This document shows positions 1 to 64,000 of a stretch of DNA of 64,000 nt, in pieces. Position numbers and translations under genes: made by a program. The number at the start of each line of letters is the position of its first letter. Within the stretch, counting starts at the first letter, position 1. Below the pieces are notes generated by a model, which was not told the origin of the DNA, did not search any database, and was given only the letters and a program-made list of their open reading frames with translations. The DNA is from Leptolyngbyaceae cyanobacterium (lineage in GTDB: Bacteria > Cyanobacteriota > Cyanobacteriia > Phormidesmidales > Phormidesmidaceae): contig JBHJHA010000019.1 of assembly GCA_050331235.1 (NCBI GenBank), positions 1 through 64,000 on the forward strand, in the 5' to 3' direction.

Positions 1-221
1 AGCATTCCAGGCATCGGGCTCCCGTGAACTGCTTTGCTCATATTCTCTGCGGACTCATTGCTTATTGTCACCGACCCAAGAAGCCATCTCTGGATTTGGA
101 CAACAATTTGACGCCCAACGCTTAAACCGAGTTGACGTTAAGCTAAGAGGTGACGGTCCTCATCAAGCAAGTTGATGAGGACCAGGTAAGACTAATGACC
201 AGGCACGTCGGCGATCGTTGC

Positions 222-3200
222 CTATTCGCTCTCATCAGCCATTTGATCAATCAGCACTTCACCCTGCAGCATCTTTTGGGCTGCATCGAGCAGGGCCTCT
301 TCCAAATAGGGTTTAGTGAAATAGCCGCTAGCCCCTAAGTCCACAGCCATCTGTCGGTGACGGTCAGCCCCACGTGAGGTCAGCATAGCGATGGGCACCT
401 GCTTGAGCATGCTGTCTTTCTGCATGCGCGAAAGCAACTCGAGACCATCCATCCGCGGCATCTCGATGTCGCAGAAGACGAGATCGCAAGGCAGTCCGGA
501 GCGCATCTTTTCCCAAGCCTCTTGACCATCGCGGGCCTGCTCGACCCGATAGCCCACCTTGTTGAAACTCATTGACAGCAGCTCGCGCACCGTAATGGAA
601 TCGTCCACAATCAGCACCGTAGGTTCGGTCTTGACGACTTCTTCCTCTTCCGGTGGCAGCTCGACCTGCGACCAGAGAGAGGAGCCCGCCTCTCGTCGAA
701 CCCGTCCTTGAGCAATATCAATGAGCTCAAGCACGTCACCAATGGGCATCACGCGACCATCGCCGAGCACCGTGGCGCCAGCAATGCCCATCGGCTTGGG
801 TACAGGGCCCTCAATCTGCTTAATTACAATTTCCTGCTCGCCTAAAACCCGATCAACTTGAATGCCGATATATGTGTTGGCATTGCGCAGCACAACAATG
901 GAGACCATGTCATCGTCTTGGCTACCGCCATACACGCGGCCTCGGCCCAGAGCCCGATTAAACTGCAGCAGATCAGACAACGGCTGGAAAGACAGTGACA
1001 TATCGCGCCACTGGATAAAGGTTTGGCCATCATCCTTAGCTTGGATGCGCTCGCGGGGCACATCAAACATGTCTTCCACACCATCCATTGGGAAGGCTAT
1101 GCGTGCCTGGTTATTCAAACAGCTGAGCGCCTTAGAAATACTCAGGGTGAGCGGTAGGCGAATCGTAAAGCTGGTGCCTTTGCCCATCTCAGAGTCGATG
1201 CTGATAGAGCCTCGAATCTCGGATAGGGCCGTACGCACTACGTCCATCCCCACACCGCGCCCAGCAAAGTCGTCAGCCTGATCACGGGTACTAAACCCAT
1301 GACGGAATAACAGCTCATAGATTTCTAACGTATTCATGCTGTCGGCCTCAGCCTGGGTAATCAATCCCTTCTGAATAGCTTTGCTTTTCACCACGTCTGG
1401 ATTGATACCTGCTCCATCATCTTCAATGTAAATGACGGTTTGGTTACCTTGGTAAAAGGCACGCACGGTGATTTTGCCTTCCCGAGATTTGCCCACGGCG
1501 GCCCGTTCCTCAGGCGACTCAATGCCGTGGGTGATGGCATTGTTGACCAAGTGAGTCATGGGGTCGTATAGGCGCTCCAGCAGCATCTTGTCGATGAGGG
1601 TGTCGCGGCCTTCGACCACCAAGCGAGCTTCTTTACCACATTTGATGGAGATATCGCGAACGGCTCGCGGTAGACGATCAGCTGTTTGCGCAAAAGGCAC
1701 CATGCGAGCCTTATTGAGACCCTCTTGAAGCTGAGTCGTGACCTGGCGAAACTGACGGGCAATTTGGTCGGTTGATTCCACCGTATAGGCGATATCAGAC
1801 GACGACTCTCGAACGCGGACGATCAGCTCGATCATTTCTTGGGTCAGGGTGTGGAAACCGGTGAATCGGTCCATCTCTAGAGCATCAAAGTCAGCCCCCG
1901 TCGCATGGCCATCACCGTTGCCAGCAATTTGGACCACCTGCGTCCCCCCGGCCTGGAAGGACTGACGGCTAGCAAGTAGTGAACTCTCCAGCAGCGATCG
2001 CTCATATAAATCGCGCATTCGCTGACCCACATCGTTGAGCTGTTGCACTTGAAACAGCAGATTATCGAGGAACTGCCGGAAACGATCTTGGTCTTGTTCT
2101 AAGGAGTTGCGGTTGACGACGAGCTCACCAACCAAGTTGTTGAGGTTGTCTAGGTGCTTGACCGAAACCCGCATCGTCTGATCGACGATGCCCCCGACCC
2201 GCCGCGACGAGCGGCCAGCCCCCGGCGACCGGATCGTGGACGCAGAACCGCCCAGGGTTTGGTCGGCCTCTTCTAACAGTTTTTCCAAATCACCGAAGCC
2301 ATCATCCCCGCCATCAAACGCGTTTGCTGGTTCAGCCTCATCAGTTGCGGGACCATCGTCTAGCAGAGCATCCAGCTCGCCAAAATCCACATTATCGTCA
2401 GTAGCTGTGGAGACCTCGGTTGCCTCAGAGGGGGCATCGTTCAACAGGTCATCGAGTTCGTCAAACTCGCCATCCGCAGCACTGACCCCAGTGTCAGATT
2501 CCGTTGGCGCGATCGCAGCGGGCTCCTCCAACATGGCATCCAATTCGCCAAAGCCTCCGTCACTACCCAAGTCGAAATCTTGAGTAGCCGCTGCGGGAGC
2601 TGAGTCGCCTGACGGCCCGGGGTCGTCAACATCAGCATCAATGCCGAGCGCTTCCAAATCAGTCAACTCGGAGAGGCCAGCATCGGGGGTCGTCAAGATA
2701 TTATCGCGATCTTCAGAGGCTGCCGCTGATAGATCTAAATCATTCAAAGCATCAAGCTCAAGGTCAGGACTATCACTATCGACCAACAGGTCAGTGGCAG
2801 GAAGTTCGTCATCTCCCGTCAGGGACGCATCCAGCTCGGCCACCTCTAAGTCGCCAAAATCACCCTCAGCACTGGACATCTCAGCCAAGGAACCAGCGTC
2901 TTGGTCCCCAACCTCAGCGGTGATTTCCTCCGGGGTCGCACCGGCATCGTCAGCGCTCAGCCCGTCGGCCTCAAGCAAGCCACCAGCATCGCCATCTTCG
3001 GAGTCTGCCGATGGCGCAGCAAAGAAGGCATCTTCACTTCCAGGATCAACCAAGCTGAGCAAATTATCGGCGTCCGCAGCGGTATCTACTAATGGATTGG
3101 CATCGAGCTCATTGGTAAAGAGATCATCATTCGCTGCTGGAGTCGCATCAAGCTCATCAGCGATCGCCTCTGGAAGCAAATCATCAGACACCTCTGAAGT

Positions 3201-6200
3201 GCCAAAAAAGTCATCAATGTCGCTGGTCGGAGTCTCGAGGTCCAAATCTTCCTCGGTCGACTCCCCACCAAAGAAATCATCTGATGAGTCATCGATGGCG
3301 ATCGTCTCTGACGGAGCCGCCTCAGCCGTGTCAAACAGTTCATCAGCAGGGGCGGCTAGTTCCTCTGCAGCCGTGTCAAACTCTACCGACGTGGGTTCAT
3401 CGAACAACGAGCCTAATTCATCATTGGCGGATGCTGTAGGCTCCTCAGTCGCAGCCAAGAAGTCCAACTCTTCGTCGGCACCCAGGGTAAGATCTTCATC
3501 ACTGCTGTCGGCAAAGGTTAAGCCTAAACCATCATCCAGCTCCGCTCCATCCGCCATGTCTAGTGGCTCGTCAAAGCGAGCATCAGTAGCAGTGGCCTCT
3601 GTGTCGAATTCGGCAAATTCATCAGCCTGGACGGTTGGCGCAGCGGAGGGGGCGCTCTCTTCCATCAAGTCTAATAAGTCAGACGTGGCATCATCTACCG
3701 AGCTCAGAGCAGTTGCATCGTCCTCGACTGCCTTGATCTCATCATCAAAGAGAACACCCAATCCGTCATCAGCGATCGCGGCAGAACTGTCTTCGACCTC
3801 TTCTGTACTCAACAGAGTCCCAGAGTCCTCTGCAGAGGGATTGGCCATTGCCCCTGCTTCATCTTCAGTACCATCAGCCTCAAAAGAATCTGCCGCTCCC
3901 GCTGATACCAGCCCGTCGTCAGTCAAAAAGTCATCGTCGACAGGAGCTGAATCAGCTATGGATTCTGTACTGTGATCAGTTTCATCGAGATCGGGAAAGT
4001 CGCTGAAATCTAAATCGTTTGACGCCTCAGAGATGCCAGTCGTCGAGGCCGCCGGGTCTTGCTCAGTCCACAAATCATCTAACGCTTCCAGGGCTGACTC
4101 ATCCGAGACAGCGATCTCGGGCTCATCGCTTGACCAAGGGTCTTTAATCTCGTCGAAGGATTCAGCCGCATCCGTGTCAATCGCTGCACCACTTCCTGCT
4201 GCTTCCGGGGAGATCGCGTCAGCATCGACAGCAACCTCGGTTTCATCTGTCAACGTATTCCCTAAAGTCGCCGCTAGTTCATCAGGGCCGGCAGTAGCCA
4301 CGACTTCATCATCGCCAAATAAATCGCCAAAGTCCTCATCAGCGCCACCAGATAAGTTTTCGAAATCAGCAGCTAAGCCATCAGTAGCTGGTGCATCAGT
4401 AACAGCTGCGTCATCACCAAACAAATCACCAAATTCTCCGTCTTCATCTTCCGAGGGAGAATTGGCTAGGGTCGCAGTCAGGTCGTCGGTAGCTAGTGCA
4501 GCAGCGCCGGTTGCATCATCTTCGAATAAATTGCCAAAGTCCCCATCGTTGTCTGGGGATGAATTCTCTAATTCAGGAGTTACGTCATCGGTAGCTGGAG
4601 CAGCTGCGCCGGCTGCGTCATCGCTAAACAGATCACCGAATCCCTCGTCATCACTTGATAGGTTGTCTGGGAGCGTCTCCGCTGTGAATTCCAGATTATC
4701 CGTGACCTCTTCTGATGCATCCGTGAGGTCAAACTCCAAGTCGTCAGAGGCTTCCGCTTCGTTGACTTCATCAGGAGCAGCGGTCAAGTCATCTAGCAAT
4801 GAGTCGACGCCTGCATCATCGACCCTAAGGCTGTCCTCGGCGGCCCCGCTAGCAGCCTCATCGGTAATCTCCATCAAATCTTCAAAGCCATTCTCTGATG
4901 TCGTCTCCGAAGAAGGAACGGCTTTGCTAGGTGCAGACACCTCGGCCAGATCATTGGTATTGCCGAACAAATCGGCCAGATCATCACTGTTATCAGTAGT
5001 TTCCTCTTGCAGCGACGCTTCTAGCAAATCGGAGAAATCGCTATCAATATCAAGGTCGGGACTTTGAGTTTCAGCGATCGCCGCTTCCCCTTCGGAGATC
5101 TCTTCCCAGGGAGAATCGAGCTCTGATACCTCTCCCTCAAAGAGATCCGCAAGGCTATTCAATTCTGCTGCACCGACCGTCGGTTCGCGTGGCACCTCCG
5201 CACCGGGGGTAGCAGTCAAGGCATCAAAGGAGTCAATTAGATCTAACGAATCAGCCGGCTTCTCGGCTGGAGTTTCTGCATTAGTCTCAGCAGCTGTCAA
5301 CCAATCGATGTCAGTTGCGGCATCCGACACGGGCTGAGTTTCAGACTCAAAGAGCGCATCAAAATCAGGCTCTTCAGCATCAGGAGACGTGAGGGCATCC
5401 CCAAGCAGCGCATCAATGTCGTCGATCGCGGCATCGGTCGACTCAGGTGGCGGCATCAATGCTTCTAAATCGGAGGAAATAGCAATTTCACTCGCTTGAC
5501 CCGATAACACGAGCTCTTGCGATCGCTTGAGCTCCTTGATGACCACAGGCGCAAGTGATCGGTAGGTTTGCTCGGGGTTGCCGATGGCTTGTCTCGCCGC
5601 TGCCGCTAAGTCACACCAGTGGCTTAAATCAAACTGTTCGCCCACCCGCTTTAACGCTTCGCAGGTTGACTGCAATGCCGATCGACTGCTCTCGGAGTCC
5701 GCCTGTTTAAACAGAGTCAACATCTCCCGGAGATGACCCGGTACGTCGCTACTAAAGACCAGCTTTAGAGCACTATCTTCACTGCTTGTGGTCACCACTC
5801 GAGCCGGTCGAGCGCTGCGCGCTGTCACCGCTGGGGCCACGGCTGGTGCTGTCTCCGGCGCCGCCGCCACCAACTCATTGAGATGGGACTCAAGTCGCTC
5901 AAAAACAGGCTCAACATCGGCCATAATCTCTTGAGCTTTTTCATCCGTCAGCCCAAATGGTCCCTGCAACTCTTCCAAGAGTGCTTGCAAGCCATCAAAA
6001 ACTTGCAAAAACATCGATTCTAGATCGCGATCAATCTGGGTAGTTGGCGCTTCTTTAAGGACTTTGAAGTAATCTTCTAAACGATGAGAAGTCTGCTGAA
6101 TACTGCCCAAACTTAACATTGCCGCACCGCCCTTCACCGAGTGCGCAGCCCGAAAAACTTCGCTCACCATCTCTGGATCTTGAATAGTGGCTTGAAGATT

Positions 6201-6287
6201 CAGCAGGCCTTGCTCAATGGTATTTAGGTGATCCTTAGCTTCCTCGATAAAGTAACCCAGGATTCTTTGCTGCTGTTCAGGCATCAT
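222..6287 (-). CDS. cheA: CheA-like hybrid histidine kinase (Hpt - long acidic linker - HATPase - CheW - REC), PilL/HmpE type
   Basis: N-terminal Hpt FRAAHSVKGGA; HATPase N/G boxes HLVNNAITHGIE, DDGAGI, GRGVGMDVV; CheW domain; C-terminal REC (VDDS, FCDIEMPRMDG); last gene of the chemotaxis-like operon. Confidence 0.95.
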   Translation of the reverse strand: MMPEQQQRILGYFIEEAKDHLNTIEQGLLNLQATIQDPEMVSEVFRAAHSVKGGAAMLSLGSIQQTSHRLEDYFKVLKEAPTTQIDRDLESMFLQVFDGLQALLEELQGPFGLTDEKAQEIMADVEPVFERLESHLNELVAAAPETAPAVAPAVTARSARPARVVTTSSEDSALKLVFSSDVPGHLREMLTLFKQADSESSRSALQSTCEALKRVGEQFDLSHWCDLAAAARQAIGNPEQTYRSLAPVVIKELKRSQELVLSGQASEIAISSDLEALMPPPESTDAAIDDIDALLGDALTSPDAEEPDFDALFESETQPVSDAATDIDWLTAAETNAETPAEKPADSLDLIDSFDALTATPGAEVPREPTVGAAELNSLADLFEGEVSELDSPWEEISEGEAAIAETQSPDLDIDSDFSDLLEASLQEETTDNSDDLADLFGNTNDLAEVSAPSKAVPSSETTSENGFEDLMEITDEAASGAAEDSLRVDDAGVDSLLDDLTAAPDEVNEAEASDDLEFDLTDASEEVTDNLEFTAETLPDNLSSDDEGFGDLFSDDAAGAAAPATDDVTPELENSSPDNDGDFGNLFEDDATGAAALATDDLTATLANSPSEDEDGEFGDLFGDDAAVTDAPATDGLAADFENLSGGADEDFGDLFGDDEVVATAGPDELAATLGNTLTDETEVAVDADAISPEAAGSGAAIDTDAAESFDEIKDPWSSDEPEIAVSDESALEALDDLWTEQDPAASTTGISEASNDLDFSDFPDLDETDHSTESIADSAPVDDDFLTDDGLVSAGAADSFEADGTEDEAGAMANPSAEDSGTLLSTEEVEDSSAAIADDGLGVLFDDEIKAVEDDATALSSVDDATSDLLDLMEESAPSAAPTVQADEFAEFDTEATATDARFDEPLDMADGAELDDGLGLTFADSSDEDLTLGADEELDFLAATEEPTASANDELGSLFDEPTSVEFDTAAEELAAPADELFDTAEAAPSETIAIDDSSDDFFGGESTEEDLDLETPTSDIDDFFGTSEVSDDLLPEAIADELDATPAANDDLFTNELDANPLVDTAADADNLLSLVDPGSEDAFFAAPSADSEDGDAGGLLEADGLSADDAGATPEEITAEVGDQDAGSLAEMSSAEGDFGDLEVAELDASLTGDDELPATDLLVDSDSPDLELDALNDLDLSAAASEDRDNILTTPDAGLSELTDLEALGIDADVDDPGPSGDSAPAAATQDFDLGSDGGFGELDAMLEEPAAIAPTESDTGVSAADGEFDELDDLLNDAPSEATEVSTATDDNVDFGELDALLDDGPATDEAEPANAFDGGDDGFGDLEKLLEEADQTLGGSASTIRSPGAGRSSRRVGGIVDQTMRVSVKHLDNLNNLVGELVVNRNSLEQDQDRFRQFLDNLLFQVQQLNDVGQRMRDLYERSLLESSLLASRQSFQAGGTQVVQIAGNGDGHATGADFDALEMDRFTGFHTLTQEMIELIVRVRESSSDIAYTVESTDQIARQFRQVTTQLQEGLNKARMVPFAQTADRLPRAVRDISIKCGKEARLVVEGRDTLIDKMLLERLYDPMTHLVNNAITHGIESPEERAAVGKSREGKITVRAFYQGNQTVIYIEDDGAGINPDVVKSKAIQKGLITQAEADSMNTLEIYELLFRHGFSTRDQADDFAGRGVGMDVVRTALSEIRGSISIDSEMGKGTSFTIRLPLTLSISKALSCLNNQARIAFPMDGVEDMFDVPRERIQAKDDGQTFIQWRDMSLSFQPLSDLLQFNRALGRGRVYGGSQDDDMVSIVVLRNANTYIGIQVDRVLGEQEIVIKQIEGPVPKPMGIAGATVLGDGRVMPIGDVLELIDIAQGRVRREAGSSLWSQVELPPEEEEVVKTEPTVLIVDDSITVRELLSMSFNKVGYRVEQARDGQEAWEKMRSGLPCDLVFCDIEMPRMDGLELLSRMQKDSMLKQVPIAMLTSRGADRHRQMAVDLGASGYFTKPYLEEALLDAAQKMLQGEVLIDQMADESE

Positions 6288-6471
6288 GGCGGACTATCCC
6301 CCTCGTGCTCATATGTGGTGCCCTTCTACTAGTGTGTTTAATGCAATGCGCTTGCTTTCCGGTATTCAGCCAGTTGACCTAGCGTCCCCTTGTTCACACA
6401 TGTTAATGGGTTTAACGAGGGGGTCGTTACAGCTGTTTACAAAACAACCCTTACGACTTGAGGCCGCTGCA

Positions 6472-9237
6472 TCAGTTTTCTCCCCCGTCTGAATCAACCT
6501 TAAATCTTTCAACCGAGGTTAGTAGATCGCGGGCAACGCCTACCAAGTTTTGCAACGAGCCGGAAACTCGTTGTGATTCCTGCGAGGTTTCCTGGGCCGT
6601 TAATTCAACGGACTGCATCACCTGAGCCACGGTTCGCGACGTTTCCGTTTGTTCTACCGTGTCAGCAGTAATGGACCGCACTAGCACATCGATCCGATTG
6701 GATACTTGGATAATGTCTTCCAGCGATCGCTTGGCTTGCTCAGCCAGCTTCGTCCCTTCAATCACCTGCTGCGTACCTTCTTCCATTGCCGTCATCACAC
6801 CGCTAGTCTCACTTTGAATCTGTAAGACAATTTGTTCAATTTCCTTAGAGGCCTTAGCGGCTCTATCAGCCAGCTGCCGGACTTCATCTGCCACAATGGC
6901 AAACCCTCGCCCAGCTTCTCCGGCCCGAGCCGCCTCGATACTGGCATTAAGAGCCAGCAAGTTTGTCCGCGATGCAATCTGTGAAATCAAAGCTACAATT
7001 TTCGAAATTTCTTGGGAAGACTCTGCTAAACGCTTCACTTTTCGAGTGGTTTCCGCCACCGTCTCCCGAATTTCCAAGATACCGGCAACGGTTCGTTCCA
7101 CTGACTCTCCCCCACGCAGGGCAGTCGCCGATGCAGACCGCGCTACGTCCTCTGCTTCACGGGCGCTTTCTGCCACCCGCTGAATCGAATCCGTCATCAC
7201 TTGAACTGAATTTAAGGTGACTGCCAGCTCCTCCGCCTGTCGTAAGGCATCAGCTGATAAGCTGCGGGCAAACATTTCATTTTCAGTGGATGCCGCACTC
7301 ACCTGGCGAGCCGCCGCACTCACCTGCTGCACAATTTCCTGCAGATTTTGAATGGTTAGGTTGAAGGAATCAGCCACGGCCCCTAAAACGTCCGCCGTCA
7401 CTTCAGCTTTGACCGTGAGATCACCACGGGCTGCGCCTTCCACATCGTCTAGAAGGCGGATCACCTGGCGTTGCAGATCTTCCTTCGCCTGCTCTTGCTC
7501 TTGGGCTTTGCGCTGGGCCTCACTGGTCGTCGTCAAAATAACCCGCGCCATTTGATTAAAGCCCGATGACAGTTGCCCCACCTCATCTTCAGCATATACA
7601 GTCGCACGCGCATTGAGGTTGCCCTGGGAAACCGCCGAAAATTGGGTTTGCAAATCATTAAGCCCCTGCTTAGAACGGCGATTTGCTAAATGACCGACAC
7701 CCGCCGCCGCACCAAAACCTGCAATGCCTGCCGCTAATGACATCGCGGTTGCTGGCACCGGTTGGACCTTTTGGTCCGACATCGCATAGGAACTGCCAAA
7801 GTACACAACCGCAGCAGTAATAAATGAAGCGAGACCCGCTGCTCCGGCGACAACTAACTGCTTAGTATCAATTGAGGCATTCTCTAGCAGGGCAATAGAA
7901 CCCTGATCCGTTTGCACTGGCTTAGTATCTTCTTCTTCAACTTGAGCAAATGCCGGCAGCTGATCAGCAACACCCGAAATGCTGAAAATTTCTTCGTTAT
8001 CAACAGTGGCAGAATCGGTTCCATCGATCGCAAAATCAGACGCGCCAAAACTATCTTCCTGGCTATCTGTAGTATCTTCAGCACCAATACCGGAACTGCC
8101 CACGGCCGGGCTGGTAAATCCAGCAGAACTGTCCGTCAGCTCAAAATCAGGAATGCTGCCAAGATCGTCAAACTCATCGAAGTCATCAAGAAAGTCAACA
8201 TTACTTTGACTGCCGGTACTGTCCTCTACCACGCCTGCACCATTATCGGCGTAGTTGACATCGGCGTAGGTCTCTCCCGTCGATCCTTCATCTGATACAT
8301 AACCCGAATCTCCATAGGAGCTGAAAACATCCTCAGCATCCCCTACCGGAGGCTCAATCTGGGAAGGCTCAGACATAAACAGCGTTTGCTCATCCGACTC
8401 CGGCACCGAATAGTCAGTCGAGGCATCAGCGGCATACTCAGATTCATTCAGCATTTCTTCCATCTGGGTTGGGGCTGATTCAAAATCCGCAACGCCCTCA
8501 GCGCCCAAAGGTTCAGGATCGGTTTCGGCCGTTTCTAAATTTTCAAACGCCGAAAATGGATCGTCCCCAGCCAGCTCAGAATCAGGTATATCCATCTCTG
8601 AGAGATCGATATCAGCACCAAAAGGGTTGCTCTCGTCAACCGCCGCAAAGTCTGGCTCCGAAACACTCGGAGCAGCAAACGGGTCAGCATTGGATGTCCA
8701 TGGAGCACCTTCCTCAGCACCCTCCACGGGTCCGCCCTCGCTAAAAGGATTGTCATAGGGAGATTCGGCAGCAGATTGGCTAGGCAGATCAAGATCGACA
8801 TCCGCCGCATCTAGATTGAATTCTGTCAGATCCTCGTCTTCAAACAGCTCAATCGGTTCATCTGCTTCGGTATCGTCCCCGTCGCGAGCAGGCGATACAT
8901 CCGCTAATGTGACATTTTCATCCACCACATCCGCAGAGGGAGAGCTGAACGTATCCGCCGCTGCTTGCTCCTCTGCGTAGGTCAAGCCGTTGTGGGCAAA
9001 ATCGACAAACTCAGGATCATCCGTAACATTGAGTACTGCTTTATATTGTTCCCGAGCTTCGCTATAGCGGTGCAAGCCATAGCAATAAATATGTCCCCGC
9101 AGCAAGAGTACGCTGGGATCGGTAGGATAGTCGGCAGCAAGCTGATCGATGATCCCGGCAGCATCCTCATAGCTACCTTGCATGTAGGCTCTCTCAGCTT
9201 TCTGATATGCTTGGGTGTAATCAGTGCTCGATGCCAT
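6472..9237 (-). CDS. pilJ: Methyl-accepting chemotaxis protein with N-terminal TPR, acidic linker, 2 TM, HAMP (PilJ/HmpD type)
   Basis: MCP signature [41 protein letters not shown] ([21 protein letters not shown]); TPR-like N-terminus. Confidence 0.93.
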
Positions 9238-9277
9238 TTCCTAATCTCCTGCTGTTTAAGCAATCTAAATACAGCTG

Positions 9278-9811
9278 TCAAGCAGCCCAGCGAGCTGATC
9301 TCAAAACAGCGATGTGGTCTAGTAATCGAACGATGCGCTTGGAAGAGTCGTCGCCAACAGCCCACTCTCCTTTTAAGAAAGGAGCCATCGTATCGGGAAT
9401 ACTTTGAGCCAGGTTAAGAGACTCAAGATCCATCCAATCAGTCCCAACTATCTGATTAACGGCTAAGCCTAACATAGTTCCTTGTTCTTCAACAGCTATG
9501 ACGGGAATCTCCGTTCTATCAGTATTGAGCGGGGTGGGATAGCCCAAAAACTGACCGAGGTCAGCCACCCAGATTACTCGTCCTTGTTCATTCAGCGTAC
9601 CCAGCAACAGGGGAGACACATTCGGCACAGCGGTAATTCGATCCGGGGGATGCTCAATAATCCGTCGGATACCAGTAGCTGGCAGTGCAAACTCATCGCC
9701 AGACGCCACAAAGAAACGCAGATATAGTTCACCTTCGGGCGTTTCTAGCGCTTGCAGTTCTGGGCCTTGCTCCTGCCCCTTACCAGCTAAAAAATCGGGA
9801 TTGCCGACCAT
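9278..9811 (-). CDS. cheW: CheW-like adaptor (PilI/HmpC)
   Basis: ITAVPNVSPLLLGTLNEQGRVIWVADL CheW motif; operon position. Confidence 0.92.
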   Translation of the reverse strand: MVGNPDFLAGKGQEQGPELQALETPEGELYLRFFVASGDEFALPATGIRRIIEHPPDRITAVPNVSPLLLGTLNEQGRVIWVADLGQFLGYPTPLNTDRTEIPVIAVEEQGTMLGLAVNQIVGTDWMDLESLNLAQSIPDTMAPFLKGEWAVGDDSSKRIVRLLDHIAVLRSARWAA

Positions 9812-9833
9812 GCTTTTCCTCCATCCCTGAACA

Positions 9834-10202
9834 TTAACCTCGCAGCAGTTGTTTTACGGTGCCCAGCAATTCCATCGGTTGAAACGGTTTTGCAATGTAT
9901 GCATCAGCTCCTTGTTTCATCCCCCAGTAGCGATCAAATTCCTCCCCTTTGGAAGAACATAAAATTACCGGTACGTTTTGCGTCACCGGATCAGCTTTGA
10001 GACGACGACAAACTTCATATCCGTTCATTCTAGGCATGACGATGTCCAAGACAACCAAATCAGGATGTTCTCCTGCTTGAATCTGCTCCAGAGCTTCTAC
10101 GCCATCGGTAACCGCAGCGACCGTCAGACCATTTCCCTTTAACAACTCAGTAATCATTTCTCGCTGGGGAATGCTGTCCTCCACCACCAAAACCATGCTC
10201 AT
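9834..10202 (-). CDS. pilH: CheY-like single-domain response regulator (PilH/HmpB)
   Basis: VLVVEDS...LDIVMPRMNG...YIAKPF; ATG at 10202 preferred over TTG at 10211. Confidence 0.92.
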   Translation of the reverse strand: MSMVLVVEDSIPQREMITELLKGNGLTVAAVTDGVEALEQIQAGEHPDLVVLDIVMPRMNGYEVCRRLKADPVTQNVPVILCSSKGEEFDRYWGMKQGADAYIAKPFQPMELLGTVKQLLRG

Positions 10203-10550
10203 AATATTCAATGACTCGCAAATTGGCTTCCCTGATGCAACTTTTCACGGTGTAACGTGCTTTTTGCGGTGTTCAAGACAGCAGCGTGACTACAATTGCC
10301 GCCCCGTGCTTTCTAAAGTACCCGCAAACTTGTAAAACCCTTGCTCTTTGGAATAGAGAATTAACTTATGTTGCAGCTCATGGTTGAAAAGACACCTTTG
10401 CCCTCAGGCATATGCTAACAGTGCCTAAACCTATTGCTCGGGAATATCCTGGCATAACAATTCTGCAAATCGGTGCAAGCGCAGGAAAAATTCCTTGCCG
10501 TCGCTACTTCCTTGGCGGATGAGTTTTGGCCGCACCTGATTGATCTAGCC

Positions 10551-11801
10551 TCAGTTGGGCATTGAAGAATGGGGCTCCAGCTCTAAATCGTCTTGAATAG
10601 CTTGGGCTAGTAACCGATTGGGATTTGGGCGTGAGGGATTGCCTAAACCGACATATTTTTCCACCAAGGTCAAAAGTTCTTGGGCTCCAAACGGCTTGGT
10701 GAGGTAGTCGGTGGCACCGGCCATCCGGGCCTTGACACGATCAATAAAGCCATCTTTGCCTGTCAGCATGACAATGGGGGTTTGCCGAAAGCTGGTGGAT
10801 TGGCGGAGCATCGCGCAAAGCTGATAACCCTCTAACTCGGGCATGGCAATATCACACAAAATCAAGTCGGGGCGGAGCTGAAATAAAAGACTCAGGGCGC
10901 GCAGGGGATTGCCAATGGAGGTGGCCTCATATCCATGCTCATCCAGAATTTGTTCGATCGCTCGCCGGATCGCCACGCCGTCGTCCACACAGACAATGCG
11001 AGGCACCCGAGTCGCGTGCCACTCTTCGAGAGGCTCAGATTGTAGGAGCGGTATATCGAGGTCGGGCAAATGCACTAGTCCCTGGCGAACGTAGGGATAA
11101 ACACCTCTGGCAATGGTGACCACGTCTTGGTTGAGGTACCGGGCAATTTGCTGAATTGAGGTATGGCCGTCCATCCAGTTCAGCATTGGCAGAATAGTGG
11201 CATCATCAGCCTGAGCGCTGGGCAACGTTGGCAACACTGCTGGAGTCTGGTGAGGCGATTGAATGTGAGGATAAAACTGCTTCCATGCCTGAATCTGAGT
11301 AGTGATAACCGCCACAAGCGAACTGATATCAAACATAGTGAGCTGCGGACTCAGCCCCGTTGCCAATTTAAAGACGAAGGACCCTTGGTGCAAACTGAGT
11401 AGATCAAACAGAGTCTCGTGCACCATGCCATGGAGAATGGTCCGCCCCTGTTCGGGAGTCAGCGTATGGTTTTCGAGCAAGGCCCAGAGATAGCCATATT
11501 CTGGGGAGTTGAAGGTGGCGATCGCTGGCACATCCAGATTTTTCAGCGCATCTTGTAACCCGTACCGATGGAGATAGCTGCGCAAACGATTGAGGCTGCC
11601 GTCAGTCGTTCCTGCGTAGACAATCTGACCATTGAAAAAGAACACTAGCCATGAGTGTGGCGACGCCGGGGCCGGAGCAGTAATTTCAGAGCCATTCATC
11701 GCAGCATCGTAAGCCTCAACGTACAACTCACCCGTGCGCTGACCGAGCTCAATGAGCTGCAGAATGCTGCGAATATCAATTTCAGCAAGTTGACCCTGCA
11801 T
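10551..11801 (-). CDS. pilG: PatA-family response regulator (PATAN + REC; PilG/HmpA)
   Basis: MQGQLAEIDIRSILQLIELGQRTGEL PATAN start; C-terminal REC CVDDG...CDIAMP...LTKPF; ATG at 11801. Confidence 0.9.
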   Translation of the reverse strand: MQGQLAEIDIRSILQLIELGQRTGELYVEAYDAAMNGSEITAPAPASPHSWLVFFFNGQIVYAGTTDGSLNRLRSYLHRYGLQDALKNLDVPAIATFNSPEYGYLWALLENHTLTPEQGRTILHGMVHETLFDLLSLHQGSFVFKLATGLSPQLTMFDISSLVAVITTQIQAWKQFYPHIQSPHQTPAVLPTLPSAQADDATILPMLNWMDGHTSIQQIARYLNQDVVTIARGVYPYVRQGLVHLPDLDIPLLQSEPLEEWHATRVPRIVCVDDGVAIRRAIEQILDEHGYEATSIGNPLRALSLLFQLRPDLILCDIAMPELEGYQLCAMLRQSTSFRQTPIVMLTGKDGFIDRVKARMAGATDYLTKPFGAQELLTLVEKYVGLGNPSRPNPNRLLAQAIQDDLELEPHSSMPN

Positions 11802-12212
11802 AGAGCGTGACCGTTCCAAAAATTTATTGAGTTACATCAGAGTGAAGGATAAGGTTTAAGCCGATTGTGAGAACCCCTTGCGTGCCAACCGAGCGCTAAC
11901 GCTAATGTGTCCTCATGATATTGCTTTCAGGGGGTGAATGTCTTGTCATTTTTCCGGCGTTGCTCTTCAAGCTCAGCCTGCCTAGGCGGTTAGGTTGTGT
12001 TGGTTGGCAGCCGCTAGCGCTAGTAAACCAGGAAGGCTGCTGGGAGACTGATTTGAGGCCAGTCTTCACAGACAATGACAATCTCAGGGTGAGGCAGCGC
12101 TTTTCAAGCTAGAGTTGCGATTGAGCGCAGGGTAAATGATGGCTGACTGGATGATTTGGCCCAAGGGCTGCTGTTTCTCTCCACACTCTCTTTCTCTAAT
12201 TCGATCAGGGCT

Positions 12213-15200
12213 ATGAACAAGACTAGCTGGCTGGCGATCGCCACTGCTTTGCCACTCTTAGGGTCGTTGCACACGTTGGCTTGGGCTGACAGCATTGTGC
12301 CCGCAGACGGTAGTACCGGCACTCAAGTCATTACCACGGGAACGGAGCATACAATTACCGGCGGTAGCCTCTCCGCTGATCATCAAAATCTATTTCACCA
12401 GTTTACGGAGTTCAACCTGCTGACCGGAGAGAGTGTCACCTTTGTTACGCATCCTGACATTGTTAATGTGCTGAGCGGCGTGACCGGCTCCAATCCATCC
12501 ATCATTGATGGTTTGCTTCAGGTCAGCGGCTCGCGAGCCAACTTGTTTTTGATCAATCCCAATGGCATTCTCTTAGGGCCTGAAACCGCGCTAAATCTCC
12601 AAGGCAGTATTACCGCGGTAACAGCGAAACAGATCAACTTTGCCACTAGTAGCTTCGATTTAGGTGACACGAGTGACTTTGCTGCCTTGAGTGGAGAACC
12701 GCAGAGTTATGGGTTCAGCTTGGGTGAGCCCGCCAGTCTCGTCAACTCGGGTGACCTCGCAGTTCTCCCTGGCCAAGCGATCGTCCTGCTAGGGGGTCAG
12801 GTTTTGCAGACCGGCTCAATCGCGGCACCGGGTGGCGACATTATTATCAGCGCCGTCGAGGGTGGGCAGCTGGTCCGGATCACGCAGTCCGGCTTGCTGT
12901 TAAATCTTGAAATTGAGACGCTGCCAGAGTTAGCAGCCGAGCCGCTGCCGTTTTCGCCGCTGGCGTTGCCAGATCTCCTCACCGGCAGCGCGATCGCTCC
13001 GGCAACGGAGGTTGTCATCAATCCCGATGGCTCGGTGAGTCTCAGTGGCTCAGCAGCGCCCTTACCCAATACGGTGGGCACCACTATCGTTGGGGGCGCG
13101 ATCAACAGCAGCAGTCCCCTGATCGGTGGCAACATCACAATTACGGGGACAACCATTGGTTTATTAGAGGCGATGGTCAACGCCTCAGGCAATGGCGGCG
13201 GCACGATTCGGATCGGGGGAGATTATCAGGGCAATGGCCCGTTACCCGCGGCTAACGTCACCTTTGATGATGACAGGTCCCAAATCCTGGCCGATGCGAT
13301 CGCGTCTTGCTATGGCGGCACCATCGTCCTTTTGTCAGAAAGTACGTCCGGTAGCTATGGTCGTCTCAGCGCCCAAGGCGGCCTCACTAGCGGCAACGGT
13401 GGTTTGATTGAAACCAGCAGTCGCGGTTATTTAGATACTCGGGGAATCCCCAATGTCAGCGCCCCCGCGGGCCAAGCTGGCACCTGGCTGATCGACCCTA
13501 TCGATATCGAAATCGTCGATGATTCTGAAACCGACTTTGATGCCTTTCCCACCGGCAATCCTTTCATTGCTCAGGGCGGTAATCCCGCCATTATTAGCTG
13601 GTTTGATATTCAGAATGCGCTCGGTCAAGGGTCAGGCGTAACGGTCACGGTGTCTACAGGCACTGGAGGCGGGCAAAATGGTGATATTACCGTAGACGGC
13701 TTCGACCTAGGAGCAGTCTCACCCGATGCCACCTTGGAACTCTTGGCCGCCGGTGACATCGATCTGCCTTTTGGCCTGACGAGCAGTGGTGGCGTCAGCT
13801 ATGAGTTTGTCGCCGACGCAGACAACAACGGCAGCGGTCAAATTGTCGCCGACGGTGTCTTGAGCACCAACGGTGGTGACATCTTGCTCTCAGGTGCTGA
13901 TGCTGGGAGTGCACCGGCAATTGATTTGCGGAGTGCAGTGATCTCTGACGGGGGCGACATCACGATTCGCAGTCGCAACGGTGATGTCGAATTGCTGTCA
14001 GTGGATGCCGGCACACCGCTGCTGGGATTAGGAGGAGCGATCACCATCGATACACCAGACCTCGTCCGGGTTTCCGACCCAATCATCAGCCTCGAAACCT
14101 CTGAGGGTGCTCCCATCACCATTCGGCATGGCGGCAACGGCACGATTCCCTTTGTTGTTGGCAACTCAGACCTGAACGGTAGCGCTGGTGAAATTAGCAA
14201 CGGCCTCTCGACAGCCCCTCCTGCCAGTTACTCAAACACTAGTTTCGTAGGCGCGATCGCGATTGAAACGGGCATGGCACCACCGCCAGTCGATGAAGGG
14301 CTCGACTGTGTAGGAAATTGTGAAACCATTCCACCGCCGACCGAAGACTTTGGTGACGAAAACTTTTTTGAGGATTCCCTAAGAGGACCAGGGCTCGAAA
14401 ATGAATTAGGAGACTTCAACGGCGATGACTTTGGCGAGCCTTTAGGTTTTGGTGACCCAGGAGATTTTGGCGAGCCTGGAGACTTCGACGGTGATTTTGA
14501 CGGTGGTGATTTTGATGGTCCCGAGGGGCCACCACGGGCCGATGAGGAAGCGTTTGAGGAGGGCGATCGGGCTGACGGGCCAGATGACTTTGATGAGGAT
14601 CGGGCCGATCGCCCAGATGATCAGAGGGAGAGCAACGGTGACGATGACTCCCGAGCAGCCCGTCGCCGGGAGGGAGAAGAAGATTTTGACGAGGGCGAAG
14701 AGGGGCCAAGACGGGAGGGCGATCGCGAATTTGATGACAACGCTGAGGATCTGACCTTAGACGAATGGGCCTTTGAAGACGCTTTTTATGCTGAGGACTT
14801 CGTCAGCTATTTTGGCCTATCCCAACTACCAGAGCCAGATTTTGCAACCAGCCAGACCACCCTGAGAACTTTGACCCAGCAGGTCGGCACGGCCTCAGCC
14901 TTAGTTTATGCGCGCTTTAGCCCAGCGGGTGTCACCGTTGCTCAGCAGGCTACGCATAAGCAGTTGCAAAATCCCCAACCCACGGATGTTTTGCAGCTAG
15001 TGCTGGTCACCCCGGATGGTCAGCCCCAGCAGGTTGAGATCCCGGGAGCGACTCGAGACAAGGTGATTAATGCCGTTCGGCAATTGCAGATCGAGCTCAC
15101 CGATCGCACGCGCCGCCGCCAAACCACTTACCTCGCACATTCTCAAACACTGTATAAGTGGCTGATCGAGCCCCTCGAAAAAGTCTTGCAGGCGGAGGAG

Positions 15201-16019
15201 ATCGGTCACCTGTCTTTGATTATGGCCCCAGGGTTGCGATCGCTGCCTGTTGCTGCGTTACATGATGGCGAGCAGTTCATCATCGAAAAATATACGGTGG
15301 GTTTGATGCCCAGCCTTGCCCTGACCGACACCCGATACACCGATGTGCGGCAGGCACCCGTACTGGCCATGGGCGCCTCGGAATTTACCGATCAGCCGGA
15401 TCTGCCAGCGGTACCCTTTGAGCTGACCACTATCGTGGAGGAACTGCGCCAAGGTCAGCAGACCCTGAATGAAACCTTTACCCCCCAGAGGCTGGTGGCC
15501 CAAAGACAGGCAGCCGAATTTCCAATTTTGCATTTGGCCACCCACGGGGAGTTTCGCGCTGGGGGGCCCAACAACTCCTACATTCAGTTTTGGAATCAGC
15601 GGTTGGGCCTCGATCAAATCAGGGAACTGCAGCTCAACAATCCACCCCTAGAGCTTTTGGTCATGAGTGCTTGCAAAACAGCTCTGGGGGATACCTCGGC
15701 GGAGCTCGGGTTTGCTGGGCTCGCCGTGCAGGCGGGCGTTAAGTCAGCATTGGCGTCCCTCTGGCAGGTCAGCGATCTAGAAACCGCGGGGCTGATGACG
15801 GAGTTTTATGCCCAGCTGAGTCAGCAACCTTACAAGGCAGAAGCCCTACGACAAGCTCAGTTAGCCATGCTGCGGGGCGAGGTCACTGTCACAGATGGTC
15901 AACTGGTGTGGAATGGCGGGACGGTCCCTCTACCCGAGAATCTCGCAAATTTGAGGTTTGGCGATACCCGCCATCCCTACTATTGGGCAGCGTTTACGCT
16001 GGTCGGCAGTCCTTGGTGA
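12213..16019 (+). CDS. Secreted filamentous-haemagglutinin N-terminal domain + CHAT (caspase-like) domain protein
   Basis: Signal peptide ending AWAD; TPS-type motifs NLFHQF, NPSIIDG, ANLFLINPNGI; CHAT dyad motifs HLATHGEF and MSACKTALG; ends HPYYWAAFTLVGSPW; ATG at 12213. Confidence 0.9.
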   Translation: MNKTSWLAIATALPLLGSLHTLAWADSIVPADGSTGTQVITTGTEHTITGGSLSADHQNLFHQFTEFNLLTGESVTFVTHPDIVNVLSGVTGSNPSIIDGLLQVSGSRANLFLINPNGILLGPETALNLQGSITAVTAKQINFATSSFDLGDTSDFAALSGEPQSYGFSLGEPASLVNSGDLAVLPGQAIVLLGGQVLQTGSIAAPGGDIIISAVEGGQLVRITQSGLLLNLEIETLPELAAEPLPFSPLALPDLLTGSAIAPATEVVINPDGSVSLSGSAAPLPNTVGTTIVGGAINSSSPLIGGNITITGTTIGLLEAMVNASGNGGGTIRIGGDYQGNGPLPAANVTFDDDRSQILADAIASCYGGTIVLLSESTSGSYGRLSAQGGLTSGNGGLIETSSRGYLDTRGIPNVSAPAGQAGTWLIDPIDIEIVDDSETDFDAFPTGNPFIAQGGNPAIISWFDIQNALGQGSGVTVTVSTGTGGGQNGDITVDGFDLGAVSPDATLELLAAGDIDLPFGLTSSGGVSYEFVADADNNGSGQIVADGVLSTNGGDILLSGADAGSAPAIDLRSAVISDGGDITIRSRNGDVELLSVDAGTPLLGLGGAITIDTPDLVRVSDPIISLETSEGAPITIRHGGNGTIPFVVGNSDLNGSAGEISNGLSTAPPASYSNTSFVGAIAIETGMAPPPVDEGLDCVGNCETIPPPTEDFGDENFFEDSLRGPGLENELGDFNGDDFGEPLGFGDPGDFGEPGDFDGDFDGGDFDGPEGPPRADEEAFEEGDRADGPDDFDEDRADRPDDQRESNGDDDSRAARRREGEEDFDEGEEGPRREGDREFDDNAEDLTLDEWAFEDAFYAEDFVSYFGLSQLPEPDFATSQTTLRTLTQQVGTASALVYARFSPAGVTVAQQATHKQLQNPQPTDVLQLVLVTPDGQPQQVEIPGATRDKVINAVRQLQIELTDRTRRRQTTYLAHSQTLYKWLIEPLEKVLQAEEIGHLSLIMAPGLRSLPVAALHDGEQFIIEKYTVGLMPSLALTDTRYTDVRQAPVLAMGASEFTDQPDLPAVPFELTTIVEELRQGQQTLNETFTPQRLVAQRQAAEFPILHLATHGEFRAGGPNNSYIQFWNQRLGLDQIRELQLNNPPLELLVMSACKTALGDTSAELGFAGLAVQAGVKSALASLWQVSDLETAGLMTEFYAQLSQQPYKAEALRQAQLAMLRGEVTVTDGQLVWNGGTVPLPENLANLRFGDTRHPYYWAAFTLVGSPW

Positions 16020-16147
16020 TGAAACCTTGCCGACAATCACCGACACCACCCCGAAATTGATCCGTATATTGATACCCAGATGGAGGTGAGCGGGCATGCA
16101 TGAGGATGTCTCAGTTGCTGCATCCCGTGACCTAACGCTACGAGTAA

Positions 16148-17286
16148 TACCAATTCTCTGATGCCGGCTACAGATAGAGCCCCTAAGATGGATTCTCTGC
16201 CGGTAATCGAAGCGATCGTCTCGGTGCTCAAAGCGAGCAACTGCTCTTTGATAAGTTGTCGCAGTTCATCTAAGGTCTTAAGACAGCGCCAGCGCAACCG
16301 CTTTTTGAGATACTGCCAGACTTGCTCAATCGGGTTATATTCGGGGGAATGGGCGGGTTGAAACATCAAGATGATATGGTCCGGCACCTGTAACCGTTTC
16401 GCTTGATGCCACCCCGCTTGGTCGAGTTGAATGACCACAATACTGTCGGGGTATTGCTGAGCCACCAGTTTGAGAAAGCGTTGGAAACACTCGGTATTGC
16501 AATGGGTGAACGCGTAGAAAAAGTGCTCCCCGTCGCGGGTTCCACCATCCCATAGAGATAGGTGGCCTTGAAGGTCCATCGGACTTTGCCCACAGGCTTG
16601 ACCCCACGGGCGGTAATGCGGCGACCAGTCAGAGTTTTGAGGCCTAAGCGACTTTCATCCTGGCAGAAGAACCGGACGGTACCCGGCCCGGCCAACTCCG
16701 TCATGGCGAAGTAGGCCACCATCGCCAAGTTCTCAGCCAGTTTTTTTATATGCCGCTAACGCGGCTTCGTCTTGCTGGTTACTTTTCGGTCGCACCACTT
16801 TGGGCGCGGCGCCGAGGCGATAGTAGACCCACTTGTGAACGGTTTTGTACGGCGCCACGATCCCTAGATGGGTCGCCAACCAGTCATGGATGGCCGCATA
16901 ACTTTCAAAGCCTTCTGACTGCTCTAACCGCTTTCTCAAGGCCGTTTCTGCCCATTCGGGAAGGGTCGATTTGTCACCGGTATGAGGGGCGTGAGCCAGC
17001 AGGTGCGAAAGACCGCCATAACGATGGCGCTTGGCCCATTTCTGCGCCGTCACCCGATGGCGGCCGAGCCAAGTCGCCGCTTCCTGCATCGTTTCCACTT
17101 GTCCACTTTTCAAGAGATACAACAGGTGAACGCGATCTCTGTCCGTGGCGCTTTTCTGCTCTCTCAAGAGGGCTTTGAGCACTTCTTCACTTTCGGGGAT
17201 CTCAAGATGATAGACGCCTGACATGGTTCTTACTCAATCCTTCATATCCGTTCTAGCATCTGTAGTCTTAATCCAAAGAATTGGTA
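16148..17286 (-). mobile_element. IS630-family insertion sequence (~1.14 kb), probably defective
   Basis: Inverted ends ATACCAATTCT (16147-16157) and AGAATTGGTAT (17277-17287), with TA at 16148-49 and 17285-86; shared subterminal CTACAGAT; encodes HTH and DDE segments. Confidence 0.92.
16150..17224 (-). pseudogene. IS630 transposase split over three frames
   Basis: orfA HTH (16733-17224) ends at the slippery TATAAAAAAAC; FCQDESRLG in a second frame; LDQAGWH and PAHSPEYNPIEQVW in a third frame after a 1-nt loss in a G run at 16528-16531. Confidence 0.85.
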
Positions 17287-17328
17287 TAAACTCATTTTCC
17301 GCTCCCAGTGATCGACTGTGCGTCGACC

Positions 17329-18084
17329 CTAGCGGCTGACCTGCTGACCCGCTCGCACACTTACCGGCCAGGTAATCAGAAGGCGATCGCTGGGCCAACT
17401 CGCGGCCATCTGCTCGGCCAACGCCATGAGAGGATTGTCGCCGTGGTGCTGCATGTATCGCTGGGTTGCAGACCAGGTAAAAAGATAGCCCATCAGCTCC
17501 GCCAAGGTCCAGCTCACTGTCATCATGTAGGTCGGAGCGTCTACCTCAGTAAACGGAAACGGTAGGGTGCGATAGCCGGTTTCGACCAATCGCCGCTCCG
17601 GCGTCCAAAAGTCATCCAAGATGTGGTCGTAGTAGTGTTCCAGCTGAGCATTAAGGGATGGCATCGCGACCTGCGGGCAGCCATAACACCAGATGGCAAA
17701 CAGCCCTTCAGGTTTGAGTACCCGCTGCACGGCGGCATAAAACGGCTCAAGGTCAAACCAGTGCACCGCCTGAGCTACCGTAACCAAATCTACGCTGTGG
17801 GCAGCCATATCCGGAGTCTCGGCTAAGGCTACCTGATAGGTCACCCGGGGATGCTGCGGTGCTTGCTCTAGCTGAGCAGCACTGGCATCGGTGGCGATAA
17901 CTTGCTGAAAGTGGGCAGCCAGGGCGATCGCGGCTTGTCCGTTGCCCGTCGCGCAATCCCAAACGCGGTCGTGCTGGCGACACTGTTGCGCTAGCCAAGT
18001 AAACAGCGCCGCTGGATAGTGGGGCCGATAGGTGGCATAGTCCGCTGCGTGCCCCGAAAAATAGTCTTTGAATCGGGCTGTCAT
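17329..18084 (-). CDS. Class I SAM-dependent methyltransferase
   Basis: VWDCATGNGQAA motif I; VTVAQAVHWFD; 4-bp overlap with the upstream HAD gene. Confidence 0.9.
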   Translation of the reverse strand: MTARFKDYFSGHAADYATYRPHYPAALFTWLAQQCRQHDRVWDCATGNGQAAIALAAHFQQVIATDASAAQLEQAPQHPRVTYQVALAETPDMAAHSVDLVTVAQAVHWFDLEPFYAAVQRVLKPEGLFAIWCYGCPQVAMPSLNAQLEHYYDHILDDFWTPERRLVETGYRTLPFPFTEVDAPTYMMTVSWTLAELMGYLFTWSATQRYMQHHGDNPLMALAEQMAASWPSDRLLITWPVSVRAGQQVSR

Positions 18085-18887
18085 GGTTGCTCCTCATCGG
18101 CCGTGAGCTGCAAAATTTGCGCAGCGGTCAAGTCAGTCAGCCGAGGCAACACCATCGCGGCCCCCGCCGCCTTGAGGCGATCGCCATACCGCGCGGCGTA
18201 ATCGGCTCCCGCTGAGACCACGTGGGGTGGCAAAATGCCAACTCCTAACCACACCCGATCCGGTTGCTGCTGAGCCGCCCGCTGTATCGTTTCCATATCC
18301 GCCACGGTGTCACCGGCATAGAGCACAGGTCGACGTGCCGCAGCCGGTGCTACAGCCTCGAGGACCTGAAATAATCCCGTCGGGTCCGGCTTCCCAGGCG
18401 CATCTTCCATTGCCACTAGTTCGGGCTGATCAAGCTGTAACCGTTGCTCTAGAACAAAACAGGCCGATCCTCGGGTGGCCCCGCTAAAAAAGCCCCAGGC
18501 AATCTCAGCCTGAGAGAGTTGCTGAAAGTACTCAGGCGTCACCAACACAGGCTCTTGCGAAATGTAGCCTGTCCACTGTGTCGGGTCGCTCAGCATAGGG
18601 CCGCGATAGCGCCGCTGAAAAAAGTCCACCAGGGAGTCATAGTCAAGGGCGATCGCGTCGCGAGGTTTACCCTGGGCCTCAAAATAGCGATAGGTCAACT
18701 CCTGGGACCCTTCCCAGTCGTTGTTCCACTGGCCTTCTGCCTTGAGCTGATCAATATCCGTTGGCGTGGGTCGGTAGCCCCCCTGGGTAAAATGCTCCAC
18801 CGTATCGGCGAGGGCCCGTCGATAGGACCCCCCCACGTCCCGAATTACTCCGTCAATATCAAAAATTGCGATCGCCTTTGCAGACAC
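18081..18887 (-). CDS. HAD-superfamily hydrolase (cyanobacterial TIGR01548-like)
   Basis: FDIDGVIRD motif I; GKPDP and YAGDTVAD motifs. Confidence 0.88.
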   Translation of the reverse strand: MSAKAIAIFDIDGVIRDVGGSYRRALADTVEHFTQGGYRPTPTDIDQLKAEGQWNNDWEGSQELTYRYFEAQGKPRDAIALDYDSLVDFFQRRYRGPMLSDPTQWTGYISQEPVLVTPEYFQQLSQAEIAWGFFSGATRGSACFVLEQRLQLDQPELVAMEDAPGKPDPTGLFQVLEAVAPAAARRPVLYAGDTVADMETIQRAAQQQPDRVWLGVGILPPHVVSAGADYAARYGDRLKAAGAAMVLPRLTDLTAAQILQLTADEEQP

Positions 18888-19135
18888 AGCTCATGCCTCG
18901 ATATCGTTAAGCTAGTAAAAACAATATCTCTCAAATTAGCAACCTTCTAAACCGCTTACCCCAACTGTTGAACCGCATTACCGCCACTGCCCACCCACAC
19001 CCTACGGGTGAAGCCCCCTGCAGCAGTGATATCTCCGGCAGGATAGGCGGCAAACCGGGAAGTTACGACCACAGCATTACAGATTAAACGGTTTAAGATA
19101 TTATGGAGGACTGTAGTTTTGAAAGGGGATTTGCG

Positions 19136-19456
19136 GTGGAGGCTGCTTTAGAAACTGACGCCAGATTTGTGCTCAAGGTACTTTGGCTAGACAAGGATGT
19201 CGCCCTAGCGGTTGACCAAGTAGTGGGCAAAGGAACAAGCCCGCTCACGGCTTATTTTTTCTGGCCGCGCAACGACGCTTGGGAGCAAATGAAAACCGAG
19301 CTGGAAGGTAAGAGCTGGATTTCAGAAGAAGAGCGCGTCGAGCTGCTCAACACGGCCACTGAGATCATTAACTATTGGCAAGAAGAGGGCAAAGGCAAAC
19401 CCATGCGGGTCGCCCAGGAAAAATTCAAAACGGTTCTATTTACCGGTAGTTCGTAA
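19136..19456 (+). CDS. ycf65: 30S ribosomal protein PSRP-3 / Ycf65
   Basis: [44 protein letters not shown] at 19136 follows AAAGGGGA (ATG at 19103 is an alternative start). Confidence 0.9.
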
Positions 19457-19546
19457 AGTTACACACTCCTGGCGCGCTGCTAGGCCCGTCAACCGCGATC
19501 GGTGTATTGTCTATATCATCAAGACCACCAGAAAAAATATCAGATC

Positions 19547-19582
19547 AAAAAAGGACAGGGGTTAAATGACCTCTGCCCTTTT
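19547..19582 (-). terminator. Intrinsic terminator of atpDC (possibly bidirectional)
   Basis: Minus strand AAAAGGGCAGAGGTC-ATTT-AACCCCTGTCC-TTTTTT between convergent genes. Confidence 0.75.
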
Positions 19583-19635
19583 AATTGATGTTGGCCTTTT
19601 GACGAATGCTCACGTGGCGGTAGTCCAGAACTGCC

Positions 19636-20046
19636 TCAACCGACAGAACCACCAGCCGCTTGCAAACGCGCCCTTGCTCGCTGCAGCTTTTGACGAGCTT
19701 GCAATGTAGCACGCCGATCATCCGGAGACGCCGAATTGGCTTCTGCCTGAGCCGCTTCAAATGCTTCACGGGCTGAGGGCTGATCAATGCTGTCACCGCG
19801 CTCAGCGCCTCGGACCAGGATAGTCACTTCATCATTTTCGACTTCGGCAAAACCACCCATCAGGGCGATCGCTACCCAGTCTTTATCCGGTCGGACACGC
19901 ATCACGCCAACATCAATCGCCGTCATCAGCGGCGCGTGACCACCCAAAATACCCAACTGCCCAGTCGTACTGGGCAAGATAACCTCTTCTGCTTCTGCAT
20001 CCCAGACAGTTTTATCCGGGGAAATAACCCGCACGGTTAGAGACAT
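19636..20046 (-). CDS. atpC: ATP synthase F1 epsilon subunit
   Basis: [33 protein letters not shown]; lies downstream of the beta subunit. Confidence 0.97.
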
Positions 20047-20133
20047 TGTGAATTAAACCGCTCTCTGGCGTAGACAACTCTTTCAGTTAGAGCTGACCCG
20101 ATATATCAGGGCCAGCTCTGATCATTCAGTCGA

Positions 20134-21627
<1,494 letters not shown>

Positions 21628-21918
21628 CTAAAGACAACCTTAGGTTTCGCAGCGCCACTTAACACATTATCACTGAACGAGCGACTTCCAAGCGATCGCA
21701 ATCGGCAGTTTTGAGCAATTAAAAAATCTGTTAGCAAAATGCCCACTAGCTTACTAATGACTCCTCTTAACCGGGCTTTTGCTGCGCTCCTGAGCCCACA
21801 CTATCAACCTCTATGCCAGCGGCAGAAACTGGATGAGCCGCAGCTTTGCCTTAACCTAAGGATCACGTTTTGATTTTAGTGTTATAGGGTCGAAGTGGAT
21901 TGTTACGGAAAAAGCACC

Positions 21919-24057
21919 ATGGCCCAAGCGGTAGATGCCTCCCCGGCAGTTGATCTTGAGGACCCTCATTACTACTTCAATCGCGAATTGAGCTGGCTCG
22001 AGTTCAACGATCGCGTGCTCCATGAAGCCTTTGACTCCCGCACACCATTTTTAGAGCGGCTCAAGTTTACCGCGATCTTCAGCTCCAACTTAGATGAGTT
22101 CTTTATGGTCCGGGTTTCTGGCCTGATGGACCAAGTCAACGCTGGTATCGGTGCAACCACTTCGGACGGTCTCAGCCCCACTGAGGTGATGAACGCGATT
22201 CGCGAGCATCTGCGGCCAAAGCTGAAGCAACAGCACGACTTTTTTCAAACCGAGCTGCGCCCCCAGTTAAAAGAGCATGGCGTCTATTTATTAGATTATG
22301 ACCAACTCAATAGTGAACAGCAGACGTATCTAAAAGTCTATTTTGAGAGTCAAATCTTTCCGGTGTTGACGCCGCTCAGTGTAGATCCAGCGCATCCCTT
22401 TCCGCGGCTTTCTAACCTGAGCTTAAACCTGGCGGTAGCTGTTACCAACCCGGAAACTAAAGTGCAAAAATTTGCACGGATTAAAGTTCCCAACAATCTG
22501 CCCCGGTTTATCGGTTTGCCGGCGGAGCTAGTCGATGACGAGAGCATTTGGGTCGGCACTACTTTAGAGGAAATCATTTCGCATAATCTCAACTTCCTGT
22601 TTCCAGGGATGGAAGTCTCAGGGCATTACCTATTTAGAATTACCCGCGATGCGGATTTTCCTGTCCGGGAAGATGAGGCGGACGACTTGCTCGTTGCAAT
22701 GGAGGAGGAGATCAGTAAGCGGCGGCTAGAAGGCTTTGTGTGTCGGCTGGAAATCGAGGAGTCAATGCCAACGGACCTCCGAGAAGGGCTGATGCAAGAA
22801 CTCAAGGTGGCTGAAGAGGACTTTTACGAGCTGAAAGGCGTCCTCAATTTGGCCGATCTCTTCTTCTTTATGTCCATGCCGCTGCCTGAGCTCAAAGACA
22901 AACCCTGGTCATCATTGACACCCCCTCGGCTCAAATCGGTTGAGCGGGTCGAAGAGAGCATTTTTAGTGCTATCCGCAAACAAGATATCTTGCTGCACCA
23001 TCCCTATGAGTCTTTTGCGGCATCGGTGCAGACTTTTGTTGAGCAGGCTGCAAAAGACGAAAACGTGCTCACCATTAAGATGACCCTGTACCGGACGTCC
23101 GGTGATTCGCCAATTGTTCACTCTTTAATTAAAGCGGCTGAAAACGGCAAGCAGGTCGTTGCCTTAGTCGAAATCAAAGCGCGCTTTGATGAGCAAAACA
23201 ACATTATCTGGGCCCGTAAGTTAGAAGATGCGGGCGTGCATGTGGTCTATGGGGTGGTTGGGCTCAAGACTCACACCAAAACAACGCTGATTGTGCGTCA
23301 AGAAGGCGATCGCATTCGTCGGTATGTGCATATCGGTACGGGCAATTACAATCCTAAAACTTCGAAGCTTTACACCGATTTGGGGTTGCTGAGCTGCCGT
23401 GATGATCTAGGGCCGGATTTGACGGATCTCTTTAACTTTTTGACTGGCTACTCACGGCAGAGTGACTACCGCCGTCTGCTAGTCGCCCCCCTCACCTTGC
23501 GGAAACGGATGGTGGAGCTGATTGAGCGCGAAATTGAACATGCCAAAGCTGGCAAACGCGCTCGCATCATTGCCAAGATGAATGCACTGGTTGATGATGG
23601 CATGATCAAGATGCTCTATAAGGCGTCTCAGGCTGGGGTAGACATCGACCTGATCGTGCGCGGTATTTGCTGTCTGCGGCCTGGCGTACCAGAGGTTAGC
23701 GATCGCATCCGCGTCGTCAGCATTATCGGTCGCTTTTTAGAACATGCCCGCATCTATTACTTTGCCAATGATGGTGCCGAAGAGATCTACATCGGCAGTG
23801 CCGATTGGATGCCCCGCAACCTGGATCGCCGCGTCGAAGCGGTCACGCCAGTGGACGATGCCGATGCTCGCCAAGAGCTCAAAGACATCATGGACATCAT
23901 GCTGACAGACAATCGTCAAGCCTGGGAACTTGATGCTGAGGGCGTTTATACCCAGCGGACGCCGGGCGAAGATGGCGATATTCGCAGCACCCACGGTTGC
24001 CTCATGGAGCGGGCGCTAAAACGCGATCAGGGCGGCACGATCGATAGTATCTCGTAG
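21919..24057 (+). CDS. ppk1: Polyphosphate kinase 1
   Basis: FNRELSWLEFN, SSNLDEFFMVR, LLHHPYESF, KTHTK, GRFLEHARI, GSADWMPRNLDRRVE. Confidence 0.97.
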   Translation: MAQAVDASPAVDLEDPHYYFNRELSWLEFNDRVLHEAFDSRTPFLERLKFTAIFSSNLDEFFMVRVSGLMDQVNAGIGATTSDGLSPTEVMNAIREHLRPKLKQQHDFFQTELRPQLKEHGVYLLDYDQLNSEQQTYLKVYFESQIFPVLTPLSVDPAHPFPRLSNLSLNLAVAVTNPETKVQKFARIKVPNNLPRFIGLPAELVDDESIWVGTTLEEIISHNLNFLFPGMEVSGHYLFRITRDADFPVREDEADDLLVAMEEEISKRRLEGFVCRLEIEESMPTDLREGLMQELKVAEEDFYELKGVLNLADLFFFMSMPLPELKDKPWSSLTPPRLKSVERVEESIFSAIRKQDILLHHPYESFAASVQTFVEQAAKDENVLTIKMTLYRTSGDSPIVHSLIKAAENGKQVVALVEIKARFDEQNNIIWARKLEDAGVHVVYGVVGLKTHTKTTLIVRQEGDRIRRYVHIGTGNYNPKTSKLYTDLGLLSCRDDLGPDLTDLFNFLTGYSRQSDYRRLLVAPLTLRKRMVELIEREIEHAKAGKRARIIAKMNALVDDGMIKMLYKASQAGVDIDLIVRGICCLRPGVPEVSDRIRVVSIIGRFLEHARIYYFANDGAEEIYIGSADWMPRNLDRRVEAVTPVDDADARQELKDIMDIMLTDNRQAWELDAEGVYTQRTPGEDGDIRSTHGCLMERALKRDQGGTIDSIS

Positions 24058-24175
24058 CCCAGTCAATCTTGCTCCGGGGGAGCCATCACAGCAACGATGC
24101 ACCCGCCTGCTCACCCACGTTTTCGTCATCTGAGGGTGCCCCCGCCACCCCAACCACTGTGACGAGCCTTAGGCT

Positions 24176-26137
24176 CTATGTCGGTTGACCCATCGCCAAA
24201 CAGGCTCGAATCATCGCTGCCGCCTCAGCCAAATCAGCCTCAAGGGTAGCCTGAAAATCTGGATGGTCTTGGGCTCGGTTGACTCGCCACAGGGCAAGCG
24301 CCACTTGTTGTGCTGCCAAAAATAGCTTGAGATGGGGCAACTGCGCCGGTGGAAACGGCCGGACCTGTCTATACCCCTGTAGCAAACTCGCTAGACAGTT
24401 AGAGTAGTGAGGCTCATCAGCAAAATCGTTGAGCAACCGCGCCAAGTCATAGCCCCAGTAGCCCCAACCACAGTCGGCAAAATCAATGACGCCAATGTCG
24501 TCAGCCTGCACCAGCAGATTTCCCAGCCAAAAGTCACCGTGGATTAGGCCAAATTGTTCGGCGTCTTCGCCCAGGGAGTTCATCACTGCTTTTACCTCGG
24601 TGCTGACGGTTGTAAACAATTGACGATAGGGTGCTGGCGTCAAAGACCACACGCGATCGCCTTGGTTGCTATAGCCAGCATGGGCACCAAACAGCCCATC
24701 CCAATCCCAGCGAGGGCGGTCAAAGCCAGCCGGTGGTTGCCAATGGGCTCCGTGGCGATGCAGCCGGCCGAGGGTGCGACCAACGGCGGTCAGGAGGTGG
24801 GGAGATCGTCGCTCTGCTCTGGGCAAATCGAGTAGTGATCGTCCTGCCACCCACCCAGTGAGTGAGCACCCCCGGGGTGCAGCCATCCCTAGTATTTGCC
24901 CCGTTGAATCAAAGGCTTGATCGCGTGTTGGCAAGGGTTCTGGCACACGTAGCGGACTGTGATGGAACAGCTCATGCAGCCACTGCAGTTCTGAACGGAT
25001 CGCCGGCAGCGAGAGGTAGTCAGCCCGATGAATGCGCAAAATGCAGCGATCGCGGTTCACCTCTAGGGTGCGATCGCGGTCCGCGGGCAATAAGCTGCGT
25101 TGACCTTGCACAGCAAAGACGGTGTTGTCACCGTGGGCAATGAGCTCTATCGTCGCTTGATGAAACCCATAGGTCGGCAGCACCGTTGCAGCCAGTTGGG
25201 TTAATTGTTGAGTTTGCTCAGATGCGGTCAAGTCACAGAAGGCGGTGTCAGCCCACCGCCGCCGCTGCCAATGATGCCGTGCCGGCTGTGATCGCCACTG
25301 CTCTTGCTGTCGCACAAACAATCCTTTGAGCGCTGCGGGGACCCGCTCATAGGTCGCCGGAGACATCGTCATCCGCGACTGCTGCTCATAGTTGACCGCC
25401 TCTTGAAACCATGACCGATAGTAGGTGATGTACAAAAGCGGTCGCACCCGGTTAGAAACGTTGGGGGTGCCGCCGTGCAACAGTTGATAATCCATCAGGT
25501 AACAGGAACCCTTAGCAACATAGGGCACTGCCGAGTCCGGCAGGGGTAGTGCCTGGTCGCCAGCCACCCGATGACTCCCCTTCCACACGCGGGTAGAGCC
25601 CGTTTCGGGGGTCAGATCAACCAGTGGCACTGCCAAAGTAATGGCAAAACTCGGCGGCGGCTGGGACAAATCAGGGGTTTCAAAGAGGGGCGGGTGATCG
25701 CGATGCACATGTTGGCTTGCTGCCCCCGGCAAGGCTACTACCACCCCAAAGCTACCCAACACAAAATCTGGCCCGAGCAGCCCCCGCATCAAAGCCAGCC
25801 CTAGCGGATTGCCATAAATTAGCGGGTGGTCAAACGGCGGCTGCAAATCGACCGTCAGCATGCGCCGTTTATCCCCAACCTTTAGCACGTGGTCGTAGTC
25901 TCGATCTTGCAAATAGGGTTGGTATTGAGCTAGTAAGGCAGCCTGCAGGTCGTCAATTAGGACCGGCGGGAGCAAGTTTCTAATGACCAGCACTCCCTGA
26001 TCTTGAAACAGTTGCTGAGCCGCCGCAATCAACTCACCATTCATCAACTCTGACACCGGTAAATCGGTCGGTAGTTCAACCGCCGGCGGCTGATTGGACT
26101 GGGTATTTTTATAAATCCGCACCGAAAACGTTGACAT
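24176..26137 (-). CDS. Fusion of PhyH-family Fe(II)/2OG dioxygenase and APH/homoserine-kinase-II-like phosphotransferase
   Basis: N-half QHVHRDHP (HxD), GSTRVWKGSH, LLHGGTPN..RP; C-half LRIHR, HGDFWLGNLL, IDFADCG. Confidence 0.85.
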   Translation of the reverse strand: MSTFSVRIYKNTQSNQPPAVELPTDLPVSELMNGELIAAAQQLFQDQGVLVIRNLLPPVLIDDLQAALLAQYQPYLQDRDYDHVLKVGDKRRMLTVDLQPPFDHPLIYGNPLGLALMRGLLGPDFVLGSFGVVVALPGAASQHVHRDHPPLFETPDLSQPPPSFAITLAVPLVDLTPETGSTRVWKGSHRVAGDQALPLPDSAVPYVAKGSCYLMDYQLLHGGTPNVSNRVRPLLYITYYRSWFQEAVNYEQQSRMTMSPATYERVPAALKGLFVRQQEQWRSQPARHHWQRRRWADTAFCDLTASEQTQQLTQLAATVLPTYGFHQATIELIAHGDNTVFAVQGQRSLLPADRDRTLEVNRDRCILRIHRADYLSLPAIRSELQWLHELFHHSPLRVPEPLPTRDQAFDSTGQILGMAAPRGCSLTGWVAGRSLLDLPRAERRSPHLLTAVGRTLGRLHRHGAHWQPPAGFDRPRWDWDGLFGAHAGYSNQGDRVWSLTPAPYRQLFTTVSTEVKAVMNSLGEDAEQFGLIHGDFWLGNLLVQADDIGVIDFADCGWGYWGYDLARLLNDFADEPHYSNCLASLLQGYRQVRPFPPAQLPHLKLFLAAQQVALALWRVNRAQDHPDFQATLEADLAEAAAMIRACLAMGQPT

Positions 26138-26183
26138 AGCGCCTATGTTTACGACAATCTGCCCTCAGCTGCCTGCACCTGTC

Positions 26184-27599
26184 CTAACGCTGACTGACCC
26201 CATAGGGCGTACCAATGCTGTCAATCTCACCCAGACTAGCCATCGCCTGATGGATTAGGCTACAGGTTTCAGCGCGAGAGATGACGTCGTCAAGGTTTAA
26301 GGTATCAACATTGGGATAGTTCACCAGCACCCCCTGTTCCACTAAAGCGGCAACCAAACTGCGGTATTCGACGGGAATCGTCGCGGCGTCAGTAAAGCGG
26401 CTGAGCAGGTCATCAATGCTGGCGCCGCTGGTGACCTCGGTATAGCTGAGCCCCTGGGCGATCGCGACCAGCACATCTAGCTTGGTTAGCGATCGCTCAG
26501 GGTCAACGCCATTCCCAATGCCGTCGATAAAGCCCATCGCATAGGCCTGCTGCAAATCACCGTAAGCCCAATAATACTGAGACACATTGCGAATGGCGAC
26601 GACCTCCCGCACCGTCGGGACCTGGAATGCGCGGCTGACGATGGCGGCAAAATGGGCCTCTGTCAGGGCCAAATCGGGAAGAAATTCACCATTCGGAAAG
26701 CCTTGAACCACATCGATAGCCACCAGCCGATAAATGTAAGCACTCGCCCAATAGGTTGTGCTGACATCCGTGAAAGTTGTGATGGTTTCACTATCAAAAA
26801 TTTGCACGAGGGTTTCGCAGTTAGTCTCAGTCAGGTCGCCCCCATTCGCCGTCGTTCCTTGGATCAGCACTTCCCCCTGCTTGCAACGCTTAGATCTCTT
26901 GGCTTTTTTGCCAATACGACACTTACCGCCTTTCTTTTGAGACACAACAATGTAGGCTTGGTCGTCATCATCGACCGTACCAGTCACCACCGAGTAAGTG
27001 TTAGTCTGGGTAATGGTCTGCTCACGCCGATATTCAAAGGTCAGCGCACTTGCCTGCACGTTGGTCACGATGAGACTGCCCGCCGTGGCTCCGATCGCCG
27101 TAGCCTCAGCAGCACCGGTGGCATATTCAATCACCTGTAGGGCGGTCTCACCCGCAACAAACGCCGCTTCATCCTCAAAGATCTGAATCAGGGTTTCAGA
27201 CCGTGTCTCATTGACAATGGTAAATTCCGTTCCAGATACTGTAGTGCCCTGGAAGTAAACCTCACAGGCTTTGCCCCGTTTGGCTTTTTTCGCTCGTTTC
27301 GCCTTTTTGGCTTTCTTGGCTTTTTTGTTTTGCTTGGTTTCGCTATCGGCGATCAGCCCATCACTAACCAGGCTCTCTTCATCGGCGAGGTACTCAAAGG
27401 TCAACGCTTGCGGGCTCGAGGGTGGGTTGACCGTTGTCTCTAGTTGGCTTGACTGGTCGCCGGCATCAGCGGGGTCTGCCAAGTCGCTTACCTCTAGGCC
27501 AGCAATCTGTGCCATGACGCTGACGGGGCTACTGACGGCAAACCCTGCACAGAGAACAAGGCAGCGCCAAACCTTAAATCGTGAAGACTTATTAGCCAT
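26184..27599 (-). CDS. Exported S-layer homology (SLH) domain protein with two repeated N-terminal domains carrying Lys-rich inserts
   Basis: Signal-like N-terminus; SLH motifs FTDVSTTYWASAYI..GFPNGEFLP, VSQYYWAY, FTDAATIP..VNYPN..ISRAE; ALTFEY repeated 120 aa apart. Confidence 0.85.
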   Translation of the reverse strand: MANKSSRFKVWRCLVLCAGFAVSSPVSVMAQIAGLEVSDLADPADAGDQSSQLETTVNPPSSPQALTFEYLADEESLVSDGLIADSETKQNKKAKKAKKAKRAKKAKRGKACEVYFQGTTVSGTEFTIVNETRSETLIQIFEDEAAFVAGETALQVIEYATGAAEATAIGATAGSLIVTNVQASALTFEYRREQTITQTNTYSVVTGTVDDDDQAYIVVSQKKGGKCRIGKKAKRSKRCKQGEVLIQGTTANGGDLTETNCETLVQIFDSETITTFTDVSTTYWASAYIYRLVAIDVVQGFPNGEFLPDLALTEAHFAAIVSRAFQVPTVREVVAIRNVSQYYWAYGDLQQAYAMGFIDGIGNGVDPERSLTKLDVLVAIAQGLSYTEVTSGASIDDLLSRFTDAATIPVEYRSLVAALVEQGVLVNYPNVDTLNLDDVISRAETCSLIHQAMASLGEIDSIGTPYGVSQR

Positions 27600-28117
27600 A
27601 AACTCTTAAACCGTAAGATGGTGTCCGAAAAACCCTGAACTGAGGCCAGTCGCTTAAGTCATAATCAACACATCGTCAACTGCAATGGCGATCGCGTCGG
27701 GTAGTCTAACTTGGCAACAATTTTTACTTTTTTTAACCGCTTCTGTCGCCTCAGACGTTGCGATCGTCCATTAAGTTTCGGCCATCTTCGGCAAAATCCT
27801 AGGAAAAACGCCAGTTTACTCTAGGGAATCAATTTCAGCCGGATCACGTCTGCTTAACCCAGGGTAAAGAAATATCTGGAGCTGTAACCGACAGCCGTCA
27901 TGACAGCTAACGTGGCCAATCGTACTTTTTGATCACAGCGACTACTGATATCAGCCAGGGCAATCATGGGGCAGAGATCGCGTCACCTGAGGCTCGTCTC
28001 ATTACCATATGGCCGAGGTCAGACGGCTCTGGCAGCATCTGCTCAGGCTGAGGGCTACCACCGCAGCGACAACATGGCTCAATTGCTCACCCATTATTCG
28101 GAATCATTCAGACCACG

Positions 28118-29644
28118 ATGCAAACTTGGACCCACGGCTACGTTTCAGATATCAGCTATGACTACAGCTTTTTTCCTGAGCTGTCACCGACCAGCATGGC
28201 GTTCAATCTGCTAAATAGCCGCTATGTTCCCCCTTCCCTTGAGCAATTTACCTATTGCGAACTGGGCTGTGGCCAAGGCTTTACCACCAATATTTTGGCG
28301 GCTACTCACCCCCAGGGTGAGTTTTGGGGCATCGACTTTAACCCGACCCACACGGCTGAAGCCCAGCGGTTAGCCCAGGCGGCCCAACTTTCTAACATGC
28401 AGTTTTTCGATCACAGTTTTGCCGAGTTTCTGGCGGCTGACACTCCCCCCTTTGACTTCATTACACTGCATGGGGTGTATTCGTGGATTGACGATAAAAA
28501 TCGCCACCATATCGTCAACTTACTCCAGCAAAAGCTCAAGGTAGGGGGAGCCGTTTACATCAGCTACAACGCTTTGCCTGGGTGGGCAGCGCTGATGCCC
28601 CTGCAAATGCTGATGCAACAATCTTCTAGTCAAAGCGGCGACTCTAGCCTCCACAAAATAGAAGCGGGCATGGCCTTTGCCCAACAGTTGCAGGGTGTAA
28701 AAGCGCGATATTTTTTAGACAATCCCAGCGTCAAGGCGGATCTTGAGGCCATGACCGATGACTCGCGTCACTATTTGGCCCATGAGTATCTCAATCAAAA
28801 TTGGCAACCGTTTTACCATTCGGAGGTGGTGCAACAGTTGGCTGAGGCAAAGCTCACGTATGCAACATCTGGAGACATCGACGATCAGTTTTACGACTTC
28901 AAACTGACTGAGGCGCAGTTGAGTCTGCTAGCAGAGATTCCTGATCTGGTCCGACGCGAAACGATTCGTGATTTTCTGTTTAACACGCGGTTTCGGCGCG
29001 ATTTGTTTGTCAAGGGTGCCGTGCGGCTAGGGGCTCTGGAGCAGGTCGAGCAGTTGAGTCAGGTTTACTTTGCGCTCATTATCAACCCTGAGGAGATGGC
29101 ATATGAAGTCGACTTGGTCGGTCGCTCAATCAAGCTTGAGCAAGCCATTTATGAGCCCATCGTGGCAGCCTTTGCCACCCAACCGCGGTCGCTACGCGAG
29201 CTGATGCGTCATCCGGACCTCAAGCAGCTAGACTTTGTCACCATTTGCCAAGCTCTCAAGATTTTGATCTCAACTTACCAAGTCACCCCTGCCTTACCGC
29301 CCGCCGAGGCGGCCCGTCGCCGCACCGCCACCACGGCACTCAACCAGGCGATCTTAAGGCGATCGCGCTTTGGGGCAGATACACAGGTGTTGGCCTCTCC
29401 TGTGACGGCAAGCGGCATTGATGTCTCGCGATCGGAGCAGCTTTTTTTATTGGCCCACCTCAGGCAGGCTGACCCTGTGGCATTTGTCTGGAGCCTTTTG
29501 CAAGTCCAAGGCGAAAAGCTCATTAAGGATGGTGAGGTGCTGGCTACCGCCGCCGCTAATCAAGCAGAACTAGCGGCTCAAGCCCAGCAGTTTCAGCAGC
29601 AACGCTTACCCCTGTTTCAACAGCTTGGCATTCTGGAGTCGTGA
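28118..29644 (+). CDS. Class I SAM methyltransferase with methyltransferase regulatory domain
   Basis: YCELGCGQG, GIDFNP, FDFITLHGVYSW, YISYNALPGW, YLAHEYLN, FRRDLFVKG. Confidence 0.88.
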   Translation: MQTWTHGYVSDISYDYSFFPELSPTSMAFNLLNSRYVPPSLEQFTYCELGCGQGFTTNILAATHPQGEFWGIDFNPTHTAEAQRLAQAAQLSNMQFFDHSFAEFLAADTPPFDFITLHGVYSWIDDKNRHHIVNLLQQKLKVGGAVYISYNALPGWAALMPLQMLMQQSSSQSGDSSLHKIEAGMAFAQQLQGVKARYFLDNPSVKADLEAMTDDSRHYLAHEYLNQNWQPFYHSEVVQQLAEAKLTYATSGDIDDQFYDFKLTEAQLSLLAEIPDLVRRETIRDFLFNTRFRRDLFVKGAVRLGALEQVEQLSQVYFALIINPEEMAYEVDLVGRSIKLEQAIYEPIVAAFATQPRSLRELMRHPDLKQLDFVTICQALKILISTYQVTPALPPAEAARRRTATTALNQAILRRSRFGADTQVLASPVTASGIDVSRSEQLFLLAHLRQADPVAFVWSLLQVQGEKLIKDGEVLATAAANQAELAAQAQQFQQQRLPLFQQLGILES

Positions 29645-29869
29645 GCCCAGCCCGGCATTGCGATCGCTGGCAGATTAGCTGGCGGGTAGGGCTCACCTAG
29701 CTCTAGAGTTCTGCTGTGCACAGCTGGGCTGCCGCTACCGCGATCCTGGCTGACCAGTCAGGGGGCGCAGTCAATCTAACGATGACCTGCATCACTATTA
29801 CAATCGTGTAAAAATAGGGATCAGCGTTATTTTTGCTGATATCCAAATTTACGGTTGACTCACGCAGCT

Positions 29870-32800
29870 ATGACCCACGCCTTTTTAAAACACCTGCACC
29901 GCCCCGACCGCCCCGTAGTTGTGTTTGATGGCGCTATGGGCACCAATCTGCAAGTGCAAAACTTAACCGCTGACGACTTTGGCGGCCCTGAGTATGAAGG
30001 CTGTAATGAATATCTAGTCATCACCAAGCCGGAAGCGGTCGCTAAAGTACATCGCAGCTTTCTGGCGGCGGGGGCCGACGTCATCGAGACCGATACCTTT
30101 GGGGGGACCTCCATCGTCCTGGCGGAATATGACTTAGGCGATCGCGCTTACGAACTCAACAAGACTGCGGCAGAGCTCGCCAAACAAGCCGCCCTCGAAT
30201 TTTCCACCCCTGACAAACCCCGATTTGTTGCCGGTTCGATGGGGCCAGGCACCAAGCTGCCCACCCTGGGTCACATTGATTTCGACACGCTCAAGGCGGC
30301 CTATGTAGAGCAGGCACAGGGACTCATCGATGGGGGCGTTGATCTACTGCTAGTAGAAACCTGCCAAGATGTCCTGCAGATCAAAGCTGCCCTCAACGGC
30401 ATTCTCGAGGTCTTTGACGAGCGGCAAATCCATTTACCGCTCATGGTTTCGGTCACGATGGAGCAACAGGGCACCATGCTGGTGGGCACAGAAATGGCCG
30501 CCGCCCTCGCCATTTTGGAACCCTACCCGATCGATATTTTGGGGCTGAACTGCGCCACAGGTCCCGACCTGATGAAAGATCACGTTAAGCATCTGGCCGA
30601 GCAGTCTCCCTTTGCCATTTCCTGCATCCCTAACGCCGGTCTACCGGAGAATGTTGGCGGGCACGCGGTATATCATCTCTCTCCGATGGAACTCCGCATG
30701 GCGTTGATGCATTTTGTCGAGGATCTTGGCGTACAGGTCATTGGCGGCTGCTGCGGTACCCGACCGGAGCATATTGCCCAACTGGCAGAACTCTCTCAAG
30801 ATCTGCATCCCAAGATGCGGTCCGTGCGGGGAGCACAGACCGCCCAGGGGGGAGCCGTGTCAGCGCCACCGCCCGACTCCGATCCGCGTCCGGCCCTCAA
30901 CTATGTGCCCGCGTCGGCCTCTATCTACAGCCCGCAACCCTACGACCAAGACAACTCCTTCTTGATTGTGGGTGAGCGCCTCAATGCCAGCGGTTCTAAA
31001 AAATGCCGCACTATGCTCAACGACGAAGACTGGGATGGCCTTGTGGCGCTAGCGCGATCGCAGGTTAAAGAGGGGGCCCACGTGCTCGACGTGAACGTAG
31101 ACTATGTGGGCCGCGATGGCGAGCGGGATATGCACGAACTGGTGTCGCGCCTAGTGACCAACGTCACCCTGCCACTGATGCTCGACTCTACCGAGTGGCA
31201 AAAAATGGAAGCGGGCCTCAAGGTCGCGGGCGGTAAATGCATTCTTAATTCGACCAACTACGAAGACGGCGACGAGCGTTTCTTTAAGGTACTGGAGCTA
31301 GCGAAAAAATACGGCGCGGGCATTGTGGTTGGCACCATTGATGAAGAGGGCATGGCGCGGACCGCCGACAAGAAGTTTCAGATTGCCCAGCGGGCTTACC
31401 GCGATGCTCTGGAATTCGGCATTCCCGCCCGGGAGCTGTTCTTTGATACCCTGGCGCTGCCCATCTCCACTGGTATTGAGGAAGATCGCGTCAATGGCAA
31501 AGAAACCATTGACGCGATCCGACTAATTCGAGAAAACCTGCCCGGGGCTCACATCATGCTCGGCGTCTCGAACGTCTCCTTTGGTCTGAATCCAGCCGCG
31601 CGGGTGACGCTCAACTCCGTATTCCTACACGAATCGATGCAGGCCGGTTTGGATGGGGCGATCGTCAGTGCGGCCAAGATCTTACCGCTGGCCAAGATTA
31701 ATCCCGATCATCAAAAAGTCTGTCGCGATCTCATTTACGATCGCCGCGAGTATGACGCGGACGGCATCGTTACTTACGATCCCTTGACACAGCTGACAAC
31801 GCTGTTTGAGGGCAAGAGCCTGAAAAAGAAGGAAGCGATCGCCAAAGACCTGCCCATCGAAGAACGACTGCAGCAGCACATCATTGATGGAGAACGAATT
31901 GGCCTAGAAGACGCCTTGGCCGACGCCCTCAACCGCTATCCACCCCTGGAAGTCATCAATACCTTTTTGCTGGACGGCATGAAGGTCGTCGGTGAACTGT
32001 TTGGCTCCGGACAAATGCAGTTGCCCTTCGTTCTGCAATCTGCCCAAACGATGAAAGCCGCCGTCGCCTACCTCGAGCCCTACATGGAAAAGTCTGACAG
32101 CGACGGCTCAGGCAAAGGCACGTTTATCATCGCCACCGTCAAAGGAGACGTTCACGATATCGGCAAAAACCTGGTGGACATCATTTTGTCCAACAACGGC
32201 TATAAAGTTGTCAATTTGGGCATCAAACAGCCAGTGGAAAATATCATCCAAGCCTATCGCGAGCACAATGCCGACTGCATCGCCATGAGCGGGCTGCTGG
32301 TCAAATCCACTGCCTTCATGAAGGACAATTTAGAAACTTTTAACACTGAAGGCATCACCGTGCCCGTGATTCTCGGCGGCGCGGCGCTGACGCCTAAGTT
32401 TGTCAACGACGACTGCCAAAAAACCTATAAGGGTCGCGTCGTGTATGGCAAAGATGCCTTTGCTGATCTGCACTTTATGGATAAGCTCATGCCGGCCAAG
32501 GCGGGCGACAACTGGGACGATTTCCAAGGCTTTTTGAACGAAGTGGACGAGGCTGAGTTCACCCCACCGGAGGAGGAAACCAGCCCGACAGCCGCGGTGG
32601 GCCCTGAGACTTCAGAGACTGCTGCGATCGCTCCCACCATTGTTGATACCGAGCGATCGCAGGCCGTTGCGATCGCAATTGCTCGACCAACACCGCCGTT
32701 CTGGGGCACCCGCATCCTCAATCCTGAGGACATTCCGCTAGAGGCAGTATTTAGCTATCTAGATTTGCAGGCCCTCTTTGTCGGCCAGTGGCAGTTTCGC

Positions 32801-33532
32801 AAAGCCAAGGACCAGTCGCGGGCAGCATACGATGCCTTTCTCCAAGAAACGGTGCACCCCATTCTCGATCATTGGCAAGCGCGCATTCAAGCCGAAAACC
32901 TGCTGCAGCCACAAATCATTTACGGCTATTTTCCTTGCTTAGCTGAGGGCAATTCTCTACACATTTACGACCCCGAGTTGGCCACCCATCCCACCGTTGC
33001 CCAAACGGTCGATGCCCTGCCTGACCCCATTGCCACCTTTACCTTCCCGCGACAAAAATCGCTGCGCCGCCTGTGCATTGCAGACTTCTTTTTGCCTAAG
33101 GAGCAGGCTCAGCCGGGGCAGTTTGATGTTTTCCCCATGCAGGCAGTGACCGTCGGCGAAATCGCCACCGAATTTGCCCAAAAGCTCTTCCAAGCCGATC
33201 AGTACACTGACTACCTCTACTACTACGGCTTGTCTGTGCAAACGGCGGAAGCCATGGCGGAATGGTGCCATGCCCGCATTCGGCGTGAGTTGGGCTACGG
33301 CGATCAGGAACCAGCCACCCTGCGTGAGATTTTGCAGCAGCGCTACCAAGGCTCCCGATACAGCTTTGGTTACCCGGCTTGTCCCCATATCCCTGATCAG
33401 TTTGTGCAGCTTGATCTGCTACAGACCGATCGCATTGGTATGCACATGGACGAGAGCGAGCAACTCTACCCAGAGCAGTCCACCACAGCCATCGTGGCCT
33501 ATCATCCCGCGGCGAAATATTTCAGCGCTTAG
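29870..33532 (+). CDS. metH: Cobalamin-dependent methionine synthase
   Basis: FDGAMGT; GLNC and GGCC Zn ligands; pterin domain [20 protein letters not shown]12 motif; activation domain [10 protein letters not shown]. Confidence 0.97.
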
Positions 33533-33610
33533 TGCTCGGCCGCCAGTCTTCTCATTTCCACTGCAGCTAGTTAGCTTAGAATCCAAACAAGCTTAGCGAG
33601 GGAAGGTGAG

Positions 33611-34735
33611 GTGAAACTCTCGGACTGGATTAGCCTGATCTGTTTTGTGATTGCGCTGGTAATTCTCTGGCAGTTTCGGGGTGTGTTGCTGCTGGTATTT
33701 GCTGCCGTCGTGCTGGCGATCGCCATGAATAGCTTAGTGCGACGCTTGGTGCGGCGGTTTGACCTATCTCGCGGGAGGGCTGTCCTTCTGGCGTTGACCT
33801 TGGTATTACTCGCAACTGGGCTCTTCGCGGTTTTGATTTTGCCCCTCTTTGTCAATCAGTTTGAGCAACTGCTGGAGCTGGTGCCCCAGGGGTTTAATCG
33901 CCTGGATGTCTGGGTGACCGGTCTGTTGGCTAGTCCTCCCAGTTGGCTGCCCGAAGCGATCGCCGAGTTTGAGCTGCCTCAGCTCTCAAATCTGATTGAA
34001 CAATTCGTCAGCTTTAGCGGTCAGTTTTTTGGCAACTTTGTCAGCTTCTTTTCCGGCTCGGTGGTGACACTACTTCAGCTCCTGCTGTTGTTTGTCCTCG
34101 CCGTCATGTTTCTCAGTGATCCGGACGCCTACCGCAATCTCCTGCTCCGACTGTTTCCCGCTAGCTACCGACGACGGGCCAACGACATTCTCGACAAGTG
34201 CGAATGGTCCCTCCTGTGCTGGCTGGGGGGCGTTTCTATCAACTCCGCCTTTGTCGCCACCCTCAGCTTTGCTGGACTACTCGTTCTACAAGTGCCCTAC
34301 CCGTTTGCCAATTCCATGTTGGCTGGGTTGTTCAACTTCATCCCGAATATCGGGCCGGTGCTGAGCGCTATCTTTCCGATCATTGTGGCCCTATCGCAAT
34401 CCTTTGGTAGCGCGATCGCCGTTTTGATTCTCTACATCGTGATTCAAAACCTGGAGAGCTACTGGTTTAGCCCCATGATGATGCAAAAGCGAGTTGCTCT
34501 GCTGCCCGCTGCAACGCTGATTGTGCAACTCTTTTTTGCCAACTTTTTAGGACCGGTGGGGTTGATCTTGGCCCTACCACTAGCCGTAGTTTGCAAAATC
34601 TGGATTGAGGAAGCCTGGATTGTTGACATTTTAGAACGGCATCAGCAACCCCACGATCTGCCAATTGCCGCCGTTGACCCACCCTCTGAACTAGAGGCCG
34701 CTGCCGTATCCGACCCCCCTAGTCAAGCGCACTGA
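33611..34735 (+). CDS. AI-2E family transporter
   Basis: Multi-TM; NFIPNIGP, QNLESYWFSP, GLILALPL. Confidence 0.88.
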   Translation: MKLSDWISLICFVIALVILWQFRGVLLLVFAAVVLAIAMNSLVRRLVRRFDLSRGRAVLLALTLVLLATGLFAVLILPLFVNQFEQLLELVPQGFNRLDVWVTGLLASPPSWLPEAIAEFELPQLSNLIEQFVSFSGQFFGNFVSFFSGSVVTLLQLLLLFVLAVMFLSDPDAYRNLLLRLFPASYRRRANDILDKCEWSLLCWLGGVSINSAFVATLSFAGLLVLQVPYPFANSMLAGLFNFIPNIGPVLSAIFPIIVALSQSFGSAIAVLILYIVIQNLESYWFSPMMMQKRVALLPAATLIVQLFFANFLGPVGLILALPLAVVCKIWIEEAWIVDILERHQQPHDLPIAAVDPPSELEAAAVSDPPSQAH

Positions 34736-34834
34736 TGTATGGCGATGAGGGACACAGCTTGGGGCCTTGGGTCTGTAGACGCGGCTAAAGGCGATCGCTA
34801 GGATAGAGGGTGGTTCTTTCACTACTTACTAGCC

Positions 34835-35293
34835 ATGAGCCTCAAAGATCGCATCTCTGAAGACATCAAATCCGCCATGAAAGCGAAGGATAAAGTTCGC
34901 TTAGAGACCGTTCGCAGCATCAAAAAAGTCATCCTTGAGGAAGAAAGCACCGCCCGCGGCAAAGGCCAAGATGCCCTGACCGCCGAGCAAGAGCTGGAAG
35001 TGCTCACCCGATTGGCGAAACAGCGGAAGGACGCCATTACCCAATACAACGACGCCAACCGGGCCGATCTGGCTGACCAAGAAGCCGCAGAACTCGCCAT
35101 CATCGAAGAGTATCTACCGGCACAAATGTCCGACGAAGAGATCGAAGCCGTCATCGACGGTCTGATTGCACAGACGGGGGCAGCCTCCGCTAAGGACATG
35201 GGTAAAGTCATGGGCCCCGCCATGAAAGAGCTCAAAGGCCGGGCCGATGGTGCCAAAGTGCAGGCATTGGTAAAAAGCAAACTCGCTAGCTAA
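34835..35293 (+). CDS. GatB/YqeY domain protein
   Basis: MSLKDRISEDIKSAMKAKD...YLPAQMS...KDMGKVMG...GRADG. Confidence 0.93.
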   Translation: MSLKDRISEDIKSAMKAKDKVRLETVRSIKKVILEEESTARGKGQDALTAEQELEVLTRLAKQRKDAITQYNDANRADLADQEAAELAIIEEYLPAQMSDEEIEAVIDGLIAQTGAASAKDMGKVMGPAMKELKGRADGAKVQALVKSKLAS

Positions 35294-35301
35294 GTACGCA
35301 C

Positions 35302-35333
35302 GACCGGAGACCGCAGTTTTACCGTCTCCGATC
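35302..35333. terminator. Hairpin between convergent yqeY-like and DM13 genes
   Basis: CGGAGAC...GTCTCCG inverted repeat; no clear U tract. Confidence 0.4.
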
Positions 35334-35357
35334 AAGCCGATTAGCCATTGGGATTGC

Positions 35358-35825
35358 TTAAAGCGGTGCATAACCAAAGGTCACATCAAATTCGCGGCAC
35401 CAGATCGCCACCGCTTGATAGTCATCGAGATCGATATCAGAGCCGATGAGGTAGCGCTGTCCACCCTCAAAGCTTTGTAGATCGCCCACGACGACGTAGT
35501 CAGAGCCCTCGATATTGACCGGCACACTGGCGTCATCGCCATAGAGCACAACTTGCACATCAGGCCCCATGGCGGTGCTAAATTCGCCACTAAAGACGAT
35601 ATAGGTCTGACCATTTTCGGTCACGACGCTGGCATTACCCGTGGTGGCTTTTTCTTGCTGGACGGTGACAAATTGCCCGGTAGCCGAGGCGATCGTCACC
35701 GCCTCTGTAGTCACGCTGCTTTGTGCTAGCGCAGCAAACTCAACGGGCCTAAAGGCATTGGCCCCACTAGCGATGGTGAGACCCAGAGTGGTTGCAGATA
35801 GTGCGGCAATCAGTAAACGACGCAT
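35358..35825 (-). CDS. Exported DM13 domain protein
   Basis: Signal peptide; GPDVQVVL, GGQRY, VAIWCREFDVTFGYA. Confidence 0.88.
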   Translation of the reverse strand: MRRLLIAALSATTLGLTIASGANAFRPVEFAALAQSSVTTEAVTIASATGQFVTVQQEKATTGNASVVTENGQTYIVFSGEFSTAMGPDVQVVLYGDDASVPVNIEGSDYVVVGDLQSFEGGQRYLIGSDIDLDDYQAVAIWCREFDVTFGYAPL

Positions 35826-36115
35826 GGAATTAATCTCCTAGGGTGAACTGGACTGTTTCCTTAGTTGTTATCTTCAGTCTTGAGTTTGAAAAGCCTTTGA
35901 CATCCCGGTGAGAACTTCCTGAGCACAGGCCGCTTGGCATAAGAAGGACCTGAGACGCGATCGCATTATTACCAGCAACACTACTGAAGATCACCCTGGC
36001 GACGGGATAGAACCGCTGGCCTGATTCGCCGTTCTGCCCTTAGAGCAGTCATGGTTTGGGTGCGATCACCCTACAAGCCCTAAAATCAAAGGCGTATGGC
36101 TTAGCGGCGACGACC

Positions 36116-36625
36116 ATGAGCATTTCCCACGCTTCCCTACGTCCAACAACGGCTGAGGATCTTGAGTTTGTCCTCCAGGCCGAATCAGCGGCCCACGCGG
36201 CTGGATTTGTTCGGTTGTGGACGCGCGATCGCCACCAGCAGGCTTTTCACGAGCCCGACGAGCGTCACTGGATCGCCGTCGATGACCATCATCAAATTCG
36301 GGTCGGTTACTTGATCTTGATGGGGGTCGAAGATCCAGACCGCTCCTTACTGATTAAGCGCATCGTGGTTACCCAAACCGGGCGGGGCTATGGTCGCTGC
36401 GTCTTAGAGGCCGCCCTCAAAATCGCCTTTCTGGAATTGGGGGCCCACCGAGTTTGGCTCGATGTGATGGAAGATAACGAACGAGCGCGATCGCTCTATC
36501 GCCAGCTTGGCTTTGTTGAAGAGGGCTGTTTGCGCGAGAGTGTCAAGCGGGGCGATCAGTTCATTTCTATGTGGCTGATGTCCATGCTCAGAGCAGAGTT
36601 CGATGTCCGCTTTGCCCCAGCCTGA
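36116..36625 (+). CDS. GNAT (RimJ/RimL-like) acetyltransferase
   Basis: GRGYGR acetyl-CoA motif; RVWLDVMEDNERARSLYRQLGFVEEG. Confidence 0.88.
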   Translation: MSISHASLRPTTAEDLEFVLQAESAAHAAGFVRLWTRDRHQQAFHEPDERHWIAVDDHHQIRVGYLILMGVEDPDRSLLIKRIVVTQTGRGYGRCVLEAALKIAFLELGAHRVWLDVMEDNERARSLYRQLGFVEEGCLRESVKRGDQFISMWLMSMLRAEFDVRFAPA

Positions 36626-36738
36626 CCATTGCCACCCACCTGACAAGCTAGGAGGCGCGTCGCCGACTTTGCGAAACGGCCATTTCTTGAGAAAGTGATA
36701 AATGCATTTCATTGAGTTTGGTAGGCAAGCAGTCGGTC

Positions 36739-37623
36739 ATGGTAAAAACAGCCTGGGTATTTCCCGGACAGGGGTCACAGTCAATTGGCATGGGCGCAGA
36801 CCTGATGGAGCACCCTGTGGGACAAGCGCGTTTAGCGATCGCTGACGATATTTTAGGCTGGTCTGTGAAAGGTGTTTGCCAAAGCGAAGCCGACAAAGTC
36901 TCCAACACGCAATACACGCAACCGTGCCTTTATGTTTTAGAGAGCATTTTGGTTGATTTACTTCGGGAGCAGGGACACCAACCCGATTTAGTCGCGGGGC
37001 ATAGCCTCGGCGAGTACGGTGCGCTCTATGCCGCAGAGGTTTTTAGCTTTGGGTCCGGTTTACGGCTGGTCAAGCGACGAGGTGAACTGATGTCTCAAAC
37101 CTCTGAAGGCATCATGGCTGCGCTGATGGGCTTTGATCGCGGGGAGCTAGAGACCACCATTGCCGAGCATGACGGCGTCGTCTTGGCCAACGACAACAAT
37201 CCCGGTCAGGTGGTGATTTCGGGCACTCCAGAGGCAGTCGATGCCGTATTGTCAACGGTCAAAAGCAAACGCGCAGTGAAACTCAACGTGAGCGGCGCTT
37301 TTCACTCGCCTTTGATGGCTCCAGCGGCCCGCGAATTTCAAGAGGTCTTAGAGGCAATTGAATTTCAGTCTGCCCAGGTGCCGGTGTTGTCCAATGTATC
37401 GCCTACACCCACTACAGATGCCGCTACCCTTAAACAGCAGCTCGCCCAGCAAATGACCAGTTCCGTGCGCTGGCGCGAAATCTCCCTCTCCTTACCAGAG
37501 CACAGCGTTGAGCAGGTTTGGGAAGTGGGTCCTGGCAATGTGTTGACGGGGCTCATTAAGCGCACCGTTAAGACGCTCACCCTCAAAAATGTGGGCACTG
37601 TTGACCAGTTGAATAGTCTATAG
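36739..37623 (+). CDS. fabD: Malonyl-CoA:ACP transacylase
   Basis: VFPGQGSQ, GHSLGEY, VSGAFHS, EVGPG. Confidence 0.96.
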   Translation: MVKTAWVFPGQGSQSIGMGADLMEHPVGQARLAIADDILGWSVKGVCQSEADKVSNTQYTQPCLYVLESILVDLLREQGHQPDLVAGHSLGEYGALYAAEVFSFGSGLRLVKRRGELMSQTSEGIMAALMGFDRGELETTIAEHDGVVLANDNNPGQVVISGTPEAVDAVLSTVKSKRAVKLNVSGAFHSPLMAPAAREFQEVLEAIEFQSAQVPVLSNVSPTPTTDAATLKQQLAQQMTSSVRWREISLSLPEHSVEQVWEVGPGNVLTGLIKRTVKTLTLKNVGTVDQLNSL

Positions 37624-37638
37624 CCAGAGGCTTTGGAT

Positions 37639-38280
37639 ATGGATGCCCGCGATCGCGAACCAACGGCCAGTTTGTTGCTGTACTACTTGTTTAAGTGGTC
37701 AGTGGTCAATCCCACCTTTCGACTTTACTTTCGCGGGCAAGTGCACAACAGCAAGCAGGTGCCCAAAACCGGTCCCCTCATTGTCGTGGCCAACCATGCC
37801 AGTGACTTTGACCCGCCCATCCTATCCAGCTGCGTTCGCCGCCCAGTCTCCTTCATGGCCAAGGAAGAGCTCTTTGAGGTGCCGGTCTTAGCGCCGGCCA
37901 TCCGTTTGTATGGGGCCTATCCGGTCAAGCGCGGTAGCGCTGATCGCAGTGCCATTCGCGAGGCACTCAAGCAGCTAGAGCAGGGGTGGGCCGTAGGCAT
38001 TTTTCTCCAGGGCACCCGCACCGCTGACGGCAGTATTCCCGCACCCAAGTTGGGGGCAGCGCTAATTGCGGCCAAAGCCCAAGTCCCCTTACTACCAGTG
38101 AGTTTGTGGGGCACCCACCGCATTTTGCCGAAAGAGGCCAAACTACCGCGTCCCACGCCGTTGACGGTGCGCATCGGCGAGCCCATTGATCCTCCAGCAA
38201 AAACCGATAAGGCACTGCTCCAGCAAACCACTGAGGAGTGTGCCGCCGCCATCCATCAACTCCACGACCTTGGACGCTGA
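37639..38280 (+). CDS. plsC: 1-acyl-sn-glycerol-3-phosphate acyltransferase
   Basis: NHASDFD (HX4D), FMAKEELF, FLQGTR; follows fabD. Confidence 0.9.
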   Translation: MDARDREPTASLLLYYLFKWSVVNPTFRLYFRGQVHNSKQVPKTGPLIVVANHASDFDPPILSSCVRRPVSFMAKEELFEVPVLAPAIRLYGAYPVKRGSADRSAIREALKQLEQGWAVGIFLQGTRTADGSIPAPKLGAALIAAKAQVPLLPVSLWGTHRILPKEAKLPRPTPLTVRIGEPIDPPAKTDKALLQQTTEECAAAIHQLHDLGR

Positions 38281-38378
38281 CCCCGCGATCGCGGGGTCGC
38301 CGTTGCCTGGCAGCCTGTCCATCGTCCCAAAAATCAAATGCCACGCGGTACAATGGCTTCCTAGTCACTGATGAGTCG

Positions 38379-38678
38379 ATGACGCAACAACTCAAGCAAG
38401 AACTAGAAGCCATGATTGGGCCAGCAAGCTGGTACAACCTTTTGCCCCATGCCGCCCGTGACAGCATTGTCATTGTCGATCCGGGTCTGGAATTAGCCGA
38501 CGTTGGGGTCGCGGTGGCGACCGATAACGTGAGCTACGTACAGCGCTGGATCAGCGAAGCCTTAATTACGAAGCCTACGGTTGAGCAGATGGTAACTTGG
38601 GATCGCGATCGCAGTCGGCAATTTCAAACACTGATCGTGCAGCCCTACGTCCTTATCCAGAGCACCGACGACAACTAG
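38379..38678 (+). CDS. DUF2288 family protein
   Basis: W..LLPHAARD..VD..L.L..VG.A.A.DN..VQRWI..LIVQPYVLIQ; ATG at 38379. Confidence 0.82.
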   Translation: MTQQLKQELEAMIGPASWYNLLPHAARDSIVIVDPGLELADVGVAVATDNVSYVQRWISEALITKPTVEQMVTWDRDRSRQFQTLIVQPYVLIQSTDDN

Positions 38679-38776
38679 CCTTCTGTAAATGCTCTTGAAG
38701 CTCACCATGCTGGCCGTGGCAATCAGGTCACCAGCCGATATTGTAAATATGACATTGTTATGAGCGCACCATACTC

Positions 38777-39763
38777 ATGGGTCGAAGCGTTTCTCCCAAC
38801 CCACCGCCGGTCAAGCAGCTCAGCCTGTTTCGCACGCCATTGCCCTGGCTCAATGCCTTTTGGAAATTTTCTCGACCGCATACGGTCATTGGTACTAGCC
38901 TCAGTGTAATTGGCGTTTTTGTTGTGAGCTGGACTGTCATTCAAGATAGCAGTGTAGCCCCAGTTCTCAATCCATTCTCCCTATTTTTGCCGCTGATGGC
39001 GTGTCTCGCCGGCAATATTTATATCGTCGGGCTCAATCAAATCGAAGACGTTGAGATTGATCGCATCAACAAGCCTCACCTGCCGATTGCCTCCGGGGAA
39101 TTTTCCCGCGCCGATGGTTGGAGCATTGTGGTTTTTGCCGGCAGCCTCAGCATCTTGTTGGCGGCATTTGGCGACTGGTATCTGTTAGCCACCATTTTGA
39201 GTAGCTTGTTCATTGGTACTGCTTACTCAGTTCCCCCCATCCGCCTCAAACGCTTTCCGTTTTGGGCGTCGGCCTGCATCTTGACCGTCCGCGGAGCCGT
39301 CGTCAATTTGGGCCTCTTTCTGCACTACATCTATCAGTTTGGCCTGGCACCTCAAATTCCCAACCGCATGTGGGCGCTGACGCTCTTTGTGATCGTTTTC
39401 AGCATTGTGATCGCCATTTTTAAGGATATTCCTGACATTGAGGGCGATCGCCGGTTCGATATCACGACCTTTACCGTTCGCGTCGGTCAGGCACGAGTTT
39501 ACCAAGTTGCCCGCCTTATCCTCAGTGTTTGTTATCTGGGTATGATGGCTGCCACGCCCTGGCTCGGGGGCGTCAACTGGATCTTCATTTTGTTAACCCA
39601 TACCGGGCTCTTGGGCCTCTTTTGGTGGCGCAGCTACCGTGTGGCTATGCCCGAACAAGTCACAGCCGATTTGCCCCTCACATTTGCTGATTTTTACCAG
39701 TTTATTTGGCAGCTCTTTTTTCTAGAATATTTGCTCTATCCCATCGCCTGCTTACTGGGCTGA
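38777..39763 (+). CDS. hpt: Homogentisate phytyltransferase (tocopherol pathway, UbiA family)
   Basis: FWKFSRPHTVIGT, GLNQIEDVEIDRINKPHLP, KDIPDIEGD, FIWQLFFLEY. Confidence 0.9.
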   Translation: MGRSVSPNPPPVKQLSLFRTPLPWLNAFWKFSRPHTVIGTSLSVIGVFVVSWTVIQDSSVAPVLNPFSLFLPLMACLAGNIYIVGLNQIEDVEIDRINKPHLPIASGEFSRADGWSIVVFAGSLSILLAAFGDWYLLATILSSLFIGTAYSVPPIRLKRFPFWASACILTVRGAVVNLGLFLHYIYQFGLAPQIPNRMWALTLFVIVFSIVIAIFKDIPDIEGDRRFDITTFTVRVGQARVYQVARLILSVCYLGMMAATPWLGGVNWIFILLTHTGLLGLFWWRSYRVAMPEQVTADLPLTFADFYQFIWQLFFLEYLLYPIACLLG

Positions 39764-39817
39764 GTCGTTGAGCCGTAGTAGAGAGCTGGCAATTACCATC
39801 ACCAGGCCAAGCTGACC

Positions 39818-40228
39818 ATGCCACCCTCTTCCACAAAACAGCTCGGTGACGACGGCGAAGGATTAGTCGCTCAGTGGCTACAGCAGCAAGGGTGGCAGAT
39901 TTTAGCTCAACAATGGCACTGCCGATGGGGTGAGTTAGACCTGATCGCTCGTCATCCTGACCCAGCAGTGGGGGTCGCCTTTGTCGAGGTCAAGACTCGC
40001 CATCGTAGCGGCATCGATCAAGGGGGGCGATTAGCCATCACCCTCCAAAAGCAGCAAAAGCTCTGGCACAGTGCTCAGTTGTTTTTGGCTGAGCATCCAG
40101 AATATTGTGACCTGCCCTGTCGGTTTGATGTCGCGTTAGTGCAGAAAAGCCGTCCTCGTCATCCGACTGATTCCCCCCACCTCAAACTCGATGCCTACAT
40201 TGAGAACGCCTTTCAGGGAGTCGGCTAG
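39818..40228 (+). CDS. yraN: YraN family (UPF0102) putative nuclease
   Basis: GELDLIA, FVEVKTR, CRFDVA. Confidence 0.88.
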   Translation: MPPSSTKQLGDDGEGLVAQWLQQQGWQILAQQWHCRWGELDLIARHPDPAVGVAFVEVKTRHRSGIDQGGRLAITLQKQQKLWHSAQLFLAEHPEYCDLPCRFDVALVQKSRPRHPTDSPHLKLDAYIENAFQGVG

Positions 40229-40240
40229 CCTAAATATCAG

Positions 40241-40266
40241 TGGGGGCGATCGCAACCGCCCCCCAG
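40241..40266. terminator. GC-rich hairpin between convergent yraN and DUF928 genes
   Basis: GGGGGCGAT-CGCA-ACCGCCCCC; no downstream U tract on either strand. Confidence 0.4.
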
Positions 40267-40366
40267 AAAAATAGGCCATTCATTCGTCAAACGACTGGCT
40301 AAGGGTAAGAGGAAGCCAAACCTCTAGGACTTTAACCCTTCGCCCCTCATCGGTGAGTGAGTCCCC

Positions 40367-41086
40367 TTAGGGAATCCACCACGGCTGGTCGGCCAGTGCC
40401 TCTAGCCCTACAGATGAAAGTAGCTCAGTCCACTCGTCTTGTAGCGTTTCGGTATCGGGGTCAGTCATGCGGACAGCCGCCAGGGCATCAACGGCATCGA
40501 ACCAATATCCGTTGCGGGCGTACAGGGCAGCGGCTTCTAAATCTGAAGCTGAGGCCAGTTCATCTGTCAATCCAGATTCTGGCAAACGACGCTCAATCCA
40601 GCCAGCAATTTGCAGATCCCCGTTTTCGCTCTGGGGGTTGCAAAAGGCCGATACTTGCCAGCGATAGCGCTCACCGGCGACCAAAGGCAGCAAGGATACC
40701 GTCTCCGGCAATTGCAGACTGACAATACCGGCTTCGCCCGTGACCGTAACTTTTGCCTCGTACAGCGTAGCGATCGCCGCGTCCGTGTCGTCAACTTGCG
40801 TCAAAGTAAAGCGGACAAACTGCGCCTGGCTCAGCGGCATATACCAATAGAACCGAGGATACGCCGCCGTCGTTAGCCCAACGTTGCTCTCGGGCATCAG
40901 GGCGATGAGGTTAGCCGGATTTCCAAACCCGCAGCCTCGCGTACCGGCGCTTTCACGACGTCCAGGGGCCCCAAGTCCCGCTGGCGGCACGTAGGGAGCA
41001 GCCAGCGCCATAGCTCCGTGTCCGATGATCGTGAGCCCCAACAGCATGGGCAAAATCTGCGTAAAGGGCGATCGACCAGTTTTCAT
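40367..41086 (-). CDS. DUF928 domain exported protein
   Basis: Signal peptide; PPAGLGAPGRRESAGTRGC, GLTTAAYPRFYWYMP, YARNGYWFDA, WTELLSSVGL. Confidence 0.88.
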   Translation of the reverse strand: MKTGRSPFTQILPMLLGLTIIGHGAMALAAPYVPPAGLGAPGRRESAGTRGCGFGNPANLIALMPESNVGLTTAAYPRFYWYMPLSQAQFVRFTLTQVDDTDAAIATLYEAKVTVTGEAGIVSLQLPETVSLLPLVAGERYRWQVSAFCNPQSENGDLQIAGWIERRLPESGLTDELASASDLEAAALYARNGYWFDAVDALAAVRMTDPDTETLQDEWTELLSSVGLEALADQPWWIP

Positions 41087-41876
41087 AGCAGTCTCCATAG
41101 ACTTCAGCGATGAGATAGATACCGACTTGCGTCCACCTTCCCCTCTCCATGACTCTACCCTAAACGGCAAAGTGCCCTAAACGCCAAACGAATGTTGCCG
41201 AGCAGACCCTTAGCAGGCCCAACCTTTTCCCCGGTGATAGCACCAGAGGACTAATCGCGCCTTGGTGCTGGTGTAGGCGGCTAGCCACTCAGCAAGCGTC
41301 AACTGACCAAAATGGACAGAATTCATCCCCTCCCCGAGGAAACTCATGGTGATCCGCGTAAAACTCAGACTCTCCAAATGCGTATATGTACTGAGCAACT
41401 CAGCCCCCATCTCCGCAATATCTCGCTAGAAGGTATTCCTTAAGAAGCCCGTAATACCTCCGTGGCAAGAAGATAACCGACATTTCTAGAATGTTAGTGT
41501 AGTTAAATTCACTACGACGACGGCATGTATATCACTTGATTAGGGGTCAAAGACATCGGTTCAAGTTGAGTGCGAGCCTGTGGACACTCTGCATTCACAA
41601 ATCGCTTTGAGCCCATCAAAGGTAACCGTTGAGTTTGTACCAGAGTTGAGCCTATCGGCTTAGTTCGGGTATCGACTGAGCACTCTCGGTTTGTGCAGAC
41701 ACTTGGCCAGCCAATGGGAACAGAAGACCCACCATCTACATTGATTTTGCGGCAGTTTCTCTGTTGATAGCAGCAGTTTAGCCAAGCTACCTGTGAGACT
41801 GCGTCATCGCTGCCTCTGTCCCCATACCTGGACCTGTCCAACAAGCGCCCTTTATTAAAAGCGCCGGATTAATCCT

Positions 41877-43745
41877 ATGACTCTAGCCAATCATCAGCTA
41901 TTCACCCCCCAAACTAGCGACATCCTAGTCGTTGACGATCTTGAGCACAACGTCAGATTCCTGAAGCAGCTACTGGAATTCAAAGACTACCGGGTTCGTC
42001 AAGCGTTGAGTGGTGAGATGGCCCTACAGGCAGTCAGTGCTTCCCCTCCGGATCTAATTTTGTTAGACATTTGTATGCCCGATATGAATGGCTACGAAGT
42101 CTGTCAAAAGCTCAAGGCCAATCCTGCTACCGCCGACATTCCCGTAATTTTTTTGAGTGCCTTGACCCAGTCAGCGGATAAAGTCAAAGCCTTTGAGGTA
42201 GGTGGGGCTGATTATGTCGCTAAGCCCTTTCAAGTGGATGAAGTTCTAGCACGCATCCAAAATCAACTCTTGACGAAATCAGCTTTACTGACCCTCAAGA
42301 ACTGGAACATGCAGCTTGAGGCAAAAGTCCGGGAGCGCACACAACAGTTGGAAAAGGCCAACCAAGAACTCTTGGCTATTGCTTATCACGACAGTCTGAC
42401 GAGGCTCCCTAACCGCGCCCTCCTGATGGAATGTTTGACGAGTTCGATCGTGTCTCTGCGCTTCAACTCCAATTATCAGTTCGCACTGATGTTTTTGGAT
42501 TGCGATCGCTTCAAGCTAATCAATGATTCTTTTGGTCACACCGCCGGCGATCAGCTACTGGTAGAAATTGCTCAGCGGTTGCAAAGTTGCGTCCGCACGG
42601 GAGATACCCTGGCGCGATTTGGCGGCGATGAATTTGTTGTCTTGATCAATCATGTCGAAAGTCAGCCACATGCTGAAGCGATCGCCCAAAATTTCCTAGA
42701 GGCGCTGAAACCTGGCTTCCTAATCAACGGCAAAGAAGTCTACATTGACGCCAGTATTGGTGTGGTCTTAAGCAATGTCGCTACGTACGATCACCCAGAG
42801 GCCATGCTACGGGATGCGGATATTGCGATGTACACGGCCAAAAACCACCATCGGTCGCGCGTCAGCTTTTTTGTGCCTCAGATGCACCAGGCCCGAGCGC
42901 AGATCCTGCAGGTCGAAACTGAGCTGAGACAGGCCATCACCCGCCACGAGCTGATGCCTTACTACCAGCCTATTGTGAACCTCAATCAGCAGAACGTCAT
43001 CGGAGTCGAGGTATTGTGTCGCTGGGCTCATCCCGAAAAAGGACTTCTCACGCCCAATGTATTTATTCCGGTAGCGGAAGAAACTTATCTCATTGTGGAA
43101 CTGAGCAACTGGCTGTTAGAGGAAACCTGTGCCCAGCTTCATCAGTGGCAGGTACAGCGGCTAGTTGACGATGACTTTTACATCAGTTTTAATCTCTCAG
43201 CTCGTCATCTTTCCCAAGTCAGCTTGCCACAGCAAATTGCCGCATGCTTAGCAAAATATGATTTGAAACCGTATCACCTACATTTGGAAATTACTGAAAG
43301 CGATGTCCTCGATAATGCGATCGCCCTTGATGTGATGAGAACACTTCAAGCGAACGGCATTCATCTCAGCGTCGATGATTTTGGGACTGGCTACTCGTCT
43401 TTGAGTTATCTATACGAGCTTCCTGTCAGCACCGTCAAAATTGACCGCGTGTTTATTACCGACATCACCCAAAATGCTAAAAATGCCAGCATTGTGTCGG
43501 CCATCATCAACATCGCCAAATCGCTAAATCTCAAAGTCATCGCAGAGGGCATCGAAGACGTACATCACATTGACCATCTGCGAAAAATTGACTGTCAGCT
43601 GGGTCAAGGCTATCTCTTTTCACAACCGTTACCCGCGATTGATATCCAGTCATTGCTAGCCGAAAATTATGCTAGCCCCAGCCTTGCATCCAGTACAGCA
43701 ACGCCTAATCATTTCAGTTCTTGCGTCGTCGGCAATATCCCCTGA
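41877..43745 (+). CDS. REC-GGDEF-EAL diguanylate cyclase/phosphodiesterase
   Basis: REC VVDD/LLDICMP; RTGD I-site then RFGGDEF; EVL and DDFGTGYSSL. Confidence 0.95.
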   Translation: MTLANHQLFTPQTSDILVVDDLEHNVRFLKQLLEFKDYRVRQALSGEMALQAVSASPPDLILLDICMPDMNGYEVCQKLKANPATADIPVIFLSALTQSADKVKAFEVGGADYVAKPFQVDEVLARIQNQLLTKSALLTLKNWNMQLEAKVRERTQQLEKANQELLAIAYHDSLTRLPNRALLMECLTSSIVSLRFNSNYQFALMFLDCDRFKLINDSFGHTAGDQLLVEIAQRLQSCVRTGDTLARFGGDEFVVLINHVESQPHAEAIAQNFLEALKPGFLINGKEVYIDASIGVVLSNVATYDHPEAMLRDADIAMYTAKNHHRSRVSFFVPQMHQARAQILQVETELRQAITRHELMPYYQPIVNLNQQNVIGVEVLCRWAHPEKGLLTPNVFIPVAEETYLIVELSNWLLEETCAQLHQWQVQRLVDDDFYISFNLSARHLSQVSLPQQIAACLAKYDLKPYHLHLEITESDVLDNAIALDVMRTLQANGIHLSVDDFGTGYSSLSYLYELPVSTVKIDRVFITDITQNAKNASIVSAIINIAKSLNLKVIAEGIEDVHHIDHLRKIDCQLGQGYLFSQPLPAIDIQSLLAENYASPSLASSTATPNHFSSCVVGNIP

Positions 43746-44347
43746 TGCCCACTGACTTGAGCGATATCACACACATGCCCTCAATGGGACATTTTAAGAA
43801 GGCGACTTGGCAGGACCAAGCCGGGCTAAAACGGCCCGACGGCCGCCTGCTGAGTGTGCATTCAGCATGTGCATCGCCGGAAAATTCGCTCTGCTGATGC
43901 CCCATAAGGTCTGCAATCCCCCTCCCTGGGAAATAGCTGTACAGGGCCCTTTCCCACGGAAACTGGCTGGCAAGAGTTGGCAGGTAACGAAGGGCAGCTT
44001 CCCTCTATCAAACCGATCTCAGTCTTCCGCTGCCAAGTTGAGTCTGGGTCAGCGAGTAGAAAGCGCTGCCATGCATTACTCCAGATGCTCAGGCTCGCGA
44101 CTGATGACCGGACCAGAGGCTTTGCACGTAAAAGAACTCGCACACCAACAAGTTGTACATAAATCAAACATCAAGAAAAACAACCGCTCAATACAGTTTA
44201 TATATGGGCTTTTAGGCAACTCAGCGATCGCCGACGATAGCTTGGTTAACGCTACCGCTCTCGCTCAGTTCAAGGACTTGGCATTGCGTGAGTAGTCAAC
44301 ACAGACTTAGTGCCTCGACTGCCCTCGGCGACTACTGGAGATCACAC

Positions 44348-44647
44348 ATGGCTGTTCCACACATTTTGGCTGAATCACAAGTCAAGGCTTTCAAGTTCTA
44401 CGAGCAAGGCTCGATTCAAGAAGCGATTTTAGTCAATAACCAGATTATGCGACTAGCAGGCAACTTTGCCCTTGAGCAAAAGCAAGCGGCCTTTGATCTG
44501 GCTTACGACCTTTGTCAGCAGTATTCAACTATGATCACCCCTGGCGCTAAGGCTTATCGAGTCTGGGTCGACGTTCGGTGTACTCGTCCCTTTTCAGTTG
44601 GGACGCGGCTTGCTCAGACGACTGACGAGCCTTGTCTAGCCGCTTAG
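44348..44647 (+). CDS. Small cyanobacterial hypothetical protein (99 aa)
   Basis: GGAG RBS before ATG 44348; P.IL.E..V..FKFY...Y.VW pattern typical of a small cyanobacterial family. Confidence 0.7.
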   Translation: MAVPHILAESQVKAFKFYEQGSIQEAILVNNQIMRLAGNFALEQKQAAFDLAYDLCQQYSTMITPGAKAYRVWVDVRCTRPFSVGTRLAQTTDEPCLAA

Positions 44648-44706
44648 CTGAATGACACGATCGCTAAAACTCGTCACAATACGGAAGATAGCGACGAGGC
44701 AGCACC

Positions 44707-46230
44707 ATGACGACCGGGGTTTGGGTATTAGGCGATCAGCTATGGACCGGCCAGGCAGCGCTAGCCCGTTGTCAGGACCAACGTCACGAGACCCCCGTAT
44801 TGATGGTTGAGTCCCTCGACCATGTCCAGCAGCGACGCTATCATCAGCAAAAACTCGTTCTAATCTGGTCAGCCATGCGGCACTTTGCCGCCAACCTCGA
44901 AGCCTCGGGCTGGTCAGTAACCTACGTTAAGGCCCAAGATTTCACCACTCCGCTGCAGCAGTGGGTTCGCGATCGCAACATTGACACCTTACAGATGATG
45001 GAGCCCAATGATCGGCCCTTCCTCACCTATCTGCAAGATCTCGATCTGCCCTGTCAGCTACAGCTGCTGCCCAACAACCACTTTTTATGGAGCCGTGACG
45101 ATTTTCAAGGATGGGCTCGCGATCGTAAGAGCTTACTGATGGAGAGCTTTTATCGAGCCGGTCGCCAACAACTAGACGTCTTGATGACAGGGGAAGATCC
45201 CCTCGGTGGTCAGTGGAACTTTGACAAGCAAAACCGTAAACCCCCTAAAACAGGGTTTGAAACGCCTGAGGTGCTGGACTTCGCCCCGGATGATATTACG
45301 CAAACGGTGATTACCGAGGTCCAGGCAGTTGATTTTTCCACCTTTGGCGACAGCCAACCCTTTCGCTGGGCCGTGACTCGAGAGCAAGCGCTACAGGTTT
45401 TGGACCATTTCATCTCTACTCGCTTAGCTACCTTTGGCCCCTACCAAGACGCCATGGTCACGGGGGAAGATTTTATGTGGCACGCGCTGTTGTCGCCTTA
45501 CTTAAACTTGGGCCTATTGCAGCCCCTAGAAGTCATTGAAGCCGCAGAAACCGCCTTCCATGAACATGAACTGCCCCTCAACAGCGTTGAGGGATTTATC
45601 CGTCAGGTGATGGGCTGGCGCGAATACATGCGGGGCCTATATTGGTATGTTGGCGATGACTATTTCGATCGCAATTGGTTTGACCACGATCGGCCCCTGC
45701 CGGACTTTTTTTGGACTGGTGAAACTGATATGAACTGTCTGCACCAGGTAGTCAATCAGGTACAGCGAACGGGGTATGGCCATCACATCCAGCGATTGAT
45801 GATTTTGGCCAACTTCTCATTGATTGCTGGCCTACAGCCCCAAGCGGTGGAAGATTGGTTCCACGCTGCTTTTATCGATGCCTACGACTGGGTCATGCAG
45901 ACCAACGTGCTGGGCATGGGGGTTTTTGCTGACGGGGGCGTGCTGGCTTCTAAGCCCTACGCGGCATCGGCTAACTATGTCAATCGCATGAGTGACTACT
46001 GTAAGGGCTGTTCCTACAAACACACAAAGCGCACTGGCGAAGGGGCCTGTCCCTTCAACTTTCTCTATTGGAACTTCTTAGACCGGCACCGAAAAAAGCT
46101 CAAGACCCAGGGGCGGATGGGGTTGATTTTGGCCAATCTCGACAAGATGGCAGCGGCCGAACTCGCAGACATCCGCGATCGCGCAGCGCAGTTTTTGGCT
46201 TCACCATCAATGTCATCAACGGCTGATTAA
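44707..46230 (+). CDS. FeS-cluster cryptochrome/photolyase (FeS-BCP, PhrB-like (6-4) photolyase class)
   Basis: WVLGDQL, HQQKLVL..SAMRHF, HHIQRLM, KPYAAS; four Cys in DMNC, DYCKGC, GACPF. Confidence 0.92.
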   Translation: MTTGVWVLGDQLWTGQAALARCQDQRHETPVLMVESLDHVQQRRYHQQKLVLIWSAMRHFAANLEASGWSVTYVKAQDFTTPLQQWVRDRNIDTLQMMEPNDRPFLTYLQDLDLPCQLQLLPNNHFLWSRDDFQGWARDRKSLLMESFYRAGRQQLDVLMTGEDPLGGQWNFDKQNRKPPKTGFETPEVLDFAPDDITQTVITEVQAVDFSTFGDSQPFRWAVTREQALQVLDHFISTRLATFGPYQDAMVTGEDFMWHALLSPYLNLGLLQPLEVIEAAETAFHEHELPLNSVEGFIRQVMGWREYMRGLYWYVGDDYFDRNWFDHDRPLPDFFWTGETDMNCLHQVVNQVQRTGYGHHIQRLMILANFSLIAGLQPQAVEDWFHAAFIDAYDWVMQTNVLGMGVFADGGVLASKPYAASANYVNRMSDYCKGCSYKHTKRTGEGACPFNFLYWNFLDRHRKKLKTQGRMGLILANLDKMAAAELADIRDRAAQFLASPSMSSTAD

Positions 46231-46364
46231 CCCTAGGCTCAAGCCATCGTCATTGAAGCTATCCGCACAGAGCTTTTAACCTTTACGCAACTCGTCCACC
46301 GAGCGCAGTCAGTCAGTCTCGACTATTTGCAAATCAACCTCTTCGAGCATCCACACTCGCAATT

Positions 46365-47678
46365 TCATTGATATAAGAAAACTCGTTTTGCCGCCCGTGT
46401 TAAAGCTACATAGCAAAGCTGATTGCGCTCAATAATGTTGCGATTTGCTTGCATCGACGGTAAATCAATAAAAACATCTTGAAATGTCGATCCTTGACTT
46501 TTATGGATCGTCAGACTGTAGGCATAGTCAACTTCATGGAAAAACTGCTTAAGATCCCAAAAAGCCATCCAGTTTTTACTACGGGCCAGGTCATCCAGCT
46601 TCAGCTGCAGTTCACTTTCACCGGATTCATGGAGCACCCGAAGCGTTCGAAACGTTCCTTCTTCTGTCTCAACTGATAATAGCCAAATCGGCCATTCACC
46701 TTCACGGCTACGACGCGCTTCAATCACTTCACACTCCGCCGACGTGGAAAGAATGATATTTTCCTCTTCTAAACAGGGGTTCAAAGCAATGAGTCGCTCA
46801 CCGGGAACAAAGCGCAGCGCCGTGGGACCATAAATCGCCCGACGAATCTTACGGTTGAGCTGGGCCACGCGGCGGTTGGTATAGGCCAGCGCCCGCACCT
46901 GGTCTGGGTTGAACCGATAACTATCGCTCGTAAAAGCTCGGAGCATCAACGTTTCCCAAGCCACCCGCGACACCACAAAACAACCTTCGGTCCGATCGCC
47001 GTTAACATCTGTGACGAACTGGGGAAAGCGATCGCGCTCCAGATTACGGCGAATATCCTCCGCGATCACACCAATCGCTCCGCCGTAGCGCACTACCTCT
47101 GTCAGCTCAGATTTGTTCAGGATTTCGCGAAAGCAAGCAGATTCTGACTCGTTCACCGGCGGCAGCTGGGCCGCATCCCCGACAAACAAAATTTGGGTCT
47201 GGCCATAGAGATTGGTGACAGCATTCACCAATAATCGCCAAAGTTCCTCGTTGACCATCGAGCATTCGTCAACAATGATCAGATCAAACCGATCGACCTG
47301 GCTGTCTTGCTTGCGATCGAGCTGAAATTCCTGGTTGCCGGTATCTTCGTTGATCACCGGGCGTAGTCCGAGTAAGGTGCAGCAGGTCATCGCATCAATG
47401 TTGAGCTGCCACTGCTCGGCCATCATGGCTAAGACTTTGGTCGCTTTGTTGCTAAAAGCCGACAGCACGATCTTGCGGTTGTCGCCTTGCTCCCGTAAGC
47501 CGCCGATAAAAATTTGGAGTAGGGTAGTTTTACCAGTTCCTGCATAGCCAGTGAGCAGGTAGAGCTTTTCAGGACTATCGACAAAGGTTTGTAAGGCGTC
47601 AAGGGCAGCTAGTTGCTCCGCCGTCAGGGCGATCGCATCATCACCAGAGTCTGTAGGGCTGGTCTGTAGTCGCACCAT
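46365..47678 (-). CDS. RecD/Dda-like superfamily 1B DNA helicase
   Basis: GYAGTGKT, IVDECSM, VGDAAQLPPV, YAYSLTIHKSQGSTF, YVALTRA. Confidence 0.92.
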   Translation of the reverse strand: MVRLQTSPTDSGDDAIALTAEQLAALDALQTFVDSPEKLYLLTGYAGTGKTTLLQIFIGGLREQGDNRKIVLSAFSNKATKVLAMMAEQWQLNIDAMTCCTLLGLRPVINEDTGNQEFQLDRKQDSQVDRFDLIIVDECSMVNEELWRLLVNAVTNLYGQTQILFVGDAAQLPPVNESESACFREILNKSELTEVVRYGGAIGVIAEDIRRNLERDRFPQFVTDVNGDRTEGCFVVSRVAWETLMLRAFTSDSYRFNPDQVRALAYTNRRVAQLNRKIRRAIYGPTALRFVPGERLIALNPCLEEENIILSTSAECEVIEARRSREGEWPIWLLSVETEEGTFRTLRVLHESGESELQLKLDDLARSKNWMAFWDLKQFFHEVDYAYSLTIHKSQGSTFQDVFIDLPSMQANRNIIERNQLCYVALTRAAKRVFLYQ

Positions 47679-47902
47679 GTATTACCGAAATTGAGATACC
47701 CAAGGTGTTAGCTGGCCAAAAATCGCTGTACCCAAACGCATTAGCGATGTCCCAAGGCTAGCAATTTTAGCGTCTGCGCCCGGTCTTGATGCAGTTCCCA
47801 AATGTGTAGTCGCTCACCTAGCGACACCTTGCTCAGGCAGAGTCAGTGCAGAACCAACGGAGACCAGGGAAAGCACACGAGCGCGACCACAGTTCCGCCG
47901 AA

Positions 47903-49009
47903 TTAGTCTACTGCTGCTAGCAAACCATGGGGAAACTCGGGCAGATCGGCCCCTCCCATTGCATTGTGTAACGTAGCGGCGGCTCGCCAACCTGCCTCTA
48001 GGGCTGAGTCGAGATGGGCCTTGCCACACCAGTCTCCGCAGGTGATGAGCGGCAAAGGGGTCGTCGCCATGGGCATGGGCTGCTCACAGGGTCGTTCCAC
48101 AAACGCGTAACGCCAGCGATGGACCTGCCAATGGTGAGGGCGGGCTAGCCAGTCGGCAACGCGCTGACTGGCATGGGCCAACAGCGCTTCCCCAGCCGGT
48201 TGTAGGTCGGTCGCCTCGAGCCAGTCACGGGCAAAGGCGGCACTACTGTGAATCACCACATTAATCCGGTCGAGCGATCGCTTGCTGCTATCCAGCCCCA
48301 CCCAAAACAGGGCCGTATCAGCCTGTCCCTCCACCATCCAGGGAGCGGCGGCGGCACAGGGCAACGGATCCGCCGGTTGAGTGAGGGCATTAGCATACTG
48401 GGCCATGACCGTAATCATCGGCGCATAGCTTACCGTTTCCAATGCTTTCGTGACCGTCTTGATGGGGGCCCAGGTGCCCAGCGAGGAGAGCATTGGCACA
48501 ATCTGCGGTGCCGGCAACGCCATAACGATAGCCTTTGCTCGAAACTGACCAGTCGTCTGGTCAGCCGCCCGCTGGGTCGTGATGGTCCACCGCGGGTCTG
48601 ACGAGGTAGAGAGGTTAATCACACGCTGGTGATGATGAATCATCAGCCCCTCCGCCAGCTCCTTTCCCACGGCATTCATCCCGGCTGGAGCCGCATACAG
48701 CATTGCCGTTAGGGGGCGATCGCGGAGGGTCCGCCCAGCGCCTAAGCCATAGCTTTGTGGCCGCCAAGGCACAATCAGTTGTTCTGCCAGCCAGCGATCA
48801 ATTAGCCACTGCCACCGGGGAGAGGCCACAGTTAAGTAGCGCGCTCCGTGGTCTAGGGGCATGCCGTCTAGGCGACGAGTCGCCAAGCGCCCACCGACCC
48901 CACGGGACTTTTCCAATAGGCTGACTTGATAGCCGGCGTGGTGTAAACGGCGCGCACAGGTAAGGCCCGCCAAGCCCGCCCCCACGACAATCACATCTTG
49001 ATCGGTCAT
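47903..49009 (-). CDS. Renalase-like FAD/NAD(P)-dependent oxidoreductase
   Basis: VVGAGLAGL, EKSRGVGGRLATRR, DHGA, HRWRYA, CGDWC; ATG at 49009. Confidence 0.9.
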   Translation of the reverse strand: MTDQDVIVVGAGLAGLTCARRLHHAGYQVSLLEKSRGVGGRLATRRLDGMPLDHGARYLTVASPRWQWLIDRWLAEQLIVPWRPQSYGLGAGRTLRDRPLTAMLYAAPAGMNAVGKELAEGLMIHHHQRVINLSTSSDPRWTITTQRAADQTTGQFRAKAIVMALPAPQIVPMLSSLGTWAPIKTVTKALETVSYAPMITVMAQYANALTQPADPLPCAAAAPWMVEGQADTALFWVGLDSSKRSLDRINVVIHSSAAFARDWLEATDLQPAGEALLAHASQRVADWLARPHHWQVHRWRYAFVERPCEQPMPMATTPLPLITCGDWCGKAHLDSALEAGWRAAATLHNAMGGADLPEFPHGLLAAVD

Positions 49010-49145
49010 TTCTCGGCCACTCAGGTAAGGCGTGTCCCTTGCAAAGCCCGGTGACACCGCTAACATCCGCCACTGTAAATGCTTTTGCGTGGGTACTTTC
49101 AAATGCTTAAAATAGGATAATCAATTGGCCCGAGATGAGTATCTG

Positions 49146-49997
49146 ATGGTGGATGAACTGCGTTCGGCCCTGGAACTTGCCACTGAAGACGAGCTACAAG
49201 CACTGACGGAACTGTTGTTTCGTCCCAAGCTAAATCCTTTTGACTATCTATGCGGGCAGCATCCTCTTGAGGTGCAGCAGAGCGATCGCCATACCTTGCT
49301 AGACCAGCTCGAGGCACGATTTCGCTACCTCGCCGCCGATGGCATGACGGTCATTCGCGGCGGCTGCGATCGCGTTTCTTACCGGCAGGCAGTGCTGCAA
49401 GCTTGCCGCCACTTAAACATCACCTACTCAGCCACTTGGGCCACCACTGATTTAGAAGCCGAAGTCTTTTTAAATGTCTTGGAAAAAGCCTGGCAACAAC
49501 TGCCCCAGCAGCAGCGGCGATCCCTTCAACGGCAGGTGCAGCAATCTATCGTGCAGTGCGATGAGTTTGCTGCCTTACCTTTACCGCTGCAGCGCAATCC
49601 GTTAGGGCTTTTGATGAAAGGCGGCAGCGCCATTGCGGTCAGTGCCGTCATTCGCCCATGGCTGCTCCAGCAGATTGCTCGCCAGTTTGCCCTGCAGCTG
49701 GCTCGCCAGCAGGTAGCGAAAGGGGCGCTAGCGCGGGGAGGTCTCAGCCTAGCGGGACAGATCCACTCGCGGGCAGCGATGGCCATGGCGTCTCGGGGCA
49801 TGGCTCTCAACGCCGCTCGCTACACCGCCACTCGAAGTTTTTTTGCAGTGCTTGGTCCCGCCATGTGGACATGGTTTTTGGCTGATTTGGGCTGGCGGGC
49901 GATCGCGACTAACCATGGTCGGGTTATTCCCGTCGTTTTCACCTTGGCTCAGATTCGCCTGACTCGGGGCGAGTCCTACGAGCTGGCACAGTGTTGA
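49146..49997 (+). CDS. YaaW/UPF0174-like conserved cyanobacterial protein
   Basis: DELRSALELATEDEL, RFRYLAADG, ADLGWRAIATN.GR.IP..F.LAQIRL; start 49146 or 49149. Confidence 0.8.
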   Translation: MVDELRSALELATEDELQALTELLFRPKLNPFDYLCGQHPLEVQQSDRHTLLDQLEARFRYLAADGMTVIRGGCDRVSYRQAVLQACRHLNITYSATWATTDLEAEVFLNVLEKAWQQLPQQQRRSLQRQVQQSIVQCDEFAALPLPLQRNPLGLLMKGGSAIAVSAVIRPWLLQQIARQFALQLARQQVAKGALARGGLSLAGQIHSRAAMAMASRGMALNAARYTATRSFFAVLGPAMWTWFLADLGWRAIATNHGRVIPVVFTLAQIRLTRGESYELAQC

Positions 49998-50010
49998 GTG
50001 AGCCATTGGG

Positions 50011-50556
50011 ATGACAGATCACCGCACAACGCCCACCCATTACCAACTGCTGAAAATCAAGCCGACGGCCTCCCTGCAGGAGATCCGTCGGGCCTATCGT
50101 GATTTGAGTAAGCTGTATCACCCCGATACCACCACCTTGCCCCCCGCGATCGCGATCGAAAAGTTCAAACACCTCAACAATGCCTATGCGACGCTCAGCA
50201 ATCCCGACAGTCGCACCGCTTATGACTACAGCATTGGCATCTCCCGGGTGGCTGTGATCCAAGCGCCGGCCTATCTCAATCGTCCCGCCACGGAGCGGGG
50301 CCACACGGGACGCGATAGTGCTTACCTCGACCCCACTGATCGCCCCCTTTCCGCCGGTGAAATGTTTGCCTTGTTTATTTTGGGCATCACCTTTGTCGGC
50401 TGCCTCATTTTGGTTTTCACCATTAGCTGGACCAAAGGCGAACTGGTGCTGTATTCCGAGCCCACGGCCCCACCGTCAGCATCACAGTCGCAGCCTACGA
50501 CCAGCCAGCCAGCCCCGGCTTCCCGGTCTCCAGGACTGCCTATCCCACCACCCTAA
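50011..50556 (+). CDS. DnaJ J-domain membrane protein
   Basis: HYQLL..AYRDLSKLYHPD; C-terminal TM after DRPLSAGE. Confidence 0.9.
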   Translation: MTDHRTTPTHYQLLKIKPTASLQEIRRAYRDLSKLYHPDTTTLPPAIAIEKFKHLNNAYATLSNPDSRTAYDYSIGISRVAVIQAPAYLNRPATERGHTGRDSAYLDPTDRPLSAGEMFALFILGITFVGCLILVFTISWTKGELVLYSEPTAPPSASQSQPTTSQPAPASRSPGLPIPPP

Positions 50557-50669
50557 AACCTTGGATTCACCAGCCATATCCGCCCCACGGGACGCATTAT
50601 CTTCAAAAGTAATTTGATCATCAGAGATAATTAGTGTGATCATCCCCTCAAAGACCTCTCATTGACCCC

Positions 50670-50942
50670 ATGGTTATGCCCACTGCTGACACTCCGCTGT
50701 ACAACCATCCCCTGCCTGACATTGAGCGCTGGCTTAAGGAGCAGGGTTGCCGACAAAATTCTGAAGCGCTGCATAAGTGGCACATTGAGAAAACGGACTG
50801 GACGGCAGACATCGCTTTAGACGTTGACTCCATCGTTGTGCGGTATCTCAAAACGCCGCCCAGCAACGAAGACGTGCAGCGCATCTTCAAATATTCTCTT
50901 AGTCGCCAAGATTTACAGGAAGCGATTTTCTCCGGTCCGTAA
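50670..50942 (+). CDS. DUF3143 family protein
   Basis: TPLYNHPLPDIERWL...FKYSLSRQD..AIFSGP. Confidence 0.85.
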   Translation: MVMPTADTPLYNHPLPDIERWLKEQGCRQNSEALHKWHIEKTDWTADIALDVDSIVVRYLKTPPSNEDVQRIFKYSLSRQDLQEAIFSGP

Positions 50943-50979
50943 TACGCCCGCTACTCACCTGATCAACTGTCACTCTGGG

Positions 50980-51960
50980 ATGAATGCAATGACTGCACTG
51001 TTTCAAGGAGCCACCCAGGCGATCGCCCTGGTCCCTGGCGGACCCACAATTCCGGCCTTGGGCGTCGGTACCTGGGCTTGGGGCGATTCCCTGTTTTGGA
51101 GCTATGGCAAAGACTATACCGAAACTGATTTACATGCTGCCTTCAAAGCTGCAGTCGCCGCTGGGGCGAACTTTTTTGATACGGCTGAGGTGTACGGTCT
51201 GGGGGAGTCAGAGCGATTGTTGGGTCGCTTTCTCCAGTCTTTAGATCAGCGGATTTTCATTGCCACCAAGTACTTTCCCCTGCCCTGGCGATGGTCAGCC
51301 CAGGCCGTTTCGGCAACTCTGACGGCCAGCCTCGAGAGACTACAGCTCGATTGTCTGGATCTCTACCAAGTACATTGGCCCCTCGACTTTTTGATGGGTC
51401 AAAAAGAACTCATGAATGCCCTCGCTAATGAGGTCAAGCAAGGGCGGATTCGAGCGGTGGGCGTTAGCAATTACTCGGCTCAGCAAATGCAGACGGCCTA
51501 CGATTACTTAGCACAGCGGGGCGTTCCCTTAGCCGTTAACCAGGTGCAATACTCGCTACTGCACCGCAATATTGAATCCAACGGAGTACTCGACAAAGCC
51601 CGCGAGCTCAACGTCAACATTCTCGCTTACAGTCCCCTAGCCCAAGGGCTCCTCACGGGGAAATACTCAGCGAACGATTACACCAAGCCCGCTGGCGCGC
51701 GACAGCTCAATCCCCGCTTTAGCAAGTCAGGGCTCGACAAAATCGAGCTTGTGCTCCAGACGCTGCGGGAAATTGCCAATACCCATGACAAAACTCCAGC
51801 CCAGGTGGCGCTCAATTGGCTGATCTGCATCGGCAATGTGGTGCCGATTCCAGGGGCCAAAAACGCTCATCAGGCGAGTCAGAATGCGGGGGCGCTTAAT
51901 TGGTCGATGACGGCCCAAGAGCACGAGCGGTTGAGTCGGGCCACCCAAGCCTGGCGTTAG
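50980..51960 (+). CDS. Aldo/keto reductase
   Basis: LGVGTWAWG, FDTAEVYG, IATK, LYQVHWP, AVGVSN, AYSPLAQG, IPGAK; start 50980 or 50989. Confidence 0.93.
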   Translation: MNAMTALFQGATQAIALVPGGPTIPALGVGTWAWGDSLFWSYGKDYTETDLHAAFKAAVAAGANFFDTAEVYGLGESERLLGRFLQSLDQRIFIATKYFPLPWRWSAQAVSATLTASLERLQLDCLDLYQVHWPLDFLMGQKELMNALANEVKQGRIRAVGVSNYSAQQMQTAYDYLAQRGVPLAVNQVQYSLLHRNIESNGVLDKARELNVNILAYSPLAQGLLTGKYSANDYTKPAGARQLNPRFSKSGLDKIELVLQTLREIANTHDKTPAQVALNWLICIGNVVPIPGAKNAHQASQNAGALNWSMTAQEHERLSRATQAWR

Positions 51961-51985
51961 CAAAGCTTAGCAATACGAGTGGATC

Positions 51986-52498
51986 ATGAAACAACTTAGA
52001 ACCTGGGGTTTTACCGAAGACAGTTGGAAAGGCCAGCGGGGAGAGTACTGGGTGCTGGCCCAGGGACTGATCTTGCTGGTATTTGTGCTGCTGCCCCAGT
52101 GGCAACCAGCAGCCTGGCAGTCGTGGCCAACGGCTGTGGTGTATATGCTGGATGGTGTCGCGATCGCCTTTGCCGGTTTGGCGACGGTTTTACTCGGGAA
52201 AGGACTCCTTGACCTCGGCGCAAATCTTACACCGCTGCCCTATCCCCGTGCAGATGCGCAACTGGTGCAAACGGGCATTTACGGGTGGGTGCGGCATAGC
52301 CTCTATAGCGGTCTCATTTTTGGCACAGCGGCGTTCAGCCTGTGGACGCGCAGCCTGCCTCACCTCCTCATGGCAGTGATTTTGTTTATCGTGCTCGATA
52401 TCAAGGCCCGTAAAGAAGAAGCCTGGTTGCTAGAGCGCTTTCCCGCCTATGCCGATTATCGACAGCGGGTGAGCAAGTTTATTCCTGGACTGTATTGA
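51986..52498 (+). CDS. Isoprenylcysteine carboxyl methyltransferase family membrane protein
   Basis: LVQTGIYGWVRHSLY, KARKEEAWL..F..Y..Y...V.KFIP. Confidence 0.88.
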   Translation: MKQLRTWGFTEDSWKGQRGEYWVLAQGLILLVFVLLPQWQPAAWQSWPTAVVYMLDGVAIAFAGLATVLLGKGLLDLGANLTPLPYPRADAQLVQTGIYGWVRHSLYSGLIFGTAAFSLWTRSLPHLLMAVILFIVLDIKARKEEAWLLERFPAYADYRQRVSKFIPGLY

Positions 52499-52579
52499 AT
52501 TCAGAATTCAATTCCTGGAGTGCCAAATTCTCGGACGCCACGTGGGAGAATATGAAGCCCTGACGCTATCATCGAGCCT

Positions 52580-53638
52580 ATGAATACTGATTTTCGTCCG
52601 CCGGATCACCAGATTGCTCAGGCTTTGGATCCCAGCACTGACCTCTCGTTTGAACTCCCCAATCCGGAAGACGAAGATTTATCAGAGTACGAGTTTCAGC
52701 GGCAAATTGATTGGGCTTGGCAGGTTTGCGATCGCTTTGACCTGCAAACTGATATTTGGCGAGGCCGCATTATGCGCACGGTGCGCGATCGCGAAAAGCG
52801 CGGGGGCGATGGACGCGGCAGTGGATTTCTGAACTGGCTCCGCGATCGTGAGATCACGAAAAGTCAGGCCTATTCCCTGATTGAACTGGCGGACAGCGCT
52901 GATACGCTCCTGCAAGAAGGGATGCTAGAACCCGAATCCGTCAATAATTTCAGCAAGCGGGCCTTTGTTGAAACTGCCCAAGCGGCCCCTGAGGTGCAGC
53001 AGCTTGTGAGTGATGCCGCCCAGCGGGGCGAGCAGATAACCCGTCGTGAAGTACGGCAAATTTCCGATGAGTGGACTGCCATGACCTCCGATTTATTGCC
53101 CACAGAGCTCAAGGAAAAAGCTGCGAACAACACCATTCCCACCCGTTACCTAGCACCCCTCGTCAAAGAAATGGAGAAGCTGCCACCCCCCCACCAGGAG
53201 ACCCTGAGGACCGAGGTCATGCTCAATCCAGATATTGACACCCTGAAACAGGTCACGGCCGAAGCCCGCTACTTGGCCAAGTACCTCGAAGCGGCCATCC
53301 AGGTGCAGGCACTCAACAGCGACAACCTTGATTTGGAACAGGCTCTGGAGGAAGCGCTGCGCATCGGCTGTCTTAACGCCACTGCTGATCTGGTCAAGCA
53401 GGCGGCCCAGCTAGAGCAGGCCACCGCCAAACTGTATAGCGCTTGGTCCCAGATGAACAAGCTATCGGAGCGGGTGTTTGTCGATAGCGGTTCGAGTACG
53501 CCACACTTGCGGAACCTGCTCAGCCACTTAGAACCCTTAACGAGTCAAACCCTAGAAGTGCAGCTAGGCGACCCTGAAAGCCCCCTCTCGCATATGGTGA
53601 GGCTACAACTGCTAGGCGCCGAGGGCAGTGAGGCATGA
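52580..53638 (+). CDS. Conserved cyanobacterial hypothetical protein
   Basis: 352-aa ORF with coding-like composition; WQVCDRFDLQTDIWRGRI..GFLNWL..ITKSQAY. Confidence 0.8.
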   Translation: MNTDFRPPDHQIAQALDPSTDLSFELPNPEDEDLSEYEFQRQIDWAWQVCDRFDLQTDIWRGRIMRTVRDREKRGGDGRGSGFLNWLRDREITKSQAYSLIELADSADTLLQEGMLEPESVNNFSKRAFVETAQAAPEVQQLVSDAAQRGEQITRREVRQISDEWTAMTSDLLPTELKEKAANNTIPTRYLAPLVKEMEKLPPPHQETLRTEVMLNPDIDTLKQVTAEARYLAKYLEAAIQVQALNSDNLDLEQALEEALRIGCLNATADLVKQAAQLEQATAKLYSAWSQMNKLSERVFVDSGSSTPHLRNLLSHLEPLTSQTLEVQLGDPESPLSHMVRLQLLGAEGSEA

Positions 53639-53680
53639 GCCAAACCTGGCCTATATGCAAGCTTCGCCGAAAATTTGTGA

Positions 53681-54544
53681 CTATTGCTCAGGATTGATCG
53701 CTGCATACAGCGATGAATAGTCCTGGTCAGCCAAGCCCTGGGCGATCGCCTGGGCCACCACCTCTGCTACCGTATCGGCTAGGGCTGGTGTCAGCCCCGC
53801 TGAGACGGCAGCTTCAGAAAACAGCTTCATATCCTTAAGCAGGTGCTTCGTGGGAAAGTTCGGATTCGCAAAGTTGCGATCGCCCATGCGACTCAGCTTT
53901 TTATCAAATGTAGGGGCATACAACGCACTGCCCCGGACAATACCCATAAACGCTTCAACATTAATGCCTTCCCGCTGTACCAGCGCCAGGCTCAAGGCAA
54001 ACGCAGTTGTCAAAGACCCAATGAGCTGATTCATCGCGAGCTTGACGGCGGCCCCTGCGCCAACGGGTCCCAGATATTCCACTTGAGTACCCAAATGCTG
54101 TAGCAGCGGCTGCCACTGCTCATATTGCTCCGGCGTACTGCCCACCATCACAATCAAGCTGCCGTCCCTAGCCTGGGGAATGCTGCCTAGCACCGGAGCC
54201 TCGAGATAGTCGCCTTGGGCGGCCTGCACCCGAGCCATCAGCAAGCGGCTGTGTTCCGGTGCGATGGTCCCCATTTGAATAACGGTACGATTCGCCAGGG
54301 CAGCGGCGGCCTCTGGGGTGAATAGCGTATCCGCGATCGCCGCCGCGTCCGCCAACATCAAAATCGTGACTGCGCAGCCCTCAAGGACCGCAGCCGGCAC
54401 CTGACCGATTTGGATGCCCTGCTCAGCTAAGGAAGCCAGTTTTTCAGCTGAGCGATTGTAGGCCATTACCCTATGCCCAGCGCGCTGTAGCGTCAGCGCC
54501 ATTGGTGCTCCCATTAATCCTGTGCCCAAAACCCCGACTTTCAT
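53681..54544 (-). CDS. NAD(P)-dependent beta-hydroxyacid dehydrogenase (3-hydroxyisobutyrate/glyoxylate-SSA reductase family)
   Basis: GVLGTGLMG, YNRS, EAPVLGS, AVKLAMN, FPTKHLLKD; ATG at 54544. Confidence 0.92.
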   Translation of the reverse strand: MKVGVLGTGLMGAPMALTLQRAGHRVMAYNRSAEKLASLAEQGIQIGQVPAAVLEGCAVTILMLADAAAIADTLFTPEAAAALANRTVIQMGTIAPEHSRLLMARVQAAQGDYLEAPVLGSIPQARDGSLIVMVGSTPEQYEQWQPLLQHLGTQVEYLGPVGAGAAVKLAMNQLIGSLTTAFALSLALVQREGINVEAFMGIVRGSALYAPTFDKKLSRMGDRNFANPNFPTKHLLKDMKLFSEAAVSAGLTPALADTVAEVVAQAIAQGLADQDYSSLYAAINPEQ

Positions 54545-54547
54545 GAC

Positions 54548-54598
54548 TTTTCCCCAGTTCACCCCAGTTTTCCACAGAATTCCGGTGCTTTTTCCACA
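54548..54598 (+). promoter_or_regulatory. Cluster of DnaA-box-like 9-mers
   Basis: TTTTCCACA at 54568 and 54590, TTTTCCCCA at 54548, TTCACCCCA at 54558. Confidence 0.4.
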
Positions 54599-54762
54599 TG
54601 CTGACCAGCTTCAGTCAACGGCTGACCCGTCACAACCTCTCCGCTGCCAGCCCGTCACGCCGGACGGGGCTTCTAGCTCACATATGAGAGAGCCAAAAAC
54701 AACCGCGATCGCTATAAACGGCATTCATAGGCTGAAAACTCACCTCCACCCCCGGGCCACGC

Positions 54763-55089
54763 TTAATCAAGATCAGTCGGTTCATCCAGATGCTCCGAGG
54801 CCTCCTGATACAAATTGAGGATGTGGTGATCTTTCAAGCAGTAGTACACCGCCCTTCCCCGTTTGCGGTAGCTGACTAATCGCATATTGCGCAATACCCG
54901 CAACTGATGAGACACCGCCGACTCAGTCATCTCAACGGCTTGGGCAATCTCGCCTACCCGCCGCTCTTCGGCCGCCAATACTGACAAAATTCGCCAGCGA
55001 TTGGGATCTCCCAGCACCCCAAAAAACTCGGCCATGCGCTGGGCTTTTTCAATGCTGAGAATCTCGCTGGTTGGACCTGACTCAGCCAC
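54763..55089 (-). CDS. smtB: SmtB/ArsR Zn-sensing repressor
   Basis: [20 protein letters not shown], alpha5 site DHH-x10-HLDE; divergent from the metallothionein; start uncertain. Confidence 0.9.
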
Positions 55090-55152
55090 ACGTTACACTC
55101 CGAGCTTCCACAATCATAGTTGGAGACCTCCTTTTGATCACATTCAAATGTA

Positions 55153-55197
55153 TGAACAAGCATTCAGGTGTGATAGTAAAACCTGAACATTTGTTCA
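55153..55197. promoter_or_regulatory. Two SmtB operator cores (TGAA-N6-TTCA)
   Basis: TGAACAAGCATTCA 55153-55166 and TGAACATTTGTTCA 55184-55197 in the smtB/smtA divergent spacer. Confidence 0.8.
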
Positions 55198-55243
55198 CAT
55201 TTTACTATCATCCTAATTATTTATCGCTTGAAAGGAGCTCACC

Positions 55244-55408
55244 ATGGTTGCAACTCAAACCCAATGTGCCTGCAGCAGCTGCCAGTGCACCGTAGACACC
55301 ACCACCGCGATTGAGAAAGACAGTCAATATTATTGCTGCAAGGCTTGCGCTAACGGCCATGAAAATGGCTCTAACTGTGGCAATGCCGACTGCAACTGCC
55401 CTCACTAG
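55244..55408 (+). CDS. smtA: Bacterial metallothionein (54 aa; absent from the ORF track)
   Basis: RBS AAAGGAG; MVATQTQCACSSCQCTVDTTTAIEKDSQYYCCKACANGHENGSNCGNADCNCPH*. Confidence 0.95.
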   Translation: MVATQTQCACSSCQCTVDTTTAIEKDSQYYCCKACANGHENGSNCGNADCNCPH

Positions 55409-55451
55409 CCGGTGTCGCCTCATCATTTTCACGCCTCCCGGAGGGCAAGGG

Positions 55452-56191
55452 CTATGACTGTCTGTCCTGCGGGGACTGAGCCACCGCCACTTGATCGATA
55501 GCGAGCCAAGTATCCAAAAAGGCATCGAGCCATCGGTCCACTCGCTGGCCATGCCGTTCGTGGCGGTGAAACTGCTGCATGCAAGGCTGTGCCCCGGGCA
55601 AATCAAGTTGATCGGCTCCCCGAGAGGTCCATTCATCAATGAGCATCGTCGTAATTTCAGGATGAAACTGTAATCCGATCGCTGTCTCACCATAGCGAAA
55701 GGCCTGATGCGGAAACACCTCTCCCCTAGCCAGGAGCGTCGCCCCGTTAGGCAGGGTAAACCCTTCGCTGTGCCAGTGGTAAACCTGCATCGGAGCCGGA
55801 AAGTATGGCTCTCCCTGAGCGGTTGGATAAAGTGGATAGTAGCCAATTTCACGCTGTCCCTGGCGATGTCGTGCAACTTCAGCCCCCAGCACCCGTGCTA
55901 GGAGTTGTGCGCCGAGACAAATGCCCAAGTAGGGGCGCCCCGACGCCAGCGCGATCGCCAACCAATCGAGCTCAGCTTTGATGAACGGCAGCGTGACATC
56001 ATCGTTAGCGCTCATGGGCCCCCAAATACAATCGTCCCCTCATGTTCGGCTAGGGTCGAGGGCAGCACATCGCCCAATGCAGGGCACCGAACATCGAGCT
56101 GATAGCCCCGCGATCGCAGCTTTTCGCCCACTAATCCTGGACTAGAGGTTGCTTGATGCACAATCATCAGCAATTGATGCGCTTGGGTCAT
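55452..56191 (-). pseudogene. Class I glutamine amidotransferase (GMP-synthase-like), frameshifted
   Basis: ATG 56191 gives MTQAHQLLMIVHQ...IVFGGP then TGA; the next frame continues MSANDD..LGICLGAQ..WHSE..QFHPE; 1 nt is missing at 56016-56023. Confidence 0.85.
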
Positions 56192-56342
56192 GCTCTCTTG
56201 GGGGAAATCGCCATGCCCTTCACTCTAGCCTGTTCCCCCGACCATCAGTCTGGGCGGATGAGGTCTGGGCGATGACGAGCGGGGCCGATAGGATAGCGCC
56301 GGGCCTACCGACACAGGCGCTAGTTGAGCCCAGGGACCATAA

Positions 56343-58265
56343 TCACACCAAACTATCGACCCCCACCCAAGGCAATTGGGCCAGATCTTCAAATGTCGTT
56401 TGCCGTTCTTTCTCCAGCTCTGCAATCCGACGTTTTTCCGCATAGATTTGATTTTGGAAGTAGGCCAGCTGGTCTGCCGGCTGGGTCTGATTACTCTCTG
56501 TCCAGAGCTGTAAAAAATGGCGATAGCGCTTTTCACAGAGGGTTTGCTCAATGCAGGCAGCGGCCGCCCGAATCACGAGGGGCGCTCGCAACACGTCTCG
56601 CCGTGTTTTTTCATCTAGATAATAGAGATGCTGGGTTTGGCTCAACGCCGCTGATTGGGCCGCCGCATTCCGCAACCAGCCGGCCAAGTCATCCAACTCA
56701 GAGACATCTTGGGCCCGCACTGTCTGCCATAGAGCACGATGGTGGGAAAAACTAAACTGCAAGTCACGTTTTTCCAGCATTTCCAATACCTCTGGCCGAT
56801 GCTCAGCGCTGTGAATGAACACCCGCAGCAGCGCGGCCTCAGCCGCCTCGAGGGTACTGGTTTGGGTAAAGGCAAGCTTTGGCCGAGCGGTCTCTCCACC
56901 CGGCGATCGCCGCTGCCGCCGCACCTGCACCATGAGATTTTCCGCGAGCAGGGGCACCAACCGGCCATCCCCTCGGCTGAATAGCTCCGCACACTGGCGC
57001 ACGTAGTGAGTCCGCGTGTCCGCATTGGCGATTTCACTCAGGAGCGCCACAATCTGTTGGGAGGTTTGCTGAAACTGATCAGCCTGGGCAAGGTCGCGGC
57101 CAGCAATCAGCTGCTGAATTTGCCAGTCAATCCACAAGGGAGCCTGCTCGAGCAGGGTCTTATAGGCTTCGATGGGATGATGCTGCAAAAACTCATCAGG
57201 GTCTTTGCCCTGAGGGATATTGAGGATCCGGAGCTGTACTTCCCCGCGATAGGCCATGGCCTCCACTTCATGGATTGCCCGCTGGGCGGCTTTGACCCCA
57301 GCCGCATCCGCATCAAAGTTGAGAATGATTTGCTTAGACTCGGTGTAGCGCAGGAGCTGTCGGACTTGATTGGCATTGCAGGCCGTTCCCAGGGCTGCCA
57401 CCGCAGTGGGGCTACCCGCTGCATGCAGGGCAATTACGTCGAAATAGCCTTCAACGATGACGGCCCGATCTTGCTGGGCGATCGCGCTGCGAGCCTTATC
57501 CAAGCCATATAGCGTTTGGCCCTTATCAAACAGCTCTGTATCCGGAGAGTTGAGATATTTAGGCTGGTCTTCCTCGGAGAGGGCCCGACCCCCAAAACCA
57601 ATTACGCGCCCTCGAGTGTCGTGAATCGGAATCATCAGGCGATCGCGAAATCGGTCATAGTAGCCACTGCCTGACGACCGGGGAACGATCAATCCGGCTT
57701 GCTCCACCAGCGTCACGGGAAACTTTTTTTGGTCAACCAAGTAGCCAGACAGGGTTTGCCAGCCGCCGGGCGCATAGCCCAGTTGAAACTGCTGGATCGT
57801 CTCCTCAGTCAGTCCCCGCTGGGTAGTGAGATAGACCCAGGCTGCCGACCCATCTTCCTGCCGCAGCGCATGCTCATAAAAGCTCGTCGTAATCGCCAAA
57901 ATCTCATAAAGCTGCTCCCGTAGGGTAAGCTGTCGCTGCAGCGCTTGGCGCTTTTCAGGCTCTAGGGTCTTAACTGGGACCTGATAACGCTTGGCCAACT
58001 CCAACACCACATCGGTAAATGAGCGCTGGCCAAGCTCCATCAAAAACTTGTAAGTGTTGCCCCCTGCCCCACAGGAAAAACAGTAGTAAAACTGCTTCGC
58101 AGGACTGACGCTAAAACTGGGTGACTTGTCGTCGTGAAAGGGGCACAAACCGACATAGTCTTTCCCCTGCTTTTTGAGGACGACATGCTCCGAGACGATA
58201 TCGACAATATCAGCGCGATCGCGAACGGCGGAGATCGTATCAGGGTGAAGACGGGGCGTAGGCAT
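56343..58265 (-). CDS. dnaG: DNA primase
   Basis: CPFHDDKSPSF..CFSC zinc ribbon; PKYLNSP, VEGYFDV, FDADAAG, GKDPDE TOPRIM. Confidence 0.97.
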   Translation of the reverse strand: MPTPRLHPDTISAVRDRADIVDIVSEHVVLKKQGKDYVGLCPFHDDKSPSFSVSPAKQFYYCFSCGAGGNTYKFLMELGQRSFTDVVLELAKRYQVPVKTLEPEKRQALQRQLTLREQLYEILAITTSFYEHALRQEDGSAAWVYLTTQRGLTEETIQQFQLGYAPGGWQTLSGYLVDQKKFPVTLVEQAGLIVPRSSGSGYYDRFRDRLMIPIHDTRGRVIGFGGRALSEEDQPKYLNSPDTELFDKGQTLYGLDKARSAIAQQDRAVIVEGYFDVIALHAAGSPTAVAALGTACNANQVRQLLRYTESKQIILNFDADAAGVKAAQRAIHEVEAMAYRGEVQLRILNIPQGKDPDEFLQHHPIEAYKTLLEQAPLWIDWQIQQLIAGRDLAQADQFQQTSQQIVALLSEIANADTRTHYVRQCAELFSRGDGRLVPLLAENLMVQVRRQRRSPGGETARPKLAFTQTSTLEAAEAALLRVFIHSAEHRPEVLEMLEKRDLQFSFSHHRALWQTVRAQDVSELDDLAGWLRNAAAQSAALSQTQHLYYLDEKTRRDVLRAPLVIRAAAACIEQTLCEKRYRHFLQLWTESNQTQPADQLAYFQNQIYAEKRRIAELEKERQTTFEDLAQLPWVGVDSLV

Positions 58266-58449
58266 GGTGATAGGACGAAGCCACCAGGGATAGTGTCTTA
58301 TATAATATCTAAACCCTAGCCTTAGAGCATTCCTGGGAACAGTTACGATTTGTCAGGAACAAGCAGTTCATTTGAATTATAGACATTATCCAGGACGTGG
58401 CAACCTCGACTGGCCTGGTCAAAAGCGCTGTGGATCGAAGAGGTTGGTC

Positions 58450-58572
58450 ATACCAATTCTCTGTAATAGCGCTATAGATTTGAAGATCCCCCGCTGTCGC
58501 TGTCCCCTTGAAAAAGGGACTTTGAAGAATCTATATATTCGTGATTCGCAGAAATAGTAGCAGAAATAGTAT
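58450..58572. mobile_element. MITE-like non-autonomous IS630-related element
   Basis: ATACCAATTCTCTG identical to the IS630 end at 16147-16160; internal hairpin GTCCCCTTGAAAAAGGGAC; degenerate right end GCAGAAATAGTA present twice. Confidence 0.7.
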
Positions 58573-58789
58573 TAGACATCGGCACCGACAGCTCACAAGT
58601 TTCTTGCTACCGATAGAGTCATCTCACTGTGAATCCATCGATGAAGGGAGCAGCTTAGTCACTCTCTGGCGAATTTATCAAACGTTCGATGGTGTTACGG
58701 TGACCCACTCATTCGTTAAGTTGTGTAACAAGTATAGATTGCAGCGGATATCTTGCCTGCGATCGCATCTGAAGACATTGAAGGATTAT

Positions 58790-59257
58790 ATGACTTACCT
58801 AACCTTAGACGCTGTTAAAGAGTCCCTCAAACAATTTGAAAAGTTTGATACGGATACTCAGCTCGCCATTCTTTGGTTTGGTTATCTAGACATTAGAGAC
58901 AACCTGACGCCGGCACCCGGGCACAAAGTTGAAGGGCTAGCCCAGGCCGTTTATGACCAAGTTGCTCCACTCAGTCAAGACGAGCAACTACAAGTACAGC
59001 GGGATATCGCCAGCCGCGCCGACACGGACATCAGCCGCGCTTACGGAGCCCTGAGCCCTAGCGCTAAGCTAGATGTGTGGCTAATGCTGGCCCAGGGGAT
59101 GGAAGCTGGCAAAATCGTCAACGTCCCCGATGATTGTCAGCTACCCGAGCATACGCAGTCATTCGTTGACAATATCAAAGCCCTTGACTTTGAAGAGCGG
59201 ATCAATTTCACTCGCAATGCAGTGACCAAGATGGGTCTAAACCCTTCCATTGCCTAA
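58790..59257 (+). CDS. Helical carotenoid protein (stand-alone orange carotenoid protein N-terminal domain)
   Basis: D.QLAILWFGY..I...LTPAP, LSQDEQLQVQRDI, ISRAYGALS..KL..W..LAQGM, LDFEERINF.R..V..MG; RBS AAGGA before ATG 58790. Confidence 0.9.
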   Translation: MTYLTLDAVKESLKQFEKFDTDTQLAILWFGYLDIRDNLTPAPGHKVEGLAQAVYDQVAPLSQDEQLQVQRDIASRADTDISRAYGALSPSAKLDVWLMLAQGMEAGKIVNVPDDCQLPEHTQSFVDNIKALDFEERINFTRNAVTKMGLNPSIA

Positions 59258-59289
59258 CCACTCAGCGATAGTCACTGCACCATGAATTG

Positions 59290-59324
59290 AATGCAGTCTT
59301 GCCGATGCGAGGCTGCATTTTGTT
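59290..59324 (+). terminator. Intrinsic terminator of the HCP gene
   Basis: AATGCAGTCTTGC-CGAT-GCGAGGCTGCATT-TTGTT. Confidence 0.75.
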
Positions 59325-59528
59325 GTTCCAGAACTCCGCCGGTCAGCCATGGTGGAGTATGAGCAAGGGTTGGGACGCGATCGCCGCTCGTATCACGTCC
59401 AGAGTCGGGTCTGTCAGGTCTGTTTTCTCAGTGACTAAAACTCTTATGACCACGCTAGCCCTAGCTGCTGCACAATGGAGACAAGCTGCTACGGATTCAC
59501 GGACCGCAGCGTCGCCGAGGGAGCCCCT

Positions 59529-59948
59529 ATGCAATTGCCTGAAGATCCGGAACTCTCCCCTCAGATCAACATCGTGCCGATGGTTGACGTGATCTTTGTA
59601 GTGTTGGCCTTTTTTATCCTCTCCAGCCTGTTTTTGACTCGGTCAGAGGGACTACCAGTCACCTTACCCAGTGCTGCCACCAGTGAAAGTCAGATACAAG
59701 AGCATTCACTCACGCTAAGCCTCACCAGTTCCGGCGATTTACAACTCGGCAGCGAGCCAGCAACGTTAGCGTCTTTGCCCGACCAGATCCAAGCCCGACG
59801 GATTGGCAATCGCCCGATGTTGATTATCTTGCGGGCCGATGCCGATATTCCCCATCGTCAAGTCGTTGCGGTGATGGATCGCTTGCGCACAATTGACAAT
59901 TTAGCCCTCGCGATCGCCACCCAGGGAGCAGATCCTGCATCTAACTAA
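59529..59948 (+). CDS. exbD: ExbD/TolR biopolymer transport protein
   Basis: QINIVPMVDVIFVVLAFFI, LPVTLPSA, ILRAD...VVAVMD; ATG at 59529. Confidence 0.9.
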   Translation: MQLPEDPELSPQINIVPMVDVIFVVLAFFILSSLFLTRSEGLPVTLPSAATSESQIQEHSLTLSLTSSGDLQLGSEPATLASLPDQIQARRIGNRPMLIILRADADIPHRQVVAVMDRLRTIDNLALAIATQGADPASN

Positions 59949-60096
59949 CGGCCGTTGTTTTTACTGCAGCGATCAGCGATCGCCCGTGGTCAGAGCGTTG
60001 CAACATTTAGCCCAGTGGTCGCTGTAGTTGCAACGCTCCAGAATCTTCAAAGGTAGCCCTTAGTTGTGTCCCACAAATCACATCATTGCGTCGATA

Positions 60097-60167
60097 CATC
60101 ATAATCATTCTCAATAAGCTAATCTTCTTGCAAATTTCTGGGATCACTCGCTATGATTGTCAATAAG
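60097..60167 (+). promoter_or_regulatory. Putative FurA boxes in the fur promoter
   Basis: CATCATAATCATTCTCAAT; repeated ATT(C/G)TCAATAAG at 60107 and 60156. Confidence 0.55.
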
Positions 60168-60192
60168 GCTTCATTGTTGAGAGGACTCACCC

Positions 60193-60645
60193 GTGGCATA
60201 CACTGCTTCTGCACTCAAGGCTGAGCTAAATGAACGCGGGTGGCGTATGACCCCTCAGCGCGAAATTATCCTGGAAACATTTCAAAATTTGCCCAAGGGC
60301 GAACATCTAAGCGCTGAAGATTTGCGCGACGTACTCAAAGGGGAAGGAGAGCAGGTTAGCTTATCGACTATCTACCGTAACCTCAAGCTACTGGCACGGA
60401 TGGGCATTTTGCGCGAGCTCGAGTTGGCAGAAGGACAAAAACGGTACGAAATCAATCAGCCTTCGCCCCATCATCACCACCACTTAATCTGTGTACGCTG
60501 CAATAAGACCATCGAGTTTAAAAACGACTCGGTCTTAAAGGCGGGTGCTCGCACCGCTAAAAAGTCGGGATACCATCTACTAGATTGTCAGCTCACCATC
60601 CATGCGGTGTGCCCCACCTGTCAGCGATCACTGCTACCCGTTTAA
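60193..60645 (+). CDS. fur: Ferric uptake regulator FurA
   Basis: YTASALKAELNERGWRMTPQRE, HLSAEDL, STIYR, HHHHLICVRC, CPTC; RBS GAGGA before GTG. Confidence 0.95.
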   Translation: MAYTASALKAELNERGWRMTPQREIILETFQNLPKGEHLSAEDLRDVLKGEGEQVSLSTIYRNLKLLARMGILRELELAEGQKRYEINQPSPHHHHHLICVRCNKTIEFKNDSVLKAGARTAKKSGYHLLDCQLTIHAVCPTCQRSLLPV

Positions 60646-60658
60646 GCGCCCCCAGTCA

Positions 60659-62197
60659 TCACGGTAGCCAAGTCGGTTGTGTCCCCTCCAGTGACAGCAC
60701 TTGGGGGGCGGCGGCGGCTGGAGTTCCCGATAGGCGTTGTTCAGTGGTGGCAAATAAGGGTAAGAGCACTGTCTGGGTCTGCTCGGCATTGCTCGCATCC
60801 GAGTTGGCAGACGTCACTCCGATGAGGGCTGCCAGCCCATCGGGGGCAATATCCATAGCGACTCGTGCCTGGGCTGGTAAGTCGAGGAGCTTGATCGGCG
60901 TCGGATCCTCGGTCAGCGGTACGGCAGCGACGTAGGGCTGTTCTTGATAATCGTCACCGGGCAACAGTTCACTCGCCAAGACATAGAGAATACGGCCAGT
61001 CGGGTCAAATTCAGCACTCATGATGGAGCCCGTGGCATCCAACAGAGGCGTCTCTTCCCCTTGGTTAGTGACCAACACTAGCGTTTCTAAGAAGCGCCGC
61101 TCAGGGTCGTTTTGATTAAAATCCACCATGGCCGCCGCTGTGCCATCGCGACTCACATCAAACACTCGGCCAAACTCAGGCAAAAAGTCCAGGGGCGCTG
61201 CCGTCACCGGCTCATCTCCCCCGGCTTCGAGAGGGATAATCGCCGTTCCCTGCCCTTGTAACAACAGTAAGGTTTGACTATCCGGCGCAATGAGGAATTC
61301 TCCCCCTGGTTCCGTGTCGAGGCGGCGCGGCTCCACGTCATTCTCAATGATCCAGGGGCCAAAGTCAGACGGATCCGACTGATTGACGCGCTGCACAACG
61401 ATTTTTTGACCATCCGGAGCCAAATCAAACGCGAGATTTTGATACACTCGGCTGTCCAGCACGGGGGTAATCGTACCGGCGTCTGCGGGTTCAGTAGCCA
61501 GCTCGGGGGTCTGCATGGTCGGTTCGGCGGGGGGTAAGGGAGCTAATCCGGTAGCGGCGGTATAGAGCGCCGGATTGCGAATCCCTTGATTGCGATCGCG
61601 AGCTAGCACCGCTGAAAAGAGGAGGCGATCGCCCAATGGATAAGGCTCAAAGCTCAGCACTTGCCAATCGGTCGGCGTTAATGCAGTAGGATCGCTTCCC
61701 TGGGAAAAATTGATCAGCATGAGGCGGCCCGCTTCATCTCCCTGACTGCCAATGTAGGCAATGGCGCGATCACGACTTTGAAATGTCCCAGTAAAGGGCT
61801 GAAACTGCGTTGTCTGCTCTCCATCGGCAAAGCGATCGCGGGCCGCAGGCAGGGAGACCTCATAGGCCTCACCATAGGGCACCGGAATGTCTAGGGTATA
61901 GGCCATGCGTCGGCCCGCCCAGCTCATCCGCCCTGGCAAATCCGGGGTGATAGTCAGATTATCGGCCACACTGTCTGGCTCCATCGGGCGGGTAAACGTG
62001 AGGGTAAACGCCACATTTTCCGCCCCCACGGTGCGCGATTCCCAGGAAAAGGTTTGCACCCGCGCTACGGCATGGTCCCCCAGCAGCACCAAAAATCCCG
62101 AGAGGGCTAATAACAACCCCATCAGGCCCACAGCCAATTTATCTAAGGGCAAGCGGCCACGGCGGTAGGCTCGGCGAGTTACACGATCAAAACTCAT
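60659..62197 (-). CDS. Membrane-anchored periplasmic protein (Ig-like + TolB-like propeller), third gene of the permease operon
   Basis: N-terminal TM; LTFTRPM..SV...I.P.LPG..SWAGR Ig-like pattern; repeated F..APDG/PTG propeller turns; 11-bp overlap with the upstream gene. Confidence 0.75.
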   Translation of the reverse strand: MSFDRVTRRAYRRGRLPLDKLAVGLMGLLLALSGFLVLLGDHAVARVQTFSWESRTVGAENVAFTLTFTRPMEPDSVADNLTITPDLPGRMSWAGRRMAYTLDIPVPYGEAYEVSLPAARDRFADGEQTTQFQPFTGTFQSRDRAIAYIGSQGDEAGRLMLINFSQGSDPTALTPTDWQVLSFEPYPLGDRLLFSAVLARDRNQGIRNPALYTAATGLAPLPPAEPTMQTPELATEPADAGTITPVLDSRVYQNLAFDLAPDGQKIVVQRVNQSDPSDFGPWIIENDVEPRRLDTEPGGEFLIAPDSQTLLLLQGQGTAIIPLEAGGDEPVTAAPLDFLPEFGRVFDVSRDGTAAAMVDFNQNDPERRFLETLVLVTNQGEETPLLDATGSIMSAEFDPTGRILYVLASELLPGDDYQEQPYVAAVPLTEDPTPIKLLDLPAQARVAMDIAPDGLAALIGVTSANSDASNAEQTQTVLLPLFATTEQRLSGTPAAAAPQVLSLEGTQPTWLP

Positions 62198-62930
62198 AGG
62201 GATTTTTAGGTTCTGGCACTATTAAGACTTCATCGGGCTGAATCACCAGGCGACGCTGACCCTCTAAGGTTTCAGTTAGCATGTTGCCCTGCACCGAAAT
62301 CCAGCTATCCGGCTCAAACTCCGTGCGATCACCCGCTAGCTTGACCGGGAGCCCCACAGGATAAGCATCGGCCGCACAGCAGGTCAACACAAACCGAGCC
62401 ACCATTAAGTACTCCTCTGACCACTCCGGCGGGTGAATTACAAACCCAGTGACCGCAACTGGATCATCCGTGTAGGCATCCGGCTCAGGATATACGTTGA
62501 GCGTACGGATCCATTCAACCAGGGTTCGCTCAACCGGCGGCGTGTTGCGTACAAATCGCTGGGGCTGGGCCCGAGTCACCCCCACCGGATCAGCAATGCC
62601 CCGCGCCAAAGCCGCTTCACTCGAAAACGGTCGGGGGACATAGATCAACCCAAAAACGGCGATCGCCAACAATATCAGCAAGCTCCATTGACGGGGCACC
62701 AGAGTAATGTGAGGCGTCGAGACCGTTGGTTGCGATCGCCACAGCGCGGTAACGCGCCACAGAGCCATCGCCACGAGACACCAGCCCGCGCCAATGGCTA
62801 ACCAGTGATAGTCAGGATGCAGGAGCACAGCCAACCGCCCCGTCCACCAGTAACGCAACAGCATCAGGCCCCATAGCAACATGGCCAGCGCGTCCCCAAA
62901 GATGGGCCAAGAGAAGATCCGGTTCGTCAC
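62187..62930 (-). CDS. TIGR03943/YcgQ-like putative permease subunit
   Basis: LLHPDY, VTGFV, ARFVLTCCAADAYPVGL, DSWISVQG, EPKNPY; GTG at 62930. Confidence 0.85.
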   Translation of the reverse strand: MTNRIFSWPIFGDALAMLLWGLMLLRYWWTGRLAVLLHPDYHWLAIGAGWCLVAMALWRVTALWRSQPTVSTPHITLVPRQWSLLILLAIAVFGLIYVPRPFSSEAALARGIADPVGVTRAQPQRFVRNTPPVERTLVEWIRTLNVYPEPDAYTDDPVAVTGFVIHPPEWSEEYLMVARFVLTCCAADAYPVGLPVKLAGDRTEFEPDSWISVQGNMLTETLEGQRRLVIQPDEVLIVPEPKNPYEF

Positions 62931-62940
62931 AGGTTTCAAC

Positions 62941-63954
62941 TCACCAACTCGTGTAGAGATTGACAACCAAGGTAAATACAAACGTGAGCTGAGCAGCCAA
63001 GACAAACAGATATACCACGGCTCGACTCTTGAACGTCGTCAGCAACAGGGAAATATTTTTGAGATCAATCATGGGACCAAACACCAAGAAGGCCAAGATC
63101 GAGCCACTGGTAAACGTGGAAGAAAATGACAGAGCAAAAAAGGAGTCAACCGTCGAACAAATGGAAACTATCCACGCCAGCAACATCATCGCCAGGATAG
63201 AGGTGATGGGACCTTGCCCCAAAGCCAGAATCCAATCTCGGGGGATGGCCACCTGCACCGTCGCCGCGATCGCGCTGCCCACAACGAGCACCGCACCCAA
63301 CTCCCGAAATTCCTGCAGCATCATTTCTAAGATGGCCTGGACTTTAATTGGCCAAGCCCCTTTAGCAAGCGCCGCCGCTTCGGCAACCACTGGCGGCTGA
63401 TCCAGCTTCATCGCACCAGTTGAACTGAGCAGATAGGTACCGCGACTCAACAAAGTCGCCTCAGAACCGATTAACATCGGTTGCGGTGCCGGTGCCACCA
63501 AATACCGGGCAACCGCCGGTTTGAGAAACGGCCGCAAATCTTTTTGCACGCTAAAGACACAGGCAATGATGACGGATATCAAGATGGTCAGACCCACCCG
63601 CCAAAACACCATGGCTGGCTGGTCACGAAAAGCAACCCACGTTGCCCAAAACACGATGGGATTGACCGTCGGTGCAGCCAGTAAAAAACCAATGGCCAAG
63701 GCCGACGGCGCACCTTGCATCAGCAACCGCCGCGCCACGGGCACATTGCCGCATTCACAGACTGGAAACAAACAACCAAACAAACTGCCTGAAATGGCGG
63801 CCAGTACCGGCTGCTTGGGTGTCAAGGCAATCAATTTACGCTCGTCGACCAAAACCGCCAACAGACTAGAAAAAGCTACCCCCAACAGCAAAAAGGGCGT
63901 CGCCTCGACTAGCAAACTGAGGAAGAGTGTTAGACCTTGGTTTAGTTGAGACAT
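62941..63954 (-). CDS. DUF318/YcgR-like (UPF0718) permease
   Basis: LVEATPFLLLG, FPVCECGNVPVARRL, LAAPTVNP, SICSTVDSF, FLVFGPMIDLK. Confidence 0.9.
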   Translation of the reverse strand: MSQLNQGLTLFLSLLVEATPFLLLGVAFSSLLAVLVDERKLIALTPKQPVLAAISGSLFGCLFPVCECGNVPVARRLLMQGAPSALAIGFLLAAPTVNPIVFWATWVAFRDQPAMVFWRVGLTILISVIIACVFSVQKDLRPFLKPAVARYLVAPAPQPMLIGSEATLLSRGTYLLSSTGAMKLDQPPVVAEAAALAKGAWPIKVQAILEMMLQEFRELGAVLVVGSAIAATVQVAIPRDWILALGQGPITSILAMMLLAWIVSICSTVDSFFALSFSSTFTSGSILAFLVFGPMIDLKNISLLLTTFKSRAVVYLFVLAAQLTFVFTLVVNLYTSW

Positions 63955-64000
63955 CCCTGCCTACCCACTGTCGGATGCGGTCATCGCCTACTCGCCCATC

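Follow-up and report, generated by a model that had tools for sequence, protein, structure and literature searches.

A linked three-gene cassette of cyanobacteria that may modify the period-3 lysine tracts of a predicted secreted DUF7467 protein

A predicted secreted DUF7467 protein with long period-3 lysine tracts, a fusion of a PhyH-family oxygenase with an APH-fold kinase, and a PKMT/KmtA-type methyltransferase are linked genes in cyanobacteria, a linkage that we regard as firm and that came as a surprise. Some cyanobacteria carry the three genes together and transfer them laterally as a unit. Whether the two enzymes of this mobile three-gene cassette act on the lysines in the (K-x-x)n tracts of the DUF7467 protein, in the cytoplasm and ahead of export, is, in our estimate, evenly balanced.

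The window analysed here is a stretch of 64,000 nucleotides from a Leptolyngbyaceae cyanobacterium (contig JBHJHA010000019.1), in which the three-gene block is flanked by ppk1 and metH, both above the NCBIfam cut-off (Table 1). A sequence-only reading of this DNA had placed three accessory genes between the two housekeeping genes; the open reading frames and both flanks were verified, the fusion gene lies where that reading put it, and its 46-bp gap between co-oriented genes and divergent spacer of about 520 bp were borne out by measurement. We detected no site resembling a terminator between P0002 and P0001, and a scan for sigma-70 sites yielded none in the divergent spacer. The distance from the P0002-type gene to the fusion is 98-623 bp in 13 other loci, and two loci (L019 and L020) have a divergent layout identical to that of the window. 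Among cultured carriers, Coleofasciculus sp. LEGE 07092 shares the arrangement seen in the window, and in Leptolyngbya cf. ectocarpi LEGE 11479 the three genes adjoin one another. The reading's domain calls (PhyH/APH, SLH and regulatory methyltransferase) stood in Pfam, but it had overlooked two DUF7467 stretches; the peptide it quoted is residues 92-108 of P0002.

Table 1. Positions of the genes, spacers and protein features within the window
Feature	Position	Strand	Remarks
PhyH-family 2OG/Fe(II) oxygenase-APH-fold kinase fusion (P0001)	24176..26137	-	653 aa; Pfam PhyH 44-232, APH 363-591
Kinase domain of P0001, residues 300-650	24188..25240	-	H533-x-D535-x4-N540, D552-x-x-D555
Oxygenase domain of P0001, residues 1-280	25298..26137	-	H145-D147-H221 triad, R232
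Intergenic gap, P0002 to P0001	26138..26183	-	46 bp
Predicted secreted Lys-tract protein (P0002)	26184..27599	-	471 aa; signal peptide, two Lys-tract-bearing DUF7467 repeats, SLH region
SLH region, residues 275-460	26220..26777	-	Pfam
Two DUF7467 repeats	26790..27413	-	Pfam; AF2 shows one beta core flanked by the tracts, residues 112-222
Lys tract 2, residues 222-241	26877..26936	-	holds invariant Cys227
Lys tract 1, residues 89-110	27270..27335	-	period-3 array of eight Lys, closely followed by conserved Cys113
Predicted Sec signal peptide, residues 1-30	27510..27599	-	by eye; basic-hydrophobic-cleavage pattern across 19 aligned rows
Divergent spacer, P0002 vs P0003	27600..28117		518 bp
Class I SAM methyltransferase with MethyTransf_Reg, PKMT/KmtA-type (P0003)	28118..29644	+	508 aa; Pfam, PDB matches

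The conserved feature of the putative substrate is a (K-x-x)6-11 array within DUF7467 rather than the SLH domain. Period-3 lysine runs of 6-11 occur in the module proteins of all 19 homologue rows, whereas the SLH region is present in 10 of the 19 homologues and absent in nine, and the SLH domain, which the sequence-only reading had taken as the defining feature, must be given up in that role. Long tracts were seen in fusion genomes only; DUF7467 proteins in 10 fusion-less genomes have runs of only 0-3. P0002 is the sole open reading frame among the genome's 4440 with at least six lysines at period 3 (three have five), 20 of its 23 lysines fall inside the two tracts, and K98, K101, K104 and K107 of tract 1 are invariant (19/19 rows). 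Position 1 alone is fixed in the K-x-x triplets, as Lys and never Arg; position 2 takes Arg in 26 of 135 triplets, and position 3 is variable (n=135: A 41, S 37, F 24, G 13, Y 7, other 13), so that there is no conserved Ser, Thr or Tyr acceptor. Because tract codons are mixed (AAA/AAG, GCC/GCG), the tracts are not a pure DNA microsatellite. A search of five genomes for the DNA pattern of period-3 lysines returned mostly 9-bp repeats, and the match in G080 gave no Lys tract in a long open reading frame. The AF2 model of P0002 has a pLDDT of 54.9, falling below 50 in tract 1, and a fold search with the DUF7467 beta core gave no clear match (best Z 5.8). A Tat signal was rejected by eye on the strength of a single Arg. 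Lysine is scarce outside the tracts (0.007-0.016 vs 0.029 genome-wide), which is not distinctive because other G000 SLH regions show 0-0.028.

The methyltransferase P0003 matches only Rickettsia PKMT1 and PKMT2 in the PDB (E 1e-27 and 4e-27, residues 14-340), with homology that spans the AdoMet and dimerisation domains. The AdoMet-binding residues Asp102 and His146 of RpPKMT1 align to D73 and H118. Both are conserved in 15 of the 16 aligned orthologues, the sixteenth sequence being partial. According to passages of one report, Rickettsia PKMTs methylate exported proteins, and action in the cytoplasm is inferred there (PMC8232902). The caveat that the substrate would have to be modified before export is thus eased, since the nearest solved relatives methylate exported proteins, seemingly in the cytoplasm. 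Acinetobacter KmtA, whose cluster A includes many Cyanobacteriota, is chiefly a monomethylating enzyme without sequence consensus that acts on more than 130 dispersed lysines (PMC11784438); six organism names and four accessions looked up in the supplements of that paper were not found there. Rickettsia PKMT1 and PKMT2 (target OmpB) and KmtA (target AtaA) are homologous to P0003 and share with it an exported target, predicted in our case; going by the description of KmtA, an AdoMet-contact Leu is changed in both KmtA and P0003, with the Asp and His kept. The module differs from these systems in its dedicated small substrate, its hydroxylase-kinase partner, and period-3 tracts in place of KmtA's scattered, consensus-free lysines.

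In the fusion P0001 the catalytic motifs of both halves are intact. The AF2 model has a pLDDT of 90.8 and a pTM of 0.64, no signal peptide was seen by eye, and PhyH and APH domains occur together in 60 proteins. The oxygenase half has the HxD...H triad, the 2OG-binding Arg and the DSBH fold, with H145, H221 and R232 kept in 56/56 alignment rows and D147 in 55/56; its nearest solved relative is KanJ (E 2e-18), representative of PhyH oxygenases with the same fold and triad. The kinase half has the APH fold and the HxDxxxxN and DFxD motifs, whose residues are conserved in 55-56 of 56 rows, in common with the aminopropanol kinase 6ef6, AmiN and hydroxylysine kinase. Its nearest solved relative is 6ef6 (E 4e-27, Foldseek rank 1), and YihE is a weaker match (E 1e-8). 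The comparison with hydroxylysine kinase was made through the APH-bearing NCBIfam model PRK06148 rather than the human enzyme, and its E of 2e-8 lies far below the cut-off. Aminopropanol kinase, AmiN and hydroxylysine kinase act on free small molecules, and the hydroxylysine route consists of a kinase and a phospho-lyase. The P0001 kinase, in contrast, shares its chain with an oxygenase, and no class III aminotransferase of the phospho-lyase type occurs in any of 22 fusion loci (best G000 match 26-27%, one query).

This bears on an alternative that we consider unlikely, namely that the true product or substrate of the enzymes is a wall glycan or a small molecule, such as an amine that becomes hydroxylated and phosphorylated, to which the polybasic protein binds, with the methyltransferase at most touching the protein itself. 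Every close solved relative of the fusion halves (6ef6, AmiN, KanJ) does take small-molecule substrates, phosphorylated anions would bind polybasic tracts, and Ruegeria has unfused relatives of the kinase in a catabolic layout, beside class III aminotransferase and aldehyde dehydrogenase genes. That missing aminotransferase is nonetheless matched by the lack of any transporter or glycosyltransferase recurring in at least three of 23 loci, and P0003 belongs to a family known from protein lysine substrates. Moreover, anion binding leaves unexplained why Lys, never Arg, is fixed at every third position of the tracts when position 2 tolerates Arg.

A different objection accepts the Lys-tract protein as the target of the fusion and questions the chemistry. 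The oxygenase might yield an aldehyde by oxidative deamination as KanJ does, or demethylate in the manner of JmjC enzymes, or the kinase might phosphorylate existing Ser/Thr/Tyr independently of hydroxylation. KanJ, the nearest oxygenase relative, oxidises an amine-bearing carbon, YihE among the weaker kinase matches is a protein Ser/Thr kinase, and Ser is a frequent third-position residue; many tracts, however, tract 1 of the window included, lack all three of these residues. C-terminal amidation is described for a RiPP enzyme whose fold resembles KanJ (PMC12912966), which also speaks for other chemistry. What tells against it, and leads us to hold it improbable, is that fusions of the oxygenase with an APH-like domain come in several architectures, with either domain first, which fits the making of a hydroxyl and its subsequent phosphorylation. 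A proteobacterial MAG locus (L038) encodes a 47% identical oxygenase fused with an APH-like domain (a weak match, E 0.04) and a SET methylase domain; the kinase of another related fusion does not align with that of P0001. No Lys-tract candidate for the SET fusion was found in G080. A query with residues 1-285 returned no fused forms of greater length and, being a weak search, also missed the known L038 fusion; a plasmid collection held no full-length match, only kinase-half matches, all below 60%.

Linkage in other genomes, which the sequence-only reading had named as a test of its proposal, is what we observe: the genes co-occur, adjoin in several arrangements and share trees. We compared 19 further genomes that encode the complete PhyH-APH fusion: a methyltransferase orthologue is present in 16 (58-77% identity; the exceptions are G076, G078 and G079) and the Lys-tract DUF7467 protein in 17 (not found in G071 and G076). 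Of 60 genomes without the fusion, one has the orthologue, in broken form. These counts are not independent, as they come from partly fragmented MAGs of related organisms. An even sample of 350 genomes of the class contains the fusion once and the orthologue once, both in one genome. The two partner genes are also the sole specific recurrent neighbours of the fusion in 23 loci (14 and 11 loci). Among open reading frames of at least 100 aa, no short precursor, leader, peptidase or exporter recurs in three or more of these loci, and their recurrent neighbours include no candidate polyamine transferase.

The trees of the three genes agree with one another, and MetH rejects the clade common to them (p-AU 8e-33). 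In the same-genus genome G003 ppk1 adjoins metH, an empty site; the block is thus an insertion at ppk1-metH. Insertion here would also suit three unrelated passengers of one island, co-inherited, and shared trees are expected, since linked genes share trees by linkage alone. We nonetheless consider mere co-inheritance highly improbable: the methyltransferase occupies at least three different positions relative to the fusion, G064, G065 and G067 keep all three genes on separate contigs, and neither the broken state of the single orthologue seen without a fusion nor the restriction of long tracts to fusion genomes is what passengers would predict.

Overall, we favor modification of the tract lysines themselves; linkage, shared trees, intact motifs and conserved period-3 lysines are observed, and the chemistry is inferred. 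The SET fusion of L038 and the RiPP-type neighbourhoods of stand-alone oxygenase relatives count in favor of this reading. Counting against it are the small-molecule substrates known for solved relatives of both fusion halves, the catabolic layout in Ruegeria, the fusion genomes in which the methyltransferase or the Lys-tract protein is missing, the SET fusion without a tract candidate, and the mainly monomethylating, consensus-free action of KmtA. By analogy with PKMT1/2 and KmtA acting on exported proteins, P0003 would methylate the epsilon-amines of the tracts with SAM. The oxygenase half of P0001 would then add a hydroxyl to the side chain of lysine, probably on C5 (a position taken from one homologue), and the kinase half would phosphorylate it; the H2N-CH2-CH(OH)- end of hydroxylysine matches 1-amino-2-propanol, the named substrate of 6ef6. 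The modified protein would then be exported and, where an SLH region is present, likely retained on the cell wall, its polycationic tracts having become zwitterionic, phosphocholine-like arrays. That the lysines of the tracts receive methyl, hydroxyl and O-phosphate groups prior to export seems to us about equally likely to prove right or wrong, with hydroxylation and phosphorylation being presumed steps. More tentatively, and with less confidence than in modification as such, we suggest that a complete cyanobacterial pathway writes epsilon-N-trimethyl-delta-hydroxylysine O-phosphate, a phosphocholine mimic within a protein that is chiefly known from the silica walls of diatoms, onto exported period-3 Lys arrays, the fusion being both a protein hydroxylysine kinase and a bacterial lysyl 5-hydroxylase, with an independent SET version in a proteobacterium. 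The surface location of P0002 and the role in adhesion or mineral nucleation proposed for it earlier found no support in our analysis.

Clustered KXXK lysines are common to diatom silaffins and the module, where they recur in every homologue row. We claim no sequence kinship with silaffins or cingulins. Unlike the silaffins, the module lacks a constant arrangement of phosphoserines, tract 1 being free of Ser, and no gene for polyamine transfer is seen among its recurrent neighbours. In the passages of the diatom literature covered, silaffins are modified along the ER/Golgi route with tpSTK1 as the only kinase named, the modified lysine residue is reported from diatom walls in 1970, and a review of those walls names neither the hydroxylase nor a hydroxylysine kinase. 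RiPP clusters offer a second parallel: stand-alone oxygenase relatives either bear a PqqD-like domain or adjoin genes for RiPP radical-SAM enzymes and for lasso peptides (lasso cyclase, lasso B2), and a figure legend labels a PhyH-family gene in thioamidated RiPP clusters (PMC8120280). The partner here, in contrast, is a protein of 270-520 aa with a predicted signal peptide.

The novelty lies in the combination of the three genes; taken by itself, the methyltransferase is a new member of a known family. No paper on the module and no mention of DUF7467 (PF24269) was found in the literature searched, which includes few of the subscription journals. If the proposal holds, bacteria gain a new post-translational modification system, candidate enzymes can be named for the diatom-wall residue, DUF7467 and the cyanobacterial KmtA-like methyltransferases acquire their first substrate, and an enzymatic route to zwitterionic peptides is opened. 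The module is compact, three genes in 5.5 kb, and cultured strains carry all of them.

Overall, we conclude that the genes for the PhyH oxygenase-APH kinase fusion (P0001), the predicted secreted Lys-tract protein (P0002) and the class I SAM methyltransferase (P0003) form a real, mobile and co-evolving module. In the window, which is contig C19 of the cyanobacterial genome G000, the sequence-only reading was right on the three ORFs, on the 46-bp gap and 518-bp spacer between them, and on ppk1 and metH as the flanking genes. Because ppk1 and metH lie ~0.2 kb apart in the same-genus genome G003, the three-gene block is an insertion; the fusion was found in 0 of 13 same-genus genomes. The linkage proposed in that reading is also seen elsewhere. 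Across 23 loci (19 + 3 + the window; scans gave full-length fusion loci at 19/20 in species genomes and 4/48 in metagenomes, one of these a duplicate), the fusion neighbours a P0002 homologue at 14, directly upstream on the same strand, and a P0003 orthologue at 11, placed divergently upstream, convergently downstream or 3-4 kb off, while the remaining recurrent neighbours are generic and occur at five loci or fewer. Genome-wide, a P0003 orthologue (58-77% identity) is present in 16 of the 19 fusion genomes and absent from G076, G078 and G079, which are one clade of the fusion tree. Fifteen fusion genomes encode a Lys-tract protein with a predicted signal peptide, and in two others Lys/Gly tracts belong to a giant SdrD_B-DUF7467 protein one gene away; in G071 and G076 the search found no Lys-tract protein.

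The fusion itself is a family, with both domains in 60 of 67 matches (7996 scored candidates), every PhyH-APH fusion with a named organism being cyanobacterial. In an alignment of 56 of the 60, with four partial or insert-bearing sequences left out, 55-56 of the 56 rows retain the 2OG Arg, both kinase motifs and the iron triad. Among 60 fusion-less genomes, P0003 has a match in 16, of which 15 are paralogues at 28-41%; the other, at 68-70%, lies in G028, a 99% complete genome with neither fusion nor DUF7467 match, and is broken, being truncated, frameshifted and interrupted by an in-frame stop. Of the 60, 2 have DUF7467. An even class sample of 350 genomes, overlapping these 60, has DUF7467 in ten; with three or four candidates per genome scored, it yielded one full fusion and one P0003 orthologue, both in G123 (same contig coordinates as G061), and paralogues at 39-42% in 13 more genomes. 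We give no p-value for these co-occurrence counts, because related genomes are not independent. A 28-35% match to P0003 in 13/13 same-genus genomes is likely the second PKMT-type gene of the window's genome, G000 (table).

The window genome clusters with G061, G062 and G063 in all three trees (fusion 100/100, methyltransferase 99, Lys-tract protein 0.93), as G073 pairs with G075; MetH rejects the four-genome clade (p-AU 8e-33, from a single gene with some partial rows and a quick MetH tree seen beforehand). We take the module genes to have been transferred together, a claim that covers co-transfer and not the donor.

P0002 had been described as an SLH protein with Lys tracts. The tracts stand, lying within two DUF7467 repeats (Pfam); SLH as the defining feature does not, its region missing from 9/19 homologue rows. 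Cyanobacterial SLH domains probably attach to the wall on its periplasmic side, so surface display does not follow from SLH. P0002 alone among 4440 ORFs of its genome has at least six period-3 lysines, and the tracts account for 20 of the 23 lysines in the protein. Four period-3 lysines and two cysteines are invariant in its homologues (19 rows); the residues between tract lysines vary (KKA, KKS, KQS, KKF, KRF, KKY). The longest period-3 run is 6-11 in 19/19 module proteins, versus 0-3 in the stretches read from DUF7467 proteins of ten fusion-less genomes; the two giant proteins have 5 and 3. A low-confidence AF2 model has both tracts unstructured on either side of a beta core, for which no clear fold match was found. 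The poly-Asp SLH protein of G000 (table) is possibly the source of the P0002 SLH module, or an anionic counterpart.

Our best reading, to which we give roughly even chances, is that the tract lysines of P0002 would be methylated, hydroxylated and O-phosphorylated, all before export. Trimethyl-5-hydroxylysine phosphate contains a phosphocholine group. The only PDB matches of P0003 are Rickettsia PKMT1 and PKMT2, which methylate OmpB lysines, PKMT2 chiefly to trimethyl, with the cytoplasm as inferred site of action (PMC8232902). KmtA monomethylates the AtaA adhesin, and its cluster takes in many cyanobacterial homologues (PMC11784438); by its sequence, P0003 is a predicted member of this PKMT/KmtA family. 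The closest relative of the kinase half is the aminopropanol kinase 6ef6, whose substrate, on chemical grounds, would share its amino-alcohol end with 5-hydroxylysine; that of the oxygenase half is KanJ, nearest fold also for a RiPP enzyme (PMC12912966). P0002 might instead be modified by other chemistry, which we consider doubtful. The strongest point against the best reading is that the solved relatives of both halves use small substrates and that a Ruegeria relative of the kinase lies in a catabolic cluster, which favours a small-molecule or glycan product. None of the 22 fusion loci tested has the phospho-lyase-type partner seen in the Ruegeria cluster, and we regard such a product as unlikely. 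Hitchhiking of the three genes is highly improbable. With silaffins, where trimethyl-5-hydroxylysine phosphate and KXXK clustering are described (PMC4557024), the likeness of the proposed modification is chemical, not one of membership. The module as a whole fits none of the systems tested and was not found in a search of the open-access literature; the suggested role in adhesion or mineral nucleation gained no support here.

Coordinates of the module and related features
Feature	Location	Remarks
Fusion (P0001)	window 24176..26137 (-)	653 aa
Lys-tract protein (P0002)	window 26184..27599 (-)	471 aa
Methyltransferase (P0003)	window 28118..29644 (+)	508 aa
IS630-family transposase	window 16037-17224 (-)	two ORFs, below cut-off; 7 kb from module
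Second PKMT-type methyltransferase	G000:C15:53817-55349 (L017:8815-10350)	32% to P0003
330-aa ORF	G000:C17:119577-120569	short His/Lys-rich period-3 run close to N-terminus
SLH protein	G000:C78:18900-19940 (L018:8901-9941)	55% identity to P0002 SLH region; long poly-Asp and poly-Thr runs where P0002 has Lys tracts
Two Lys-tract proteins	L033:6199-7614; L197:1-1377	different, unassigned C-terminal domain replacing SLH
Broken P0003 orthologue	G028:C110:15264-16329	
Fusion-adjoining protein	L036:9160-9906; L034:3790-4500; L037:5280-5984	234-248 aa; three genomes without methyltransferase; no Pfam or NCBIfam match
Stand-alone oxygenase relative	G039:C1:548811-549608	41-43%, no kinase half; also in seven more genomes (8/11 genomes of one genus)
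L038 protein	L038:8916-13082 (G080:C9)	1388 aa
Stand-alone SET paralogue	L274:9124-10560 (G080:C6)	28%
Cluster around an oxygenase relative	L060:1-18000	multiple 2OG oxygenases, TPR-methyltransferases, TPR-sulfotransferase

Oxygenase-kinase pairing likely arose more than once, since the kinases of P0001 and of P0070, which confirms the PhyH-APH version (E 2.5e-7), do not align; P0071 and P0072 are laid out as APH-TPR-PhyH, and in P0063 a PqqD-like domain scores below cut-off. The L038 protein, from a MAG labelled Limnobacter (G080), has the same oxygenase as P0001 (47%), a weak APH-like stretch (E 0.04), a cupin-like domain and a SET domain above cut-off, whose Atlas neighbours include protein-lysine methyltransferases, a lead only; a search of G080 found no Lys-tract substrate. 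Stand-alone oxygenase relatives adjoin genes for a lasso cyclase, for a lasso B2 protein and for a RiPP radical-SAM protein, each tested at a single locus. KanJ-like members of the P0001 oxygenase clade sit beside lasso-peptide or RiPP radical-SAM genes at L045, L047, L052, L055, L057 and L063, and are possibly undescribed RiPP hydroxylases; L045 additionally carries a PRMT-like methyltransferase and an HPr-kinase-like gene.
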